A DNA stretch of 64,000 bases from Mobula hypostoma (GCF_963921235.1 NC_086098.1:142786001-142850000); one strand, 5' to 3'. Numbered from the stretch's first letter, positions 1-64,000 are shown. Made by a program: numbers and translations. The notes: generated by a model not told the origin, from the sequence alone.

Positions 1-199
1 TAATATTTTCTAAGGCATCAAGCAACGGAACCACGTAACACTTAATTTCTGATTAACATATAAAACAGGGGTATTTCCAAAAGTGACCATGATTGAATTG
101 CAGTATGAGAGTATGGAAAGAGTTTTTTTTTACTTTCCAAAGGATTATGCTAGCTCTCAGAAAAACAAATAGATACTGATTTGCAGAAATGTTTCAAAA

Positions 200-475
200 T
201 TTTTCATTCTTTCACCATCTTTTATTTCTTTTCTTCCAAATACACTCATTCCCTCTCCCTCTCTTGCCCCCTCTTTTGCTCTGCCCCTCCCTCCCCCACC
301 CCATTCTTCCCCCATCTGCTCCCCCTTCGTCCCTGCCCCATTACCATCCCCTTCCCTCCCCCTCACCCCACTTCATCCCTCCCTCCTTTCTACTCTCATT
401 CTCTCTCTCCATTCTACTTTCCTCATTCATTTTACCTTCTTCCTACAATCCTCCTCCTGCTCCTGAAATTATCAT
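200..475. repeat. Pyrimidine-rich (C/T) low-complexity tract
   Basis: Almost G-free C/T run; the overlapping P/S/L/F-rich and G/E-rich ORFs are compositional artefacts. Confidence 0.85.
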
Positions 476-500
476 AGTGACCAACAGTAAACTATTTATA

Positions 501-1297
501 CAGTGGATTCTGGTTAATCGGTTATTTGGGACAACTTGAACAGAACAAAAACTAATCCAGAAAATAGCCGGGGTTCCCTTTGTTTATTTGGGGCATTATG
601 CCATGTAATTGGGGCAAAAGACTGTGGTGAACAGTTTCTAGCTAGCGTCAGACATGTGAACTTGTGTGGCCATTAGGCACTACACGATGCTTAGAGCGAT
701 CATTTTTAAATAGCATCGGTTGCATGCGCTTGTGTTCAAAAAGCAGTGATTTCTGTCACTGGTAATCGGTGAGAAATAGCTGTCAGACGATTCAGACAGT
801 CTTGATCACTGCAGTTTCAAGCAATCAGGTTTAGCGCTGCCGGAAACGGCCAGGAATGAAAATGAAAAGATTACACTACTTCAGCAAGTTAGGAACTATG
901 AAGAATTTAAAGCTATCACCAGTCATTTTGAATTTTACAATGAAAATGAGGATTTGGAGGATACCATCATCAATAGCATTGTATGAAGGCAGCCCAGTGT
1001 CTACACCAAGTGTCTGCACTGAATTTGTTCATTTACAGTGAGTCAGAAGAACATGGATGAATTCCTCCATCGATAACTATTAGGATCTAATACACAGTTT
1101 TTTCTAGAACTGTAGTACTATTTGTAGTGTTCTAATTTGTTCTGTATTTAATTTAAATACAAACTCTGTTACTCAGTTAAATGGTAGCTTGTCTTTTTAT
1201 GCCTTTTTACCTACTTCCATACAGCTAATTGGAGCAGCTGCTTAACTGGGGCAAAATGTACTGGTCCCAATGTGCCCCAATTAACCGGAATCCACTG
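501..1297. mobile_element. Non-autonomous pogo/Tigger-type DNA transposon
   Basis: 18-bp TIRs cagtggattctggttaat (501-518) and attaaccggaatccactg (1280-1297) with 1 mismatch, flanked by TA at 499-500 and 1298-1299. CAGT ends with a TA TSD are typical of Tigger/pogo. Confidence 0.85.
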
Positions 1298-3392
1298 TAT
1301 TATGGTTATTGGGATTAAATCTTTAAATCACCCCACGTTTTTTTCTGTTAAAGGATGCCCTTATGTAAAATCAGAGTTTTGTTTAGTGTAATTGTTGGCA
1401 TTCATGGTCATAAACTAGACACGTTTGGTATTTTTTAAATACTCTTATATTCTTATGACATTTGTATTGATAGATAACAGGACAAATTTCTTAACTGCTT
1501 TAATTCGACTATATACCATTTTCAGGAATGTCTTTTGTAATGCAGATTTCTGGCAGAATCATGTAGTACAAGCATCTTTCTTTCTCCAAATAAAAGCCAC
1601 TATCAATAATTTGCATGTGCAGATGACTGAAGTATTCTCTGGTGAAGTATAAACAATCCTCTTTGCTGATGCCCTTCCGGGTGCTTTTTATGTGACGTGC
1701 AGGAAATGGATCTGAGTTCCTAATAAAGACAGTCTAGGAAATGATGTGTGATTTGTTTCCCTAAACATTATCTAACCATTGTGGCCAAAAGTTGTTTTGA
1801 TTTTTGAGGGGGTATGGGGTAATACTGAATGGAGTAAATAAATGGAATGATTTTTATTAAATCAGGGATTGCACATGAAAAAAGGCCAAGGGATGTTTTC
1901 ACTGAATTAACTATTAAATTATGTTTTACCATGGAAAATATCTACCAAATTTTGCTTGTTATATTTCAAAACGTTGGTAACTTTATTTTGGGCTTACCTT
2001 GTCCGTGGAGGAATTTGAATGACAAAGAATCAGAGAGTCTTGCATTTAGAAATCTAGTGTATAACTGATGACAACTGTCAGACAAACAATACGTCTCCTG
2101 AAAATTCTTCTTGAAGAAACCAGTTTATAATAATTACCTGAAACAATTGCTGTCTGAATATTTATTTGTAAGATTTATCATTTGCGAATACAAATGGGCT
2201 TTTAGCAAAAAGGGCAAAGAGTTAAAATTCACCATCACTGGAGAGAGCTATTTACTCTGAAGATAAGGAAGTTCCAGATTCAAGATAAAGTATTTGTAAT
2301 CAATTTGAGAATGTCTCATATGATTGGTAGCAAGTACTAATTTACTTGCATGTTCTGTTTTCCACTTTTGTGGTTTACATCTCAACTGGACAGAGAAAAT
2401 TTAATTATAGTTCCCATAAAGAGTACTAAGCCTCACATATGGCCCTTTCACATGTGGCCATAAAGTTTTACATCAGTTTACCATTGACGAATGAACGGCT
2501 TGTCTTTGTTTAAGCATGCTTGCTGGTACTGTCCTTAACATTCGTCATTTTTGTCAATATTTTGTGTAGATTGGATAACTGCACAATGTGCATTTTAATT
2601 TGAAATACATGTTGAAATACTTGTAGTAGGGATTGTTTAAAGGTTTAATATTCTGAATGAAAATTAAAAGCCCCTACCTTGCTGTGCAATAAAATCTTTT
2701 ATCAATGCAAAGTAGCATAGTTTGTTATTATTATCCCTTTGTAATCTGTATACACAAAATATTTAAGACAATATTTTGTTTGCTTAGTGCCACTGGATTC
2801 AAACAGTGAAGGTTTCCTTCTAATGTGTGGTATACATTTTGAAATAATGTAACGCAATACTTGTAACTCTTCAGCAGACTCATTATGTTTTAATTATGCA
2901 ACAGAACAAGCTCTTTTGATAATAAAAATGCCTTTATTTCATGTTTGTCTTTGGCGCATCTTCCACTGATATTCACATACTTTTAAAAAATGTGATTTTT
3001 TGTAAATGTGTGAAATAGCGTCTTTTGCTAAAAGACTTTTTAAAAAATGATTTACAATCTTTGCAAATTAAATGTTTATGTACATTCATTAATAAGTTAT
3101 TACAGGGTGCTTAGTGTTCTGTCACTTGATTTGATATAATGCCAAGTTTTATTTGATGGTTTAAAAACAGAGCTTTACACAACAATCTTGAATGAAAGCC
3201 ACTTAAGCTGTAGTTAGCCTTGGGCAAATCATTTCCCGAGTGCAGCTCAGTCATATCTACAAACAAATCATGAATTGTATGGCAGCACCTTGTCCTTCTC
3301 CTGTTTCTGATGGTTCAACAATATGCCAGGTTGTGCCAGCAACTTAGAAAAGATGGAATGGAAAGACAAAATTACAAAAATTCTATTGCAAT

Positions 3393-3688
3393 TAGAAACA
3401 TAGAAAACCTACAGCACAATACAGGCCCTTCGGCCCACAATGCTGTGCCAAGCATGTACATACTTTAGAAATTACCTAAGGTTACCCATAGCCCTCTATT
3501 TTTCTAAGCTTCATGTACCTATCCAGGAGCCTCTTAAAAGACCCTATTGTATCCACCTCCACCACCATTGCTGGCAGCCCATTCCATGCACTCACCACTC
3601 TCTGTGTAAAAAAAAACTTATCCCTGACATCTCCTCTGTACCTACTTCCAAGCACCTTAAAACTGTATCCCCTTGTGCTAGCCATAAA
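3393..3688 (-). mobile_element. CR1 LINE 3' fragment
   Basis: ORF 3482-3685 (TRGYSFKV...FFTQRVVSAWNGLP...SFKRLLDRYM) is the CR1 ORF2 C-terminus, followed by the CR1 3' UTR and tail. Confidence 0.9.
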
Positions 3689-4299
3689 CTTTATTCAGAC
3701 TGTAGTCTGCAGTCCTTCCCCAATGAAGATTTTGCATTGGCTTCATGGAGCTTCAGTGTATTCCTCAGCATGTTCTCGCATCTTGGAATATGCCACTTGG
3801 TAGCATTCCATTATGGACACTTATTTATACAGGAAGAACAAGCTTCGGGCAGAATTCTTCAAGTATAAAAAATGTTTCCCTTTCTGTGTAAAGTTGAGCT
3901 CCCACATGTTGAGCAGCTGCCAGATATTATGTAAAATGTATTTTTAGTTTTGATTGATGTTCCTCCTTGTCAGGTATCCGAACACTTGATTCTCTCTTAG
4001 CCAGTTAACAGAAGGTATCTATACCCCTCATAACTGTATACCTCAATCAGGTTACCCCTCAGGCTCTCTGCTTCAAGCTAAACTGGCCCAGCCTATCTGC
4101 TTCCCTGCAGCTGTAACAGCCCACTGCAGGATGCTGTTATTAGGACATTGTTAATAGAAATAGCTAATGATTAGATAAGTAAAGCATCCTACAAGCTTTT
4201 AATCATAACTGATTGTTGTTATTGACCTTGATGTCATGTTTCCAGTAACTCATTTAATGTAGTATTCAGATTAAAATGTTGGAAATACTCAGTCATTAT

Positions 4300-4550
4300 G
4301 AGATAGATAATGCAGACAGGCGCTTTAGCTCTCCTGACTGTCAAGCACCCATCCATACTAATCCCATTTTATTCTCAGATTCTACCATTCACCTACATGC
4401 TTACGGTGGCCAATTAACACTGAGACAAAGCCAGAGCACGCAATGGAACACACATGACCCCGGGGAGAACATGCAAGCCCCACAAAGACCCACCCAGATC
4501 ACTGGAGCCCTGAGGCATCAGCCCTACTAGCTGCACTGTTGTGTAACCCA
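4300..4550 (-). mobile_element. Decayed tRNA-derived V-domain SINE
   Basis: Reverse complement resembles the SINE body at 29523 (ggggagaacatgcaagc corresponds to gtttgtacgttctcccc). Confidence 0.5.
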
Positions 4551-4652
4551 ATGTTACATCCCATCTCTGGTAGTTAGTTAAAAGCACTTTGTAAAATTCT
4601 CACCACCTGGTTGTCTAGACTCATTTTGTGAATTTGTTCATCATTTGTTCCC

Positions 4653-5294
4653 CAATGGCATATTGGCCTTCATAACAAGGGGAGTTGAGTATAGGAGCAA
4701 AGAGGTCCTTCTGCAGTTGTACAGGGCCCTGGTGAGCCACACCTGGAGTACTGTGTACAGTTTTGGTCTCCAAATTTGAGAAAGGACATTCTTGCTATTG
4801 AGGAAGTGCAGCGGAGGTTCACAAGGTTAATTCCCTGGATGACGGGACTGTCATATATTGAAAGATTGGAGCGTCTGGGCTTGTATACACTGGAATTTAG
4901 AAGGATGAGAGGGGATCTGTTTGAAACATATAAGATTATTAAGGGATTGGACACGCTAGCGGCAGGAAACATGTTTCCGATGTTGGGGGAGTCCAGAACC
5001 AGAGGCCACAATTTGAGAATAGGGGATAGGCCATTTAGAACGGAGTTGAGGAAAAACTTTTTCACCCATTGAGTCGTGGATCTGTGGAATGCTCTGCCTC
5101 GGAAGGCAGTGGAGGCCAATTCTCTGGATGCTTTCAAGAAAGAGTTAGATAGAACTCTTAATGATAGCAGAGTCAAGGGATATGGGGAGAAGGCAGGAAT
5201 GGGGTACTGATTGTGGATGATCAGCCATGATCACAGTGAATGGTGGTGCTGGCTCGAAGGGCCAAATGGCCTACTCCTGCACCTGTTGTCTATT
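4653..5294 (+). mobile_element. CR1 LINE 3' fragment (young family)
   Basis: ORF 4776-5072 (EVQRRFTRLIP...RRMRGDLFETYKIIKG...TRGHNLRI...FFT) plus 3' UTR; closely similar to the inverted copy at 35750-36478. Confidence 0.93.
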
Positions 5295-6102
5295 AAGATG
5301 GTGACTGCTTGTGAGTTGCAGTTCCATAAGCATCAGCATCTCACCAGAGTGCTCATTTTTTCGTGAGTGAGTCCAGACAGTAAACATTGAACAACTGTTA
5401 TGTCTGTGATAAGCTATTAACCATAGAAGCACTCAATTCTAATATGCATTTTTCCAGTTGAAGCATTAGTAATTAACTGATATTAAAGCAAATTGCACAC
5501 TGTCCACAATTTAATGCAAATTTTCAGAATGTGATACTATGTCAGTTCAGCATTTAATGTTCATACTTTTGAAATGTGCTAGTTCAGAGGTGTTTAAAAC
5601 ATGGATCCAAATTGCTTTCAGATGTTGCCTTCTAACTGAATGTCATAAAGTCATGGAGCACTGCCACACAGAAAGAGTCCCTTTGGCCCACCTAGTTGTG
5701 CCAAACTGTTAGTCCTGACCAGTCGTACATGACCTACACCTGGACCATAGTTCTTCATAACCAACCCATCCATGGATAGGAAATGGATAAGTACATGGAT
5801 GGGAGTGAATATGGTATGTTATGTGACTCTGATAGCTTAGCTGTTGAAGTTACAGACAGGTAGAAAATAAAACAGTTCAGTGTTGAAGGTAACTTTGAGA
5901 TTAAATCAACTAGCACTTGATAGGTAGAACAGCCCAGTACAAGATCAGGCACTTCAACCCACAATGTCTATACTAACCATATTGCCAATTTAAACTAATC
6001 CGATCTGCCTGCAAATGGACCATATCCCTGCCTATTCAAGCAACACACATAAAAGTTACTGGTGAACGCAGCAGGCCAAGGCAGCATCTCTAGGAAGAGG
6101 TA

Positions 6103-6139
6103 CAGTCGACGTTTCAAGCCAAGACCCTTCGTCAGGACT
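6103..6139 (-). ncRNA. Type I hammerhead ribozyme motif (weak stem II)
   Basis: Minus strand reads agtc-CTGACGA-A-gggtcttggctt-GAAA-C-GTC-gact. Confidence 0.7.
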
Positions 6140-6448
6140 AACTGAAGGAAGAGCTAGTAAGAGATTTGAAAGGGGGAGGGGGAGATCCAAAATGATAGGA
6201 GAAGACAGGAGGGGAAGGGATGGAGCCAAGAGCTGGACAGGTGATTGGCAAAAGGGATATGAGAGGATCATGGGACAGGATGCTTAGGGAGAAAGAAAAG
6301 GGGGAGGGGGGAATCCCAGAGGATGGGCAAGGGGTATAGTGAGAGGGACAGAGGGAGAAAAAGAATATATATAAATATAAAATAATGGATGGGGTACGAG
6401 GGGGAGGAGGGGTATTAACGAAAGTTAGAGAAGTCAATGTTCATGCCA

Positions 6449-6605
6449 CACACATCAAAGTTGCTGGTGAACGCAGCAGGCCAGGCAGCATCTCTAGGAA
6501 GAGGTACAGTCGACGTTTCAGGTCGAGACCCTTCATCAGGACTAACTGAAGGAAGAGTTAGTAAGAGATGTTGCTTGAATTTCCAGCATCTGCAGAATTC
6601 CTGTT
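6449..6605 (-). mobile_element. 157-bp Penelope pseudo-LTR mini-insertion inside the same family
   Basis: 16-bp TSD gtcaatgttcatgcca at 6433-6448 and 6606-6621. Repeats about 6044-6165 and ends in a short inverted tail (tgttgcttgaatttccagcatctgcag). Confidence 0.85.
6507..6543 (-). ncRNA. Type I hammerhead ribozyme motif (best-preserved copy)
   Basis: Minus strand reads agtc-CTGATGA-A-GGGT(ctcg)ACCT-GAAA-C-GTC-gact: intact core, paired stems I and II, palindromic ACGT minimal stem III. Confidence 0.8.
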
Positions 6606-6949
6606 GTCAATGTTCATGCCATCAGGTTGGAGGCTACCCAGGTGGAATATAAGGTGTTGTTCCTCCAACTTGAGTGTGGCTTCATCTTGACAGTAGAGGA
6701 GGCCGGGGATAGATATATCAGAATGGGAATGGGACGTGGAATTAAAATGTGTGGCCACTGGGAGATCCTGCTTTCTCCTGCCTATTCATGCACCTGATTA
6801 AAGATTAACCTCTCAAAGATTGCTATTTTATCTGCTTCCACCACTTCCCATGGCTGCATGATTGTTAACCTATCTCTTCTGTGTAAAAAGAACAACTAAA
6901 AAGACCTCCGAACCTAGAATAGTCCAGCACAAAAATAGGTGCTCTGTCC

Positions 6950-9110
6950 CAAGATTTCAAATTAAACAGGTTCTCTTCTGCCAGTACATGATGCATATCC
7001 CTCCAACCCTGCATATTCATGAACTCACCTAGCAGCCTCTTAAATGTCATTATCATATCTGCTTCTACCACTCCACCCATTCCAGACACCTGCCTCATTC
7101 CACATGTAAAAACAACTTGACCCACACATCCCCTTTAATCTACTCCCCTCTCACCTTAAATGCATGTTGTCTAGTACTTGACGTTTCTATCCTGGAATAA
7201 AGATTCTGACTGGCTATGCCATCTATGCCTCTCATAATTTTAGAAACTTGTATCAGCTCCTTCAGCCTCAGTTATTCCAGAAAAAATAGCCATACTCTCA
7301 AAGTTCAGAACTCATACCCTCACATCTAGGCAACATCCTGATAAACCTCTTCTGCATTCTTTATAAAGCCTCCTGGGGTGACTAGAATTATACATAATTC
7401 TCCAAATGTGGCCTAACCAAATACACTTTCTTTACCACCCTAGCTACTTATGTAGAACAACTGGGACCCTTTGGCCCACGAAGTTGTAGCAGCCTGTATA
7501 GCGTACTCTATACTCAATCTAACCCTTCAATATCCTCGGGCAATTGCTATTACCACCCTGGGAAAAAGGTGCTGGCTGTCCACTATCAATGCCTCTCATA
7601 ATTTTGTGCACCTCCATCAAGTCACCTCTCATACTCTGTCACTCCAAAGAGAAAAGCTTTGTATTCACCTTTAAGTTTAATCTTCTTGACACTTGACACT
7701 TTTCTGGATCGAACTCCATCTATCATTTCTTTATCCAACTCTATATTCTGATTATATCCCTTAGTACCTACAACAACCTTCTCCACTATCCACAACACCT
7801 CCAACCTCATGTCATCTGCAAACTTATTGACCCACCCTTCCTTTCCTCAGCCAAGTCATTTAGAAAATTCACAAGGGGCAGGAGTCCTACCCTACCATCT
7901 TTACCCTATCATACATTTTAGTGAGCTGTGGACAAAGACCCCAATATCCTAATCCATAATGTCATTAAGGGCCCTGCTATTAACTGTGTACTTTACATCA
8001 GCCCTCCCAAAGAGTCACACCTCGCATTTCTTCGATTAACATATCTGCCATTTATTTGCCTGTATCTATATCTTGCTGTATCATTTGACACTGCACTGTT
8101 TACAACTTCAGCAATCTTTGTGTTATCTGCATACTCAAATCTCTTACTAATATCCATAAATGACATTTACTGCTCTATCTTCGTCAATGAACTTCATCAC
8201 CTCCACAAAAAACTCAAATCAAGTTTGTAGGACATGACATGTTCTGCTGACTGCCCCTAATCGGGTAACGTTTTTCCAGAATCCACCTAAATCCTATCCC
8301 CAAGAATCCTCTCCAGCAGCTTTCCTACCATTGATGAGAGAGCTACTTGCCTGTAATTCCTGGATGATCCCTATTTCCTTTCTTGAACAAAGGGAACAAC
8401 ATTGACTAATCTTCAGTCCTTTGGGGCCCTACCTACTTCTAGTAAGGATACAAGAATCTTTATCAAAGCCCCAGTGGTCTCCTCTCTTGCCCCTTTCAAT
8501 AACCTGAGATATATCCCATCAAGCCTTGGTGACTTATCTACCTTAATGTTCTTCAAAAGGCTCATCACCATCTCTAATTCCATAGAACATTAGTATGCCC
8601 TTCTCCTTAGTGAATACCAATGCAAAGTACTCATTTAGTGCCCACCATATCTCATTTAAAATTTTCCTTCTCTCTTTAAAGCTGTCCTTCACTATTTGAC
8701 ATTTCCACCATGGCCAAAATATTCTATCCACTGTATCTATGCCTCTGATAATTTTTTTTACTAACATCAGGTCACCCCACAGCCTCTGACACTTCCAGCT
8801 AAACAACCCAAGTTTGTCCACCATCTCTTTATAAACTAATACTCTCTTAATCTAGACAACATCTTGCTGAATTTCTGTAATCTCTCCAAACCTTCCACAC
8901 CCTCCTTTTAATGCTGCGACCAAAATGGCAAACAAACGTCAAACATTCCCCAAATAAAACGCAACTTCCTGACTTTTATACTCAGCACCCCAATCAGTGA
9001 AGGAAAGAATGCACATGTGTACCATCTCTTTTGTTGGCACTTAAAAGGAGCTATGGACTTGTATTCCAACATCCCTCTATATATCAATTCTTTTAAGGTC
9101 TTAGTGTACA
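6950..9110 (-). mobile_element. Cluster of old CR1 LINE fragments
   Basis: Decayed CR1 motifs, e.g. ORF 8543-8824 (LGLFSW...LWGDLMLVKKIIRGID; ALNEYFALVFTKE) and ORF 6865-7125 (VVEADMIMTFKRLL). Confidence 0.7.
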
Positions 9111-9867
9111 CTTCTCTCTTACATTTGCCCTCGCCAGGTACAGCAGCGGTGTGCAGAATATATATATATTTATAATGTACAACATGAATCATAAAACATC
9201 CCAGAGTGTTTTAGAGAAGCACTAATGGACACATAAATGATCCTAGGTTTAATTATTTTAGCTAGGTTTAATTATTTTAGATCATCACAATGTACTTCAT
9301 TCCTTCATTGGAGATCACTGTCTATTAGCACCAGCCTGCATTTTACTGCTTTCACGTAGGCTGTTGTTATGGCATTTCCTTTAATCGATATGTAGGACAG
9401 ATTTGTTTTTGAAAAGCATCAGTGAATGTTTTGGAATTTTGAGCTACTGCCTGATAAAGTCCCAAAGTTTTGTGACAGACTGGGTGGCAAAGTGATGGCC
9501 ACGACTGACAAAAATGCGAGGTTACTACCAATTATGAGATTTCCCTCATCTTCCCCAACCCCCACCCTCCCGAAAGTTTCTGTATGACACATGCCTTTCA
9601 ATGAAAAATATGATTTTATTATCAGGGTCAATCCACTTTCCACTCATCAAGAAATATGTCTTCTTTCTGTTTTCCAGCATCCTCAATATTTTATCTTTAT
9701 TTCCAGTTTCTATGTTTTCTCTGCTAATTGAAGTAGACTACCTAGATAACATAGCAATATCAACCATCTCAGAATCCGAATCGGGTTTATTATCACTGAC
9801 ATTGGTCGTGAAGTTTGCTGTTTTGCGGCAGCAGTGCAGTGCAATGCATAAATATACTATAAATTAT

Positions 9868-11180
9868 AATAAGATAAGATGAAACTTTACTCATCTGGAA
9901 GGAAATTATTGTTGCAAAGTTGCTCAGTCAGAAATGTACACTTTAAATTACAAAATCTAGGCACTGAGGAACAAAATAAATACAAAATGTGCATTAAAAA
10001 GTAATAGTGCAAAATACAGATGTGTAATGAAACCATGTTCTTATACACTTAAGTAGGAGGAGTTGTAGAGTTTCATTGCCACAGGGAGAAAGGATCTCCT
10101 GTGGGGTTCATAAAACGTAGAACAGAAATTTACAGCACATTACAGGCCTTTCAGCCCACAATGTTGTGCCAACCATGTAACCTACTCTAGAAACTGGCTA
10201 AAATTTCCCTAGCGCGTAGCCCTCTACTTTTCTAAGCTCCATGTACCTGTCTCAGAGGCTCTTAAAAGACCCTATTGTATCCGCTTCCACTCACCCACCA
10301 CCCTCTGTGTGAAAAACTTCCCCTGACATCCCTTCGGTACCTATTTCCAAGCACTTTAAAACTATGCCCCCCCCATGTTAGCCTTTTCAGCCCTGGGAAA
10401 AAACCTCTGGCTATCCACACAATCAATGCCTCTCATTATCTTGTACACCTCTATCAGGTCACCTCTCATCCTCCGTTGCTCTAAGGAGAAAAGGCCAAGC
10501 ACACTTAACCTATTCTGATAAGGTACGCCCTCCAATCCAGGCAACATCCTTGTAAATCTCCTCTGCACTCTCTATAGTTTCCACATTCTACAGTTCAGTG
10601 GTGCACCTCAGTGGAGTCAGTCTGTTACTAAAGATGCTCCTCTGTTTGTCCGGTATGTCATGGAGGGGGTGAGAGGGATTGCCATAATGCTCCATAGCTT
10701 CTGCCACATCCTCTCTCAGACACAACCACCAGGGGATCCACTTCCATCCCCAGAACAGAGCCAGCCTTCCTGACGAGCTTATCGATCATTTTGGCCTCAG
10801 CTGCTCTCACCCTGCCGCCCCAGCAGACGACAGCGTAGAATAGAATGCTGGCCACCACTGAGTCATAGGACATCTGCAGCTTAGTACTGCAGACATTGAA
10901 TGACCGGAGCCTCCTCAGGAAGTACAGTCAGCTCTGTCCCTTCTTGTACAGAGCCCCTGTATTTTCAGCCCAGTCCAGTTTATTGTCCAAGTGATTTCCC
11001 AGGTATTTGCAGTCCCGGACAATTTTAACATCTGTTCCCTTGATGCAGATGGGAATGCAGTGTGTTTTCATCTTCCTGAAGTCCACCACCAACTCTTTTG
11101 TCTTAGTGATGTTGAGCTGTAGGTGATTCAGCCCAAACCACTCAACAAAGTTGTCCTCCACTCTTCTGTACTCAGCCTCT
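9868..11180 (-). mobile_element. Rex1/Babar LINE 3' portion, interrupted by CR1
   Basis: ORF 10928-11161 (FVEW..LNHLQLNITKTKELVVDFRK..YLG.HLDNKLDW) and ORF 10658-10873 (YDSVVASILFYAVVCWG); (AAGAT)n tail near 9868-9880. Confidence 0.85.
10111..10592 (-). mobile_element. CR1 LINE 3' fragment nested in Rex1
   Basis: ORF 10362-10568 (QRRFTRMLPGL..LGLFSLEQRRMRGDLIEVYKIMRG); possible 5-bp TSD gttca at 10106-10110 and 10593-10597. Confidence 0.88.
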
Positions 11181-11189
11181 TAAGAAGTA

Positions 11190-11490
11190 TATAAGTAAAA
11201 TATTAATAAGTTGTGTTAAAGGAGCAAAACAATTGTGAAGTAGTATTCATGGGTCTATTGTCCATTCAGAAATCCGGTTGCAGAGGGGAAGAAGCTGTTC
11301 ATAAAACATCCTCTTTGATGGTAGCAATGAGAAGAGGGCATGTTCTGGGTGGTGGCTATCCTTAATAATGAATGCCACCTTTCTAAGGCATTGCCTTTTG
11401 AAGATATATTTGATGGTGCGGAGGCTAGTGACCATGATGGAGCTGTCTGAGTTTACAATTCACTGCAGATTTTTCCAGCCCTGTGCAGTG
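11190..11490 (-). mobile_element. Older Rex1-like 3' fragment (its tail probably continues at about 9770-9867)
   Basis: ORF 11247-11435 (CLRKVAFIIKDSHHPEHALFSLLPS). Confidence 0.7.
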
Positions 11491-11574
11491 GCAAGATAGA
11501 GTGAAATCTCTAGCAACACGCATAAAAGTTGCTGGTGAACACAGCAGGCCAGGCAGCATCTCTAGGAAGAGGTA

Positions 11575-11612
11575 CAGTTGATGTTTCGGGCCGAGACCCT
11601 TCATCAGGACTA
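11575..11612 (-). ncRNA. Hammerhead motif with mutated stem III
   Basis: CTGATGAAGGGTCTCGGCCCGAAACATCaact; ACGT has changed to ACAT. Confidence 0.6.
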
Positions 11613-12134
11613 ACTGAAAGAAGAGCTAGTAAGAGATTTGAAAGGGGGAGAGGGAGGGGGAGATCCGAAATGATAGGACAAGACAGGAGGGGGACGGATG
11701 GAGCCAAGAGCTGGACAGGTGATCGGCAAAAGGGATATGAGAGGATCATGGGACAGGAGGCCTAGGGAGAAAGAAAAGGGGGAGGGGGGAAGCCCAGAGG
11801 ATGGGCAAGGGGTATAGTGAGGGGGACAGAGGGAGAAAAAGGAGAGAGAGAAAAAAAATGTGTGTACAGTATATAAATAAATAACGGACGGGGTACGAGG
11901 GGGAGGTGGGGCATTAGCAGACATTTGAGAAGTCAATGTTCGTGCCATCAGGTTGGAGGCTACCCAGAGGGAATATAAGGTGTTGTTCCTCCAGCCTGAG
12001 TGTGGCCTCATCTTGACAGTAGAGGAGGCCGTGGATACCTTTCTTTCTCCCTAGGCCTCCTGTTTTCTCCTATCATTTCAGATCTACCCCTCTCCTTCCC
12101 ACTTTAACACTTCTTACTAGTTCTTCTTTCAGTT

Positions 12135-12171
12135 AGTCCTGACGAAGGGTCTCGGCCCAAAACATCGACTG
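12135..12171 (+). ncRNA. Hammerhead motif with mutated core
   Basis: agtcCTGACGAAGGGTCTCGGCCCAAAACATCgact; GAAA has changed to AAAA. Confidence 0.6.
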
Positions 12172-12899
12172 TACCTCTTCCTATAGATTCTGCCTGGCCT
12201 GCTGCGTTCACCAGCATTTTTTGTGTGTGTTGCTTGAAATTCCAACATCTGCAGATTTCCTTGTGTTTGCAAGAGTGAAATCTCTGTCTTGGTTAGAGAT
12301 TGTACATGCATTTAGACACTTGCATAGACTGAAGGTGTACTCTTATAGAAAGACGTGAAGACCAAAGCTACAAAGACTGAAATCAGCATATTCTTTCGCG
12401 TACATATAACTGAATTTTTTTTCTCACCTTCCGCCCAGTTGTAAATGCTGTCACCTTCAAGAGGCCTAATCCAATCTTGAAGTGGAAGAATTACTCATCA
12501 TTTTTACCACCTCCCTCCTTTTCAGTTCTGAAGCTCTCGCACACTCGCACCACCAACCAAGGGCCCATTGTATTTCAACTTTCCAGCATCTGCAGTTTTC
12601 TCGCCCAATGGATTACTGCGGCTGGATTCTGTCTGCTGCAAAAAAGATGAAGATCAAAGAAATACTAAAGAGCTGGTGAGAGATAAGTCAACTTCACGCA
12701 TTCTTGTTTGATGATCTCAGCTGCATTCTTCTGCAATTACCAGGGAACCGTACCTTTCGCAGCACATTTGAATAATAAAAGTCCAGAGCTGTTTCAGAAT
12801 TTACTCAGCAGCCTTAACCTTGGCTGTTGGCCCTGACAGACCTGTGATGCTTCCTGCAAATGTCATTGACTTCAGAGAAGAAATTCTAACATCCTAAGG

Positions 12900-13390
12900 T
12901 GCAACCCCTTAGCCTCCAAGCTGATGGCATGAATAATGATATACTATATCCGTCCGGGCATAAAAAATCCCTCTCCCTCTCCTCTTTTTCTATTCCCCCC
13001 GTGGCTTCTTACCATAGTCATAGTCATACTTTATTGATCCGGGGGGAATCAATTGCCTCTCCTCACCTGCCTGTCACCTCCCGCTGATTCCCTTCTTCCC
13101 TTCTTTTCTCCTATGGTCCACTCTCCTCTCCTATCAGATTCCTTCCTCTCCAGCCCTTTACCTTTCCCACCCACCTGGTTTCACCTATCACCTCCAGCTA
13201 TCCTCCTTCCCCTCTCCTCACCTTTTTATTCTGACATCATCCTCCTTCCTTTCCAGCCCTGAAGAAGGGACTCGGCCCGAAACGTCTACTATTCATTTCC
13301 ATAGACGCTGCCTGACCTGCGGAGGTCTTCCACCATTTTGTGTGGGTTGCTCTGGACTTGCAGCATCTGCAGAATCTCTTGTGTTTATGT
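12900..13390 (+). mobile_element. Penelope-like 3' end and pseudo-LTR (second subfamily)
   Basis: SLQADGMN remnant, C/T-rich UTR, hammerhead motif and the gctgcctgacctgc...cagcatctgcaga tail. Confidence 0.8.
13255..13290 (+). ncRNA. Hammerhead motif with intact core and poor stem I
   Basis: CTGAAGA-A-GGGactcggCCC-GAAACGTC at 13259-13286. Confidence 0.65.
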
Positions 13391-14549
13391 GGAGTGTCAG
13401 ACTTTACTCCTTATAATGATTTCAGTTACTCTCCAAGCGATTTGAAAGAAACAAACCTACTGAGGTTCGTTTGTCTCAGCCTCTCCACTTCACGTTTAAG
13501 TTGCTTCCTTTTTCATTCCTTTTCATCTCAAAACTATTTGTTGACTTTTGAAACTTACCCCTTGATGAGAGATCATCATTGAACAGAATAGAGGTGGATA
13601 AATTATTCCCGGCCCCTATGCTGAAAGCATGCAACCAGCGTGCAAATCAACCACAATGTGTATCCAGTGCTGTCTTTCTCCTCTCCTGGTGAGCATACAC
13701 CAACCACTAATTTGTTCATTAACTGTGACGATTTGTCACCAGAGCAAGGTGCAGTCAATTCTTTAGTAGGAGTCAAAGAGTTATAGCTGCTCAGAGAGTG
13801 GACATTCGGTCCATCAAGTCCCTGCCATCTTCTCGTGCAACCAGTCAGTCCTATGTCCCACTTTTCTGTGCTGGATAGAGGCTTTTTCACTTTTTGTCAG
13901 TCAGGACTGGAAGCAAGCCTGCTGTGGGTGGAGGTTTACAAAGTGTTCCTTCCAGCATCCATCGACAACATTTCCATCCTGAAGAGCTTACCCTTGCCTT
14001 AGGCTCTCAGTGAGGTAGGACCTTAGGTATTTGGGCCAGGGGTGGCTTTTACACCACTGAAAACCCATACACGTCATGACACTCTGCTGTTCTATGCCAT
14101 CATTCTTCAGGCCCCAAGGTCTCTGCAGGACCTTTGCCTTAAGGTGACTGTAAAGCTGTTTCGTTTCACTAATGGGGGGTAAATCTTGCAATCTAGGTGC
14201 TCCTTGCATTTGCAGTTAATTAATTTATCAATCTTGACATTCTCATCAAACCTGTTTTGGTTCTTTGTGTTAAAGAGTCTCTCCACGAGGCAGACATCAG
14301 GGCAACCCCCTTAAGGTGTGGATGCTTGGCAGTTCCTATAGGCTGGGAGTTGACACCCTCTGTGGCAGTATCTGGGAAGATCCAGCTTCGGAGTCTTAGT
14401 TTGACACTCATCTTCCTCCAGCAATGCTTCTGTTGATATTGATGTATTTTGGCCAGGTTGATAAAGGTGATTGTCAGAGACTCTCCTACCTGAGAAAAAG
14501 ACTGTGGCAATCCACCTTATTCAAGCACTTACTGTATTTTTTAACTTCC

Positions 14550-15240
14550 ATAGGTCACCACTCAGCCTCCTTCACTCCAGGAAAACAGTCCCCAACCTGA
14601 CTTCTCTTTCCTTGTAACTCAAGGCCTCCAGCTGCTGGCAAAATCCTTGTGAATCTTTTCTGCACCCTCTCTAGTTTAATCACAATGGAAAGCTCACCAG
14701 AATTGCATGTAATTTTCAAGGTGCAATCTCACCAATGCCTTGTACAGCTATATCATAAAGTCCCAATCCTTGTAGCCAATGTCCCATCAAGTCTTGCCAT
14801 CTTGTTGTTTTGAAGCTTTTTCACCATCTTGTTTACCTGTGTTGTCATCGTCAGGAAACTATTCACTTGTACACCTACATCTCTCCTCAGGACCATGTGT
14901 ATGTCCTGCCTTGGTTTATCTTCTCAAAATGCTGACCTCACGCTTGCCTGAGTAAATTCTATCTGCCATTCTTTTGCCCGATTTCCCAGTTGAGCTGGAT
15001 CCCGTTTTAGCCTTAGAAAACCTTCTTCCCTGTTCATCATAATTTATTAATCATTTTCATCCGGATTGTTAATATAGGTAACAAACAACAGAGGACCTGG
15101 AGCACGCCACTGGCCACTGACTCGACTGAGCAACCCTGCATTACCAGCCTCTGGCTCCTTCCACCAAGCGAATGTAATATCCATGAATCGGTCTACTATG
15201 CGAAACCTTATCAAAGGCCTTGTTAAAGTCCAGCAGTTTA
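14550..15240 (-). mobile_element. Old CR1 fragment
   Basis: Decayed CR1-like DNA (ggtcaccactcagcctcc, cttgtgaatcttttctgcaccctctc, accttatcaaaggccttgttaaagtcca). Confidence 0.6.
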
Positions 15241-16587
15241 TCTCCGTTTGAGTTGTGGACCAGGATCTTTTGTGAGTTTGAATTAGAAGCCCTTGAAATA
15301 TTGCCTGAAGTTTTGGGAATTCAAGCGGATATGCTGCTGACTGCTGCAGTTAGCTCCATATTAGAGTGAGTGGAAGAGTCATATGATGTTCATTAAAACT
15401 GCAGGGTGTGTCACTGGATCAGCTCATTTATGACGGCGAGACTTACCCTGTAAAGATATTTCTTCTAGTTTCTGTCTGCACATTAAGATGTTCCTGCTGC
15501 CCCGTTTTTAAACCTGCCCATCTCCTACCCAATGTGTCTCAGACAATGTCGATGTCAGGTGACTGAGCTAAGATCACAGTTGGTCATTACTGGGGTTAGT
15601 CCAACAATATTCTGGTATTCTGGGTCCTGAAGTTCATTTTATAGAGTGGAAGTTGCCGAAACATATGCTTTCCTTCGAGGTGTTGCACACCAGCCACCTC
15701 GCAGCTTTGATCCAGTAGCAAGGGGGATCAAGGTGATGAGAAACCAGTTCACACTGCGTGGGAATTACGGCTCACACATAGCTAGCTACGTGTGAGCTTC
15801 AAGCGTAGGTGCTTTCCTGCATTGTGCTCATGAGCTTACACATGCATGCACGTGTGGTTCTGTGTACTCAGAAACTGGAGCCCATGAAGTTTCAGCAGCT
15901 CCCGAGCCCAACTGTAGGCTAGTCCCTATCCACAGGCTCTGCACGTTTAACCATATCCAGCAACCTCCATTTCGGCTTCATGTCTAATTACGTTCCTGAG
16001 CACTGACCACACCCGCACCCCCACCCCCCCCACCCCCCGACCCTGCAACTGGCCATGCTAGTTCACTTATACAGGACTTTGGTCTGACAAGGGATGGACT
16101 ATTATCAGCAGGATTATTTCACCTAACAGGGGGAGTGCAATGAAGGCTCACCACTCCGATTCATGGAGTGGCTGGACTGTCCTGCAAGCTGACACTGTAT
16201 TCATGGAGTCTAACAGAATGAGAGGTGGTTTCACCCAAACAAACAAATAAAAAATGGATCCTGACAAGCTGAATAGATTGGATACTCAGAGAATGTCTCC
16301 CATGGAGTGTCTAGGACAGGAGGTGAACGGAGCACTGAGAACAGGAGAAAAGTCTTCACACATAGGATGGTAAAACTGGAATTCACTACCATGGGAGAAG
16401 CCAGATACTGAATAAGAAGAACTCTGATAAATGTCCAGATGCAAAAAGTACAGGAGAGTGTGGGGAGAGAGCAAAAGTATGGTGTTAGGATATTTTGTCA
16501 GATATTATTTTCGTATTGAATAATGAACATGTTCAAGGGGCAAAATAACCAAATTCTGCTTCTATTTTTGTGTGTTATTCCATTGTT

Positions 16588-17737
16588 CAGTTCAGTTAGA
16601 CAACCTCTCCTCCTCCACTCTCACCCTGAACACCGGCGTGCCTCAAGGCTGTGTGCTGAGCCCTCCCTTTTACTCCCTTTACTGAGTACTCCCACTGAGT
16701 ACTAACAGACCCCAATCAGTTAAGTTAGACAACCTCTCCTCCTCCACTCACCCTGAACACTGGCGTGCCTCAAAGCTGTGTGCTGAGCCCTCTTCTGTAC
16801 TCCCTTTTACCTATGACTGCGTTCCTGTACATGTTTCTAACTCCATAATCAAGTTCGCAGACGACACCACGGTGGTTGGTCTGATCAGAGGGGATGACGA
16901 GACGGCCTACAGGGACGAGGTCCAGCACCTGGCCGCGTGGTGTGCCGATGACAATCTGGCCCTTAAAACCCAGAAGGCCAAAGGAGGTCATTGTGGACTT
17001 CAGGCATGCCAGGAGTCACACTCACACCCCCATCTACATCAACGGAGCTGTAATGGGGCATGTATCAAGCTTCAAATTCCTTGGTGTCCACATTTCCGAG
17101 GAACTCACCTGGTCCCTGAACTCCTCCATCCTGATCAAAAAGGTGCAACAGCACCTTTATTTCCCGCGGAGCATCAAGAAAGCTCACCTCTGTCCCTGGA
17201 TACTGACGGACTTTTACCGCTGTACCATTGAGAGCATACTCACCAACTGCATCTCAGTGTGATTTGGCAATTGTCCCGTATCAGACCGCAAAGCACTCCA
17301 GCGTGTGGTGAAAACTGCCCAGCGGATTATCGGCACCCAATTGCCCACCATTGAGAACATCTACCATAAACACTGCCTGGGCAGGGTGAAAAGCATTATC
17401 AAGGATGCATCTCACCCTAACCATGGACTTTTTACTCTCCTCCCATCCGGTAGGCGCTACAGGAACCTCCGCTCCCACACCAGCAGGCACAGGAAGAGCT
17501 TCTTCCCTGAGGCTGTGACCCTGCTGAACCTCACATCACAGCGCTAAGCAGTATTGCACCCATATTGTACTGTCTCAGTACTTTTATATTTGTGTGCTGT
17601 AGCACTTTTTTATTCGCAGTTATTTTGTAAATAACACTATTCTTTGCATTTCTGATCAGATGCTAAATGCATTTTATTGGCTTTGTATCTGTACTCGGGA
17701 CAATGACAATAAAGTTGAATCTAATCTAATCTAATCT
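16588..17737 (+). mobile_element. Rex1/Babar LINE 3' half (RT) with duplicated 5' junction
   Basis: GVPQGCVLSP-like and KFADDTTVVGLI motifs; ORFs 16894-17262 and 17305-17547 (IIKDASHPNHGLFTLLPSGRRYR); (AATCT)4 tail at 17718-17737. Confidence 0.92.
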
Positions 17738-18009
17738 ACTTGTTCATTGTGGTAAACATGTTACAGATGACCTGCAACTCACTTACCCTTCCTTTTTTCC
17801 TTACCCAAATGACTATACTTAAGGTCACCTAGTGGCCAGACTCGGACATCCAGTGACAACGACTGCTTTTGTTTGGAAATGCGTTGAGCTCTCAGTTCAC
17901 CTGACCTGGCTTTGTATTTTGTAAATGTTTTTCAACAGAGATATTACGGTCTCTTACATTAAGAAACACAGGTCACTTCACAAGGCCTATGGTAACTGCT
18001 GTCTTCTTA

Positions 18010-18342
18010 TTTTGAGTGGCTTGATAGGGGTGATCAGTGCGGTCTGGGGCGCTTCAGTGAAGAACGCTTTGCCCTGCTGCCTGCTGCAGTGGGTCGTTGG
18101 CGTGAAGCGGAACTGAACTCACTGACATGCGACTGCACTCCTGGCTCGGTGTTCGACATTCTTTGTCTTGCCCGCTTGCTTTTTGCCGTTTGCGCAATTT
18201 GTTCTTTTTTCCGCTCATTGGCAGTTGACGTTTTCTTGAACGGGTTCCGTGGTGTTCCTTTGTTTTGTACCCGCCTGTGGGAGGACAGATCTCAGAGCTG
18301 GACTCCGTATTACTACTTTGATAATAAATGCACTTTGAGTCG
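18010..18342 (+). mobile_element. Non-coding retroposon with a Rex1-like 3' tail
   Basis: Ends in tactttgataataaatgcactttga. The same tail type occurs on the minus strand at about 60920-61400, 53310-53450 and 62620-62860. Confidence 0.55.
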
Positions 18343-19693
18343 TTATCTTCAGGTCTGCAACGCATCATGCAATGCCCTTACTGTGAGTAAAGATCTGCTG
18401 CATGGAGAGTGGACACCTGGCTTCTCTAATTTGGGAAGCATAACCACCGCCTTCCCTTTCTTTTCATGCTGCCTTTTAATTACCACCCAACCTTAGAGAG
18501 CAGTAATGCAAGTTGAACCTGCTATTAGGCTGGAACCAAGATTGCAAGTTACATTTGCAGAAGCTTTAGATGTACTGTGATCAGTCATGGAGAAAAATGA
18601 CTAATATCAGTGTACTGGTCACCTACTTCCCACCACGCCTTTGCTCCATTTATCTCACCCTCTCTAACTATAATAATGACTGTTCCATTTAGAAAGACAG
18701 CTGGAAATTGTTACACGATTGTAATTTTGGCTAATAACAAATGTTGCCAGTTTCACTGCTGGTGAATGAAAGATTTAGATAAAGACTCCCAAAGAGAGGC
18801 AAAACATTGGAAGTACCACTTAGAAATTAGCTAAGGTGCAGATTAACACTGCAGAAGCAGTAACATCTCTCTGTTTTATAAGCAGACACGGACAAATGTA
18901 AAACAAATTATGTTTGAAGCTATGAAGGGCGTTTTGATGGTCAAAGTTAGTCACGGGTGGCTGTAACAGGAGGAAAATTCGCGATTGATTTCAGTTTGGT
19001 GGTTTGTAAAAATTGCACTGGGCAACGAATTTCCTCTGAATTCACACACATGTCAGAGAATCCCCGACCGGTCAGGCATGCCCTTTAGCTTTCTATGTAA
19101 AAGCAGCAGATGTCGCCAGCTGCCAAGCGAATTTCACAATCACAGGGTGCAGAGCTTTGCTCTTGCTATTCTGTACTGAGGTATTAATATTTGTACTATC
19201 CAGGAACTCAACTCTTCCGAGCAGAGGTAGAGGGGTCCAAACTAAGGATGAATAATTCTGTCACTGCGATAATTATAAACTTGAAGACTGACAGGTCGAT
19301 CTTTGTGACCTGGTAGCTTATTTTCTAACGTGTATCTGTTGAGGCGATATGAAGAAGTGACACAATGAGAATTTGCATTGTTAACTCATTTCCCTTGCTA
19401 TTTAAATCCAGATTTCTATTCATTTTTTGCCAATTTTTCCCTTTTGGTGGTTACCCACACCAGAGTGCAAAACAAATACTTAAACATTTTAAGAAAATTG
19501 TTAATGCAACTTGTGAAATTACTTCCTGTGCAAATCTTATCCAGAAACATTCCTCACTTGACTGCTCACGTTCCTGGTCCACTCAGCCATCACCTCAGCC
19601 CCTCTGCCACCCTGCAGCCTATCATAAACAACTCAGTCCTTTGCTAATTGACCATCTTCTGGCACCATAGAGCACTCCTATTAAGGTTTAACC

Positions 19694-21145
19694 CAGGGGT
19701 CGGCAACCTTTTTGCCTCTGTGGGCTGGATCACGTATTAATGAGCGGACAGTGGGCCAGATAAATGCCATAAAAAAACTTGAAATATGGGAATTATCCAT
19801 TTAAATACATCTAGTTATGTTTTGCCTCAAATTAATGAATAACGCATGCTAGAAAATCACTTGTGCTTAACCAAGAATGCCAATTAGTAATCAAAGGACT
19901 CAGTTTAGCTGCAATTTATTTCAATCAAGGCATCTTTTGAATCTATTAAAAGGACACAAAGAATCTTTAAACATAAAACGTATGAACATAAAGCATTGAG
20001 TGGTGGTAAATTAAGTTTAATAAAAAGAAAATTTGAATACAAACAGTCGATAAATCAATATGAAACTTGATGCTGTTTGTTGCTTGAAAGCTTCTCAATA
20101 TTGGGTGTCAGACCTGTTGCTAAGAGCAAGACATTATCCAGATGGGCATCAGTCACTCTTGTTCTCAAATGGTTCTTGGTGTGCTTCATTTTTGAAAATA
20201 ATTGCTCACACAGATAAGTGCTGCCAAACAATGATGCCACCTTTTTTTGCATGGTCCAGTAAGTTAGGATACTTCCCACGTGGGTGAATATATTTTCTAT
20301 AGAAGTCAAGCACTGACACATCTTCAGAATGAAATTTTGATCTCAATATGTCGTCACACTGCATCTCAATCAATTCCATTTGAAACATTTTTGATGCAGT
20401 GCCCACTTTTTGAGACAGTACGTTTTGAGACTTCGTAGCTGGTACAGGTATTTCCTTCATTTTCACTGCTTTTCTTGGCAAAAAATGATGTTTGTTTTCC
20501 GAAACAAGCCTTCATTCACTCAACTTCATCTTTCCTTGCTTGCCCAGTAAACTTGTTAAAATTTCCACTATGGCTGGTCTCGTAACGTCGCCTGATATTT
20601 GCCACCTTCTTCGCAACAACCTTTTCTAGGCAAATGAGACAAACTGGTTTCCCAGCTTGCTCGATGAAGAAGTAATCTAGTGTCCAAGTCTCTTGGAAAT
20701 TTCGGCACACAGTGTCTACCTTTGTACGTTTTGCATTCATTGCCATTGGAATTTTTTCTTCAATTTTATTTCAAAACACGAGTTATTGAACAAGTATCAT
20801 AGCACATGTAAATATCTAGATATTTAGCGTGGATTTCTTGTTAAAACACAGTGATGCTGTTTCTGTTTACAAATTTGAATGATCCCATCTGAAAACCTGC
20901 GCATGCATGGAGAGTATCTAGGGTAATAAGGTATCTGCCTTCCCGTCATTCACATATACGAGTATTTGGTTTGGAACAAGACGGAACTTGGGGCCAGTGT
21001 AACAAGACGCCATGCATGTCCGTCAGTGTGGTCGCATGAAACACTCAGAATAAGGAAAAATCGCTCGCAGGCCGGATAAGCGTAGTATCCCAATATTTGC
21101 TCGCAGGCCGGATCTGGCCTACAGGCCGTAGGTTGTCTACCCCTG
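19694..21145 (-). mobile_element. hAT transposon (SPIN/Charlie-like), internally deleted
   Basis: TIRs caggggtcggcaacct / aggttgtctacccctg; perfect 8-bp TSD gtttaacc at 19686-19693 and 21146-21153. Transposase N-terminus (KVD..CR.FQE.W..DYFF...KPVCLIC) and C-terminus (SLFGSTYLCEQLFSKMK...R.R.TDAHL). Confidence 0.95.
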
Positions 21146-21764
21146 GTTTAACCCATTCCCACAAATTAGTTCCTTATTAGATCTCTTGACCTGACACATT
21201 AGTTTTTCTTTCCACAGATGCTGCCTGACTTGCTGAATGTTTCCTCCAGTATTTACTGTCTTTATTTCAGATTTTTGTCATCTGCGTTTCTTCTTAATCC
21301 GCCATTAGCTCACAACTGTGACCAGAGTGCAATATCGTTCCTCACACACAACATCTCCCATACTTTGATTTCCTTAATATTGTAATTATTTATTTTTATT
21401 CTACCTCAAAATACATGCTCACAACTTGTAGTTCCAATATGAAATGTGCTTCCTTATTTTCCTAAATCCACCTTTCAGGTTTGTATTTGTGTACAATATT
21501 GATTTAACTTGGTGTGTGTGTGGGGGAGGGGGCATGGTGTGGGTGGGTGACGAGTGTGATAACCAACAGAGGTATCTCCCCTTGTACAAGATCTTCCATC
21601 CATGGTACTTTCCCTCGTCCAAGCAACCAGGAAGCAACAACCATACAGAACTTCAAACGTCACATGAACCTAGCTGACTACTTAGTGACATATCATTTTT
21701 GGCTATGTTACAAATTCACACCTATCTTACGTTAACTGTTGATGCTAACTTTCCATTTTCACTA

Positions 21765-22182
21765 CTTCTTCCTCCCAACCATTGAGCACATCTACATGAA
21801 ACATTGCCGTAAGAAAGCAGCATTCGTTATCAAAGATCCTCACCACTCGGGCCGTGCTCTCTTCTTACTACCCCCTTCAGGTAGAAGCCTCAGGACTTCC
21901 ACCACCAGGTTTGAGAACAGTCACAGCCCCTCAACCATCAGGCTCCTGAACAAAAGGGGATAACTACACTCATTTACGAACTCTTTTATCCTGCTTTCTC
22001 ATGCTCATTATTTATTGCTATTTAATTATATCCACATTTGCACAGTTTGTTGTCGAATGATATTGTTTACAGTGACTGTTCTATAGATTTGCTAAGTATG
22101 CCCGCAGAAAAAGAATCTCAGGGTTGTATGTGGTGACATGTACATACACTGATAATAAATTTTTTACTTTGACCTTGACCTT
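21765..22182 (+). mobile_element. Rex1-like 3' fragment
   Basis: ORF 21739-21963 (LPTIEHIYMKHCRKKAAFVIKDPHHSGRALFLLPPSG). Confidence 0.8.
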
Positions 22183-22311
22183 ATCTTTCTTTGGGAAGAA
22201 GAGCTCGCAAACTACACCTCCAATAATTGCTCACCCTCCTCCTGATTTGAAATCCAGGTCATTCTTTGTTGGGAATCTAAGCAGAAAGGATGGGATGACT
22301 TTTCCCTTCCC

Positions 22312-24550
22312 TGACATAGAACATAGAACAGTACAGCCTAGTGCAGGTCCTTTGGCCCACAGTGTTGTGACAATTTTTTTAACTGAAAATCAATCTGAGG
22401 CTTCCCTCCCTCATAGTCCTCAATTTTTCCTCCATCCATGTGCCATCTAAGAGCCTTTTAAATGTCCTTAATGCATCTGACCCTACCACCACCACTACTG
22501 TTCACACACTTACTCCTCTCTGTGTTAAAAACCCGCATCTGACATCCCCTCCCAATCACCTTAGAAGGATGTCCTCTAATTTAGCCATCTCTACCCTGAG
22601 AAAAGGCATTGGCTGTCCACTTTATTGATTCCCCTTATCAGCTTATACACTTCCATCAAATCACCTCTCATCGTCCTTCACTCCAAAGAGAAAAGCCCTA
22701 GCTCACTCAACCTTTCCTCATAAGACATACTCTCTAATCCAAGCAGCATCCTGGTAAATCTCCTCTGCACCCTCTCTAAAGCTTCCACATCCTTCCTATA
22801 ATAAAGTGACACAATACTCCAAATGTAGTCTAACACTACCTTCCAGCTCTTGAGTTCAATCCCTCGACTAATGAAGGCCAACACCTTCTGAACAATCCTA
22901 TCCAATTTACATGGCAACTTTGAGGGATCTATGGATGTGGACTCTAAGATGCCTCTGTCCCTGCACACTACTAAGATTCCTGCTGTTAACCATGTATCTG
23001 CTAGGTTCAATTTTCCAGAGTATCATTTCACATTTCTCCTGGTTGTAATCTATCTGCCATTTCTCAGTCCAGTTCTACACTCTATCAATGTCCCATTGTA
23101 ACCTATGACAGCCTTCTACACCATCCACATCATCAGCATGTTATCTGCAAACCTACTAACCCACCCTTTCACTTCCTAATCTAAATAATTAATAATTATC
23201 ACAAAGAGTAGAGGTGCCAGAATTTAACTGGTCATGGACCTCCAGGCAGATTATATTGCATCTGTTACCACTCTCTACCCCCTGTGGACAAGCAAATTCT
23301 GAATCCACACAGACAGGCTTCCCTGGATCCCGTGCCTCCTAGTTTTCTGAATGAACCTAGCATGGGGAACCTTGAGAAGTGGCTTGCTAAAATCCATATG
23401 TACCACATACACTACTCTACCTTCATCGATCGTTTTGTCACCTCCTCAAAGAATTTAGTCAGGCTTATGAGGCACGACCTGCCCCTCACAAAGCCATGCT
23501 GACTATCCCTAATAAGACTATGCTTCTACAAATGCTCATAAATTCTGTCTCTAAGAATACTGTTTAATAATTCGCCCACCGCTGAAGTAAGACCCACTGT
23601 TTATAATTACCAGGATTATCCCTAAATACCTTTTTTGAAGAAAGGGAATATATTTGACATATTTCAATCTTTCAGTACTATCCTTGAAGCCAGTGAGAAT
23701 TCAATGGTAATCTCCAAAGGTACAGCAATCTCTTCCCTCACTTCCCATAGTAACGTGGGGAGGGAAAGTGTTCATTAAGGATCTTCTGTACCTTCTCTGA
23801 GTCAAGGTGGATGCTTCCTCTTCTATCCCTGATCAGTTCTATCCTCACTCTAGCCATCTTCCTGTTCTTCACTTACATGTACTTAGAATGCCTTGGCGTT
23901 TTCCTTAATTCTGCTTGCCAAGGTCTTCTCATGTTCCCTTCTAGCTATTCTAAGTCCCTTAAGCTCCTTTCTTATGACTCTTCAGAGGCCTGTCTGATCT
24001 TTGCTTCCTAAATCTGAAGTATGCTTCCTTCTTCTTCTTGACTAAATGTTCCACTTCTCTTGTCAACCATCATTCCTACATCCTACCTTCGTTTCCCTGC
24101 CTTAATGTGATAAACTTATCCAGAACCCCTGAACAACCTTCACATTCCCATTGTACATTAAATATCCTCATCTGAACGACTGCTCCCAAATTATGCTCTC
24201 AAGTTCCTGCCTAATACCATTATAAATAGCCCTCCCCCAACTAAATACTCTCCCATACCATCTACTTCTATTCCTGTCTGAGACTTTGATAATGGTTAGG
24301 GAGTTGTGTCCACTGTCTCCAAACTTCTCACCCACTGAGTGACCTGACAGCTGACCAGATTCATTGCCTAGTATTAAATACAGCATGTCCTCTCCTTTTG
24401 TCGGCTTGTCCACGTACTTCCTGGACACACCTAACAAACTCTGCCCCATCTCAACCTTTTCAACCTTTTGCACAAATGAGGAAGTTTCAGGGAAGTTGAA
24501 GTCACTTATGACACAACCCTGTTATCTTTGCACCTTTCTAAAATAAAACC
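22312..24550 (-). mobile_element. Long decayed CR1 ORF2 fragment
   Basis: ORF 22678-23010 (YRKDVEALERVQRRFTRML..LGLFSLE) and ORF 24168-24473 (YVDKPTKGED.L.LILGNE..GEKFGDSGHN). Confidence 0.88.
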
Positions 24551-24661
24551 TTTCCTAAGAAGTTCAGTGTGCATTTGCCAGTGGTGCCCCAGCTTCCACA
24601 TCACCAGGGTTAAACTTGGGGAATTCCTGGACTGCGCAGTTCACTCCTTACATTCACCTCT

Positions 24662-25075
24662 TCATCATCATCATCATCATCAGGTGCCGTGCCCAGTTTG
24701 AGCTTTGACTGCCATGGCCCACACACTCCTGTTTCAGGTCAAGTGGATCAATTTATTGGTATTCATTTCCAGTTCTCTGGCTGCTGTCTCCATCATCATT
24801 TGTCTTTGTCTTCCTCTTGCTTTCTTCCTTTCAATCTTTCCCATAATTACCATGCGTTCTAAATCCCCTTTCCTAAGTAGCAAAGGTCCTGTACTTGTTT
24901 TATGTCTTCCCCGTTTATTCTCAGCCTGCAGATAGGATTCTCCTTCTTTTTGGATATCACCATATATTCTGTCTTTTTGCAATTGATAGATAGACCCATT
25001 TTTGCACTTTCTTCAACAATTATATCAATTAAGTTTTGTAGTTCTTCCTCTGTACTTGCAATTAACACCTCTTCA
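24662..25075 (-). mobile_element. RTE-BovB-like LINE 3' fragment with an internal deletion
   Basis: (CAT)n tail at 24662-24683; ORF 24859-25113 (VLIASTEEELQNLIDIIVEES.KMGLSINCKKTE.MV) and ORF 24734-24982 (GKIE.KKARGRQRQM). Confidence 0.9.
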
Positions 25076-25774
25076 GGTATGCTGTTATTTAACAGGCAAC
25101 ATCTGGCATGCACCTTGAGTTTGGATCTTTAAAAAAGCTTGGATTTTAACAGTCTAGGATTTCAGATAAGTATTACCTTATCTTATATGTACTCCCATTT
25201 AGCGTATTACTCATATTTTGTTGCCAGTCGAACGGTTGAGAATGTGATGAGAAAAAAGACGCATGTTGGCCTTCCTAACAGAAAGTGGAGGTAAGATTGT
25301 AGGTGCTTTGACTGATTGCCTTACCACACATCTGCCACTGACTTCTCGTGAGTTTGTGAATGCGAAATATCTGACAGAGCAAATACCAGGTAGAGTAAAA
25401 GCAGAAATTGCTGAAAATACTCAGGAGGTCAGGTTCTCCATGGTTTTTGCTGTGGATCTAAAATAGTAATTGTTTCTCTCCACAGGTGTTGTCGGAACAT
25501 CAGAGTGTCTAGATTGCTTCTATTTTTAGTATCAACAGATTTTTTTCTTGAGTGTCAGGTGATAGAAGAAGGAAATTGACTGTTTTGTGTCCACACCCTT
25601 GTATGACTTTGTGCTTTTATGTAAAAAAGACAATTTGAACAAAGTAGAACTCAGACTACATTCACTGGAACACTAAAGGAGTTTAACACCTTGGGTGCAG
25701 TTGCAGACAATAGTGAAAGACCAGGAAACTAGCTCTGTTGTTATCTATCAATGTTACCAGAAATAACATCTCCT

Positions 25775-26740
25775 TCTTGCTGACAATCAAAACCGGCGCT
25801 CCTCAAGGTTGTGTGCTGAGCCCACTACTCTCTCTGTGCCCGTGACTGTGCAGCTAGGCACAAACGTCATCTATAAATTTGCCAACGACACAACTATCAT
25901 TGGCACAATTTCAGATGGTGACGAGGAGGTGTACAGGAGTAAGATAGATCATGTGGTTGAGTGATGTCGCAGCAACAACTGTGCACTCAGCATCAGAATG
26001 ACCAAGGAACTGATTGTGGACTTCAAGAAGGGGAAGTTGAGGAAACACACATCCCTCACCATCGAGGGATCAGCAGTGGAACGGGTGAGTAGTCTCATGT
26101 TCATGGGTGTCAGCATCCCTGAAGATCCATCCTGGCCTCAACACATTGATGCAGTTACATAGAAGGCACGACAGCATCCATATTTCATTTGGAGTTCGAG
26201 AAGATTTGGTATATCACCAAAAAACTAGCAAATTTCTACAGATGTACTGCAGAGAGCATACTGACTGGTTGCATCACTGTTTGGGCCACTGCACAGGATT
26301 GGAAAAAGCTGCAGAAATCTGAAAACTCAGCCAGCTCCATCATGGAGATGCCTCTCCAGCATCGAGGACATCTTCAAAAGTTGATGCCTCGATAAGGCAG
26401 CATTCACATTAAGGACCCCATCACCCTGGACATGACCTGTACTCATTACTCCTCTTTTCCATCAAGGAGGAGGCATGAAAAAATGTACTCAGCATTTTAG
26501 GAATGGGTTTGTCCTGTCCTGTCCACCAGCAGATTTCTGAATGGACAATGAATCCATGTACACTATCTCATTGTTTTCCCCCCTTTTTTTGCACTACCTT
26601 TTTAATTTCATTATATTTATCTATCTATATTAATAATAGCAATTTATGGTGTTTCTATAATGTACTGCACTGTACTGCTGCCACAAAACAATACATTTCA
26701 TGCCATATGCCAGTGATATTAAACCCGATTCTGATATTCC
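25775..26740 (+). mobile_element. Older Rex1-like LINE fragment
   Basis: TGAPQGCVLSP-like DNA near 25790; ORF 26189-26395 (NFYRCTAESILTGCITVW). Confidence 0.82.
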
Positions 26741-26999
26741 TCTAGTCTGCTGGAAGCCAAAATCTAACTTCTTCACAGATTTCACTGTAACTGGGAATTG
26801 CACAGACTCCCAAAAGGTGTGGTGGTTAATCCAATTTTGGATTATATGTCTGATTCACTTCTGACACTGCTGCTGAAGGAAGCATAGAGCCTTCAGACCT
26901 GTGCAGCTCGGGAACAAGGTCGCGTTTCCTTGAACAAAGTGTTTGACCCACCATGTTCCTCCCATCAAGTACCATTAATACGAATCCCTTTTGCCAGCT

Positions 27000-27660
27000 C
27001 TTATTCTGTAGCCTTCTACGCCATGGAGATTCAAGTGCTCACCTGGTACTTCTTAAATATCGTGCAAGCCCCTGCCTCCACCACCACTTTCACAGGAAGT
27101 GTGATTCTAATTGCCACCATTCTCTGGATGATACAGACGTCTTCCTCTGAACCCAGTGTTTCCAGCCCGGGGTCCATGGACCCCCTGCTTAATGGTATAA
27201 AAAATGGTTGGGAACGCCTGCTTTAAACAACTTTGTCCTATGCGTTCACCCATGTCCTACAGTTTTAGACACCACTGCTATGGGAATAGGATTCTCACTA
27301 CTGTGCGTACCACATGGATGCCCTTAATAATTTTGTATGACTATCATATCCAAGGAAAATAAACACATCTTATCCAGTCGCTATGCATAACTGAAAGGCT
27401 TCATCCCAAGCAGCACCCTGGCCAGTCTCCTCTGCACTCCACCCAAAGCAATTGCATCCTTTCTACAGAGCAGTGAGTAAAATTACATGCTCTGACTGTG
27501 ACCTAACCAGTGTTTTATATGTTGTACAATAACTTCCTTATACTTGTATTCTGTGCTCCAGCGAAGACGACAAAGACCCTGTAAGCCTTCTTCAACACCT
27601 TATCTAACCATGGAGCCACCTTCAGGGACCCTTGTAGTTGTACATTGAAGTGTGGAGCAA
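27000..27660 (-). mobile_element. Old CR1 fragment carrying a roughly 70-bp hAT-type MITE (about 27154-27220)
   Basis: CR1 3' motifs. MITE ends are cagtgtttcc... and ...gggaacgcctg, with a near-TSD ctctgaac/ctttaaac; a related core ggggtccatggacccc occurs near 31248. Confidence 0.55.
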
Positions 27661-27725
27661 GCATAATGGGCCAGCTACCCCATCCTGCTCATCATATGTA
27701 AACTGTAGAGTCCCATGTTTTGGCT

Positions 27726-28060
27726 CAGCTCAGTGCCCACTTCATTAGGTACACCTGGTTAATGCAATTATCTAATCGGCCAATCACATGGGAGAAACTC
27801 AATGCATGGAAGCATGCAGACGTAGTCAAGAGGCTCAGTTGTTGTTCAGACCGAGCATCAGAATGGAGGAAGAAATGTGATCTAAGTGACCTTGACTGTG
27901 GAATGATTGATGGTGCCAGATGGGGTAGTTTGAGTATCTGAGAAACTGCTGATCTCCTGGGACTTTTACACACAACTAGAGTTTACAGAGAATAGTGTGG
28001 TAAAGGAGAAACAGCCAGTGAGTGGAAACAGGAGGTACCTAATAAAGTGGCGATGGAGTG
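27726..28060 (+). mobile_element. Tc1/mariner non-autonomous element
   Basis: TIR-like ends cagtgcccacttcattaggtac / gtacctaataaagtggc, TA at 28061-28062; encodes the Tc1 N-terminal KKCDLSDLDCGMIDGARW..LSISETADLLG remnant. Confidence 0.85.
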
Positions 28061-28202
28061 TAAATCACATCACTGTAAGAAACTGCAGTAAATAAATGCA
28101 AAGACATTCATTGACCATTTCAAGTTCAATTTCTAAGTAATGCTCCCCTGCCGAAAATCACCTTATGTGCTTTTCAGCTGCTAAATCTGCCCCAGTCCTG
28201 TA

Positions 28203-28827
28203 TCCCTGGACTCCTCCATCCTGATCAAAAAGGCGCCACAGCGCCTTTATTTCCTGCGGAGCATGAAGAAAGCTCACCTCTGTCCCTGGATACTGACGGA
28301 CTTTTACTGCTGTACCATTGAGAGCATACTCACCAACTGCATCTCAGTGTGATTTGGCAATTGTCCCATATCGGACTACAAAGCACTCCAGCGTGTGGTG
28401 AAAACTGCCCAGCGGATTACCGGCACCCAATTGCCCACCATTGAGAACACCTACCATAAACGCAGCCTGGGCAGGGCGAAAAGCATTATCAGTGATGCAT
28501 CTCACCCTAACCATGGACTTTTTACTCTCCTCCCATCCAGTAGGCGCTACAGGAACCTCCGCTCCCACACCAGCAGGCACAGGAAGAGCTTCTTCCCTGA
28601 GGCTGTGACACTGCTGAACCTCACATCACAGCACTAAGCAGTATTGCACCCATATTGGACTGTCTCAGTATTTTTATATTTGTGTACTGTAGCACATTTT
28701 AAATTCGCAGTTATTTTGTAAATAACACTATTCTTTGCATTTCTGGTCAGATGCTAAATGCATTTCATTGGCTTTGTATCTGTACTCGGCACAATGACAA
28801 TAAAGTTGAATCTAATCTAATCTAATC
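28203..28827 (+). mobile_element. Rex1/Babar 3' fragment, same young family as 16588-17737
   Basis: Near-identical to about 17110-17737; ORF 28395-28637; (AATCT)n tail. Confidence 0.92.
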
Positions 28828-29522
28828 AACATGTGCATTACTTTTACTTCCCATCATAAGCAAGACCCACTTGTGGTTTATTCTGCTCCTTGGATAGGGA
28901 GCCAGATCTGGAAACAACTGACAAAATGAGACCCGGCTATCTCATTGAGAAGTGAGCTTGGAAAACCCAACCCCTGTCTGATTTTAGTGGGTTCCATTCT
29001 GACAGAAGGCTTTCGAGTTGAGCCCAAGGGATTGGGGTGGTGATGGAGGTGTGGAATGAGCATTCACCTATGAATCTGAAGACATCTGCACAGATTCTCT
29101 TAACACACCGAGCTAGGCAATAAATGGGCAAGGGATAATCGTGCTTTCACTTTCATGCAGTAGTGATTTTAAGGGAGCAACCACATCAGACAAATGATCA
29201 CTGTGCAAGTTTGTGACTACCTGGCAGTGTGAATGAATGTGGCTCAACTTGTTGTGCTTCCTGACCACATAATTTGCATATTCTTACCTTTTGGGCTTTC
29301 AAACAATTGACTTTGTATATGCCTAAACAGTGAACAGCACAAAGGAACTCTGTGAATTACTTTTCATTTCTAGCAGGTTTTTTCTCTGAACTATCTACAC
29401 TGTCTCCATTCCTATCGAATGTTGTCGGCCTGCATTTTTAGCACTCTTACATCAGATCCTATAGTGGGTCACATTATAACTTAGCTTTATTATCACACCT
29501 GTAATGTTATCCAGCATGATCT

Positions 29523-29803
29523 GGGGTGGCACAGTAGTGTAGTGGTTAGCACAACGCTTTACAGTACCAGCGACCCGGGTTCAATTCCCGCCGCTTCTGT
29601 AAGGAGTTTGTACGTTCTCCCCATGACCGCGTGGGTTTCCTCCGGGTGCTCCGGTTTCTTCAAAAGACCTACCGGTTAATTGGTCATTGTAAATTGTCCT
29701 GTGATTAGGCTAGGATTAAAATCTGGGGATTGGTGGATGGCGTGGCTCGAAAGTCTGGGAAGGCCGACTCCTCACTGTATGTCAATAAATAAATAAATAA
29801 ATA
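29523..29803 (+). mobile_element. tRNA-derived V-domain SINE (HE1-like)
   Basis: Pol III A box (tagtgtagtgg) and B box (ggttcaattcc), V-domain tgggtttcctccgggtgctccggtttc, (AATA)n tail. Confidence 0.88.
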
Positions 29804-30246
29804 AGCAGATGTTAAATGAAAGAAACATCGTTAAATTCTCTGAAAGAGAATGTTTGCTGATGATTACACAATTTTGAATTTCACTGGCAACTCCACCAAA
29901 AGTGATGTTGCCACACGTGCGTGAAGCAAGGTGCAGGATGGCCTGATAACATCCCCACCACAAAAATACCTCGCAATGGCCATCGGCATCAAGGGCGTCT
30001 AGCCAGCTCCCTGTGACGTTCAGTGGCATTACAATCACCAGATCCCCCGGTGTCAAATCCCTTGTCAACCAGAAACTGAAATAGACCAGCACAGAAATAC
30101 AAAGACAGGTCAGGGGCTTGGTGTCCTGCAGCAACTGACTGAAAGCCGTTTACACGAAAGGCTATGCTATTTCTATTTTCTTTCTGCACAGGTGCTGCTT
30201 GAGTCTGAATATTTCCAGCATTTTCTCATTCAGATTTCCACTATTT

Positions 30247-30688
30247 GCCTATCCACATCAACTCTATCTATCCCCCTCATAATTTTAAATACCTGAATGG
30301 GGGACATAATAGAGGTATTTAAAAGTATGAGGGGGATAGATAGAGTTGACGTGGATAGGCTTTTTCCATTGAGAGTAGGGGAGATTCAAACAAGAGGATA
30401 TGAGTTGAGAGTTAGGGGGCAAAAGTTTAGGGTTAACATAAGGGGGAACTTCTTTACTCAGAGAGTGGTAGCTATGTGGAATGAGCTTCCAGCAGAAGTG
30501 GTAGAGGCAGGTTTGATATTGTCATTAAAAGTAAAATTGGATAGCTATATGGACAGGAAAGGAATGGAGGGTTATGGGCAGAGTGCAGGTCGGTGGGTCT
30601 AGGTGAGAATAAGTGTTCGGCATGGACTAGGAGGGACGAGATGGCCTGTTTCCGTGCTGTAATTGTTATATGGTTATATCATATGGTT
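30247..30688 (+). mobile_element. CR1 3' fragment with a 48-bp fold-back inversion at its 5' end
   Basis: ORF 30297-30602; 30247-30294 is the reverse complement of 30313-30360 with 2 mismatches. Confidence 0.9.
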
Positions 30689-30819
30689 ATTTACAAAGTG
30701 CAGATCAAGCCATTTGCTCTTGCTGCTGGATGAGTGAAATTCAAGATAATCAACACTATCTGGGGCAATGTAGCGCATTTTTAGGTAAACCTAAACATTT
30801 ATCTATTCCAGGGGTTCAC

Positions 30820-31247
30820 ACTTACTTACTACCCTTTATGCCACTGGTGCTTAGGGCAGCAAGGAAGGCCCCCTGTCTCTGGCGGTGTTCAGGGCTTCCT
30901 TCACCATGCCAGTGGCATCCTCTTGGTTTTCACTACTGTCACTCATGAAAGTCCCGGGCGGAGACTCAGGAATAGCGTCACACTCAGATGTCGAAGGATT
31001 CTTCATTGCCGTTTCCGTAACAGTTTTGTTTTACCAGTCAGAGTTGTTAGCTCTGAGCTGAATCCCCGAACCTAGAGGATCGGTGGACCACTCATAGTCT
31101 GGCCTCTACTCTTTGACCTGTTTGGCAGGGGTGACCCAACCAAGAGCCAAAGCATAAAGCCCTGACTCCAGCCAACATAGCTCTTTGGGTCGTTGAGGCA
31201 CACAAGGCTTCAAACCCAATGTCAAGGTTCTGGTCCTCTTGGAGGCT
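30820..31247 (-). mobile_element. Non-autonomous RTE (Expander/Rex3-like) bipartite element
   Basis: (TAAG)n tail at the left end; RTE-type 5' UTR motifs (gcctcaacgacccaaagagctatg...gggtcacccctgcc) on the minus strand; no ORF. Confidence 0.6.
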
Positions 31248-31459
31248 GGGGTCCATGGACCCCTCAGTTAATGGTAAGACTCCATGGCATAAAACCCCTG
31301 TTCTACTCCAGCACTGATGCACAGTGACCGCAGTGTGTAAAATCCACAACAGTTACTCACTTAGAGTACTCTGACAGCACCACCCAACCATATGACCTCT
31401 GAGAAGAGCAAGAAGTGAATGGAAACTCCCATATAGGTTTCCTTAATTGCACAATCTCA

Positions 31460-31980
31460 GATCGCTAGACCCTGCAGCGGATAGTGAGGTCAGCTGAGAA
31501 GATCATCGGGGTCTCTCTTCCTGCCATTACAGACATTTACACCACACGCTGCATCCATAAAACCAACAGCATTATGAAGGACCCCACGCACCCCTCATAC
31601 AAACTCTTCTCCCTCCTGCCATCTGGCAAAAGGCACCAAAGTGTTCCGGCTGTCAAGACCAGACTATGTAACAGTTTCTTCCCCCAAGCCATCAGACTCC
31701 TCAATACCCAGAGCCTGGACCCACACCAACCTACTGCCCTCTACTGTGCCTATTGTCTTGTTTATTACTTATTGTAATGCCTGCACTGTTTTGTGCACTT
31801 TATGCAGTCCTGGGTAGGTCTGTAGTCTGGTGTAGTTTTGTGTTGTTTTACGTAGTTCAGTGTAGTTTTTGTATTGTTCATGTAGCACCATGGTCCTGAA
31901 AAACATTGTCTCATTTTTACTGTGTACTGTACCAGCAGTTATGGTGGAAATAACAATAAAAGGTGACTTGACTTGACTTT
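31460..31980 (+). mobile_element. Rex1-like 3' fragment
   Basis: ORF 31484-31777 (SAEKIIGVSLP..IMKDPTHPSYKLFSLLPSG); (GACTT)n tail. Confidence 0.88.
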
Positions 31981-32182
31981 CAAGATGCATACTGTCCCGA
32001 ACTGGCCCTTCATTGTGTCTGGGACATCCTAGGGCTCCCCATCCAGCAGTATTCTGGCAGGAAGTTCGCCAGAAAGACTTCATCAGTCTGAGAAGACAAC
32101 TCACTACCCTCTTCACAAGGGAAATGAGAATGATACAGTGTCAGGAATTCATTATCTTCATTTCTCTTAATTCAATGTTGGA

Positions 32183-33420
32183 AGTCAAAGTCAGGTTTAT
32201 TGTCACGTGCACAGGTGCAATGAAAAATCTACATAGTATCAGGTAAGCAGCATTCACATGAAAAAATAAAAATTAAACAGAAATCACACACACTTTTTAC
32301 AAGGAATAACACAAAATGATAAAAAGTCCAAGTGCATTTTAGTGCAAAGTGATGGAGATGGTCGTGGTGTTGGTCTATTGAAGCAATGATTGGGGTTGTG
32401 CAGGGTGACACAAGAGCCGAATGGTTGAAAGGAAGTAGCAGTTGTGGAACCTGGCGGTGTATGACCTCAAGCTCCCGTACCTCCTGCCTGATGGTAGCTG
32501 TGAGATGGTGGCATGGCCTGGAAAGTGGGGGGATCTTTGATAATCGATGTTGCCTTCTGAAGGCAGTGCCCGCTGTGGATACTAACAAAGGTCGAGATGG
32601 ACGTACCCATGATGTACTGAACAGACTGCTCTACTCTCTGCACCTTTTTTCATTCTTGTGTGTACAAGTTTCCGTACCAGACCATGGTGCGCCCTGTCGG
32701 GATATTTTCAACACTACATATGCAGAAGGTTGTTAGAATGGGGTGGCGCTGTGGCATAGTAGTTAGCACAACGCTTTACAGTACCAGTGACCCGGGTTCA
32801 ATTCCTGGCTTTACCCGTAAGGAGTGTGTACATTTTCCCTGTGACTGCATGGGTTTCTTCCTGGTGTTTCGGTTTCCTCCACAGTCCAAAGACTAAGTCC
32901 AAAGGTTGGTAGGTTACTTGGCTATTGTCCCATGATTAGGCGAGGGTTAAATCGGGGGATTGCTGGGTGGTGTGGCTCCAAGGGCTGGAGGGGCCTGCCC
33001 TGTGTTGTACTTCAATAAATAAGTGAATGTCCAGTGACGTGCCAGACCGTCTCAGAAAGATGCTGGTGCCTCTTCCTTGTGATTGCATCCATGTGCTGGG
33101 CCCAAGATGGGTCACCTGACATGTTAATGCCCAGGAACTTAAAGCAACCGACTCTCCCCCAATGTAGACTGGAGCAAGTTTGCCTTCCTTTACCTTCCCG
33201 AAGCCAGCAATCAGTTTGACATTGAGCAAGAAGCTGTTGATCCTGCAGTACCAAGCAGAAGCAGAAGAAGCAAAATCGTAGATAGAACTGGCGCTGTGCT
33301 TAGCCACAGTCTCATGTGTACAGAGAGATCGCTAAGCATTCAGCCTTGAACTTTATGCGTTGATGGTCGGCGAGGAGGAATGCTGTTACCAATCCTCAAA
33401 GACTGCGATCTGTCACTGAG
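32183..33420 (-). mobile_element. Old Rex1-like element interrupted by a SINE
   Basis: ORF 33012-33254 (CFKFLGINMSGDPSW) and Rex1-type 3' UTR. Confidence 0.65.
32741..33024 (+). mobile_element. V-domain SINE
   Basis: Same family as 29523; possible TSD gaatg at 32736-32740 and 33025-33029. Confidence 0.85.
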
Positions 33421-34524
33421 CAAATTGCAATTGCAGAGAGGAAGGGGCTGGCCACGATTCTGTGTGTGCCCCATTACTGAACAGCCGATATTTATGGTGT
33501 ACTGGTGCACCTGTCCACTTCCAACCAGCTCCTTTGCTTCTAGTTGTACAGCTACGTTTTCTGCAAGAAAAGAGAGAAAGACATTGGAGATTATGATGCA
33601 GACTTTTTTTGGGATGCCTTGACCATCATAGTTGAGCGGCTGTGAATGTGTGCAGGCAAAGAGATGACAGTGCAAAATGGAGCATATGATGTAAACTGAG
33701 AGCCCTGGCAGTTACTTGTGATGGTGTACTGAGCAGTGGTTTGGTTAATCATCTAGTTAGATAAAAATGAAACTTAAAGGTGCACTTAAAGGAAACTTAA
33801 AGATTCACATACTAATCACTCAAATAAATTCACTGAACTTTCAGCACTGCATCCAATCCCTCAGGCCGATCTCTTAACATTAAACTTAATGCCTACCTGA
33901 TCACGTATCCGGAGGACTTCCTGAACTCTCTTCTAGATACGTGAAATCTTCTTACTTTCCATTTCTATCACCATTACCTCCAAAGCCATGAATTTGCAGT
34001 TCCACTTTGTGTAATTCTTCAACATTTTCACAGTCACATGTTTGCCAGAATTCAATGCGTCCCCATACCTCCCCTTTAGTCAATGCATACTATATTTTCC
34101 CCCTTCCAGTCAATAGCATAGTTAGCTTTGGTTGGACATTGAATTCAGCAAGTACCACAACTTGTACGTCGGCTGGATTTGACATCACCTGCATGAATTA
34201 ATCTCAGAAGGTGAACTCCTCAGCCTGTTTCCAAGCTAGTGAATTTAATCAAGATCATGTCTCAGCAACCATGGAGAAATGAAATAAGAACTGGAAAATT
34301 ACCCTCTACATTATTCAGCACTGACTAATTGCATTCCACAAATGATGTTCTTCTGGTTCTGCGAAAACTGGAGGTGTAGGAATTAATTATTCATGATTGA
34401 AGTTTAAGAACTGGAATGATTTCCAAGTGTCTTATATGAACTCAGATCCAATATCAAACTGATAAGGTTGATGAGGGATATTGAGGTCTGGTCAGCCCAA
34501 AGGAAGTCCCTTCGACCCATCTCT

Positions 34525-35212
34525 TTTTAAATCTTTTTATTAATTTTCCAAAATTATAAACAGAATAACAATGTTGATACAGAGAGATTGGAATAACCTT
34601 ATTGTTGATAAGCATATACAAAAAAGATTTCAAATAATACAAGTATAATAAGACTTCCAAACTCTTGATATAATTAACCATAGAGAAAAAAGAAATAAAA
34701 AGAAAGAAAAATACAAAGGAAACCCCCCCAAAAAACCAAAAAACAAATAAAACTAAATATTAAACCCAAAAAAAGCAAGCAAAACAAAACAACGCTAGAC
34801 CATTATCTTAAATTGAACATGTTCAGTAATGTTGTCAAATCTGCTCCTCTATTCATATATTTTAAGTTAATAGGAAGGATTCAGAAAGGTCAAATTACAT
34901 CATATGAAAATGTTGAATAAGTGGTTTCCAAGTCTCTTCAAAGTTAACCGAAGGATCAAAAGTGTCACTTCTGATTTTTTCTAAATGTAAACATGATATA
35001 GTTTGGGAAAACCATTGAAATGTGGTAGGAAGGTTGGTCTCCTTCCAGTTCAATAAAATGGATCTTCTGGCCATTAAAGTAACAAATGTGATCATCCGAC
35101 AGGCTGAAGAGGATGAGGATCTATGTTCTGTCATTGGCAAACCTAAAATTGCCGTAATAGGATGGGGTTGTAAATCAAAACGCAAAACTGTTGAGATAAT
35201 ATCAAAAATCTC
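34525..35212 (-). mobile_element. L1-clade LINE 3' end
   Basis: ORF 34895-35185 (TLMARRSILLNWK...W..ISCLHLEKIR..F.ETWKPLI) resembles a fish L1 ORF2 C-terminus; AATAAA and A-rich tail on the minus strand near 34530. Confidence 0.82.
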
Positions 35213-35367
35213 ATCGATGCCAACCAGGGGCCTTCCTGAGTACTATTTACAGTAGCTTTTCTTCTTGTTCCTGCATCATTGACTCTGGTGTTACCACCCC
35301 CACCCCCCCGCCCCCCCGAGGAGCTGCCTTAGCTGCCTCTTTCCCATCTGTGTGCTGCCCTGTTCAC

Positions 35368-35748
35368 ATCAGAATGGGAACGGGAAGTGGAATTAAAATG
35401 GGTGCCCACTGGGAGATCCCGCTTGTTCTGGCAGACAGAGTACAGCTGGTCGGCAAAGCGGTCTCTCAATCTGTGTCAGGTTTCCTGAGATACGGGGGGC
35501 CACACCGGGAGCACCGGAGACAGTAGGTGACCCCAACAGACTCACAGGTGCAGTGTGGCCTCACCTGGAAGGTCTGTCTGGGTCCATGAATGGTAGTGAG
35601 CGCAGAGGTAGCACTTGTTCTGCTTGCAAGGATAAGTGCCAGGAGGGAGGTCAGTGGGGAGGAATGAATGGATGAGGGAGTCGCGTAGGGAGTGATCCCT
35701 GCAGAAAGCCGAAATTCGGTGGGGGGTGTGAGGAAAAGTTGTGTTTGG
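35368..35748 (-). mobile_element. Penelope GIY-YIG fragment
   Basis: PGTYPCKQNKC..C and FQVR.H.TCES.GV.YCLRCSRCG motifs. Confidence 0.85.
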
Positions 35749-35749
35749 T

Positions 35750-36478
35750 AATAGGTGCATGAGTAGGCCATTCAGCCCTTCGAGCCAGCACCACTATTCA
35801 CTGTGATCATGGCTGATCATCCACAATCAGTACCCTTTTCCTGCCTTCTCCCCATATCCCTTCACTCTGCTTTCTTTAAGAGCTCTATCTAACTCTTTTT
35901 TGAAAGACTCAGATAATTGGCCTCCACTGCCTTCTGAGGCAGAGCATTCCACAGAACCACAACCCTCTGTGTGAAAAAGTTTTTCCTCAACTCTGTTCTA
36001 AATTGTCTACTCCTTATTCTTAAACTGTGGCCTCTAGTTCTGGACTCCCCCAACATTGGGAACATGTTTCCTGCCTCTAGTGTGTGCAATCCCTTAATAA
36101 TCTTATATATTTCAATCAGATCCCCTCTTATCCTTCTAAATTTCAGCGTATACAGCCCCAGTCGCTCCAATCTTTCAACATATGACAGTCCCGCCATCCC
36201 GGGAATTAACCTCGTGAACCTACGCTGCACTCCCTCAATAGCTAGAATGTCCTTCCTCAAATTTGGAGACCAAAACTGTACACAATACTCCAGGTGTGGT
36301 CTCACCAGGGCCTTGTACAACTGCAGAAGGACCTCTTTGCTCCTATACTCAACTCCCCTTGTTATGAAGGCCAGCATGCCATTAGCTTTCTTCACTGCCT
36401 GCTGTACCTGCATGCTTACTTTCAGTGACTGATGAACAAGGACACCTAGATCTCGTTGTACTTCCCCTTTTCCTAACT
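35750..36478 (-). mobile_element. CR1 3' fragment (174-aa open ORF2 C-terminus)
   Basis: ORF 35889-36413 (LYKALVRPHLEYCVQFWSP...FFTQRVV.LWNALP). Confidence 0.95.
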
Positions 36479-36554
36479 GGATCCCACTGGAGATGCCGGA
36501 AATTGTAACTGGTCTGCATTTGGGAGGGTGATGAATGGAAGACTCCTTTTCAGG

Positions 36555-37790
36555 CAGATAGAGAGTTACTTAACTGATCTCAGTGTTGCAGGAGCATTAC
36601 AAGTGGACAGATGTACAAATATATAAATATTAGAAAAGAAGTAAAAAAGAGTAAAAAATAAGTTACCTCAAACAGTCTAATGGGGAGGGAGGAGGGGGGT
36701 CATCACTTCCCCAGCTATAGGTTGACTCATTATAGAGCCTAATGGCCGAGGGTAAGAATGATCTCATATAGCGCTCTTTGGAGCAGCACAGTTGTTGTAA
36801 TCTATTACTAGAAGTCCTTCTTTGTTCAGTCGAGGTGGCATGCAGAGGGTGAGAAACATTGTCCAGAATTGCCAGAATTCTCTGTAGGGTCCTTTGTTCT
36901 ACCACAGCCTCCAGTGTATCCAGTTTGACTCCGATAACAGAGCCAGCCTTTCTGATCAGTTTATTGAGCCTGTTGGCATCACCCGTGTTGATACCATTGC
37001 CCCAGCATGCCTCTGCATAGAAGATTGTACTGGCGACAACAGACTGGTAGAACAAGTGAAAATGAGAGTCCTACACACTGCAATGGACCTCAGTCTTCTC
37101 AGGAAGTAGAGGTGACTCTGACCGTTCTTGTACACAGCCTCTGTGTTAGTGCTCCACTCAAGTCTGTCATCCAGGTGCACCCCCAGGTACTTGTAGGCCC
37201 TCCCCACATCCACGTCCTCACCATTAAAAGTAACAGGGAGCAGTGCAGATTTAGTCTTCCTAAAGTCCATCACCATCTCCTTTGTTTACTGATGTTGAGC
37301 TGCAGATGATTCAGTTTGTACCATTTGACAAAGTCCTCCACAAAGGCCTTGTATTTATCCTCCCATCCTCCCTTGATACACACAAGTACGGTTGAGTCAT
37401 TAGAGAATTTCTGCTGATCTCATGACTCAGTATTGTGTCTAAACAGGAAGGGAGCTGATACAATCCCCTGTGGGTCTCCAGTGTTGCTTATAGTCATGTC
37501 TGACACACAGCTCTGAAGCCGCACAAACTGTGGTCTGCCAGTCAGGTTGTCCATTATCCAGGATGCAATGGAAGTGTCAGCCAGCAGTGAATGGAGCTTC
37601 TCCCCCAGTAATGAGGGTTGTTTGGTATTGAACACACTGGAGAAATCAAAAAACAAGATCCTCACAGTGCTGCCCTGCTTATCCAAATGGGAGTAGGCTC
37701 TGTTCAGCAGGTAGATGACAGCATCATCGACTCCAATCTGCTCCTGGTAGGCAAACCTCAGGGGATCAAGGGCTGACCTGACCAGGGATC
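36555..37790 (-). mobile_element. Rex1/Babar RT fragment
   Basis: ORFs 37420-37686 (VRILFFDFSS.FNT..TGDPQG.V.APFLF), 36956-37276 and 36663-37055. Confidence 0.92.
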
Positions 37791-37794
37791 AGAG

Positions 37795-39130
37795 GTGAGG
37801 TGAAAGGTCAGCGTAAACAGCTGGGGGAGGGGAGGAAGAACTACAGGGTGGTAGGTGATAGGTGAAACTGGGAGAGGGGGAGGAGTGAAGTAAAGAGCTG
37901 GGAAACTGATTGGTGAAAGAGATAAAGGGCTGGAGAAGGGGGAATCTGATAGGAGAGGGAAGAAGAACATGGAAGAAAGGGGAGGGGGAGGAGCACCAGA
38001 GGGAGGTGATGGGCAGGGAAGAATATGAGATACGAGAGGGAAACAGGAATAATGAAGGAGAGGGAAATTACTGGAAGTTTGAGAAATTGATGGTCATATC
38101 ATCAGGTTGGAGGCTGCCCAGGTGGAATATGAGATGTTACTTCTCCAACCTGTGTGTGGCAGAAGTGGAGGCCTTGGATTGGCATGTCGGAATGGGAATG
38201 GGAAATAGAAATGAAGTGGTTGGCCACTGGGAAATCCTGCTTTTTCTGGTAGATGACGTATACGTGCTTGGTGAAGCAGTCTCCCAATCTATGTTAGGTC
38301 TCACCGATATACAGGAGGCCGCACCAGAGAGAGTATATGACTGCAACAGGCTCACAGGTGAAGTGTCGCCTCACCTGGAAGGACTGTTTAGGGCCCTGAA
38401 TGGTAGTATTGGGGGAGGTGTAAGGACAGGTGTGGCACTTGTTCTGCTTGCAAGGGTAAGTGCCAGGAGGGAGAATTAGTGGGGTGAGGCGAATGGTCAA
38501 GGGAGTTGTGTAGGGAGTGATCCCTGCTGAAAGCAGAAAGTGGGGAGGGGGGTAGGGAAAGATGTACATGGTGGTGGGGCTCCATTGGAGATGGCGGAAG
38601 TTAACGGAGAATTATGTGCTGGACACAGAGGCTCCTAGGGTGGTAGGTGAGGACAAGAGGAGCTCTATCCCTGGTGGGGTGGTGGGAGGATGGGATGCAG
38701 GCAGACGTGTGCGAAATGGAAGAGATGCGGGTGAGGGCAGTGTTGATGGTGGAGGATGGAAAGCCCCTTTCTTTGAAGAAGGAGGACATCTCATTAGTTC
38801 TGGAATGAAAAGCCTCATCCTGAAAGCAGATGCAGCAAAGATGGGGGAACTGAGAGGAGGGGGTGGCATTTTTATAAATGACAGTGTGAGAAGAGGTATA
38901 GTCCAGATAGCTGTGAGAATCAGTGGGTTTGTAAAAGATATCAGTAGATACACTGTCCCCAGAGATAGAGACAAAGAATCGAGGAAGGGGAGGGAGGTGT
39001 CAGAAATGGATGGATGATCAGGTAAATTTGAGGGTAGGGTGGAAGTTGGAGGCAAAGTTGATGAAGTCGATGAGCTCAACATGGAAGCAGGAAGCAGTCA
39101 TCGATGTAGCGTAGGAAAAGTTGGGGAGTG
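37795..39130 (-). mobile_element. Penelope-like element (RT C-terminus plus GIY-YIG)
   Basis: FLRYIDD, FFKERGFP, PLVLTYHP, C..C, LLYIGET and VANHF motifs across ORFs 38102-39270. Confidence 0.92.
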
Positions 39131-39164
39131 ATACCGGGGTTAGCTTGGAGCATAGACAACAAGA

Positions 39165-39390
39165 AAGCCAAACTGAAGATGGGTCCCAGCAAGATGCAGG
39201 CTGTCAGGGATTGGTCAGAGGCCTCCACAATCATGCAGCTTCGGGGGGGGGGGGGGGTCCTGGTGTCCACAAGTTTTTACTGGAAGTTCATCTGCAACGT
39301 CAGTTCCATCGCCAAACTCTTGCTGTTCAGACCAAAGGACCCTCTGGCCCATTTTGCTGGAGCACAGAAGCCGTGGTTGCTTTTCAGGTA
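39165..39390 (+). mobile_element. Ty3/Gypsy pol fragment (RT/RNase H connection)
   Basis: KMGPSKMQAVRDW...FYWKFICNVSSIAKLL...F.WS.EA..AF corresponds to Gypsy MDP.KV.AV.DW..FYRRFI.NFS.IA.PL. Confidence 0.75.
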
Positions 39391-40049
39391 GGGGTGTAAT
39401 GACCCTGCCCCCCCCCCAGTGATAGGTGGGACAGAAACAATTCAGTGAAGTTTAAGAGCAGGGATCCACCGTAGCCCCACCAGTAAGAAGGGTGGGAAAC
39501 CAGCACTGCAGGGAAATGCTGACTCCTGTCCCCTTTATATGTAGTTTTGTTGTAGGTGCCACCACCAATACTTTGAATTTGCCATCAGTAGGTAGATTAA
39601 GCAGAAACAAAGGAATGAAAATATTAAAGGAAGTTCACAACCACTGGACTGGACAGCTGTATGGAGCAATAACAAGAGTGACTGGGGTGTCCTGCTGGAT
39701 TGTTGGCAGTGAAAGCATTTGTATTTGGCATCAAGTGTTGTTTGGCAAGTTTAATTGGCCCTGTGCCAAACTTTAAACTTCATTCTGTCATAAATATTAT
39801 CACATTATCTGCAAAGTCGACTTGAGTGCTCTGATGTGGAATAACAGCACCAAAAACAAGAAGTAATTCTTCCACTTCCAGCGATGGGTGGATCTGAGAT
39901 AAAGATTGTTTGGTGTGGTTTTTCCAGGGTATTAAGAATGAACAATTTACAGCTAATGGAAGATTTCACAACATCAGAATACCCCTTAGCCAATTCACAG
40001 TCAATACTGTAATTTTATTGAAGTCTTGCCATCTGTTCCCCTGCTATAC

Positions 40050-40850
40050 GAGGTTCAAGATTGTTTTTGTCATTTCCAGGACACAAATGTAATGGAGAAT
40101 GAAATCATTTTTCCTCCAGATCTGATGAAGTGCATAAAAAAAACTCAATAAGATAAAGAACACAATAATTTAAAAAATGCAATAAATATACAGAAAATAA
40201 ATAAAATAGCTGATATATATGGATTGATTGCATGTACACAGAGTGATGCTCGGCACAGGAGTGTCTGTATGTAAGGTGCCCGACAGGAAATGATAAAGCA
40301 CCGGTGGTTGGGGGGTGTGAAGGGGTGGGTTAGAGGGTAGAAGTGTTGATCAGACTTACTGCTTGGGGAAAGTAACTGTTTTTGAGTTTGGTGGTGCTGG
40401 TGTGGATGTTACACAGCCTCCTCCCTGATGGGAGTGGGACAAAGCCCACGAACAGTGCGGAGGTGGGATCCTTCAGGCTGTTACTGCCCTTTTTTTGGGC
40501 ACCTTTCTGTATATATGTCCTTGATGGCAGGTAGGCAGGTACTGGTGATGCACTGGGCAGTCTTGACCACCTGATGCAGCTTGTTAGGATGTACTCTACC
40601 GTGCATCTGCAGAAGGACGTGAGTTAAGATGTACATAGTCTAACACTCTTTGGCCTCCTCAGAAAGTAGAGGTGTTGCTAAGTTTTCCTGATTGTGTGGG
40701 ATGCGTTCTGGGACTATGAGCTGTTGTGCGAGGTGTGCACTTTCAGGAGTTTGACATTGCTCACAGTTTCCTTTGCCATGTCAGTGTTGTAAAGAGGGCT
40801 GTGAGTGGTGTGAGTTCTATAACTATCTCCTTCGCCTTGTTGACATTGAG
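40050..40850 (-). mobile_element. Old Rex1-like 3' fragment
   Basis: DPTSALF..LPSGRRL-like DNA and a Rex1-type UTR, heavily decayed. Confidence 0.65.
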
Positions 40851-41334
40851 TACACTCTGGTTTGTTGTGTATCCCTGTCACTTACTCTCTCTCTCAGCTT
40901 GCACTGTTTCAAACTGCTTCGATTCTATTTCCCGCTTTTCTGTCCATCGATATCTTCTGGCAGACCAGTGCTGAAAAGTCAGTGATTTCACACTGAGCTC
41001 ATTTGGAGCTTCACTGTAAACAGTCCTCCAGTTGTTACAGCTCCCTGGTGTTCTCTGCTATATCATATATCAAATCTTTTTAGTTTTCTGACAACTAAAT
41101 TATCCACATTTTCAACACCATCCTCTCCTGTATGATTTGTCCTATGAAGCCGTCCTGTCAATAGAAACTCTTAATGATTAGGAGGGTGCTTAAGGTTTCA
41201 TAATTGTATTTGTGGTCTGTGTTATCATGAACAGTATAATCACAAACAGGTCAATTACGTCTGAAAACCACCTTTACCATTTCGGACAATTTTAATACTC
41301 CGTTCCTTCATTAAGTGCTGTGTTGTATAACGTG

Positions 41335-41670
41335 GGCAATTGTGTTCTTTCTGTGACCATGATTGTTCCTGGCTAATTTTTCTACCGACGTGCTTTGCCA
41401 TTGCCTTCTTTCTGGGTCGTGTCTTTACAAGACGGATGACCCCAGCCATTATCAATGTTCTTCAGAGATTGTCTACCCGGCATCAGTGGTCACAAAACCA
41501 GGACTTGTGATGTGCGCCAGCTGCTCATACCATCTGCTCCCATAGCTTCAGGTGATCTTGATGGGGGGGCTAAACAGGTGCCACACTTGCCCAAGGGTGA
41601 CCTGCAGGCTAGTGGAGGGAAGGAGCACCTTACACATCCTTTGGTAGGGATATCCACTCAATCACCCAAA
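41335..41670 (-). mobile_element. BovB-partner (Bov-A/Sauria-like) SINE
   Basis: Minus strand has gaaggcaatggcaaagcac...gccaggaacaatcatggtc; sister copy at 43755-43992. Confidence 0.65.
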
Positions 41671-42676
41671 TTTTAATACTACAGTATGTGAAAGGACAAG
41701 TAAAAATACTGATGAAAAATATTCCTTGCTGCATCTTCTCAGTTCCATTTTCCTCATTTCCATATCGATGTTATATTTGTGATGGTATTAGGTATTACTG
41801 TCCATGGCATAGCTTCTAAAATGTTCTTTCCTCCCCAGTCAGGATTTCTCATCTCTGGCTGACATAATCATGGCTGAAACTTGCTTACCTCCTAGGTTTC
41901 TGTCCCGCAGCCCTCTCTGTCGCAATCTGGTCATGTAAAACTGAGGAAACACAAAAGAATTTGCAGATGCTGAAAGTCCAAAGTGACACACACAAAATGC
42001 TGGAGGAACTCAGCAGGTCAGGCAGCGTCTATGGAGATGTGTAAATAGTTGATATTTGCCTGAAATGTCGAATGTAAAGGATGGTCCTCATTTTATTCCC
42101 CATCACTGCCAGAGCCTGTTGCATCATCTTCCACTACTGATTTCATCCAATGGTTCTACCATCAAATACATTGGCCAATCCACCTCCCCTATCCTCTTGA
42201 TAAAGTGTTGTTTCAATCTCTTTTATCTCTTAATTTCAGTGCCATCTGTAAGGAGTTTGTATGTTCTCCCAGTGGGTTTCCTCTGGTTGCTCTAGTTTCC
42301 ACTTGCAGTTCAAAGGCATATTAGTTAGTAGGTTAACTGGTCATTATGAATTGTCCTGTGACTCAGCTTGAACGAAATCGGTGGGCTGGATGGTCCTGTT
42401 TTGCACTGTATCGCTAAATAAAGTAAAAATTAACAGCAGCCCATCTGACCTTTGCCAGCTTTCTTTCCATGCATTAACAAGATCTGACCATTTAACTAAC
42501 AAAATCTTTCTTGGAAGTTAGCTAGCAATTCAGATGAACTCCAAGCTAGAAAACTGCCTATGGTTTTATCTCCTCGACACAGGTTTGGTCAGGTTAGTTG
42601 AAGCTCGCGCGTATTGCACATCTCTGTCTATTTTGCACAAGGCTGGTTGAGTATGGAGGACCAATAATATATTTCT

Positions 42677-43050
42677 AACATGAGAAAATCTGCAGATGCT
42701 GGAAATCTAAGGCAGCTGAAATTCCCGGAGGAACTCAACAGGACAGACAGCACCTATGGAGAACAGTAAGCAGTCGACGTTTTGGGCCAAGACCCTTCAT
42801 CAGGACTGGAGAGCAGGAGGAGAAATCAGAATCAGAAGTTGGTCGGGAGGGGAGGAAGATGTACGAGGTGGTAGGTGATAAGTGAAACCGGGAGAGGGGA
42901 AGAGGGTGAAGCAAAGAGTGGGGAAGTTGATTGATGAAAGGGATAAACACCTGGAGAAGGGGGAATCTGATCAAAGAGGACAAAAGCCCAGGGAAGAAAG
43001 GGAAGGGGGAGGAGCACCAGAGGGAGGTGATGGGCAGATAAGTCAGGATG
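42677..43050 (-). mobile_element. Penelope pseudo-LTR with hammerhead motif (42771-42808)
   Basis: Minus strand reads cagtcCTGATGAAGGGTCTTGGCCCAAAACGTCgactg: 5-bp stem I, GAAA changed to AAAA. Confidence 0.82.
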
Positions 43051-43754
43051 GTGTACGACTTGAAGGAGAGCCTGTAGGTGGTGGCATTCTCATACACTTG
43101 CTGCCATTGTCCTTCTTGATGGTAGAGGTTGAGGGTTTAGCTGGTACTTGCTGTACTCCGTATGAACAAGTGAAGGCATTTTATGAATATGGTACAATTT
43201 ACACAGAGCGCTTGGCTGCCAATAGTTAAAACATCCCAGGATAATCAAAAGACTTTGTCCTGAGTTAACTCATTTCTGCTTTGAATTTACTTTGTATCTA
43301 CTGTGTAATTAGGGCAAGTTCATTCAATGCAGTGTACTTGACTTATGAGCTCAGCACTGAGGTGGCATTTTCAAGAAGTCCAACAATAAAATAATTCCTT
43401 CAAAAGTAGTTACTGCGGCAGTTTTTGCATGAACAAAAGTAAGCCCTGTTATTATTGCTATTTTCTTAACAGAAATATTTGACTACTAAAATTAAATACC
43501 CTACCTTTTTTGAAAGTGATAAGCAGAAGATTGGTAAAATAAACAGAAAATAAGATGGTTGCAATAGTCAAGTGAAATATTTTCAGATCATTCAGGAATT
43601 GAAAACTGTTTATGCATGAAACTGGCACAAATCATCCATCTGGACTTAAGAGTCAAAGTGTCTTTTACAGCATGGAAGCAGGAACATTGACCCAAGATGA
43701 TAGTGCCTTCCTTAACCAGTCCATTTTGCCTATTTTTAGTCTATAACCCTCTAA

Positions 43755-43992
43755 CATTGTCTGCCTGGTGACCACTGACGACAGCCAGACAATCTCTGAA
43801 GAGATTGATAATGGTTGGTGTCGCTGGTCTTGTAAAGGCACTGCCCAGAAGAAGGCAATGGCAAACCAGTTCTGTAGAAACATTTTCCAAGAACAATCAT
43901 GGTCATGGATAGAGAAAAGAATAAGAAGAGAAATTCAGATGGAAGACCATGTTGGCCCATGTCATATGTTATGGCACATAATGATGATGACA
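43755..43992 (+). mobile_element. BovB-partner SINE 3' part
   Basis: gaaggcaatggcaaaccagttctgtag...; ends ggcacataatgatgatga, like the RTE tail. Confidence 0.65.
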
Positions 43993-44009
43993 ATGACCCC
44001 TCCAAACCT

Positions 44010-45110
44010 TCCTATCCATGAAGTTCTCTAAATGCTTAACCCTAAGCATTTAATTATACCCACATCTAGCACTTCCCCAGCAGCTCGTTCCCTATACCAC
44101 CAGACCCTATGTGAAAAACTTGTCCCTCACAACCCTTTAAATCTTGTCTCTCTCACCTTAAATCTGTGTCCTCCACTTTTAGGCCACCCTATCCTAGGAA
44201 AAAGACTGCGAACATCCACCTCTCCTGTACGGCTCATGAAATTATAAACCTTTATGAGCGAACCCCTCCTTCACACCAGGGAAAAATATTTCAGCCTATT
44301 CAATCTTTTCTTATAACTCCTGCCACCTGCAATGACATCCATTCCTAAACTAACCTTCTGAATCCTCTGCACTCTGTCTGACTAAATCACATCCATCCTG
44401 TGGCAAGGTAACCAGCACTTAAAATTCCTGGTGCTGTGTCCCCGACATCTCTTACAGCCCAAACCTTGTACAAAGGTCTCTGTCCAATGAAAGCAAGAGT
44501 ACCAAGTGCCTTCTTCACCACCTTGACTACCCATGTCACAACTATATACGTGCCCCTAGGTCTTTCTGTTCAATAATTTTCCCCATGGGCTGTTGTGTAA
44601 ATCCTACCCCTGGTTTAATTTCCCTAAATGCATCACCTTGAATCTTTTAAATTACATCTGCCATTCCTTTGCGCAGTTTTCCTGCTAATATATACCCTGA
44701 TGCAACCCCTGACCACCACTCTACCAGTTTGGTGTCATCCACAAGCGTACTATTCATACTCATCCAAACATTCATATCCAAATCATTAATATATTTGAGA
44801 AACACCAGGAGGCCCGGCAGCGATCTTTGCAACGCACCCCGGTCAAATCTCTATGGTTGAAGAACCATTCTCCACTACCACTGTACAACTCCTCTGACCA
44901 AGCCAAATTTGTATCTAACTGTCTAGCTCACCCTGGGTCTCATATCATCTAACCTACTCAGACTAGCCTACCATTTGGCACCTTGTCAAACGCCTTGCTA
45001 AAGTCCACGCCCACATCAATTCTCCTGGTCACTTAGAATGCTCAACTAAATTTATGAAACAAAATTTCCCGTGCACTGACTCATGCTGTGTCTGCTAAGC
45101 AGTCCTCGTC
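44010..45110 (-). mobile_element. Old CR1 fragment
   Basis: ORF 44647-44832 (FLKYINDLD...VDDTKL). Confidence 0.75.
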
Positions 45111-45779
45111 AGATAGGTCCTGTTTCTCAGAATGCTCTCCCGTACCCTGATCATCGCACACTGTTTCTGCTGGTAGCTCAGCGTCCCATTATCAGAGTAC
45201 CAACATGGCCAGATAGACTGGAACAGCAACACACGTACGCAGAGTTATCAGAGGACAGCATGAGAGACATGCAGCTTAGGAGAATAGAGAGCTATGAGTA
45301 AGCCTAGGTAGTTCTAAGGTAAGGACACGTTTGGCACAGCTTTGTGGGCCGAAGGCTCTGTATTGAGCTGTAGGTTTTCTATGTTTCTAAGAAACATTTT
45401 TCGTGTGGCTGCACTGGCCTGTGTAAACAAACTGAACAAAAACTTAAAGCGCAGCCAACCAAGTCAGCCACAAAATGAAATTCTCATGTGCTCCACAGAT
45501 CAGAGACGTCCAGTGCGTCCCCTGATTTGCGGAAGGACAAGGCACGAAGTTTCACCGCGAGGTGAGGACATTAGGTCTGCAGGAAGCAAATGGAGATGCT
45601 CAGCTGAAGGTACCACGACATCGAACAAAAGGCTATTTGACAAAAGAAAAGACTCCATGCGGTGGGCAGCATTATTTACACCCCTATGCCTTTACAAAGA
45701 TATCCTTTACCTTTTTATGTGTTCGACCTTGCGATTCAGCAAGCAGAAGCGTGTACATGCAGCATGTAAGTGCCTTTAC

Positions 45780-46255
45780 GAAGTATTGGATACAGCCCAA
45801 CCCATCATGGGTAAAGCCCTCCCCACCGTTGAGCACACCTACATGAAACACTGTCACAGGAAAGCAGCATCCATCATCAACATCCCCCACCACCCGTGCC
45901 ATGCTCTCTTCTCGCTGCTGCCATCGGAAAGATGGTACAGGGGCCTGAGGACAGTTACTGCCCCTCAACCTTCAGGCCCTTGACCCAAAGGGGATAACTT
46001 CATCCGCCCCATCACTGAACTCTTCCCACAACCTATGGATTCACTTATATTACGGTCACGATATTTGTTGCTTGCTTGTTTATTTATTTATTTATTGATT
46101 GATTGATCGATTGATCGTGTATTTGCAGAGTTTGTTGTCTTTTCCACATTGGTTGTTGTCCATCCTGTTGGTGTGGTCTGTCGTTGGTGCTGTTACGTTT
46201 CTTCTATTTACTGTGAATGTTTGCAAGAAAATGAACCCTAAATATACTTTGAACC
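45780..46255 (+). mobile_element. Rex1-like 3' fragment
   Basis: LDTAQPIMGKALPTVEHTYMKHC.RKAASII..PHHPCHALFSLLPS. Confidence 0.82.
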
Positions 46256-46257
46256 TG

Positions 46258-48110
46258 GAGCAGCTGACACTTTGGGCCAAAGCCTTTTATCAGGACTGGA
46301 AAAATAGAGGGCAGAAGCCCAAATAAAGGGGTCGAGGGAGGGGAAGGAGCACAAGCTGGCAGGTGATAGGTGAGCCCAGTTGAGAGGGGGGAGATAGGTA
46401 GTTGGGGGAAGGGTGGGGAGTGTTCAATGGGAATGTTGTGAGAAACTGGGAGGTGATAGGTGGAAGAAGATAGAATCTGATAGGAGAGGACAGTGTGCAG
46501 GGGAATAAAAGGAAAGAGGTGGTTGACCTGGAGAGAGGAAGGTGTGGGTGATGGGAAGGACATGAGGGTGGGGGAGGGGGAAGAGAAGTGGTAAAGAGCT
46601 GGAGGAATGAGGAAAAATGAAGTTGGGGGGGTGGTAGGGGAAGAGGGGAGTAGTTACCAAAAGTTAGAGCAACTGATGTTGAGTCTGTCCATTTGGAATA
46701 TGAGATGTTGCTGCCCCCGGTCTGTGACCGCCCTCAGCATGGCTGCAGAGGAGGCTGTGGACAGACTTGTCAGTGTGGAAATGGGAAGTAGAATTAAAAT
46801 GGTCGTCCATCAGGAGATCCTGACTGAGTGGCAGCGAAGTGAAGTTGCTCGACCAAGTGATACCCCAATCGGCATTCAGTGGCACTGGCGTAGAGCAGCC
46901 TGCACTGGGCATATATAAGTGACATATATCGATTTGCACGTGAAGTTCTGCCACATCAGTTTAGGGCCCTGAATGGCAATGAGGGAGGAGATGCAGGGGC
47001 AGGCATACGTGCCTATAGGAAGGTCGGTGGGGAGGGATGAGCAGACAAGGGAGTCGTGGAGAGAGAAATCCCTGTGGAAAGCAGAGAGTGAAGGGGAGGG
47101 GAAGATGTACCTGGTGGTGGGATCCTATTGGTGAAAGTTGTGGAGAATAAAATGTGGGATGTGGGGTGGTAGGTGAGGACAAGGGGAACCCTATCCCTGT
47201 TATGTTGGATGGGTAATGGGGTGAGGGCAGACATGCAGGAAACTGAAGAGGTGTGGGTTGGGGATGCATTAATAACATTGGAGGGGAAACCCCATATTCT
47301 CAGATGTCCTGGAATGGTAAACTTCATTACATGAACAGATGTGGGAGAGACAGAGGAAATGAGTAAAGGGAATGGCATCCCTGTGAGAGACAAAGTGGGA
47401 AAAGATGTAGTCGGTAACTGTGGGAGTCAGTAGGCTTTTAAAATATGTTGGTAGATAATCCATCTCTGGTGATGGAGACAGAAAGATCAAGAAAAGGGAC
47501 AGAGGTGTCAGAAATGGACCAGGTGATGTTGGGGGTGGGGCGGAAGTTGGTGGCGAAATTCATAAAATTGATGGGCTCCACAAGGTACAAGAAGCATCAT
47601 CAGTGTAGCAGAGAAAGAGTTGTGGAGTGTTACCAGTGTCAGCTTGGTCCATGTAGCCAACGTAAAGCCAGGCATAGCTGGGGACCATGCGAGTGCCCAT
47701 TGCTTCCCTCTTGGGCGAAGCCTAAAGAGAAGTTTTTAAGGGTGAGTACCAATTCTGTCAGATGGAGGAGGGTGATGGTGGTGGAGGAGAACTGTTCGGG
47801 TCTGTTATGAAGAAAGGAGTTGAGAGACCTGAGGCCTTCCTGTTGGGGGATGGAAATGTACAGGGACTGGACATCCATTGTGAAAATGAGGCAGTCAGGG
47901 CTCTGGACTGGGTACTGGTGGAAACCATGCGAAATATCACGAGTGTAGGTTGGGAAGGGACTGAACCAAGAGCACGTGAGTTCACTGGGGCAGGAGCAGG
48001 TGGAAACCGCAGGCCTAGTGGGGCAGTTAACTTTGTGGATCTTGGGTAGAGAAGGACAGTATGAGGTTGGAGAACAATGACAAAAAGCGGAGATTCTCCA
48101 GACTGATGAG
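46258..48110 (-). mobile_element. Decayed Penelope-like element (RT through pLTR)
   Basis: MDVQSLYISIP..EGL..L.ELVLTLKNFS, RVPLVLTYHP and DHFNSTSH motifs; degenerate hammerhead near 46261-46298. Confidence 0.85.
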
Positions 48111-48485
48111 GCTGGTGATCGTGGGAGCCAGTGAGAGACAGAGCCTCCAAATCACTCTAGCAAATGTCTCTGCCATGATACTGGTCACTTCCCATTCTGC
48201 AGATATTCCACATGCTCCAGGAAGATTCCTGAAATGTCAGTATCCTCCAGTTGCAGAGACAATTAGAAAAAAAGCCTAAACTTTACATTGAATTTCATTA
48301 TTTGAAAGTTGGCACCAGTTACTGCATATCATTTGTTTTAAGTGTTAGTGAAATTGGTATTGATTAATTTGAAAATGAACCAAAAACAATGATTTACTTT
48401 ACTTTTATTTTGTGATACAGCGCAAAATAGGCCCGTTTGGCCCTTTGTGCCACACCGACCAGCAACTCTTGATTCAACCTTAAAC

Positions 48486-51400
48486 CAGTGTTTCCAACCT
48501 TTTTTAGCCCAACGCCCACCTTCATACTTGCCCACAACCCTCTTCAGCATAAAATACTTACCATAGTGTAAAGACATGGGAAAATGATTCTGCTTTAAAT
48601 ATTTATTTGTCTATAAAACTGCCTGACACAGTAGCTGAGCAGCAGCTTCGAATTCACTGTGATCCTTGAGCTTGATGGTTTTTAGCAAGAGTCAAAATAT
48701 CTGGTTCAAGTTCTGTCAGTGAAAGCCTTACAGTGTAACAGTGTAGTCACATACCACAAAAAAAAAACTTTTTTGAAAAGCTCTTTGCTTCTTCATCATT
48801 CTGAATTTCGATAATTTCTTCTTGCAAGCTGTCTTCTTGTTTTTCCACCTTGTAAAGAAATGGGCTAATTACCCATTCTGGAATTTCCAGATTGTTCAAA
48901 TCCTTGAATCGTTCTGAAAAGCCTTCTTCAGTGACTGCAGGTGTAAGCAGTACACTTGCAAATCACTGTCTGTGAAAGAGAGTGCCAGACTTTCCATGCA
49001 GGGAAACTGTGAGAACATTCTTCTCCCAATGTTTTGCTTATATATTTCCAATTTTCAGATAAAAGTGGACACTCTACTTTTTGCCTGGATAAAATTGAAA
49101 TTCTCACCCTGCAGTTTCATATTTAGAATGGTCATTTTGTCATACAGATCGGCTAGGTATCCCTCATCTCCATGTAGAAGTCCAATCTTGTTTCCCCAAC
49201 TCTGTTGACTTTGAGCAAAAATTCAACCACAGTGTCAAAAAGATCAAAGAAATGTTTTAAGAAGCAGCTTTTTGACATCCAACATACTTTAATATGAAGA
49301 AGCAAGCGTTCAAACCCTTCATTGTTATCTTAGCATAAATGGTAAAATATTCTGCTATTTAATAAATGAGCTTTAATTTTGTTGACAACAGATATTACAA
49401 GAGTCATGCCTGAAAAAAGTCATCGTGTGAGGTTTTTGGCTGCGAGATGTTGACGATTAATTACACAAGGGATTGCAAACAGACTTGGAATTTCTTTTCC
49501 ATAAATGCCACTAAACCAGCGCTGTTATATATGGTGCTCCATCTGTTGCGCAAGGAATCATGTCCTAATCGGAATACTTTTATCCTCAATATTCATTTTG
49601 AGTTCATCGTAGATTGATTCTCCATTGATAATTGTTTTTAACTTTTTACAAAAGGGAATCTCTTCATAAATGTTTCCATTTTTGATGAACTGTCATCATT
49701 ATTATCATCAGGTGCCATGCCCAGTTTGAGCTTTGACTGCCATGGCCCACACACTCCTGTTTCAGGTCAAGTGGATAAATTCATTGGTATTCATTTCCAG
49801 TTCTCTGGCTGCTGTCTCCATCATCATTTGTCTTTACCTTCCTTTTGCTTTCTTCCCTTCAATCTTTCCCATAATTACCATGCATTCTAACTCCTCTTTC
49901 CTAATCACATGTCCAATGAAGTTATGTTGCCTTTTCATGATCTCATACATTATTTCTCTTTTTGTGCTTGCTCTGTTCATGACATCTTCGTTAGATATTT
50001 GCTTCGTCCATGATATTCTTTGCATCCTCCTCAAAAACCACTTCTCTGCTGCTTCAATTCGTTTCCTCATGTTACTAGATTTTGTCCAACATTCTGAGCC
50101 ATATAACATAACTGAATAAACGTAACATTTCAGAACGCTGAGGCGGGTTGTCATGTCTAGTTTACTGTTAGTCATTATACTCTTCATTCTCGTAAAGGTG
50201 TCTTTTGCCATCCCTATTCTTCTTTTGATGCCCATGTCGCACCTGCCATCTGATGTCACCCAGCTTCCTAAGTAGCAAAAGTTCTGTACTTGTTTTATGT
50301 CTTCCCTGTTTATTTTCAGCCTGCAGATAGGATTCTCCTTCTTTCTGGATATCACCATACATTTTGTCTTTTTGCGTTTGATAGATAGACCCATTTTTGC
50401 ACTTTCTTCGACATCTATATCAATTAAGTTTTGTAGTTCTTCCTCCATACTTGCAATTAACACAGTGTCATCCATATGTCTGAAATTATTGATGTTTTCA
50501 CTGCCAACTTTGATTCCCAAGATGTCTCTTGTTTATTGTAATATTGTTTCACTGTACATATTAAACAACTCAGGAGAGAAAACATACCCTTGTCTAACGC
50601 CTCTCTGGTAATATCACTGGTAAAAAGCTCCACTGTTCTTCAGATGGATGTTTGAAAGCAAAGGATGGTACCATTATCATGAAAATAGATGAGGTTATGA
50701 ACAGATGGACTGAGTATATTCAGGAATTGTTTGAAGACGATTGAGGCAAAAAATCAGAAATTAAGAAGAACGTTGAAGGTCCAAATATTTTAAAATCTGA
50801 AGCTCGTAATGCGATAAATAAGATGAAGAAAGGAAAAGCAGCAGGTCCTGATGAATTGGTAATAGAACAAATGATCACCCTTGAAGATTATGGAATTGTA
50901 AAACTTACTGATTTAATCAATGACATTTATAAGACTGGAATAATACCAGAAGAGATGAAAAAATCAGTATTTTTGACTCTTCCTGAGAACTCTGGAGCAA
51001 TAGAATGTGAATTACATAGGACCATAAGTTTAATGAGTCATATCGCTAAGATACTTCTAAGAATTTTGATGACAAGAGCTAATAGTAAGATACAAGCTGA
51101 AATAGGTAAAGAACAATGTGGTTTTGTGAAAGACAAAGGTACAAGAAATGCGATATTGATGTTAAGGATGATATTAATGATCAGAATGAGCTATTCAAGT
51201 GGAAAAAGATTTGTTTGTTTTATCGACTACACAAAAGCATTTGATGAAGTGAAGCACAATAAGTTATTTGAAATATTACAGGAAACTCTAGACCTAGATT
51301 TGAAAGACCTCCACCTAATCAGAAATCTGTACTAGGAACAAACTGCCACCTTAAGAATAGATGGAGAAGTGAGTCAGTTTACGAAAATCAAGAGAGGCGT

Positions 51401-52676
51401 TAGTCAAGGGTGGGCTTTCTCCCCTGATTTGTTTAATGTGTACAGTGATGAACTGTATATATGCCATTAACAATGCCTCGTTGTCTCACACCGTTGACTT
51501 ATCCAGTTGTATACCAAATTACGTTTTTGTAGTTCTGTGCATAGCTGATACTACATGTCTTCACTCATTTCATCAATACGATGAGCTACTGAGTTATTAC
51601 TCAGAGGAATTGATTTTAAGATGCTGGTATCCATTTTGAGAACAGTGGTGATCTTTCGATACAGCAGGCATTATCAATCTTTCGCCAATTGTATGAGATT
51701 TTCCACACTTGGCTATCACTTTGGAAATGTTATAAGAAGCAATGAGACCACTATCAAGGTCATTTTTAGCTTTCTTGGCAAATGGCTCGAGTGTGAAATG
51801 CTTTTCAAATGCTTCCTTCATCTCCTGGAACTGAGTAATGCCATAAGTAGCCTCTCTAGGTTGTCTTTGACAGAAGTGTCCTGTAATCTTTAGACAGTGC
51901 AGTATTACAGATAAGACACATGGGTGTTGCCAATCTGACGGAAACGGAATAAAACTATACTCCAGGTATGTAACATTGTATTGACGAGCCTTCTGTAGTT
52001 TCTGTTTCATAGCAAGGTTAGAATTTAAGGCTTCACCACTTTCAGACTCAAAGAGATCACGCCGTATATATTTATCCATCATTAACGGGGCTAAATTAAA
52101 AATAAAAAATTAATGCAAACCCCGAAGATGGTTCTTGACCACACATATGAAGCTGAGGTCACTTTGAACACCTCAGGAGGCATCCTCGGGGTCAGCAGGT
52201 TTACTGATTGGCTCTATTTCACCGTTTTGTTCTGGCCAGGACTGCATCGTTGCACGACCTGTTTTCCATAGATCTGTAGAGAAAGTTGAGAGGGTGCCAA
52301 CTTACCAACAGTTAAGTTGCATGAACTCGTTCTGTGCCACAAGTCAAGGGGAACTGTTGGGCACCCTGGTTGCTCATTGATGCATCCCCAGTAATGTCTG
52401 TATGGTTGGTGGGGTTGGATGAGATTGCCAAGTTTCAGATGCGTTGTTACAATGAGTGCTCACCGCCTGCAGAGCCTTGCTTCTTCCTGTGTTCCAGTAT
52501 CTCATCCTCTTTTTTGGAAGTACCTGCTCCACTAACGGTCGGTCAGCACTCGTGCCTCAAGTTAGGGTCCGCTTACCGACACCCACCCCCTGCAAAAATC
52601 TTAAATGCCCCCCAATGACTTCTATTTCCCCTAACTCCCCTTTAGGACACATAACCACCCCCCGTTGGGAACCATG
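48486..52676 (-). mobile_element. hAT Charlie/Buster-type transposon, decayed and interrupted by RTE
   Basis: Left end cagtgtttccaacc. Transposase motifs RQY..YLEY.F..ASY.IS..IAK.GKSHTIGERLIMPA (51597-52082), ATDGAP and CVINRQHLAAK (about 49430-49550). Probable right end gttgggaaccatg near 52676 (uncertain). Confidence 0.8.
49694..51445 (-). mobile_element. RTE-BovB-like LINE with 5' inversion
   Basis: Minus segment 49694-50606 (ORF 49834-50520) plus inverted plus-strand segment 50607-51445 (ORF 50823-51335, KAAGPDE..RTISLMSH..FIDYTKAFD). 11-bp TSD tgatgaactgt at 49683-49693 and 51446-51456. Confidence 0.93.
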
Positions 52677-53215
52677 ATGGTAGCACCTCTGGTGGGGGAA
52701 CACGTTGCGTCCTTTTCAGGCGGTTAGTCCACCTTTGGTCCCCACCTGGCACTCAGCTCTCACCTGTGGCTCCCCGTAGCTGTTTGCATGCGACAGCGGC
52801 CACACTCGCGGGCAACGGCTTCGACAAGCCGGCTAAACCAGGTGAGGGTAGCCAATGGGTCTCAAACCCTCGGTGAGATAGGGAGATGTCTATCCCAGCA
52901 TGTGAAGACAGACTCCGGCGGATTGAGTGGACGAGACCAATGGAAGGTCCAATGGTCAAGAAGGCGGCCTCTGCAAGTGTCGTGGAACGTGTAGAGCAGG
53001 ACAAGACACAGAAGATGTCCTGGTCATCCACTGCGCCTAGTCCCATCTCCAGCCGTCTTGACTCTGTCTTGCCACTGGATCCAGATGGGAATTGGGAAGA
53101 GAGAGTGAGGTTGACGCTGCATAACTCTCCCTCACTTAAATCTAAATCACGCGCTAGTCTCGACACCTCAATGGTGTCGAGGTCCTTATCGACATCGACA
53201 ATGGACGAACACACA
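52677..53215 (+). mobile_element. Short non-autonomous non-LTR element (Vingi/RTE-like) carrying an HDV-like ribozyme fold
   Basis: Its 3' half (about 52985-53215) is repeated at 54255-54632; no long ORF; structured 5' part. Confidence 0.6.
52757..52848 (+). ncRNA. HDV-like self-cleaving ribozyme fold (P1 5' strand not found)
   Basis: P2 ctctcacctg/caggtgaggg; P3 ggc/gcc; L3 tccccgta plus an inserted hairpin; GGG for P1.1; P4 cggctt(cgac)aagccg; J4/2 C-T-A-A with C at 52833. Confidence 0.6.
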
Positions 53216-53589
53216 GTACTTTGATAACAAGATGAAATTCTGAGCATTCATTTCCTCCACTGTGTGTTCACAGTGGCTGCAGTCTGTGCACCTACTCCAC
53301 CAGGTAACACAAAGTTCAAAATAAGTTTATTATCAAAGTACTGTAGATACAGTATATGTTACCATTTTCTTGCGGGCATACGATAAATCCATAATAGAAT
53401 AATAACCATAATAGAATCAATGAAAGACTGTACTATATTGGGCATTCAACTTGGACAGCACATATCAAACCTATGAGCCCTGGCACAAAGGTGGGCAAGG
53501 GGGAACAGGTGTAGGGGAAAACCACTATCTGCAGGTCTATTTCCAGCTCCCATAACCACCTTGACTCAGGGACAAATTCCATGTCTTTC

Positions 53590-53790
53590 AGCATTGGTTG
53601 TGGAGGTCAAGTCATTGGGTGTACTTAAAGAGGAGGTTGATGGATTCTTGATTAGTCAGGGTGTCAAAGATTAAGGGGAGAAAGCAGGAGAATGGGATTG
53701 ACAGGGATAATAAATCAGTCAGGAATGGCAGAGCAGGCTTCATGGGCCAAATGGCCTAATTCTGATCCTATGTCTTATGTCTTATGGTGA
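53590..53790 (+). mobile_element. CR1 3' UTR fragment
   Basis: gtggaggtcaag...aaggggagaaagcaggagaatggg...gggccaaatggcctaattctg and a tcttatg repeat tail. Confidence 0.75.
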
Positions 53791-54254
53791 TTGCTAGATG
53801 AAGTTCTGGAACTCCATCCTCAATAGAAATATTGGATTACCTGCACCAGAAGGACTGAATTGGTTCCAGAAAGTGGCTTATCACCAGTTAGCAGAGCTTA
53901 TAATTGATAAATTTCAAGGAAGCCCTTTCTCATGGACGGGGGGAATTTCCTGCAGTTATAACTTAGGTGCACACCGATTTCGATTGGACTGCTGCTGGCA
54001 ATGTCCAGCATGATCACCTGTGAGAAGCTGCAGAGAGTAGAGTGGACTCTGCTCAATTTATCATGGGCAAGTCCCTCCTCACCATCGGTTGTATCTACAG
54101 GAAGTACCGTCTCAAGGAGACAATGTCCACCATCGGGGCCATGCCATCAGGCAGGAGGTACAGAAACCTGGAGTCCCACACCACCAGATGTGCTTCCCTA
54201 TCACAATCCTCACTGATTACTTGAGAGATGGCACAGTAGCATAGCACTTAGTGA

Positions 54255-54632
54255 AAACGTAGAATGCGTTGAGCACGACAAGCCACAGAAGATGTCCCGG
54301 TCATCCATTGCGCCTAGTCCCATCTCCAGCCGTTTCGACTCTTGTCTTGCCATTGGATCCAGATGGAAATTGGGAAGAGAGAGTGAGGCTGATGCTGCGC
54401 AACTCTCCCTCACTCAAATCCAAATCAAGTGCTAGTCTCGACACCATCAAAGCCGGCTGGTGGCGTAGTGGCATCAGCGCTGGACTTCGGGATGAGAGGT
54501 CCCGAGTTCGAATCCGGCCGGCTCCCATGCACGCTCTCCATCCGTACCTGGGTTGAGCGTCAAGCTAGCAACTCAACCTCGTAAAAAGTACGAATGGTGT
54601 CAAGGTCTTCATCGATGACGATGGACGAACCT
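54255..54632 (+). mobile_element. Second copy of the 52677 element 3' half, interrupted by a SINE
   Basis: Colinear with about 52985-53212. Confidence 0.8.
54452..54590 (+). mobile_element. Short tRNA-derived SINE
   Basis: A box tggcgtagtgg, B box gagttcgaatcc; about 140 bp; A-rich end. Confidence 0.78.
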
Positions 54633-54699
54633 TATTATTCGTTTGTCAGTGCCTTTAAATAACACGATGCCTGTTCCTGTGCTGTACTCTTCTATGTTC

Positions 54700-55030
54700 C
54701 TATTCCTCAGTAGACGAGCTTGCTGGTCTGCCCTGTCTGAGCACTGCTGAGACACTTGCCCTGACTAGCAGTGCCACCTTCCCCTCTGTCATGTCGAAAA
54801 CAATGGAACTCCAGAACACTGAGCTGCCAGACCTGCCCTTCCTGCAACCAAGTCTCACTAATGGCTACAATGCCATAATTCCAGGTGCTGATCCATGCCC
54901 TCAGCTCATCTCCCTTCCTCCAATACCCCTTGCACTGAAATAAATGCACCTCAGAGTATTAGTCTCACCATGCTCAACCTTTTGGTCACAGAGAGTTCCT
55001 GTCTTTCTGTGCAGGCTTAGCTTCCACTTT
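54700..55030 (-). mobile_element. CR1 ORF2 N-terminal (APE endonuclease) fragment
   Basis: KGDELRAWISTWNY.IVAISETWL..F.CFRHDR. Confidence 0.85.
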
Positions 55031-55800
55031 CCTCAAAACCACTCCACTCGCAATAGGAGCACTGAAATCATACATTTAGCCGTTGTAACCTGATACACCG
55101 TTAAGTAAAATCAGGGCTGCTTCGTAGCTTAACTCCTTTGGTCCATATCTCCTTTGTGAAATGGGTGACATCACTCTGTCCCTTGTTAGTGACAACAGGG
55201 AGAGCCTGTGGCATGTCGAACTGCTGGGCAAACAACAGTTTTTGTTGACTGTAGATCATAGTCTCCCCGTGGGTGCTTTGCTGTTGCTTGGTGGGTGGTG
55301 GGCACTGATGCTTTTTGCTGTAATGGGCGGGGAGGGGGGAGGTTGATGTGTTGAAGCTTGCTGCTGCTTACTTAGGGGAGGGGTAGAAGGGGGCTTTGGG
55401 GTTTTAATGTTTTTCTGCCATACATTCTTCTGGGATTCTTCTGTTTTGTTCTGTGGATTTCTGCGAAGACAAGTATATCAGGTTGTATACTGTATACCTT
55501 CTCTGATAACAAATGGAACTAGTTGGTCCACCTAGACATAGACTGTAGCTTGTATTTTGCATTGCTGCTTACCTCTTTTACAGGTGAGTACAGCAGGTGA
55601 CCTCAATGTCTTGGAGGAGAGCAAGTTTCTTGCATAATTATGGATTTAATTGCATTTTTCTGCTACTGATTTCTATTTTATCATCTCCCAAGACCATAGG
55701 TTCATATACCATTCTAAATTACTGAATGCACAGTCTAGCACGCTTCATCGAAAGGTTGAGAGAAGATCTAAATGCTATAATGGTTGGACATGTAGGTGTG

Positions 55801-56363
55801 TATAATGCCCTGGTTCGTATATTTTTTTACTGTTATGCTGTTCTGTATTTCATTTGTGCTGTTCTGTTCAAGTTGCTTGTTTGGGTTACTGTTGAAGATA
55901 AGAGATAGGAGAATTATGTGCCATCTGATTAGGATGGCCGGATTAAAAGGAGGCTTCTTTGGTGAGGGATATGAAGGTTGGGCTTGGGGCTTTTGTTAAG
56001 GAGATGAAGAGAGAAGATGCCGGAGAGAAGAGGTCGGGGCCTTGATTCAATGATGCCCGGGGTGAGAGCGGTGAAGGGGGAGCCGTGAGTTCCAACTGTT
56101 TCTTTAAAATGTGACCTTTTGTTGTTTTGTTCTTTCTTTACTAACTCTTTAGTCAAATTAAGAATTATAAAGCTAAATCTTTTAATTGTATGCGGTGCCC
56201 TGTCTGTTATTTTGCGGCATTTCTTTGTAACAGGGTAACAAATCACGCAGCATCCTCACAAAAAGGGGTTTCGGGGCGGGGCTCGCGTCTCAATCTCACA
56301 CGCTTGGCGGGGCCGGAGATTGTTTCCTTAGCGCTATGCAGCCGAGGAGACCAGAGTGCTTCA
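55801..56363 (+). mobile_element. Solo LTR (Gypsy-like)
   Basis: Decayed TG...CA ends (tataatgccctgg...gtgcttca), near 4-bp TSD tgtg/cgtg; homologous to the inverted copy at about 61755-62328. Confidence 0.72.
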
Positions 56364-56367
56364 CGTG

Positions 56368-56940
56368 GAATAGCCACAGCAGTATTTAAGTCAGAGCATC
56401 TGAGTTCTCTCAAAATCTGAGCTGATATCAAATAGTATTTATACAACAGATTATTTGCTTGTTATTTCATTGCTGTTTATGGAGAATAGTGTGCGCACAT
56501 AGCCAAGTGGTTAAGGCATTGGACTAGTGATCTGAAGGTCGTGAGTTCGAGCCCCAGCCGAGGCAGTGTGTTGTGTGCTTGAGCAAGGCACTTAACCACA
56601 CAGTGCTCTGCCACGTCACTGGTGCCAAGCTGTATCGGCCCTTGCCTTTCCCTTGGACAACATTGGTGGCGTGGAGAAGGGAGACTTGTAGCATGGGCAA
56701 CTGCCGGTCTTCTATACAACCTTGCCCAGGCCTGAGCCCTGGAGAGTGAGGACTTTCCAGGCGCAGGTCCATGGTCTCACAAGACTAACGGATGCCTATT
56801 TTATGGGAGAATGCAATCCACAAATTGACTGTTATATGTTCTATATTAAAATGGTGACTACGCTTCAAAAAATATTTCATTGACTGACGTGCTTGGCCTA
56901 TCCCGAAATTGCGAATCTGATTTAATAAATGCTATTGTCG
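56368..56940 (+). mobile_element. Ancient Deu-domain SINE relic (AmnSINE1/SacSINE1-like), interrupted
   Basis: acagattatttgcttgttatttcattgctgttt | ggagaatgcaatccacaaattgactg...gtgactacgcttcaaaaaatatttcattg...aataaatgc resembles the Deu domain plus L2-type tail (recognised from memory). Confidence 0.6.
56488..56800 (+). mobile_element. tRNA-derived SINE with a CORE-like segment
   Basis: A box tagccaagtgg, B box gagttcgagcc, CORE-like ttgagcaaggcacttaacc; flanked by a near-TSD ttatggagaat/ttatgggagaat. Confidence 0.8.
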
Positions 56941-57779
56941 CTTTTTCTTTTGAAGAATTTTTTAATCTTCCCTGCAGAACATCAAAACACTGAATTGCAA
57001 AATGATTCTGAGAAGCCACGTGAAATGGCCCGGTTCACCTTTTTAAGGTGATGCAGGTAATTGCTGCAGCTACAAAGTGAAATTGTTCCATCCTCACATA
57101 AAAGCAAATAAAATTGAGAATGGGAATGATGTGATTGTGTACGTTGTGTAATATTCTCAAAATATGAGTCATTTGGATCAGAGATTCAGACACATTATTA
57201 ATACTAGATGCAATTATAAGGGGAGGATAAACATTACAGGGAAAAAAATCTCATCACCAGGACTTTTTAAAAAAACATCTTGTTACAAAGGTTTACTTTT
57301 GAGTGTTAGTTACCATTTTAAAAGCCTCTTCTGCTGCTTATGGGTTGCTGCAGCTTCAAAGTGTTCTAGCTTCACTGATGCTGGTTTCCAATGGAAACCC
57401 CGTCGGGCAGGGTCCTAAGATGGGAGGCTGGAACTTTTGCCCGTTTTAGACTGGACCACTTGTAAGATGTAAATTGAGGACTGTACTATCCTGGTTATAA
57501 ATAGAACAATTCCATTAATACTCTTCCTAGTAATGCCAATAATTGACAATCCTAATTAGAGGCCTTGTAAGCCCCAGATGGCCTGACACAAGAAGCTTCT
57601 TCCTCAGTGCTACCGGACTTCTAAACCAACCAGCTCTTTCAATTCACTTTCCCAGTGCTACTGCCGCAGTCTCAGAGTCCTATCTCAGCCCCTCTCGGTC
57701 ATTTAGCATTCCTTTTTGCACTGTTTTCAAGCTATAACTGCAATCTTTGACAAATCTCTGCTATTTGTTGTCCACTGTT

Positions 57780-58753
57780 ATAACCATACATCCATTTAAC
57801 AATTACAGCACGGAAACAGGCCATCTCGGCCCTTCTAGTCCATGCCGAACTCTTACTCTCACCTAGTCCCACCGACCTGCACTCAGCCCATAACCCTCCA
57901 TTCCTTTCCTTTCCATATAGCTGTCCAATTTTAACTTTAAATGACAACATCGAACCTGCCTCAACCACTTCTGCTGGAAGCTCGTTCCACACAGCTACCA
58001 CTCTCTGAGTAAAGAAGTTCCCCTCATGTTAACCCTAAACTTTTGCCCTTTAACTTTCAACTCATGTCCTCTTGTTTGAATCTCCCCCACTCTCAATGGA
58101 AAAAGCCTATCCACGTCAACTCTATCTATGCCCCTCATCATTTTAAATACCTCTATCAAGTCCCCCCTCAACCTTCTACGTTCCAAAGAATAAAGACACA
58201 ACTTGTTCAACCTTTCTCTGTAACTTAGGTGATGAAACCCAGGTAACATTCTAGTAAATCTTCTCTGTACTCTCTCTATTTTGTTGACATCTTTCCTATA
58301 ATTCAGTGACCAAAACTGTACACTATACTCCAAATCTGTCCTCACCAATGCCTTGTACAATTTCCACATTACATCCCAACTCCTATTCTCAGTGCTCTGA
58401 TTTATAAAGGCTAGCATACCAAAAGCTTTCTTCGCCACCCTATCCACATGAGATTCCACCTTCAGGGAACTATGCACTTTATTCCTAGATCCCTCTGTTC
58501 TACTGCATTCTTCAATGCCCTACCATTTACCATGTATGTCCTATTTTGATTAGTCCTACCAAAATGTAGCACCTCACATTTATCAGCATTAAACTCCATC
58601 TGCCATCTTTCAGCCCACTCTTCTAACTGGCCTAATTCTCTCTGCAAACTTTGAAAACCTACTTCATTATCCACAACTCCAGCTATCTTAGTATCATCTG
58701 CATACTTACTAATCCAATTTACCACCCCATCATCCAGATCATTAATATATATG
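57780..58753 (-). mobile_element. CR1 LINE 3' part (RT YADD to tail)
   Basis: ORF 58462-58812 (IYINDLD..ISKYADDTK) and ORF 57995-58477; same family as 30297. Confidence 0.94.
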
Positions 58754-58924
58754 GCAAATTTATTTATTGTTGTATTTATTGTTATCACATTTCCTCTGTG
58801 AGCATTATGCAAGTGAGGGATTTAATTATATCTGGATCTAAAGGAATTTGCTAAAAAAAAAGGATAGTTTTTAAAATTCTGTTTCTCACGTGGTGCTCTT
58901 TCCACAGAGATGTCAGCCTGTATA

Positions 58925-59165
58925 ATGATAAGATAAATAGACAGATACTTTATTGATCCCAAAGGGAAATTAGTGTCGCCAGAGTATTACAAGTTCACAG
59001 ATATGCAAATATCAGAAGAGAAGTAAGAAGAAGAAATAAAAAATAAGTTACTTTAAACAGCCTAACAGGAGGGGACCGTCACTTCTCCAGTTCATTACAC
59101 AGCCGAGGGTACAAATGACCTTACGTAGCCCTCTTTGGAGTAGCCCAGTTGTCTTAGTGTATCTG
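58925..59165 (-). mobile_element. Rex1 3' end, same family as 36555
   Basis: Shares aagttac.t.aaacag.ctaa...gccgagggta..aatga with 36660-36790; actttattgatccc tail. Confidence 0.72.
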
Positions 59166-59218
59166 AGCTAGCAATGGCCTGCCTGTCTCTGGTTCAAATT
59201 ACAACACGTTCTGGATAC

Positions 59219-59469
59219 TGTTTGTTTTCTAGCTTCAAAACATTAAACCAATTCAAAGGAAGACACTGGAGTCTGAAATGTGAGTCTAACCTTGTGTTTA
59301 CTTTAAGCGAGGCGTGCACTTACCACGTGCTAATGTGATGACATAAGTAATTTACGTATTTATACATATAACCTGTCGTGAATTATTTAAATGAACAAAA
59401 ATTCTTAATTAAACAATATATATATATGCAAGATTACTCAAAGATTACTGAAATATTAAATACACAACA
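59219..59469. mobile_element. Solo LTR, 251 bp
   Basis: TGTT...AACA termini; perfect 5-bp TSD gatac at 59214-59218 and 59470-59474. Confidence 0.82.
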
Positions 59470-60034
59470 GATACCTCCCAGGAAACATAGGCTTTTAGCC
59501 AAGGTGAAGGCCTGAGTGATTCCACAGTCCAGGAATTCTATGGGAAATTGACCTATTGGGTGCCCCAGTGGACTAGCACATCTACCCCCATGTGGGCCAG
59601 GACCTTTGGAAAGATGCTTAGAGCTGTTGTCGTGGAGTTATTGAGTAAAACAGCAGGGAAACAAGCTCTTCAGTCCAACTGGTATGTGCACCCCCAGCTC
59701 GTCCCAATGTCCTGCGGTTGGCCCATATGCCTCAAAGTACCACCCTCCAAGCTCCTATCCCGCTGCTTCCTAAATTATACCATTTCACCTGCTTCAACCA
59801 CTTCTGGTAGCTTGTTTCGTGTGCTCACTACACTGTGCTTGAAAAAGTTGAAAAAATTTTAAATAGTTCCTTTCTCAGCATGCACTGGGGATAACACTGT
59901 TACAATCCACCTGATCCTTCCTTCTCATAATTTTAAACGGTTGTATAAAGTCTTGTCTTATTCTCCTCTGCTCCGAGCAATAAAGACCAAACTCTCCCTG
60001 GCAGCCTTTTCTTAGTCCAAACCATGAGGATTGG

Positions 60035-60095
60035 GTGTGCCTGTGTGTGTCAGTCTGTGTGTGTGTGTGTGTGTCTGTCTGTGCTTGTGTGTGTG
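60035..60095. repeat. (GT)n microsatellite
   Basis: Interrupted GT repeat. Confidence 0.9.
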
Positions 60096-61754
60096 CAGGG
60101 AGGTTGGTGGGGAGAAACAGCATTCTGAGGATTGGAAAATGATGGATGTGACATGCTTGCTGAACAATGGGTGTACAAGCATGCCAGGTAACTACAGACT
60201 GGTAAGTTGAACCTAAGTGCTGGGTAAGGATTTAGAAACAATAATCAGGGAGAAAATGAATAGGCACTTGAGAGGTTTGAGGTAATTAAGGAAACCCCAC
60301 ATGGCTCGGTTTAAAGCAGATTCTGTTTAACTAACTGAATTGAAATTTTTGATGAGGTATCAGAGAAGGCAGATGAATAAGTGCAATGGATGTTGTCTAA
60401 ACGGACTTTAAGAAAATGTTAATAAACTACTTTGAAAATGCCGGTTAGCAAATTAAAGGCATATGAAATAAAAGGGCTTGAGTCAACTTGCTTGAAAGAG
60501 GTTTGAGATCAGAAAGCAGTAAGTGATGTTAATGGCTGGTTTTTACACTGGGCACTGGTGTTCTCCAAGGGTCACATCAGTGACCACTGCTTTCTCTGAT
60601 GTCTATAAATAACCAGTCTTTGAGCATTTAAAAAATCAGTCTGAAAGTGAAAATTCTTACAATTTCCCACGTTATATGGTGTCTTTACAATTTCTTCCAA
60701 GGAGTGCAGAAGTTTGTCCTCTTTTCATGCTGAAAGTGCAGTAATTTAGTGACTGCTGTACACCAGATTGAAAACATTGAGACCCACTGAGCTGGTGAAC
60801 TGACCCTTGAAAACAGATGAATACTAATAGCCTATTAGTCTCAGACATTGAGCATAAACATTTGAAACTTAGTAACACAGAGCACAGAAGAATTCAGCCC
60901 TTGAAGACTGCAGCAAACATTCAAAGATTCAAAGTACATTCATTATTCAAAGTATGTGTGCAGTATACAACCCTGATATTCGTCTTCTCCACAGACAACC
61001 AAGAAACAACAAAACACCATGGAACCCATTCAAAGAAAAGCATCAAACGCTGCCGCCAGGTGCTAAAAAAACAAAACACGCAAACGACAATGAAAAGAAA
61101 ACAAGTGATAAACACAGAATATGAAACACAAAATCGAATGAGTCACAGCATTCACCTCAACGTTTTTTATCTGCAGGGTGCCCTGATTCAAAATCGCCCA
61201 AATTAGCAACAAGAAAAGGTGTGACCAGAAACCAGAAACAAATCTTACCGCGAACTGGGGAGTCCGATCCACAAACCGTATCGGCTAAAACTCGCCCAAG
61301 GTCCAGAACTCCGACAGCATCGAGGGAGAGAAAGAGAGACCATTTAAACACGGGGACCTTCCGCTGGGAGCAGTGAGTGAGAGGCTGGTAGATGGCACTG
61401 ATGCTGAATGAAACAAAATCTTTTCTGACTGTCTAGGATCCATAACTCTCCATTCCCTACATATTCCTGTGTCCATCTAACAACCTCTTATATGCCACCA
61501 TAGTATCTGCTTCTACTAGTAACCCCAACAACCCATTCTAGGCACCCACCACTCTGTGTAAGACTGTGTAAAGCCATTATGTGGTGCATAATAAAGATCT
61601 TCAGTACCCATTGGGCAATGCGGGCACCTCACTTGGAGCTGGAAGCCACTAAGGTGACCAGGTCGCACGTGCTCAGTGTTGAACACAATTCAGTTATAAA
61701 ATGTTCTAGCCTTTACCCACATCAGATTTGTCTCTATTGAGAACAAACATGATG

Positions 61755-62328
61755 CAATTATACCCCTCCGGTTTTGTTGGCAGTGTAAGTCTGGGGAAGA
61801 CAATCACCAAACGTCTGAGATTGAGGTACGAAACCTCCTGTTGGTGTGGATGCTGTGTGATCCGTTCCCTTGTTACAAATCAGTACCATGAAATAACTGA
61901 CAGTACACCATATGCAGTTAAACGATTTAGCTTTATAATTCTTAATTTGACTAAAGGGTTAATAAAGTAAAACAAAAAGAAAAGTGCTCATTTTAATGAA
62001 ACAGTCTTATGTGCACAAGTTGGAGCTCACAGCTTCCCTTCCGCTGGTCCTCCATCGATTTCCCCGGGCTTCATCAACTTCTGGCCCCACTCCAAGTCCA
62101 TTCCTTTCTGGTGTCTATGACCTCTCCTTTCTGGCATTTTCTCTCTCCATCTTCCACCGAACAAAAGACCCAGATCACCTCAGTCTCAGACACACAGCAA
62201 GAAAAAAACACTCCCCTCATTGGATGGTGCATATTCTAAAGCCCCCGTTATCTCTAACCATAACCCAAATACTGCTGCTACAGAAAAAACCATTACATTA
62301 ACAGTGAACCCTTTCCCAGGGTGTTACA
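61755..62328 (-). mobile_element. Solo LTR (same family as 55801-56363)
   Basis: Minus strand starts tgtaacaccctgg; shares ctttagtcaaattaagaattataaagctaaatc with about 56147-56180. Left boundary approximate. Confidence 0.75.
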
Positions 62329-63439
62329 CTGTCTATGTCTCTGATAACTTTCTAAACCTCTATCAGGTCTTTCCTCAGCCTCGATACTTCAGAGAAAACA
62401 AACCAAGTTTGTTCAACCTCTCTACATGGTTCAATCTCTAACCTGGTGGGTACTTCTCACAACTCACTTTTCCTCCTAGCATTCAACTTGTATAGACCTC
62501 ATCTGAACTGAGGGAAAGAGGTTTATATTTTCACTATCTTTTTTGATAGGTAAGTGACATTATCTCTGGGAGAAATAAAAACAGAGTACAAGAAACACTC
62601 AGCAGATTGAGCAGTAAAAGTTCAAAGTTCAAAGTAACTTTTATTATCAAAGTACATATGTGTCACCAGCCCTGAGATTCATATTCTTGCAGGCTTACTC
62701 AGCAAATCTATGGAATAGTGACTGTAACAGGATCAATGTCAGATCAACCAGAGTGCAGAAGACAACAAACTGTGCAAATGTAAATATAAATAACGAGATC
62801 ATGAGATAAAGAGTCCTTAAAGTTGGTTGTTAGAACATCTCAACGGGTGGGCAAGTATCTGCAGGAGAAGCATAGCTAATATTTCACATCAATAACCTTT
62901 CATCAGGACAAGGGATGGTTTGAAATGAACCATGCTCAGTTACAAAAGACTCGGGTGGAGTGAGACAAAAGGAATGTTTGTCCCAGGGTGGAGACCAATA
63001 GAATCTGAATGGCGTGGATGGTGAAGATGCTAGCTGAGAGAGGCTGATGAGTAGAGCGAATTAAATTAGATTAAGTTTATTTGTTCCCATGTACACTGAA
63101 ACATCAAAGCATACAATGCAATGTGTCATTTGCAATGATAGACAGTCCAAGTGTCACCATGTGTCACCATGCTTCTGGCACTAACACAGCATGCTCACAG
63201 TTTACTAACCCTTACTAATCTCAGCCAGTCTGTGTGGAAGATATATGAATGACAAGAAGGTTAATAAGGATGTAGGGGTGGTTGCTGGGGAGAGAAAGAA
63301 CTGAGAAGCTGTTTGCTTTTCTTTCCTCCTGAGTGGTACCATGCTGGTTTTGTGACACCCCTTTGTTCTGGAACCTTCTAGAGGAGGATGGAGTTCTACT
63401 CTATCGGCCTTATCAGCTCCTCTCACTACCAATATCTAG

Positions 63440-63915
63440 GTTTTGATCATCAGGCATCCCTACCATCCCAGACAAGCTCCCTTCTCACTGCTGCCATCAG
63501 GAAGAAGGTACAGGAGCCTCAGGACTCGCACCACCGGGTTCAGGAACAGTTATTACCACCCCACTCATCAAACTCTTGAACCAAAGGGGCTAACTTCACT
63601 CAGCTTCACTCGCCCCGTCATTGAAATGTTCCCACAACCTATGGACTCACTTTCAAGGACTCTTCATCTCATGTTCTCAATATTTATTGCCTGTTTATTT
63701 ATTATTATTATTATTTCTTTCTTTTTGTATTTGCACAGTTTGTGTCTTTTGCACGCTGGTTGATCACCCAAGCTGGTGCAGTCTTTCGTTGATTCTGTTA
63801 TGGTTATTAGTCTGTAGATTTATTGAGTGTCCCCGGCCCACAAGAAAACAAATCTCAAGGTTGTGCATGGTGACATATATATGTACGTTGGTAATAAATT
63901 TACTTTGAACTTTGA
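63440..63915 (+). mobile_element. Rex1-like 3' fragment
   Basis: ORF 63443-63763 (IIRHPYHP...FSLLPSGRRYRSLRTRTT.FRNSYY); (CTTTGAA)n tail. Confidence 0.85.
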
Positions 63916-64000
63916 TGCTGGCTGCTGATCCTGGTGCTGAAATGTCCGTGCAAAAGGAGGCTGCTTTCAGCAGCCTGGTATTGTTAGAGGGGGAGTGAGG

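What the first reader, a model, noticed from the sequence alone, without database searches (positions are those of the whole stretch)
6103..6543. Self-nested Penelope insertion places two hammerhead ribozymes in tandem 404 nt apart (retrozyme-like unit)
Seen: a 157-bp pLTR copy with a 16-bp TSD (6433-6448 and 6606-6621) sits inside a copy of its own family. This puts two same-strand hammerheads (6103-6139 and 6507-6543) exactly 404 nt apart. Both keep the full CUGANGA/GAAA core, the GUC triplet and a self-complementary ACGU stem III. Established: minimal type I hammerheads of Penelope-like elements have this stub stem III and are thought to cleave as dimers, and tandem-hammerhead retrozymes yield monomeric and circular RNAs. 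Inference: a minus-strand transcript could fold an intramolecular dimer and release a roughly 404-nt RNA able to circularise, a retrozyme-like unit created by accident.
Basis: partly seen in the sequence, partly recalled or inferred. Interest (0 to 1): 0.8.

Follow-up and report, generated by a model that had tools for sequence, protein, structure and literature searches.

The report
Nested Penelope fragments with two hammerheads
Two small hammerhead ribozyme motifs lie 404 bases apart because a 157-base scrap of a Penelope-like jumping gene landed inside an older copy of the same family; this is an ordinary by-product of how these very abundant elements insert, and nothing found here shows it makes a circular RNA.

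Summary
Two minus-strand minimal type I hammerhead motifs (6103-6140 and 6507-6544) lie exactly 404 nt apart. A 157-bp insert (6449-6605) with a perfect 16-bp target-site duplication sits inside an older 5'-truncated Penelope-like element (PLE, 6039-6777).

The insert is not a plain pLTR copy. It has the usual two-armed PLE form: a 121-nt hammerhead-bearing arm without the "tail", joined head-to-head to a 36-nt inverted arm that is essentially the family's 3' tail.

No test supported the retrozyme-like reading:
- There is no tandem repeat; only about 131 of the 404 nt are duplicated.
- The 404-nt unit is 72% pyrimidine and no more structured than shuffles (z -0.67).
- Both motifs have G10.1-U11.1 instead of the family's G-C, and the host copy's stem II is predicted unstable.
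- The cis-dimer fold is about 29 kcal/mol worse than the minimum-free-energy fold.
- Three RNA runs show zero depth on the unique flanks.

The family covers about 9% of this window, so such pairs are expected often. This scan holds three other notes of tandem hammerhead pairs elsewhere in this genome, with no follow-up shown. Published work already proposes that tandem PLE hammerheads dimerise and reports weak or protein-dependent cleavage.

Verdict: an ordinary dead nested insertion, of low interest.

The parts
6039..6777 (-). Host element: a 5'-truncated Penelope-like element copy. It holds the ORF C-terminus, a CT-rich 3' UTR, a hammerhead and a 3' end without tail, and is interrupted by the nested insert.
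   Evidence: 87% identical over 527 nt to an uninterrupted copy at 11512-12037. Sequence read.
6027..6042 (.). Host element target-site duplication, downstream copy (CCTGCCTATTCAAGCA). Its partner is at 6777-6792, matching 15 of 16.
   Evidence: D4.
6777..6792 (.). Host element target-site duplication, upstream copy (CCTGCCTATTCATGCA).
   Evidence: D4.
6606..6776 (-). Remnant of the PLE ORF, 57 codons ending ...LQPDGMNID. This is the C-terminal half of the GIY-YIG endonuclease domain. The last 16 nt are also the upstream target-site duplication copy of the nested insert.
   Evidence: Translation. 179 relatives at E<=0.001. Three of the longer relatives scanned (P0112, P0111, P0006) have a sub-threshold GIY-YIG match ending just before, or overlapping the start of, the matched stretch, and P0112 also has a sub-threshold RVT_1 match upstream.
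6415..6432 (-). The last 5 codons and stop of the same ORF (FSNFR*), now separated from the rest by the insert.
6433..6448 (.). Target-site duplication of the nested insert, downstream copy (16 of 16 identical to 6606-6621).
   Evidence: D6.
6449..6569 (-). Nested insert, arm 1: a 121-nt 5'-truncated 3' end of the family. It carries the hammerhead and ends at ...TGTGTG without the tail.
   Evidence: 93% identical to the host copy and to 11517-11637. Alignment.
6570..6605 (+). Nested insert, arm 2: 36 nt in the opposite orientation, equal to the family's 3' tail (GTTGCTTGAATTTCC...).
   Evidence: Matches the tails at 12228-12261 and 13346-13375. Inverted repeat I2 with the host 3' end. Same architecture as 11512-12271.
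6507..6544 (-). Hammerhead motif of the insert. Stem I is 6544-6540 with 6511-6507, the core CUGAUGA is 6539-6533, the extra A is 6532, stem II is 6531-6520, GAAA is 6519-6516, and CGUC is 6515-6512. Predicted cleavage is at 6512/6511.
6103..6140 (-). Hammerhead motif of the host copy. The core CUGACGA is 6135-6129 and stem II is 6127-6116, with three G-U pairs out of four. Predicted cleavage is at 6108/6107.
6108..6511 (-). The hypothetical 404-nt RNA between the two predicted cleavage sites.
   Evidence: C147 U144 A63 G50. MFE -55.7 kcal/mol, z -0.67, 41% paired.

Best explanation
This is a dead, nested pair of Penelope-like element (PLE) fragments in a devil-ray genome. An older 5'-truncated copy (6039-6777, minus strand) keeps the last 62 codons of the RT/GIY-YIG ORF, a CT-rich 3' UTR, a minimal hammerhead and a tail-less 3' end. 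A second integration of the same family later hit it 16 nt upstream of the stop codon. That event left the usual two-armed PLE product between 16-bp target-site duplications: a 121-nt hammerhead-bearing arm and a 36-nt inverted tail arm. This shape is expected if both target strands are cut and both prime reverse transcription at two internal start sites. The two same-strand hammerheads 404 nt apart are a by-product of that event. Most likely they do nothing. The locus is not detectably transcribed, the motifs are partly decayed, and the unit has none of the properties of a retrozyme. The anatomy is shown; the integration mechanism is inferred from published PLE biochemistry.
For: Motifs, spacing and target-site duplication. 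Two-armed architecture. A second example of the same architecture lies at 11512-12271, with a perfect 14-bp target-site duplication, a 528-nt tail-less arm and a 232-nt tailed arm. Published PLE features match. These are strong 5' truncation, an adjacent inverted 5'-truncated copy and a 30-40-bp tail at one end (PMC8557442). The PAc enzyme cuts and extends both strands and starts reverse transcription at two internal sites that define the tail (PMC11167929). PLE identity of the ORF remnant. The family is abundant: PLE-family hits cover 8.8% of the window and there are 6 family hammerhead sites in 64 kb. RNA and DNA runs alike show enormous multi-copy depth. Evidence against activity: no tandem repeat; z -0.67 and 72% pyrimidine. 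The best fold containing the hammerhead cis-dimer is -57.0 kcal/mol against an MFE of -85.8, with pair probabilities <=1e-4. Host stem II is +0.8 kcal/mol, and both copies have G10.1-U11.1 against G-C in four other copies. RNA depth is 0 on the unique flanks 5841-5981 and 6781-7015, apart from about 2 in one bin of one run, in three RNA runs, where the DNA run gives 9-35.
Against: The catalytic core, the GUC site and the palindromic ACGU are intact in both copies, so activity cannot be excluded from sequence alone. Nearest-neighbour folding ignores tertiary contacts and protein help, and the same competing folds exist in every copy of the family. The RNA evidence comes from assembled contigs of three small runs, which show presence and not absence. 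Newt and axolotl hammerheads do work as dimers across repeats of about 330-350 nt, so the 404-nt distance itself is no obstacle (PMC7229834).
Confidence: 0.85

Rival explanations
1. Accidental proto-retrozyme. A minus-strand read-through transcript folds the two hammerheads into a cis dimer and cuts at both sites. It releases a 404-nt RNA that a tRNA ligase circularises and that PLE reverse transcriptase might copy.
For: Both cores, the GUC sites and the ACGU palindromes are intact. Dimeric action of stem-III-less hammerheads and circRNAs of 170-400 nt are documented for other elements (PMC4209133; PMC7229834). Retrozymes are proposed to derive from PLE pLTRs, with a mean consensus of 363 bp in the one cartilaginous fish sampled (bioRxiv 10.64898/2026.07.22.740005).
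Against: There is no RNA on the unique flanks and no tandem repeat. The unit is not self-paired. The cis-dimer fold is about 29 kcal/mol above the MFE. Stem II is weakened in both copies and unstable in the host copy. Minimal PLE hammerheads cleave poorly even as dimers or trimers. The PAc hammerhead needs the PLE protein, and no RNA-seq ends were seen at its site. Only 1 of 9 Xenopus dimer elements cleaved in vitro.
Confidence: 0.06
2. The nesting is targeted self-insertion, not a random hit. The PLE endonuclease or priming step prefers DNA that resembles the start of the element's own tail (TGCWTGAA). The family's own ORF end (GGCATGAAC, the codons for DGMN) offers such a site. The same tandem-hammerhead arrangement should then recur at this position in many copies. 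This is compatible with the best explanation as to function.
For: At all three tail-less junctions in the window, the adjoining target resembles the tail start in register. For the insert the match is 9 of 16, with 7 of the first 9; window-derived null P is 0.012 and 0.003. For the host it is 9 of the first 11, read directly from the sequences printed. For 11512 it is 8 of 14. The published D. virilis endonuclease needed the tail sequence for recognition, and PLEs are said to insert into or next to existing copies (PMC6765202). Another first-stage note reports a same-strand pair 394 nt apart elsewhere in this genome.
Against: There are only three junctions. The four other places in the window that match this stretch of the ORF end (46681-46822 only at about 70% identity) are not interrupted there. 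In the DNA run the flanks of other copies' ends are heterogeneous and AT-rich, with consensus agreement 0.43-0.49, so self-insertion is not the dominant mode. PAc was reported to start reverse transcription at a site not homologous to the cut DNA.
Confidence: 0.3
3. The duplication is a local rearrangement rather than a retrotransposition event. Candidates are replication slippage, unequal exchange between two copies, or an assembly artefact.
For: PLE tandem and inverted structures are known to trouble assemblies (PMC8557442). Contigs of the DNA run break inside the repeat.
Against: The insert has a perfect 16-bp target-site duplication and an inverted tail arm, and it differs from the host copy at 8 of 122 positions. 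None of these would come from a local duplication. DNA contigs of the same species match both unique flanks without any difference (records 17 and 24).
Confidence: 0.03

Closest known systems
Penelope-like element insertions with minimal hammerheads in their pLTR/3' region (Cervera and de la Pena 2014, PMC4209133; Craig et al. 2021, PMC8557442)
   Same: [quoted passage not shown] Strong 5' truncation, an inverted 5'-truncated arm, a 30-40-bp tail at one end only, long target-site duplications and an RT/GIY-YIG ORF. Insertion into or next to older copies.
   Different: Here the second hammerhead comes from a very short (157-bp) nested fragment inside the ORF end, not from a partial tandem of full copies about 3 kb apart. 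Both motifs have a G-U pair at 10.1-11.1.
Metazoan non-LTR retrozymes (Cervera and de la Pena 2020, PMC7229834; Li et al. 2026 preprint)
   Same: Two same-strand type I hammerheads bound a unit of about 400 nt, and the sequence derives from a PLE terminus.
   Different: This is not a head-to-tail repeat of one unit and not shown to be a multi-copy family of that unit. It is not self-paired, has no detected RNA, and its hammerheads are minimal and weakened.
Newt/axolotl satellite hammerheads acting as dimers across tandem repeats (Forster et al. 1988, cited; PMC7229834)
   Same: An unstable stem III with a palindromic loop, so that two neighbouring motifs must pair to form an active site.
   Different: Those are long arrays of canonical type I motifs with loop-loop contacts and abundant transcripts. 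This is a single pair of minimal motifs at a silent locus.
Poseidon PAc of Anolis carolinensis, in vitro integration (Frangieh et al. 2024, PMC11167929)
   Same: Two internal reverse-transcription start sites account for tail and no-tail ends. Cutting and extension of both target strands accounts for two-armed insertions.
   Different: In PAc the start site was reported as not homologous to the cut DNA. Here three of three tail-less junctions abut tail-like target sequence. In PAc the hammerhead straddles the pLTR-ORF junction. Here it lies about 275 nt after the stop codon.

Membership tests
Penelope-like element (EN+ PLE) insertion | Single ORF with a reverse transcriptase followed by a C-terminal GIY-YIG endonuclease | tested here: met
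   The 57-aa remnant has 179 relatives at E<=0.001. P0112 has RVT_1 at 38-181 and GIY-YIG at 402-435, with the remnant aligned to 440-492. P0111 and P0006 also have GIY-YIG ending just before, or overlapping the start of, the matched stretch. The Pfam scores are below the curated cut-offs, so the support is moderate.
Penelope-like element (EN+ PLE) insertion | 5' truncation, an adjacent inverted 5'-truncated arm, and a 30-40-bp tail at one end only | tested here: met
   The insert is a 121-nt tail-less arm plus a 36-nt inverted tail arm. The same layout occurs at 11512-12271. Definition taken from PMC8557442.
Penelope-like element (EN+ PLE) insertion | Target-site duplication flanking the whole insertion unit | tested here: met
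   16 of 16 for the insert and 15 of 16 for the host. 14 of 14 for the 11512-12271 unit.
Minimal type I hammerhead of PLEs | Conserved core CUGANGA ... GAAA and a UH cleavage triplet in type I order | tested here: met
   (0 matches expected by chance); alignment.
Minimal type I hammerhead of PLEs | [quoted passage not shown] | tested here: met
   An extra A follows CUGANGA, and ACGU precedes C17, in both copies. Features as listed in PMC4209133.
Minimal type I hammerhead of PLEs | Conserved G10.1-C11.1 pair closing stem II | tested here: not met
   Both copies have G-U. The four other family copies in the window have G-C (pair 22-33).
Minimal type I hammerhead of PLEs | Self-cleavage (as a dimer) | not testable with these tools
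   Folding only. The hammerhead dimer scores -9.6 against -30.9 kcal/mol for the alternative duplex. In cis it scores -57.0 against -85.8.
Rfam Hammerhead_1 (canonical type I) | Score at or above the gathering threshold of the covariance model | tested here: not met
   No hammerhead hit at gathering or at E<=10. This is expected for variants without a stem III.
Non-LTR retrozyme | Head-to-tail tandem repeat of a 150-450-bp unit with at least two consecutive units each carrying a hammerhead | tested here: not met
   Tandem Repeats Finder finds no array here. Only 87+44 nt are duplicated within the 404-nt spacing.
Non-LTR retrozyme | Transcribed, giving linear and circular RNAs of unit length | tested here: inconclusive
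   RNA depth is 0 on the unique flanks in three RNA runs. The repeat part cannot be assigned to this locus, and only contigs were available, not reads.
Non-LTR retrozyme | Highly self-paired unit RNA | tested here: not met
   z -0.67 against shuffles, 41% paired, 72% pyrimidine.
Non-LTR retrozyme | The unit itself is a multi-copy mobile family | not testable with these tools
   The rest of this genome could not be searched. The search of earlier notes by sequence came back blank, which means nothing.

The most novel reading that the evidence does not exclude
The locus could be a snapshot of how non-LTR retrozymes arise from Penelope-like elements. A tail-like sequence in the element's own ORF end attracts a second, very short insertion. 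That creates a retrozyme-sized (404-nt) unit bounded by two dimer-dependent hammerheads. If transcribed, the unit could be excised, circularised and copied by the PLE enzyme.
Probability: 0.05. Interest if true: 0.6.

Novelty: new member of a known kind. Interest (0 to 1): 0.15.

Why it matters
As it stands it matters little. It is one more nested fragment of a very abundant ray PLE family, and the idea that neighbouring PLE hammerheads pair to cleave is already published.

Two small points may be useful. First, this locus and 11512-12271 give clean, target-site-duplication-bounded examples of the two-armed, tail-at-one-end PLE integration product predicted by recent in vitro work. Second, all three tail-less junctions in the window abut target DNA that resembles the start of the tail. 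That hints at target choice or priming by similarity, which differs from the in vitro report for the anole element. A genome-wide census could settle this point. It would also show whether self-nesting at the ORF end is a regular source of tandem hammerhead pairs.

Tried and rejected
- Rfam at gathering and at E<=10 gave no hammerhead hit, only chance-level PrrB/RsmZ and SNORD125 matches.
- Pfam on the short ORF remnants gave nothing, and the first attempt failed on stop codons.
- A PDB sequence search with the endonuclease piece gave nothing.
- ESM Atlas gave only weak GIY-YIG and HTH_animal leads.
- Covariation across the six family hammerheads in the window was uninformative: no compensatory changes, because the copies are too few and too close.
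- A fuzzy-regex count of motifs missed copies and was replaced by a Hamming scan.
- The register used for the host junction was off by one. The 9-of-11 figure is read directly from the sequences printed there.
- Earlier notes searched by place and by sequence were blank for this locus.
- The Lunse et al. paper on PLE hammerhead dimers is not held and is cited only through reviews.
- The read laying joints between the two copies ("skips" of 171-177 and of 406) are other family copies without the insert, seen in the DNA run and a few in RNA runs. They are not RNA processing.
- RNA depth over the repeat is about 1.5-4.6% of the DNA-run depth in the bins I compared. It could be dispersed intronic copies or DNA carry-over, so even family-level expression is not shown.
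- No host gene was recognised near the locus. ORFs in the window are LINE and PLE remnants.

Full report
**What is there**

Reading 5700-7000 on both strands and a pattern search confirm two minus-strand hammerhead motifs. One is CUGAUGA...GAAACGUC at 6539-6512 and the other is CUGACGA...GAAACGUC at 6135-6108. A third, on the plus strand, is at 13259-13286. None is expected in 100 dinucleotide shuffles.

The repeat finder gives two co-linear direct repeats, 87 nt at 94% and 44 nt at 91%, with spacing 404 and 405. It also gives a perfect 16-bp direct repeat at 6433-6448 and 6606-6621 that brackets 157 bp.

**Anatomy of the host copy**

On the minus strand, 6777 to 6039 is a 5'-truncated element. 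It is 87% identical over 527 nt to an uninterrupted copy at 12037-11512. It begins in an ORF whose last 62 codons read ...HFNSTSHSHSDISIPGLLYCQDEATLKLEEQHLIFHLGSLQPDGMNID / FSNFR-stop.

A full HMMER pass over 1.84 billion representative proteins finds 179 relatives at E<=0.001. Several of the longer relatives scanned are chimeric gene models: GPCR, RecQ5, NYAP and DUF4518 proteins that carry this piece (at the end, or in one case inside), which is typical of a transposon fragment.

Three of the longer relatives scanned have a GIY-YIG match ending just before, or overlapping the start of, the aligned stretch. P0112 also has an RVT_1 match further upstream. These Pfam scores are below the curated cut-offs, but the RT then GIY-YIG order is the PLE architecture.

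After the stop come about 275 nt of CT-rich 3' UTR, the hammerhead, and a 3' end at ...TGTGTGTTGCTTGAA. The copy is flanked by a 15-of-16 target-site duplication, CCTGCCTATTCA(A/T)GCA (D4).

**Anatomy of the insert**

The 157 bp are not one piece. On the minus strand, 6569-6449 (121 nt) is the family's 3' region with the hammerhead, ending at ...TGTGTG. The remaining 36 nt, 6570-6605, read on the plus strand and equal the family's 3' tail. The tail (GTTGCTTGAATTTCC...) also closes the copies at 12228-12271 and 13340-13385. So the insert is a head-to-head pair of arms, one tail-less and one consisting of the 36 nt of tail-end sequence that arm 1 lacks.

The window holds a larger example of the same layout. 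At 11512-12271, a 528-nt tail-less minus arm meets a 232-nt tailed plus arm, all inside a perfect 14-bp target-site duplication, AGAGTGAAATCTCT.

This is the published PLE insertion signature. Its elements are strong 5' truncation, an adjacent inverted 5'-truncated copy, and a 30-40-bp tail at one end only (PMC8557442). It also fits in vitro work on the anole element PAc, which cuts and extends both target strands and starts reverse transcription at two internal sites that bracket the tail (PMC11167929). Earlier notes also name the organism as a devil ray.

**The hammerheads**

Both motifs have the features listed for minimal PLE hammerheads in PMC4209133:
- a 5-bp stem I;
- an unpaired A between positions 9 and 10.1;
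- a 4-bp stem II with a tetraloop;
- no stem III;
- a palindromic ACGU across 15.1-16.1.

One feature that paper stresses is missing. The G10.1-C11.1 pair is G-U in both copies here, but G-C in the four other family copies in the window. The change is C to U at a CpG.

Stem II of the insert copy is worth -1.7 kcal/mol. Stem II of the host copy, with three G-U pairs out of four, is +0.8 kcal/mol and so is predicted not to form alone. Rfam's hammerhead models do not score either motif, as expected for variants without a stem III. Six copies are too few and too similar to show covariation.

**Would a minus-strand transcript fold the proposed cis dimer?**

I wrote out the domain-swapped dimer, with stem I and the ACGU/ACGU helix formed between the two motifs and stem II formed within each, and scored it.
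- As two 58-nt fragments it scores -9.6 kcal/mol, against -30.9 for the predicted duplex. That duplex pairs the quasi-palindrome CCUUCAG...CUGAUGAAGG between copies and hides the cleavage site in a UCGAC/GUCGA hairpin.
- In the 501-nt transcript 6580-6080, the best structure containing the cis dimer is -57.0 kcal/mol against an MFE of -85.8. The pair probabilities of the stem I and stem III helices are 1e-4 or less, and those of stem II at most about 0.01.

This model ignores tertiary contacts and proteins, and the competing folds are common to the whole family. It therefore argues against easy spontaneous cleavage, not against all activity.

This agrees with the literature. Minimal PLE hammerheads cleave poorly in vitro even as dimers or trimers (review PMC6765202). 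The PAc hammerhead cleaved only with the PLE protein present, and no RNA-seq ends were seen at its site. Only one of nine Xenopus dimer elements cleaved.

**Is it retrozyme-like?**

Metazoan non-LTR retrozymes are head-to-tail repeats of one 150-450-bp unit. They are expressed as abundant, highly self-paired linear and circular RNAs (PMC7229834). An operational definition requires a TRF-detected array with at least two consecutive hammerhead-bearing units.
- TRF finds no array here. Only about 131 of the 404 nt are duplicated.
- The 404-nt unit is 72% pyrimidine and 41% paired. It folds no better than shuffles (z -0.67).

So it shares only the bare geometry of two same-strand hammerheads about 400 nt apart.

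**Expression**

Three RNA runs and one DNA run were laid on 5700-7100. These were Logan contigs, and no raw reads were available.
- The DNA run matches both unique flanks without any difference, so it is probably the same species.
- On the unique flanks (5841-5981 and 6781-7015) the RNA runs have depth 0, apart from about 2 in one bin of one run, where the DNA run has 9-35.
- Over the repeat (6029-6780) RNA and DNA runs alike show huge multi-copy depth. RNA is roughly 1.5-4.6% of the DNA-run depth in the bins I compared.
- That depth cannot be assigned to this locus and may even be DNA carry-over.
- The listed joints that skip 171-177 or 406 nt are simply other copies without the insert.
- No RNA back-junction was among those shown.

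This is absence of evidence from small assembled runs, not proof of silence.

**Chance and recurrence**

PLE-family hits cover 8.8% of the window, and there are six family hammerhead sites in 64 kb. With random independent placement, 0.11 same-strand pairs within 404 nt are expected per window of this kind. One such pair is therefore unremarkable. If the window is typical, a Gb-scale genome should hold very many; that extrapolation is my inference. The scan's notebook lists three other first-stage notes of tandem hammerhead pairs in this genome, with no follow-up shown, at spacings of 394 nt, 315-340 nt, and a TSD-flanked dimer.

**A possible non-random element**

At each of the three tail-less junctions in the window, the adjoining target resembles the element's own next bases, the start of the tail.
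- For the insert, the target TGGCATGAAC... matches the element's TTGCTTGAAT... at 7 of the first 9 positions and 9 of 16. The window-derived null P values are 0.003 and 0.012.
- For the host, 9 of the first 11 positions match, read directly from the sequences printed.
- For 11512, 8 of 14 positions match.

The nested insert's target is the family's own codons for DGMN. The D. virilis endonuclease was reported to need the tail sequence for recognition. Reviews also say that PLEs tend to insert into or beside older copies.

Self-nesting at this spot may therefore be favoured. However, the four other places in the window that match this stretch are intact there. The flanks of other copies' ends in the DNA run are heterogeneous and AT-rich. 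I give this reading about 0.3.

**Verdict**

The structural reading is confirmed and refined. The functional inference is unsupported on every test available and was already anticipated, in general form, in the literature. This is an ordinary dead nested PLE insertion, with interest 0.15.

Noticed in passing
window 11498-12285: A clean two-armed PLE insertion. The minus arm 12039-11512 has no tail. The plus arm 12040-12271 ends in the tail. A perfect 14-bp target-site duplication, AGAGTGAAATCTCT, lies at 11498-11511 and 12272-12285. The hammerheads on opposite strands (11580-11607 and 12139-12166) are both decayed at CpGs (GUC to AUC; GAAA to AAAA).
   Followed up: partly
window 6433-6448, 6777-6794, 11498-11511: All three tail-less element ends abut target DNA that resembles the start of the element's tail (about TGCWTGAA). 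This suggests target choice or priming by similarity. The host's downstream target-site duplication copy carries the element's T where the upstream copy has A.
   Followed up: partly
window 12880-13395: A related but distinct PLE subfamily copy on the plus strand with an intact hammerhead core (13259-13286), G-C at 10.1-11.1 and a full tail. The position after the cleavage site is U instead of G, which breaks the first stem I pair.
   Followed up: no
window 6530-6552 and 6126-6148 (minus strand): A quasi-palindrome, CCUUCAG...CUGAUGAAGG, is conserved in the family. It is predicted to hide the catalytic core in a hairpin or an intermolecular duplex. A UCGAC/GUCGA hairpin hides the cleavage site. 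Together these may act as a built-in off-state.
   Followed up: partly
proteins P0007, P0034, P0027, P0012: Public gene models for a GPCR, a RecQ5-like, a NYAP and a DUF4518 protein carry this PLE endonuclease fragment (at their C-terminus in three, internally in the NYAP model). They are likely annotation chimeras caused by the repeat.
   Followed up: no
window 6777-7075: The flank of the host copy is itself repeated about 229 bp downstream. Examples are 6777-6792 against 7008-7023, and 6809-6845 against 7036-7072 at 76%.
   Followed up: no
window 5708-5719: A 12-nt plus-strand match to the stem I/core start of the hammerhead (GTTAGTCCTGAC). It lies in a low-copy repeat (DNA depth 63-121 against a baseline of 9) that also has faint RNA depth. 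It may be a deleted PLE remnant or chance.
   Followed up: no
Read laying joint 6598 to 6462, RNA run X5 (table 5c): A contig from another locus joins the tail end back to the tail-less 3' end through 17 unrelated letters, at depth about 500. It may be two adjacent insertions or a re-copied two-armed unit.
   Followed up: no
window 35466-35771, 38294-38569, 46664-46954: Further decayed PLE ORF pieces. They include a cysteine-rich linker followed by a GIY...YIG-like endonuclease start (...VIYSLWCGLLYIGET) and HFNSTSH motifs. CR1/L2-like LINE reverse-transcriptase remnants lie between them.
   Followed up: no
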